The translations under genes and the position numbers were made by a program. This document shows, piece by piece, positions 1-64,000 of a stretch of 64,000 bases of DNA (positions within the stretch are counted from its first letter, which is position 1; the number at the start of each line of letters is the position of its first letter). The DNA is from Eledone cirrhosa (Eukaryota): the NCBI GenBank assembly GCA_964016885.1, contig OZ024743.1:351540001-351604000 (forward strand), written 5' to 3'. The notes below the pieces were generated by a model. It did no database searches and was not told where the DNA came from. It saw only the letters and a list, made by a program, of their open reading frames with translations.

Positions 1-647
1 TTCAACAGTAATACTATACCATATATTTTTAACAGTAATACTATACTAGATATTTTCAACAGTAATACTATACTATATATTTTCAACAGTAATACTGTAC
101 TACACTATATATTTTCAACAGTAATACTACACTGTACTATATATTTTCAACAGTAATACTGTACTATATATTTTCAACATTAATACTATACTATACTATA
201 TATTTTCAACAGTAATAATACACTGTACTATATATTTTCAACAGTAATACTGTACTATATATTTTCAACATTAATACTATACTATACTATATATTTTCAA
301 CAGTGATACTATACTACACTATATGTTTTCAACAGTAATAATACACTGTACTATATATTTTCAACAGTAATACTGTACTATATATTTTCAACAGTAATAC
401 TATACCATATATTTTCAACAGTAATACTGTACTATATATTTTCAACAGTAATACTATACCATATATTTTCAACAGTAGTACTGTACTATATATTTTCAAC
501 AATAATACTGTACTATATATTTTCAACAGTAATACTGTACTATACGATATATTTTCAACAGTAATACTGTACTATATATTTTCAACACTAATACTATACT
601 ATTTCAACACTAATACTATACTATTTTCAACAGTAATACTATACTAC
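1..647. repeat. Minisatellite, ~27-32 bp unit TTTTCAACAGTAATACTGTACTATATA
   Basis: About 20 visible tandem units; explains the repetitive ORF 329-526. Confidence 0.95.
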
Positions 648-659
648 ACAGACGGTTAT

Positions 660-697
660 CGTCTGTTTATCCAAGCGAAGCTAGGTACATCAGCTAT
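660..697 (+). mobile_element. Possible Helitron 3' end closing the minisatellite
   Basis: Imperfect hairpin CCaAGC-GAA-GCTaGG, then 8 nt, then CTA(T). Confidence 0.35.
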
Positions 698-767
698 ATA
701 TATATATATCTGGATGCCATAGAACACACCAATGGTAGCCAGACGGTAGCGGGACGGGCCAGATAGT

Positions 768-1008
<241 letters not shown>

Positions 1009-1176
1009 TATATATATACTCTGATTTAAGTCAGTTTTAGCACTGAATTGGATGTTTCGTATTGTAACTGTGTATTCGCACCGGAATCAGTTTGTTAGTG
1101 TAATAGGAAGAGTGTTTATATCAAGTAAGAAAGAACAACATTTCTTTCAGTTAAACATATTTTATTCGTAATAACG

Positions 1177-1254
1177 CGTAACACATGTTTCGCAATTATG
1201 TACAAATTTCAATTCTGATCTTCAATGAATCTGAGAACAAATCGTCACCAGACG
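1177..1254 (-). ncRNA. Hammerhead-like motif with variant core CTGGTGA, in a TA-flanked PLE-end fragment (~1020-1330)
   Basis: CGT-CTGGTGA-long stem II-GAAA C ATGT G TT-ACG. Confidence 0.45.
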
Positions 1255-1337
1255 ATTAAGGACTTGGGCTGAGCATTTGCGAAATAAGTGTTATGTGTCA
1301 TTACGAATATAATGTTAAACTGAAACTTCATTCTCTT

Positions 1338-1390
<53 letters not shown>

Positions 1391-1392
<2 letters not shown>

Positions 1393-1675
1393 GATATTAA
1401 CAAATGGAAACTATATTTATAAAACCATATTATTTCATTATACATATTTCAAGGACACCAAGTTAAATTATGGTGTGCTTTCATCAGATAAAATATAATA
1501 TAGAGCAGTTTTATTAATAAATATTGACATGCCCTTAAAGAATGCAACCATTACTGTTGGAAGCTCCCGGATAGCTCCGGGAGCTTCCAACAGTAATGGT
1601 TGCATTCTTTAAGGGTATGTCAATATTTATCTGATGAAAGCACATCATAATTTAACTTAAATAGAACTTTTACAC
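1391..1675. mobile_element. Fold-back PLE terminal-repeat insertion in (TA)n; same family as 30829-31275 and 31877-32160
   Basis: Hairpin 1515-1630 centred on GCTCCCGG/CCGGGAGC; sequence shared with the other two copies. Confidence 0.75.
1431..1495 (-). ncRNA. Minimal type I hammerhead ribozyme
   Basis: TATTTTAT-CTGATGA-AAGCACACCA..TGGTGTCCTT-GAAA T ATGT A TA-ATGAAATA. Confidence 0.8.
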
Positions 1676-1753
1676 ACATATATATATATATATATACATA
1701 TCGAATAAGTAAAAGCGAAGTAGTTTCAGATGTTCAAATCCTTTAATAATAAT

Positions 1754-1827
1754 GCTGTGATATATATTTCAATGATGACACTGGCCACACTGTTCTGTGT
1801 GCGAGTGTTGTGACATCATCAGATAGC
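1754..1827 (-). ncRNA. Minimal hammerhead ribozyme near the end of a TA-flanked non-coding insert (~1700-2890)
   Basis: GCTAT-CTGATGA-long stem II-GAAA T ATAT A TC-ACAGC. Confidence 0.7.
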
Positions 1828-2887
1828 TTGTTACATAATAAGGTTATGTTTCCGAGGCAATCCAAGTTGAATCGACATGGGAACGGACGAAGTGTGTGCT
1901 TTTGGGTTCTTCATCCGTTCCCTTGTGAGTACCAATTCACCCCCACCGGTCTGCGCAGGCGCATGTCCGAAGGAAGTTGACCATTAGCTACCGCATATTT
2001 CAACGAAATTCGCTTAGTCAGTTCACCCTCTCAGCCAAACAATGACCCATTTAGGCCTGTACCATAGTTTACTGCTACCCGTCCCGTCTGTGGCAGTCAA
2101 CCGAAAGCCAGAGGGGATGGGAGAGTGTTAGTTTTAATACTACCTCTCACCAAGCATGGACAGTACGACTGATCATCAACTCCCAAGAGAAAATATACTT
2201 AATTCTAGGTGTCATGGTTTTACATTGGAAGTTATGAGTGAGAGTTGGAAATAAAAATTAAAATCCTAAATCAAAAATCAGAAATTATAAATTAAACAAT
2301 TAAAAAATTAACAATTAGAAATTAGAAAGTTTTTCAAGTGAGAATCCGGATTGAGGTGAGTAAAAAATATAGATTGAAGTGAGTAAATAATATGGAGAGA
2401 GATGTTTAAGTAAGAAGTTCTGAGACGGATTCCAATGTCACAGTTACACTAACCAGATATTGAACGACAGTGCCGTACATTAGAACGGAGGGTAAACTAC
2501 AGTATTCAATGCAGTAGTCAATCTGGTACATAGTCATAATTTCCATCACATGGAACAAAAGCAAAGAAAAACAGATATAAAGTACACAAAAGAAAAGAAC
2601 CAATACTGAATAAATGCAAAAACACAGAGTACATATATGCAAAATGTTCCATATGATTGTTAATCTGTCAATGTATAGATTGAATTGAGGGGGCTTCTGT
2701 TCAAAAGCGATTTGGTGCAGGAAAATATGGGTTTATCTTAGTTTTTGTTTCCGCGTATTTATCCTGCCGAAAGTTACTATACTATTATGTCCGTCCAGTG
2801 TCGGGGGTTTCCATCCCCATGGTAGAGGGAATTTCAAAGTATATATTGAGTTAGAAACTCATTTAGGTCTCTTTTACAATTAAAATT

Positions 2888-2926
<39 letters not shown>

Positions 2927-2932
<6 letters not shown>

Positions 2933-3565
2933 GGATATGTGTTCCTACACGCACAAGGCGCTAAGGTACACATGTATTGTCCAACCATATGCCAATGTGG
3001 TTCAATGGCAGGTTAATAAATTAACGAGCCAGAACATATATAATGAAGGTTTAGCAAATATCTTATTTGCTAAACCTTCATTATATATGTTCTGGCTCGT
3101 TAATTTATTAACCTGCCATTGAACCACATTGGCATATGGTTGGACAATACATGTGTCCCTTAGCGCCTTGTGCGTGTAGGAACACATATCCTATTATTAC
3201 TATTCTCCTCTATGTTGAGAAAAATTTGGTCGTTCTGACTGCTGCTAGTTATAGCAGTAGCCATCTGACCTCTCTGCCTCTGCCTTTATCTTTACACTCG
3301 GCCCTTGAAAAAATTGATTCCACTTCATTTACTCTCATCTCGGGAACAATTTTGAATAGCGCCAGTTCGTAATTTGAATTCGAGAATTTTATATTCTCCG
3401 AATGAAAAGAACCTTCTGACGAGATTCTTTCTTTGCAACGAAGGCCGTATGGACTCCGTTTATTTTTGAGAATCGAAACCGACTCGGTAAAGTACCATGG
3501 TAAGTACAGTTAATTTTTTAAAATTTATTTTGAAACTTTATCTTATTTGCTAAACTTTCATTATA
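2927..3565 (+). mobile_element. Non-coding HHR element, ~480-bp monomer with terminal redundancy and a 5' fold-back (retrozyme-like)
   Basis: Palindrome 2927-3196; TCTTATTTGCTAAAC recurs at 3061 and 3541; (TA)n on both sides. Confidence 0.7.
3413..3492 (+). ncRNA. Type I hammerhead ribozyme
   Basis: CTT-CTGACGA-GATTCT..AGAATC-GAAA CCGA C TCGG TA-AAG. Confidence 0.8.
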
Positions 3566-3632
3566 TATATATATATATATATAATAAAATGTGGAGAGGA
3601 AGCACACGAGTTAGGATATATATATATATATA

Positions 3633-6304
3633 TGAAAACGGAGAAAGAGACGATTATGAGGAAGAAAAATATTTTTTTTTCCTTTTTTGTTTCTCTCTCT
3701 CTCTCTCTCTGTGTTTTCTGTGTTAGAAAATGATTACAACGAAATGTTTTACTTTGTGTGAAGTGTTAAGGTATTAGTTGATTTATTTATTATTTAACAA
3801 TGGCATTTATTTATCTATTTATATATTTAATTATTGTCTATTACCGGTTTTTCAACTCTAGAAAACCAAACATATTATGAAAAGGCTCAACACTACACAC
3901 AACAGAAAATAATGAGAAACCTAAAATCCCTAACAACCCTTTACAAAGAAGGCCTTACAGACAAGGAATACAACTACATCACCAATTTCAAAAGCAAAAC
4001 CAGCCTCTTCTACGGTATCCCCAAGACACACAAAAGCGAAGTAATAGGCAGGGCCTGAAAGCAAGCCACAGACGTTTACATCAATATAGCCCCTCCTGAT
4101 GACCTTAAATTAAGACCCATAATAGAAGGCACCACTTGTGAAATCCACCGCCTAAGCAACTTCCTAGACATTCTGCTTAAACCTTTCTTAAAACATATAA
4201 AAAGCTTCATAAGGGACGACCTTGACATGCTCAACCACCTCCCAACAACACTCAATAATGACCATACCCTACTAGTAACCTTTGATGTCATCAATTTATA
4301 TTCCAATATCCCACACAACCTAGGTATAGAGGCAATACAATTCTGGATGGAAAATTTCCCTAGTGAACTTCCACAGCGCATCCCTAAAGGATTTGTTGGA
4401 GGGACTCAAATTCATCTTGGAAAACAATTTCTTCGAATTCAATGCCAAATACTACAGACAGAAATCTGGGACTGCCATGGGCACGAAAGTGGCCCCCTCA
4501 TACGCCAACCTTGTCATGGGATATTTGGAAACCATTCTCTACCGCAAAGTTCTAGACAAATACGGCAACCACTTCTACCAACACATAGAAAAGAACTGGA
4601 AGAGATATCTGGACGACTGCTTCATAAAGTATAGATAGACTGTTTGCGTTCAAAACCCTTCTGAATGGACTCAACACTAACTTACAATTCACAATGGATT
4701 ACAGCCATGAACAACTCCCTTTCCTCGACATCCTCATCAAGAAAACAAGCAACAAAATAGAAATAGACATATACTACAAACCCACAGACTCCAAACAATA
4801 CCTTCCATTCAACTCGTGCCACCCTAGACACACCCAAATGGAAATTCCTTATAACCTAGCCAGAAGGATCTGCACAATAGTTTCAGATAAATACACATGC
4901 TACACACGACTAGAAGAATTAAAAAACACACTTATCAGCAGAAACTACCCACCATCCCTAATCACCAATGGATTCCAACGTGCCCTAAAACTAGACATCC
5001 AGGAACTCAGACACCCCAAACCCAGGAATGAACCGCAACATAAAACTCTACCATACATCTCCACACACAACCCCCTCAACAATGAGGCATTCGACACCAT
5101 CCTCCAGAACATTCCTTTACTAAAAAAGACCCAAGAATGAACAATATCCTCCAAACACACAACATCATAAAGAGCAAAAGACAACCCAAATCCATAAAAA
5201 ACATCCTCACACAAGCCAAAATCCAACAAACCCTCTCAATGAACCCTACAGTAACAAAATACGGAAGGCCCAACTGTGGCATATGCATAAATCTAATAGA
5301 AGGTTCAACATTCCATTTTAAACAAGGACAACGTTTCACAGTTAAACACAACTTTACATGTGCATCTGAAAACCTTATCTATGTTTTGACATGCTCAGGT
5401 TGTCAAGAGCACTACATAGGACAGACAAAAAACAGCCTCCGTCAACGTATGACCGTCCATAAATCACAAATTAAAATACAGGAATCCAGAAAGATTGCAT
5501 TTAGTGAACATATCCCCAATTGTGCTCTCAACCAACATCCCAACTTTAAAATGTTCATCATTTACAAATTCATAGACAACGCTACTTTCATCCAACGTAC
5601 CAATAAGGAAACACATTTCATTAATACATTTCAACCACTACTCAATGCTCTAAAAATCGGACCAATCTAAAACTGCAACAAACCATCAAACATTTACAAG
5701 AGTTACCTCCCTCACACCCTACCTAATCCTTTTTCTTAAATAAATTAAATATCACCCAGCAAGAATTGCTTCCCTCTGCATATTAACTCTCTAAAAAGGG
5801 AAATCATATCAAACCACAGTCCACCATTTGCCTCCTTCACGGAACCATGGTTCAACTAAGCACTCTTGCGATATTAACACATTTTGAACTGCTTAACTTC
5901 AATGACTGTACTTGTAATAACATTATTTTTTCTTCAACATTGACTTTTTACGTTCCACATTATGCACGTTTTTTTTTTCCTTTTTCTTTTTTTCTTTTCA
6001 CCTTGTTTCTATATAACATTCTTTCTGCACCTTCTGTTTAACATGTGCGACACCACACTAATACATTTCACAATCATTTGATAATGCATATAAATGCTGA
6101 AACCGGTAATGGACAATAATTAAATATATAAATAGATAAATAAATGCCATTGTTAAATAATAAATAAATCAACTAATACCTTAACACTTCACACAAGGTA
6201 AAACATTTCGTTTTAATCATTTTCTAACCCAGAAAAAAGAGAGAGAGAAACAAAAAAGGAAAAAAATATATTTTTCTTCCTCATAAGCGTCTCTTTCTCC
6301 CTGT

Positions 6305-6310
<6 letters not shown>
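3633..6310 (+). mobile_element. Penelope-like element (Neptune-like), 5'-truncated and frameshifted RT + GIY-YIG, with an inverted terminal copy
   Basis: ORF pieces 3834-5670: KLRPII, FDVINLY, GTAMGT, RYLDD, Cys linker, NLIY..C..C..YIGQT..LRQR. 3633-3851 is the inverse of 6100-6310. Flanked by (TA)n. Confidence 0.92.
6075..6111 (+). ncRNA. Minimal hammerhead, U3-A8 core variant
   Basis: CAT-TTGATAA-tGCAT ataa ATGCt-GAAA CCGG TA-ATG. Confidence 0.6.
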
Positions 6311-6373
<63 letters not shown>

Positions 6374-6519
6374 TGTCTGGGGGGGGGGGATTTATTTCGA
6401 AGAGAAACGGAAAGACACCACGGTAAATGAAGTACTCAATACATTAAGTAGATTTTTCTGGTAATTTCAAACAAATGAATCATTTCTAGCCATGTAGAAA
6501 TCATTCGTAAATTAAATAG

Positions 6520-6566
<47 letters not shown>

Positions 6567-6571
<5 letters not shown>

Positions 6572-7642
6572 TATGTACACGTACATACATATATGTATAC
6601 AGACGTACAGTAGTATGTATATATATATACATACACGCACACATATATATATGTACGTATGGATTCACCGAACATTTATTATGATGCTCGGTGTGTTTGT
6701 AAACAAACATCCCGTATTAAGCCGTAGTGTCCAGCAACCATCGTTGCTCGTTTGTTCAACAGTGACAAAGGAACGCTGTACTAGTTTCAAGTTTATTAGC
6801 TATCGTCAGCAACGTATACCTTCCTGCCAGATTGTTGAACGTATATACTTACCTTATGCATATTAACGGCTGAGTAACCCAAGTTGCATATCGAGTGGGT
6901 TAATCGGCCGGGTGCACCGAAAACGATAAACGGAAAAAATGAAACGAAATTTCATTTCCCACTCTTAGTACGGTGGTTGCTGGATGGTTGCTGGACACTA
7001 CGGCTTAATACGGGATGTTTGTTTACAAACACACCGAGCATTATAATAAATGTTCGGTGAATCCATACGTACATATATATGTGTGCGTGTATGTATATAT
7101 ATATATACATACTACTGTACGTCTGTATACATATATGTATGTACGTGTACATACTTATATTTAAGTAACAGTCGTACTAAGAGTGGGAAATGAAATTTCG
7201 TTTTATTTTTTCCGTTTATCGTTTTCGGTGCACCCGGCCGATTAACCCACTCGATATGCAAATTGGGTTACTCAGCCGTTAATAATCATAAGGTAAGTAT
7301 ATACGTTCAACAATCTGGCAGGAAGGTATACGTTGCTGACGATAGCTAATAAGCTTGAAACTAGTACAGCGTTCCTTTGTCAGTGTTGAACAAACGAGCA
7401 ACGATGGTTGCTGGACACTACGGCTTAATACGGGATGTTTGTTTACAAACACACCGAGCATTATAATAAATGTTCGGTGAATCCATACGTACATATATAT
7501 ATATATGTGTGCTTGTATGTATATATATATACATACTACTGTACGTCTGTATACATATATGTATGTACGTGTACATACTTATATTTAAGTAACAGCCGTA
7601 CTAAGAGTGGGAAATGAAATTTGGTTTCATTTTTTCCGTTTA
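6567..7642 (+). mobile_element. Non-coding HHR element: ~1.6 tandem copies of a 420-bp monomer plus one inverted monomer (retrozyme-like)
   Basis: GATGGTTGCTGGACAC at 6983 and 7403; 6567-6972 is the inverse of ~7173-7583; TA-flanked. Confidence 0.78.
7331..7371 (+). ncRNA. Minimal hammerhead ribozyme (inverted copy at 6774-6814)
   Basis: CGTTG-CTGACGA-tAGCT aata AGCTt-GAAA CTAG TA-CAGCG. Confidence 0.85.
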
Positions 7643-7836
7643 TATATATATATATAATAAAAAAGAAGATTTTAGCTCTACATGGATGAATACAATAAAT
7701 GTAATCTGAGTTTTTCGAATATTAATAATAACATTCGATTTTTTTGTAATTATGCAAACAAGCCTCAATTTTATAGCCATGTCAGTAGAATGAACCCTTC
7801 ATTCATTCTTGCTCTTGTGTTGGCATGTGATCAGAA

Positions 7837-7880
7837 CTGCAGACACTAATGTTTCTGGGTATCACCCTTCATCAGTACAG
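7837..7880 (-). ncRNA. Type I hammerhead ribozyme in an insert at ~7655-8075
   Basis: CTGTA-CTGATGA-aGGGT gat ACCCa-GAAA CA TTAG TG TC-TGCAG. Confidence 0.85.
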
Positions 7881-8488
7881 CTCACTGTTCACCTGCCAAA
7901 CTGTCAGAACTAGTGAAAATATATGCTATTTTCAAAATTACAGTGACTGATCGGCCTGATTTGCATATTAGCAGACTGGCTGATCAGTCAGATCTGCATA
8001 TTAGCAGATCTGAGTCTGGAACTAGCTGTTGAAACGGCAAGAGCTCAGCCGTCTGGGTCCTAATTTTTTATAATATATACATGTGCATTACTTATGCACT
8101 ACATTGTGTTTCAAGTAATAATGATATTTTTACCATTCTCTTAGCTATAGACAATCTATCAATTTCTGTACTCTATGTGTTATAACTAACTGAAATCATA
8201 CTTATAAATATCACATTTATATATGCATACATATGTGAGTGAATACAGGTGGTTATGTGTATGCAAATAATTGTCTGTAGGAAAGTCATTCTGAGAAGAA
8301 ACAACAATTTTCGTTTATTTCTTAATAGTATCATCTACTTTGAAGTATAAAAAGGTTTCGTAGCAACTCTGTGAACTGGTCGGTGGCACAATTTAACTGC
8401 ATCTACTGAAAGTCATTTCTTGGCCAGATTTTCAAAGCCTCTTGACGTTTCTATTTTCATCTTTTCTCTTAATTGCATTCCCCTTTAA

Positions 8489-11400
8489 CCCTTTAGCATT
8501 TAAACCGGTCGTATCCGGCCAGAATTCTCTCACCTCTTTCTGCTAAAACCGGCTGTAACCGGCCGCTTATACTTATGTTAAGGTATTGTTCTCAAAATAA
8601 ATAATATCAAAATCTCATAGATTCGATATTTTATGAGATTTTAGTGGGTTGGTCATTGGGTTATTTACTCCGGTAAATACCATTGCATGCCAACTACTAA
8701 TTTAATTCGAAGGAAGATATAGAAGAATGTTATATGATTTTTCCTGGTTAGAATTAGCTCTCTACATTCAACGTAACAAAATGAAACATGACGAATATCT
8801 CAAACGAGTATCAATAACAGTTTGCATTTTTATTGTAGTGTGTGCATTACATATTGGTAATAAAACATACCTTGTGAAGTAATAGAATTGTAATCCTTCT
8901 CCCGATTGCCAACCAATGTGCAAACCATATTGGCGAATATGGTTGACACCAGTTCTATAGAACAAATTGCTGCCTCTGCGGACAGAATTATGGAATTTTC
9001 TAGGGAACCTACCTCGGCTGATTCGGTCATTGCCTCTTCTATTCTTAAAAAACAGCCTGTCTCACCTAGTGAGGAAGCCATGTTGCGAGCTATTGACGGG
9101 TTAACATGTCAAGTAGCTAAACTGTGTCGTGATCGAGCGCCACCTAGAGTTCACGAAGTCGGTCTTTTTCTTCTCATCGACGTACCAACTCCCCAGCCAA
9201 TAGTTCTTCTTTGTGTTGGTACCATGCGCGTTTCCGTGATAAGGCACATCATTGTATCAAGCCCTGCTCTTTGGGGGCATCGGAAAACTAAGTTTGGATA
9301 TTCTGGGCACGGCAGACCTCTCCTTTAACATTTCACCTTATCGTGCTTTCTTCATCAGAGACCGAGTCTCAAACAAGTCATCCATGGCCGACACAGGATC
9401 AAGCTGCAGTATTTGGCCCTTACGGTTCAGCTCTACCAAGCCAACTTTTTCCGGCATTTCTTTGTATGCAGTGAACCAGTCTCCTGTAAAAACCTATGAA
9501 CAAATATCTGTATCATTGGACCTAGCTTTGCGTCGAGATTTTAAATGTATTTTCGTCATTGCCGACCTACCTGATCCTATTCTCGGTGCGGATTTCTTAC
9601 ACCACTATTCACTTTTAGTAGATGTCAGGAAACAGAAACCTGTGGATAGTACCACATCCTTATCTACGCCTACTCGTAAATCTACTGCTCTGCTGTCAGT
9701 CCGTCATTTTTTGTGACTGCTGCTGGAAACCAGTTTCATGCACTCCTTACTTCGTTTCCCAAGTTAACGGATACGTCATTTAATCCTACCCAGGCAGGTC
9801 ACTCGACTCAACACTTCATTATAACGACTGGTCCACCTGTTTTCTCTCGTCCACGGAGGTTGGCTCCGGATAGGCTAAAAAAAGCCCGAGGCGAGTTCGA
9901 GCACATGCTCCAGCTCGGTCTTATACGACCTTCCACCAGCCCATGGGCATCTCCACTGCACTTGGCTCGAAAGGGTGAGGCGGATTTTAGACCGGTAGGA
10001 GATTACCGAAGACTTAACGCTATCACCACACCTGATCGTTATCCTTTACCCAACTTACAGGATTTTTCATCCGTTCCTCATGGATGCACGATATTTTCCA
10101 AAGTAGATCTAGTAAGTGGATTCCACCAGATACCCATGAATCCAGAGGATATACCAAAGACAGCCGTGACCACCTCCTTTGGTTCGTTTGAATTCCTGTC
10201 CGTGCCTTTTTGCTTGCGGAATGCCTCGAGTACGTTCCAGCGTTTTATCGATGAAGTAATGCGTGGATTGGATTTCGTGTTTGCTTATGTGGATGACCTC
10301 CTGATAGCCAGCGTCACAGCTGAACATCATCAACATCATCAACAACATCTATCTCAGTTATTTCAACGTCTTCAATCGTACCAGGTCAGAATCAACCCAG
10401 CTAAATGTGTGTTTGGTACAGCTTCACTGGAATTCCTAGGACATCTGATAGATTCAGAAGGCATTCGACCTCTGCCATCTAAGGTGGAAGCAATTCAGCG
10501 AATTGCACCCCCCACCTCATTGGGGCAGTTTCATCCCTAACTGTGCAGACAAGTTGTTTCCCTTGACACAGTTTTTAAAGGCTGCGAAAAAGAAAGATGC
10601 TCCCATTTCACTTTCTGCCGATGATTTGCGATCTTTTGAATCCGTCAAGTCCGAAATAGCTAAAGTTTCCTTCCTGGCGCAAAAGGTTGCGAACACGAGG
10701 CTATCCTTAACTGTCGATGCATCCAACCATGCTGTCGGAGCAGTCTTGCAACATACAATCAACCACCAGTTTCAACCACTGGCGTTTTTCTCACGCCAAC
10801 TTAAACCAGCAGAGCAACGTTACAGTACTTTTGACAGAGAGTTTTTAACAATTTATCTTACTGTGAGACACTTCCACCATCTTCTTGAAGGTCGGGAGTT
10901 CACGGTATTCACAGACCATAAACCACTCACATTCGCTCTTCAATCCAAGTCCGACATATACTCTCCGAGGGTATACAGGCATTTGGATTTCATCTCCCAG
11001 TACACCAGTGACATTCGTCATATAGCTGGAGATGCCAACGTACCCGCGGACGCACTGTCTCAACTCACTGTGTGCTCCCTTGCGTCTCCTGCACATATTG
11101 ATTTGGTTGCCATTGCGACTGACCAACCTTCTTTGGATTCTCTGGATACTTCTTCTTCTACCCAGTTTTCCTGCTGTAAATTTGAATATTTACCTCTTCC
11201 GTCTGCTGAAGGGAAAATTCTTTGCGACATTTCTACCGGCTCACCCAGACCACTTGTTCCAGATTGTCATCAGCGTACCATTTATGATGTACTTCATTCC
11301 TTGTCGCATCCCGGCATAGCTGCCACCGGGAAGTTCATCACGGCCCGATTCTTCTGGCCTAACATGCGTCGTTTAATCACCGGTTGGGCACGTTCTTGTT

Positions 11401-13319
11401 TGCAGTGTTAGCGCTCTAAGGTTCAACAGCATGTTCGCGCTTCTCTTGGTAAATTCAGCCCGCCGGACGTTCGTTTCCGTCACATTCACATGGATATTGT
11501 TGGTCCATGGCCCGTTAGTCGTGGGTTCACATATATATTGACCTGTATCGATCGTTTCTCTCGGTGGCCTGAAGCCATACCCCTAGTGGATATAACAGCC
11601 GAGTCCGTTGCCCGAGTTTTCATTTCCAATTGGGTTGCTCGCTTTGGTGTTCCTTCTAAAATAACCACGGATCGGGGACGCCAGTTCGGGGCTTCCTTAT
11701 TTCGTGAAATATCACGACTTTTGGGTGCTTATCACATTCATACGACCAGCTATCACCCAGCCTCCAACGGAATGGGGGAGAGGTTTCACAGACAGTTGAA
11801 AGCTGCACTCCGCGCTACTCCTGATCCGCAACGTTGGACCGAATTTTTGCCAATCGTGCTTCTTGGTTGTCGTTCTGCCGTTAAGACAGATTTGGGTTTC
11901 TCCTCAGCTGAACTTCTTTACGGTACCCCCTTGACACTTCCCGGTCAAATGCTAGCACCGGTTGATTCATCGCATCTCGATCCAACATCATATGTCACCA
12001 GGATTCGTTCTTACTTCTCGGATCTTCCACCAATGAACCCTCGTGACCAGTCTATTTCTTCTGCTGTTCCATCGGACATCTCTACGTGGACACACATTTT
12101 TATACGGAATGATTCCGTCAAGGGACCGCTTACGTCACCCTATAATGAACCTTTTCGTGTGCTTTCGCACACACCAAAACATTTCACAGTGGCTGTCAAT
12201 GGTCGAAAAGAGGGCTTTCTCTGAAAGTCTCATTATAATGCCTGACACACCTCGTACATTTACTCCCACACCAACACCTTCACCTCCACCGCAAACACCA
12301 CATACCACCACACAACCTTATGTCACACGAGGTGGCAGAACAGTAAAATGGCCACGTAAATTGTCAAAAACTATATACATTTAACCCCTGATGGCATTAA
12401 CAAACTCTTTTCAGGTTCAGATAGAATTAGTGTCAGAAAAGTCTGTACACTGGTGACGCATGAACTATTTGATTTTGAAGAAACTTTGAACTTACCATTG
12501 AGCATTAATTTTTCTCTCTCCTTTATGTTAACTTTGAGTTATCAGTTGTTGTATTTACATTTTTCTGCATCATCCTTGTGCAGCAAAAAAGATTTTTCTT
12601 TGTAAAATGCATTTACTTGTTTTGTGCCTTTTTGCTATTTGCTTCAGTTGCGAGCTCGTGTTTTATCATGCATTATCTTGTACCTCTGCTCCTCATTTCT
12701 TACGGGTTCTCGCTACAATGACTTTCGGTTGGTTATTCGACTTCTCGTCTGAGAGGGGAGTCTTGTAGCGCTCTCTAGATAAAGGGAAGTAGCTAGAGTT
12801 ACTTCCTGTAGAATTTCTAGAACATTCCTTGGTCTTCAGTTCTATGTATTATAAAAGAAAGAGCAAAGTTCTATGTATTATAAAAGAAAGAGCAAAGGGC
12901 AATCTTCCTCTCTTAGGCAGCAAGCTCTTGAACTGACCTCACCGAGCACAAATATGTTAAGCTTTTTCCAATCCTATCTTGCATTTCAGGATTACAATTT
13001 TATTATTTCACAAGGTATGTTTTATTACCAATATGTAATGCACGCACTACAATAAAAATGCAAACTGTTATTGATACTCGTTTGAGATATTCGTCATGTT
13101 TCACTTTGTTACGTTGAATGTAGAGAGCTAATTCTAACCAGGAAAAATCATATAAAATTCTTTTATATCTTCCTTCGAATTAAATTAGTGGTTGGCATGC
13201 AATGGTATTTACCGGAGTAAATAACCCAATGACCAACCCACTAAAAGATAATTATGTGAGGTAAAGTGTTTACCGTGAAAATATAATAGAAAATATAGAG
13301 CAATGTAAATGCTAAAGGG
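8489..13319. mobile_element. TTAA-flanked piggyBac-type MITE (8489-8638 + 13247-13319) split by a Gypsy insertion
   Basis: TTAA-CCCTTTAGCATTTA ... TAAATGCTAAAGGG-TTAA. Confidence 0.75.
8639..13246 (+). mobile_element. Degenerate Ty3/Gypsy LTR retrotransposon: gag end, PR, RT, RH, IN; 3' LTR 12764-13246; inverted half-LTR 8639-8897
   Basis: DTGS protease, YVDD RT, VDAS RNase H, HHCC + DDE integrase, GPY/F-like motif; frameshifts and stops; PPT GAGAGGGGAG at 12751-12760 followed by TGTAG. Confidence 0.93.
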
Positions 13320-13589
13320 TTAAGCATAGGAGTGGCTCAGGTTCTTTTACATGTCAATTTGTATTTCTTGTTTTTATTTCAGTCACTTGTCTTTTGGTGT
13401 ATACACGGCCTTTAGCTTTTTTGGTTTTGATCTTTCATATAATTTTTTATTTCAAATATAGATTGTTATCAGCATAGACCTTAATACATAAATAATAACA
13501 ACACTGAATAAAATTAAGATGTTTGTAGTCATTGCCAAAAGTAGAAACAATTATATTTCTGATGACTTCTTTATTGGCTCAAGGTATCT

Positions 13590-60120
<46,531 letters not shown>

Positions 60121-60382
60121 GATGATAATGATATCTATAAAAGTAACTATTGCACAAGAGATAATTAGAGTGTAATTCAAGAGTCATTGTGTTGTCACAG
60201 AACATTTTGGCTTCCTCTCATTTATCGAGGGAAAATCATATTAATGGAGCTTGCATTGGGATGAATTGATTCACGTCATATTCAGTTTAGATGTGTTTAA
60301 GTACAAGTGTGACAAGTATGGATTTCTTATAATAGGAACAATGCCAAATATTTCTTTGTAAAAAAATTATATAGTCTATTGA

Positions 60383-62047
60383 TAGCAGGTGGGGGTGGAG
60401 GGCTTCTCATTACGAAGTCGGCGGATAGTCTGCCAGAACATTTTATTTGCTGATCTGAAGTCGGATTCCAGCTTAACCCCAAAGTCCTCTCATATCTTAA
60501 CTTTGGATGCCTTTACTGTCTCTGTTGAGATTCTTCATGACTGCTTGTACTGTAAGTGCAAGAAGGGGGACTTATTTCCAAACTAAGTTTTGTAAGCCTC
60601 CTTCTTTGCTCGGATGATATCTCTCACCTCTTGATTAAACCAATGAGTCCTCCTGCCATCCGGCCCCAAGCAACATTTAACAGCTGAAGCAGAAACTGTT
60701 GCGCTGAATCCCCACTTACTGTTCTCAATTTGCTCAGGGAGTTCTCTGAATTTGGATGCACTAGTATCTGCATACCTGATCCTGACTTCCTTGTCCACCA
60801 CTTTATCCTGTAGGTCGTCCTGGGCTTGCCAGTTTTGTGGGCTTCCTAAGCTTAGTTAGTCTCAAGCTGCAGATAACTAAATGGCGATCAGTTGACAGCT
60901 CAACTCCTCTCTTAACACATACATCCAGCACAGAATCAAAGAGATCAGAGACAAGAAGAAAACCAATTATTGTTTTCTGTCCCTGATTCCCTTTATACCG
61001 TGTATATTTATTGATGTATATTCATTGAGTCCATTGTTAAAACAGAAGTCTAGTAAGGCCTCTCCATTCGTATTTAGATCAGAGTAACCATTCCTTCCAA
61101 TCACTCCTTTCCATGTCAGGTAGTCAGTCCCAACATGTGCATTGAAGTCTCCCATCAGGGTATATGACTCAGTCTTACAAACATCTAACGCTAAAGTGGA
61201 TTCATCAAGGAAGGGTCTGTATTCGGACTCGTTGTTTGGTGCATAAACCTGCACCACCCACAGAGAACTATCTTTCAAGCTAAGCTTCAAGAGATAAATC
61301 CTCCTTCCTAACGGGATCCAATTCATAACACAGCCGGGGGGAGGGGCTTGTGAGTATCACGCCACCCACCTGTGAAGTCATTTCTGGCGCCACACCTGAA
61401 TAGTGGAGTTTCCATCCTCCATCCAAATCTACATTATCAGAGCCACGGAACTTTGTTGGGGAAACCCCGATTATATCTAGCTGGTAGCATTTAGCCTCCT
61501 TCTCTAGTTCCTCCTGTTCCTTACCTGTAAGGGTTGTGATGTTCCAGGTTCCAACTGTTAAGGTTTACTCTCTTCTTTGGGGCCTCGGAATACGCAACCT
61601 TTGTGCGTCCATCCCATGCCTCCCAGGACAGGTCGCAGGCTTATCGCTAGTTTTTGCAACATGAAATGGAAATTGCAAAATATTTTTCGAATAAGCCGCT
61701 CTACCTACGGCCTGAACGCATCCCTTGTTAACGCGCGTGGAGGATGATGCGGTATGTTTCCTAATCATATTGCACTTTCATTTTCTCCGAATTGAGCGAT
61801 CTCAGCACCCATACTATGGGCATGTGGTTAGAATGTCTCAAGATAGAATCGCTGGACAGATTTTACGGGCAAAACCAGCCGGTCGAAGACCCAGAGTTAG
61901 ACCCCAAGCAAGATGCTTGGATAACATCCATGAGCTTGCTGGTCTCGCTTGGCGATCCAGCCTAATCAGTTGGAGGCCGTTGCTTCTGACAGGACCCACT
62001 GGAAGGAGTGTTTGATGATTCTTCCCCTCTCAGGAATAAGTGAACGA

Positions 62048-62127
<80 letters not shown>
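60383..62127. mobile_element. RTE-clade LINE with an inverted 5' part (APE endonuclease on minus), a sense 3' end and an (AGT)n tail
   Basis: Minus: VGTWNITTL, VQVYAP, MGDFNAHVG. Plus: YYGHVVRM..RRPRVRP. TSD TAGTCTATTGA at 60372 and 62128. Confidence 0.85.
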
Positions 62128-62131
<4 letters not shown>

Positions 62132-62329
62132 CTATTGAATTAAAACCGGTATATGACTGGTACATTTTTTTTTTTATATATTATCCACCTATCCCATTTT
62201 TTTTACACAATTGAAGGTTCCTAACTTTCTGTCCCCACCTATTTCATTTTAGTAAATTAGTAAATTTTCTTAAGTTTATTCACAGTTGTATAAAAAAGTA
62301 ATATAACAATACAATGCTTACAGACCGAA

Positions 62330-63060
62330 AGCACATCTGTCGGCCAACTACATTTTCCAGCCTGTGGCATTCGAGACGTTTGGGGGAGTCGGGCTATTGA
62401 CTGCGTGATTCTTATCTTCACTGGAAACTCGCCTAACAGAGGTCACTGGTGATGCTCGTGAAGGCGCTTGGCTATTCCAGCGCATCAGCCTCGCCATCAT
62501 CCGAGGTAACGCCGCGAGCGTACTGGCTTGCCTCAAAAATCCTTAGAGAGGTTTCTCAGTGCTCCTCGTGATACTATTATCTTTTGCTCTGGTAGCGGCT
62601 CGGTTGTCCACCCCTTTCGCCTGCCTTTTGCTGTATGTAGTCCCAGATGTGTGCTACCTGCTTATGTTTTTCTTTTCTTTTCTCTTTTTTTTGTTTTTCC
62701 TTTCCCTTTCCTTTATATTCTATTTGTTTGTGCTTTCGTTCTGTAAGGGGTGAAAGGGGGTGAGCTTTGGGCCGAGGGCAAGAGTGCAGAAGTGCTGCGA
62801 CTCGCTGACAAGACCGCAAAAGCATTCCCGTGGACGATGACCAGTGACACCTGCTGCAACAGCCACCCAACCTCGCGGGGTTCCCTCTTCAGACGGTCCG
62901 CCTACGTTACGATCTTGCGGAGGAGCTCGGCTGTACGGGGTCTAAGTACGCCTGAGGTCTCGACGGCGACCGGTGCGAAGAGGAAGCGACCGGACAAACC
63001 CCGGTATTTATTTTACGTTCTTCAGTGAGGCGGGCCGCGATGCCGGGGTTTGTGGCCGAA
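62330..63060. mobile_element. Two tail-to-tail CRE-clade non-LTR retrotransposon 3' fragments
   Basis: Plus: FQPVAFETFG..LFQRISLAIIRGNAASVL. Minus: FAPVAVETSG..LLQQVSLVIVHGNAFAVL. Confidence 0.7.
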
Positions 63061-64000
63061 GTTGCATGAATTCGAACGAAGAAACTCTAGTAAACTAGTA
63101 TTCCTGAATTTGTTTAGCCTTTTTCTTTATTTGCTTTTTACACAGCTTTTAATATTGAGTACATTGTAACCAACTTATTTAACTTCATATTCTGTCATTT
63201 TAATTCCGGTTGTGATTCTGAGAAAAATATTAATAATTCCTCTTATCATACTTCAATTTCTGTTACTCAAAGACCAACAATTACCAAAGAGAATCAATAA
63301 TTTCCCTTACCTTATCTAATAGCCTATCATTTTGCCCCCAGCTGTGAGAAAGTACTGGATGGATAATTTTGTTTATTTTACCTCATTTTCTGTTATTTGA
63401 GTTCAGTGTGCTAAAATTGATAATTTCTCGTAATTTTATTATATTCTCTGTTATTTAAACTTTGGCCCTTAATGTGTTCAGGTGAAATTTGAAAATTGTT
63501 TTTATTTGACCTCAATTACAAGTTATTTTAAAGGTATAATAATAGAAATTATTTAAATGTTTTCAAACACTTAAATAATTTCTATTGTTATGCCTTTAAA
63601 AAATTAAACTACTCAAACAAAAAACAGATATCGTTTGGCCATTGCGCCGTCGCGAAAAAAGAATTCAGCATCTAAACACAAAACATTCTAATATTCAATG
63701 TAATTGCTAATGTAAAAGGACGATGGTCATGGGTGGAACGTGTTTGAAAACTCGGTCAAGATTGGTCTGATGCTAACTAACAACAACACCTCATACGCAT
63801 AACTCACACACACCAAACTCTTTGCCATATTCCACACAAGGAAAGTATGCATTGCTTTGGAAAGCAACCTTTATTGGTTTGGAAAGTAGGCCGCTAACAG
63901 CGAAGTTCTTGTCTACACTGGCGGCTCATCTTACTGGGTGTCAGGTGATGTCCATTAGGGTACCTGGTTATTTCAGCGCCTTAACCTCGCCCGTGGTAAT

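Follow-up and report, generated by a model that had tools for sequence, protein, structure and literature searches.

Layout of the insertion

The window analysed here is a stretch of 64 kb of genomic DNA. Close to its left end, between two (TA)n tracts, it contains an insertion built from a monomer of about 420 bp that is present in both orientations. The component features are the following.

6523–6569 (no strand): left (TA)n tract of 47 nt, on the target side of the inverted arm
6570–6973 (minus): inverted arm, which crosses the unit junction and the hammerhead, is without the tail of about 60 nt at its 3' end, and carries the rare allele T7268
6773–6815 (minus): hammerhead motif of the inverted arm, from the motif scan, in which a stem II pair is disrupted by a private change (6792)
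6974–6984 (plus): 11-nt duplication of the sense-arm 5' end, read from the sequence at the head-to-head junction
6983–7219 (plus): 5'-truncated upstream copy, 0.57 unit including the tail, which makes the partial tandem; 95% identical to 7403–7643
7220–7643 (plus): one full unit of 424 nt, 37% GC; the junction 7219/7220 is bridged by contigs of the public runs X1, X5 and X6
7330–7372 (plus): predicted type I hammerhead core, from a relaxed motif scan and folding; predicted cut 7366/7367, extended stem I 7305–7391
7486–7584 (plus): internal TA-rich, self-complementary segment; its end, site B, falls within the loop of a hairpin (6 bp, predicted, 7576–7591)
7585–7643 (plus): tail of about 60 nt between sites B and A, with a predicted 10-bp hairpin (7611–7633)
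7641–7656 (no strand): right (TA)n tract of 16 nt

The sense part (6983–7643, plus strand) measures 661 nt, or 1.57 tandem units. Its overlapping portions, 6983–7219 and 7403–7643, are 95% identical at a spacing of 420–424, with four substitutions and two microsatellite indels in 237 nt, in agreement with the original prediction of a tandem of about 1.6 units. The inverted arm (6570–6973, minus strand) is the reverse complement of unit positions 7172 to about 7580–7583, is 97% identical (402/415) over the alignment to 7173–7587, differs from the sense arm by eight substitutions, and reaches 6973 carrying the common family allele. As assembled, the two arms meet head to head at an 11-nt duplication, 6974–6984 being repeated as 6985–6995. 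Both arms terminate in (TA)n, at sites about 60 nt apart within the unit: the sense arm ends at 7643 (7219 in the upstream copy), hereafter site A, whereas the end of the inverted arm, hereafter site B, corresponds to about 7583 (7159 in the upstream copy) and lies about 60 nt upstream of A. It had been proposed that the inverted arm is almost one unit long and stops at another internal TA site, and both points hold. The sense arm has three TA bases in common with the right tract and the inverted arm has five in common with the left tract. The longer internal TA runs of the unit (about 7490–7535, just upstream of the two sites) were skipped by both arms, so TA homology alone is not what selects the sites. 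No target-site duplication is readable inside the (TA)n flanks of the 6570–7643 element.

Both arms carry T7268; at this position, C is found in 99.5% of the depth in X1 and in all the depth of X4, X5 and X6. The arms are identical, too, at those common polymorphic positions that were compared (7186, 7247, 7333, 7369, 7413 and 7452), and all other differences are private, amounting to about 1% of each copy. As this rare allele is common to both arms, they derive from one donor and have aged together. The shared rare allele in combination with private changes also counts against an assembly collapse. Palindromic loci flanked by microsatellites are difficult to assemble, and the layout could in principle be an assembly artefact, or go back to an inversion or duplication that arose locally between TA tracts at a later date. 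However, three copies are distinguished by private substitutions, five other elements of the window, unrelated in sequence, have the same tail-offset layout, and other runs contain further ends at site B; we therefore consider an artefact or a later rearrangement highly improbable. Classical L1 twin priming was also dismissed: it yields non-overlapping segments, whereas the two arms duplicate the same 405 nt.

In the unit (7220–7643) the longest stop-free frame is 62 aa on the plus strand and 99 aa on the minus strand, and no ORF with a reverse transcriptase (RT) and a GIY-YIG endonuclease is present in 6567–7643. No tRNA gene was found, which leaves a tRNA-derived SINE head unsupported. The predicted fold of the unit RNA has a z of -4.8 without the TA-rich part, none of 100 shuffles being equally stable; this is the figure used, as the z of -6.9 of the circle fold is inflated by the TA-rich part. 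A read-through transcript of 6570–7583 would fold into a hairpin of about 405 bp, 97% paired, from which small RNAs might arise or which might be a substrate for editing.

Elsewhere in the window, an LTR retrotransposon whose direct repeats measure 259 bp (97%) and whose gag-pol frames are broken occupies 8639–13246, and a related fragment lies at 18262–19589. Exon pieces of a sodium:neurotransmitter symporter were found on the minus strand at 49854–50048 and 23280–23498 (Pfam SNF, E 4e-5 and 8e-6, below cut-off). Judged from these transporter exons, the locus is of animal type; the focal element is situated some 16 kb past the more C-terminal exon piece.

The predicted hammerhead ribozyme

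In the hammerhead predicted at 7330–7372, stem I has 6 bp and is continued by further helices over 7305–7391 (z -2.9 for a region of 106 nt), stem II consists of 4 bp over a U-U mismatch, and a single A-U pair makes up stem III, the 4-nt loop that it closes being palindromic. The one-base-pair stem III with its palindromic loop, previously placed at 7331–7371, was recovered by the motif scan and folding. A search of the window with Rfam gave no hit at gathering score and no hammerhead family among 89 weak hits; local low-complexity hits of the miRNA type, all below gathering score, were dismissed as composition effects. The minimum-energy folds do not contain the hammerhead core. Since Rfam is silent on the hammerhead, its assignment depends on the motif scan, on the folds and on variation within the family.

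This variation was read from 39 variant entries listed for four runs. Within the motif, N7 (7340) and loop 2 (7350) vary, as does the nucleotide of the predicted cleavage (7366, at about 5% in X1). One stem I pair varies on both sides, T at 7333 being replaced by A or G and G at 7369 by T. The core CUGA, GA, GAAA and U positions are free of variants among the same 39 entries. The variant sites of the hammerhead are too few for a statistical test, and their phase is visible in a single X6 contig.

By its short, non-coding, low-GC, head-to-tail monomer (420–424 nt, 37% GC) and by the type I hammerhead motif in its repeat unit, found by motif scan and folding, the focal element belongs to the non-LTR retrozymes, or non-autonomous Penelope-like elements (PLEs). 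Non-LTR retrozymes are described as tandem hammerhead monomers of about 170–400 nt that give rise to circular RNAs and for which PLE enzymes have been proposed as movers (Cervera and de la Pena 2020, PMC7229834). The focal element resembles the metazoan members of that account in having a non-coding monomer near this size range (350–390 bp in mussel) with a GC content below 45%, a head-to-tail tandem arrangement, one type I hammerhead per unit and a highly self-paired RNA, here a predicted one. It differs from them by its inverted copy, its tail and its (TA)n target; the words 'inverted', 'target site' and 'microsatellite' are absent from the main text of that paper. The 1-bp stem III with a palindromic tetraloop is like that of the axolotl hammerhead HHR_Amex1, and the U-U at the base of stem II like that of HHR_Amex2. 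As described there, axolotl hammerheads with either of these weak features, which are treated separately, cleave well only as dimers (PMC7229834); by comparison, the predicted focal ribozyme combines both weak features in one.

The focal locus has one hammerhead per strand, and therefore could not itself release a monomer; it is a daughter copy. Two consecutive hammerhead-bearing units, by which an 'active' copy is defined in the text of a recent preprint (Li, Clavereau and Pollet 2026, 10.64898/2026.07.22.740005), are not present.

The relaxed scan returned 13 matches at 12 distinct hammerhead-like sites in the 64 kb, a count made without a shuffle control, and none of these sites was reported by Rfam. 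Eight of the 12 have long stem II regions and a palindromic 6-nt loop III, and several form mirror-image pairs. One type I hammerhead-like motif, at 7883–7834 on the minus strand, has a stem I of 8 bp, with closing helices that are longer (z -2.9); it lies 190 nt to the right of the focal element and has no sequence kinship with it.

Recurrent ends in family copies and in the PLEs of the window

Public runs were searched with positions 7113–7485, the longest TA runs of the unit lying mostly outside that stretch. Part of the query was contained in 20 of the 24 entries listed, from 16 studies, none recorded as RNA. The contigs compared numbered 11,164 in X1, 144 in X4, 45 in X5 and 3 in X6 (X16–X20, a small share, were left out), and the family is thus very abundant, with 11,164 contigs in one run. 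Between 9 and 82% of the sampled words of the unit were present in runs under 16 organism labels and in one aquatic metagenome, as would be found for a family that either has been conserved within a group of species or has passed between hosts.

Loose ends were examined in the best 20 of 230 entries, six of which came from X1. Among those six, the sole TA-type loose end was 7219, that is site A, with 48 contigs, joint best support and a consensus TA repeat. Site B was absent from these six; among the 20, ends at 7159–7163 were found in one contig of X4 (TA repeat), three of X5 and one of X6, a total support of five contigs in three runs. Site A is a well-supported family end, and site B has thinner support. 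The X1 loose ends at 7264, 7303, 7394 and 7419 (twice) were rejected as insertion ends and read as diverged element sequence or subfamily branch points. Summed contig depth drops across sites B and A in X1, X4 and X5; depth being a poor measure, this drop was not counted.

The original prediction described the two arms as different circular permutations, primed on a circular or tandem RNA, and named fixed ends as the observation that would speak against this. Fixed ends are largely what was observed among the entries listed (A in 48 X1 contigs, B in five contigs); as the ends recur at the same sites in other copies, free permutations pointing to a circle are not supported. In its strongest form, this model supposes that reverse transcriptase enters a circular RNA at any TA-like site and so produces a range of circular permutations. 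It would account for the cyclically continuous family sequence, in which contigs of X1, X5 and X6 bridge both the hammerhead and the junction of units, and for the fact that both arms cross an uncut hammerhead while the overlapping tandem parts differ by private changes only; moreover, retrozyme circles have been shown in mussel, coral and axolotl (as described in PMC7229834). However, ends recur at A (48 contigs) and at B, and no other TA-type end was found in the best 20 of 230 entries, for a query that mostly leaves out the longest TA runs; longer internal TA runs were skipped by both arms; and the same offset is seen on ORF-bearing PLEs. Diverged relatives also stop at the same hairpin. 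Free entry into a circle is consequently quite unlikely.

The relatives in question lie in the right part of the window.

50078–50526 (minus): diverged relative, 68–76%, a partial tandem from which the hammerhead is deleted and which ends after the tail hairpin
56724–56877 (plus): diverged 5'-truncated relative, which starts 1–15 nt after the position of the predicted cut
57685–57771 (plus): diverged 3' fragment, which ends after the tail hairpin

Related sequence had been noticed at about 50260–50335 and 56760–56835; similarity to the unit was found over 50172–50318 (75.5%) and 56724–56877 (76.6%), and the piece at 57685–57771 is a third one. In the relatives at 50.1 kb and 57.7 kb (68–76%), similarity stops just past the same tail hairpin.

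The junction 7219/7220 is bridged by contigs in three of the four runs (X1, X5 and X6); therefore, the family sequence is cyclically continuous and this junction is not newly made at each insertion. This bears on the possibility that the 420-bp unit is the pLTR of an ORF-bearing element, and the focal locus a severely 5'-truncated autonomous PLE. PLE pLTRs do have type I hammerheads and tails, and the window contains ORF-bearing PLEs with the same layout, one of them with a 357-bp internal tandem (41.6–45 kb). However, the unit runs into itself across 7219/7220 in both arms and in three runs, and it lacks a long frame, whereas published pLTRs often overlap the start of the ORF. In addition, the best 20 of 230 entries show no common loose end leading into long foreign sequence: none of the loose ends listed connects the unit, across many contigs, to a long stretch of unrelated sequence, and in X1 the proportion that continues into unlike sequence is 0. 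We consider such a truncation unlikely.

The window is rich in PLEs, and ORFs ending in GIY-YIG-type motifs are present in it at 4.1–5.7, 17–18, 23.8–25.8, 27.3–28.7, 37.5–39.2 and 43–43.7 kb. Pfam, applied to 10 frames, detected GIY-YIG in two and RVT_1 in one; the ORF at 27272–28744 has both RT (E 6.5e-4) and GIY-YIG (E 1.9e-4), both below Pfam cut-offs, and its element has a 60-nt tail like the focal one. The unit has no similarity to the six ORF-bearing PLE loci (best E 0.03) or to five other element loci of the window.

Eleven head-to-head structures were listed in the window, of which nine were tabulated and two skipped. In six of the nine, the focal one included, the tail-less arm ends in TA at an internal site, the tails measuring 60, 60, 90, about 95, 142 and 367 nt; of the other three, one has an end outside TA and the arms of two end equally. 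Ends are also shared by separate insertions of other families (1392, 30830 and 32156; 28959 and 40851). In eight of the nine TA-ended arms for which a read-through copy exists, 3–7 TA bases are in common with the tract; the nine ends were picked by eye and the null for the focal element omitted its TA-rich segment, which makes the combined P of 7e-6 descriptive only. Three of six inner ends fall at most 40 nt after a predicted cut (P about 0.016, post hoc), a hint of linear, cut templates or of stalling at the ribozyme stem.

The PLE at 41633–44966 has inverted arms of 1.3 kb, each with a hammerhead and two tandem 357-bp units, and a tail of about 95 nt. A second ORF-less partial tandem with a hammerhead, at 14400–14935 (unit of about 323 nt, motif at 14771–14816), has an inverted 5' arm and lies between TA tracts. 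Its arms have the same end site and no tail, its sense arm starts 14 nt after the predicted cut, and a short motif downstream of its ribozyme resembles a motif at the start of the focal sense arm.

Probable mode of insertion

Endonuclease-bearing PLEs are known to insert as partial tandems with an inverted 5'-truncated copy and a tail of 30–40 bp on one end, and some clades prefer (TA)n, as described in Craig et al. 2021 (PMC8557442) and Arkhipova et al. 2013 (PMC3846280). The focal insertion has the same structure: it is a partial tandem with an inverted 5'-truncated copy, its tail is found on one side only and stops at sites that recur, (TA)n is the target at both ends, and its predicted hammerhead lies near the 3' end. 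It differs from the PLEs of these accounts in having no ORF and a tail of about 60 nt, not 30–40. Non-autonomous partial-tandem elements, mostly without canonical hammerheads, are described under the name MRC1 in Chlamys (PMC8557442; PMC3846280).

Biochemical results on the purified Anolis Poseidon protein offer a second comparison. As reported in the main account of that work, this protein nicks AT-rich DNA and extends both strands, RT starts at two internal sites in a stem-loop, the tail being the stretch between them, uncut RNA is used, and hammerhead cleavage is unnecessary (Frangieh et al. 2024, PMC11167929). The focal element likewise has two probable internal RT starts that bound a tail, a probable start in a predicted stem-loop and an AT-rich target, and the use of both strands and of an uncut tandem RNA template would be further points in common. 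A difference is that the Poseidon start site is not homologous to the cut DNA, whereas the focal ends share 3–5 TA bases with it.

We conclude that the focal locus is probably an ORF-less non-LTR retrozyme of about 420 nt, introduced into (TA)n in one insertion event through the RT and GIY-YIG endonuclease of an autonomous PLE. The two ends are fixed boundaries of a PLE tail, and not a sign of free entry into a circle. Of the originally proposed two priming events at TA microhomology, the two ends at internal TA-matching sites stand, in agreement with the Poseidon results as reported in PMC11167929 and with eight of the nine TA-ended arms, and the proposal came near to the mechanism known for PLEs; TA by itself does not choose the sites.

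The insertion may have proceeded as follows. A PLE enzyme acting in trans would bind a multimeric RNA, either a read-through tandem or a circle, near the tail hairpins 7576–7591 and 7611–7633, and its endonuclease would nick both strands of the self-complementary (TA)n target. The two nicks would then prime reverse transcription at the fixed internal sites A (7643) and B (about 7583), with TA pairing of 3–5 nt. Synthesis of both cDNAs would continue past the unit junction and through the hammerhead, left uncut, and would cease after 661 and about 405 nt, respectively; the two products would be joined head to head with an 11-nt slip.

A variant of this scheme needs one primer only: the PLE enzyme primes at site A alone, the 3' end of the cDNA folds back on itself and copies 7172–7583, and the product is resolved to the other target strand at the TA of site B. 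Such a fold-back would explain why the inverted arm is nested in the sense arm and has the same rare allele, and why the tail is on the longer arm in all three TA-ended, non-hairpin, tailed structures (the focal one, 26698/28959 and 41633/44966). Several elements of the window are near-perfect hairpins with loops of 0–4 nt; however, two cDNAs that both reach one RNA 5' end also give symmetric hairpins. A 7-bp inverted complement is present near both inner ends, as in 541 of 14,885 random pairs (3.6%, post hoc), but the junction does not use this stem cleanly and the loop would be 190 nt long. Self-priming has been proposed for palindromes of rotifer PLEs (in the account of PMC3846280), whereas in vitro one and the same pair of start sites on the RNA serves for the extension of both strands (as reported in PMC11167929). 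Taken as a whole, fold-back is a possible but rather unlikely course. Within the preferred explanation, mobilization by a PLE enzyme, two primers are mildly favoured and fold-back keeps an appreciable weight; similarly, a linear tandem is the mildly favoured template, a circle being a credible second choice.

A more specific form of this mobilization, which we propose tentatively and consider doubtful, is that the circular RNA made by the ribozyme is the direct template of a dimeric Penelope-type enzyme, which would nick both (TA)n strands and reverse transcribe more than one turn from two fixed, TA-matching entry points. If true, the family would preserve in the genome, at high copy number, a record of circRNA retrotransposition and would supply a ready substrate for testing it in vitro, and PLE priming would here be homology-assisted, unlike the homology-free start of Poseidon.

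The enzyme that moves animal retrozymes has so far been argued from co-occurrence and sequence kinship. Thus, the dependence of animal retrozymes on PLEs was deduced in vertebrates from co-occurrence and pLTR similarity (Li, Clavereau and Pollet 2026, 10.64898/2026.07.22.740005); our conclusion is the same, and no insertion-junction evidence was found in the text of that preprint. An ORF-less hammerhead monomer with the full PLE footprint, that is, a (TA)n target, an inverted 5' copy and a tail present on one end, at sites that recur, provides junction-level support for PLE mobilization. No paper with junction evidence for retrozymes was found in the literature searched, which excluded most subscription journals and transposable element databases; supplements may show such junctions. 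The layout is known PLE behaviour, to which are added a junction-level footprint, a longer tail and an apparent TA-assisted priming, and the result should be useful, not surprising, to the specialist.

Near-perfect hairpin insertions are found in the window at 1517–1630, 2930–3194, 14036–14162, 16302–16350, 29952–30597, 30829–31185 and 40510–40578; those at 1517–1630 and 30829–31185 belong to one family and have in common the short palindrome at which they turn. After merging, the long (TA)n tracts number 36, of which 24 lie at most 20 nt from a mapped element end, some of these ends having been chosen by their TA flanks; PLE insertion and the growth of TA tracts may be coupled in this genome.
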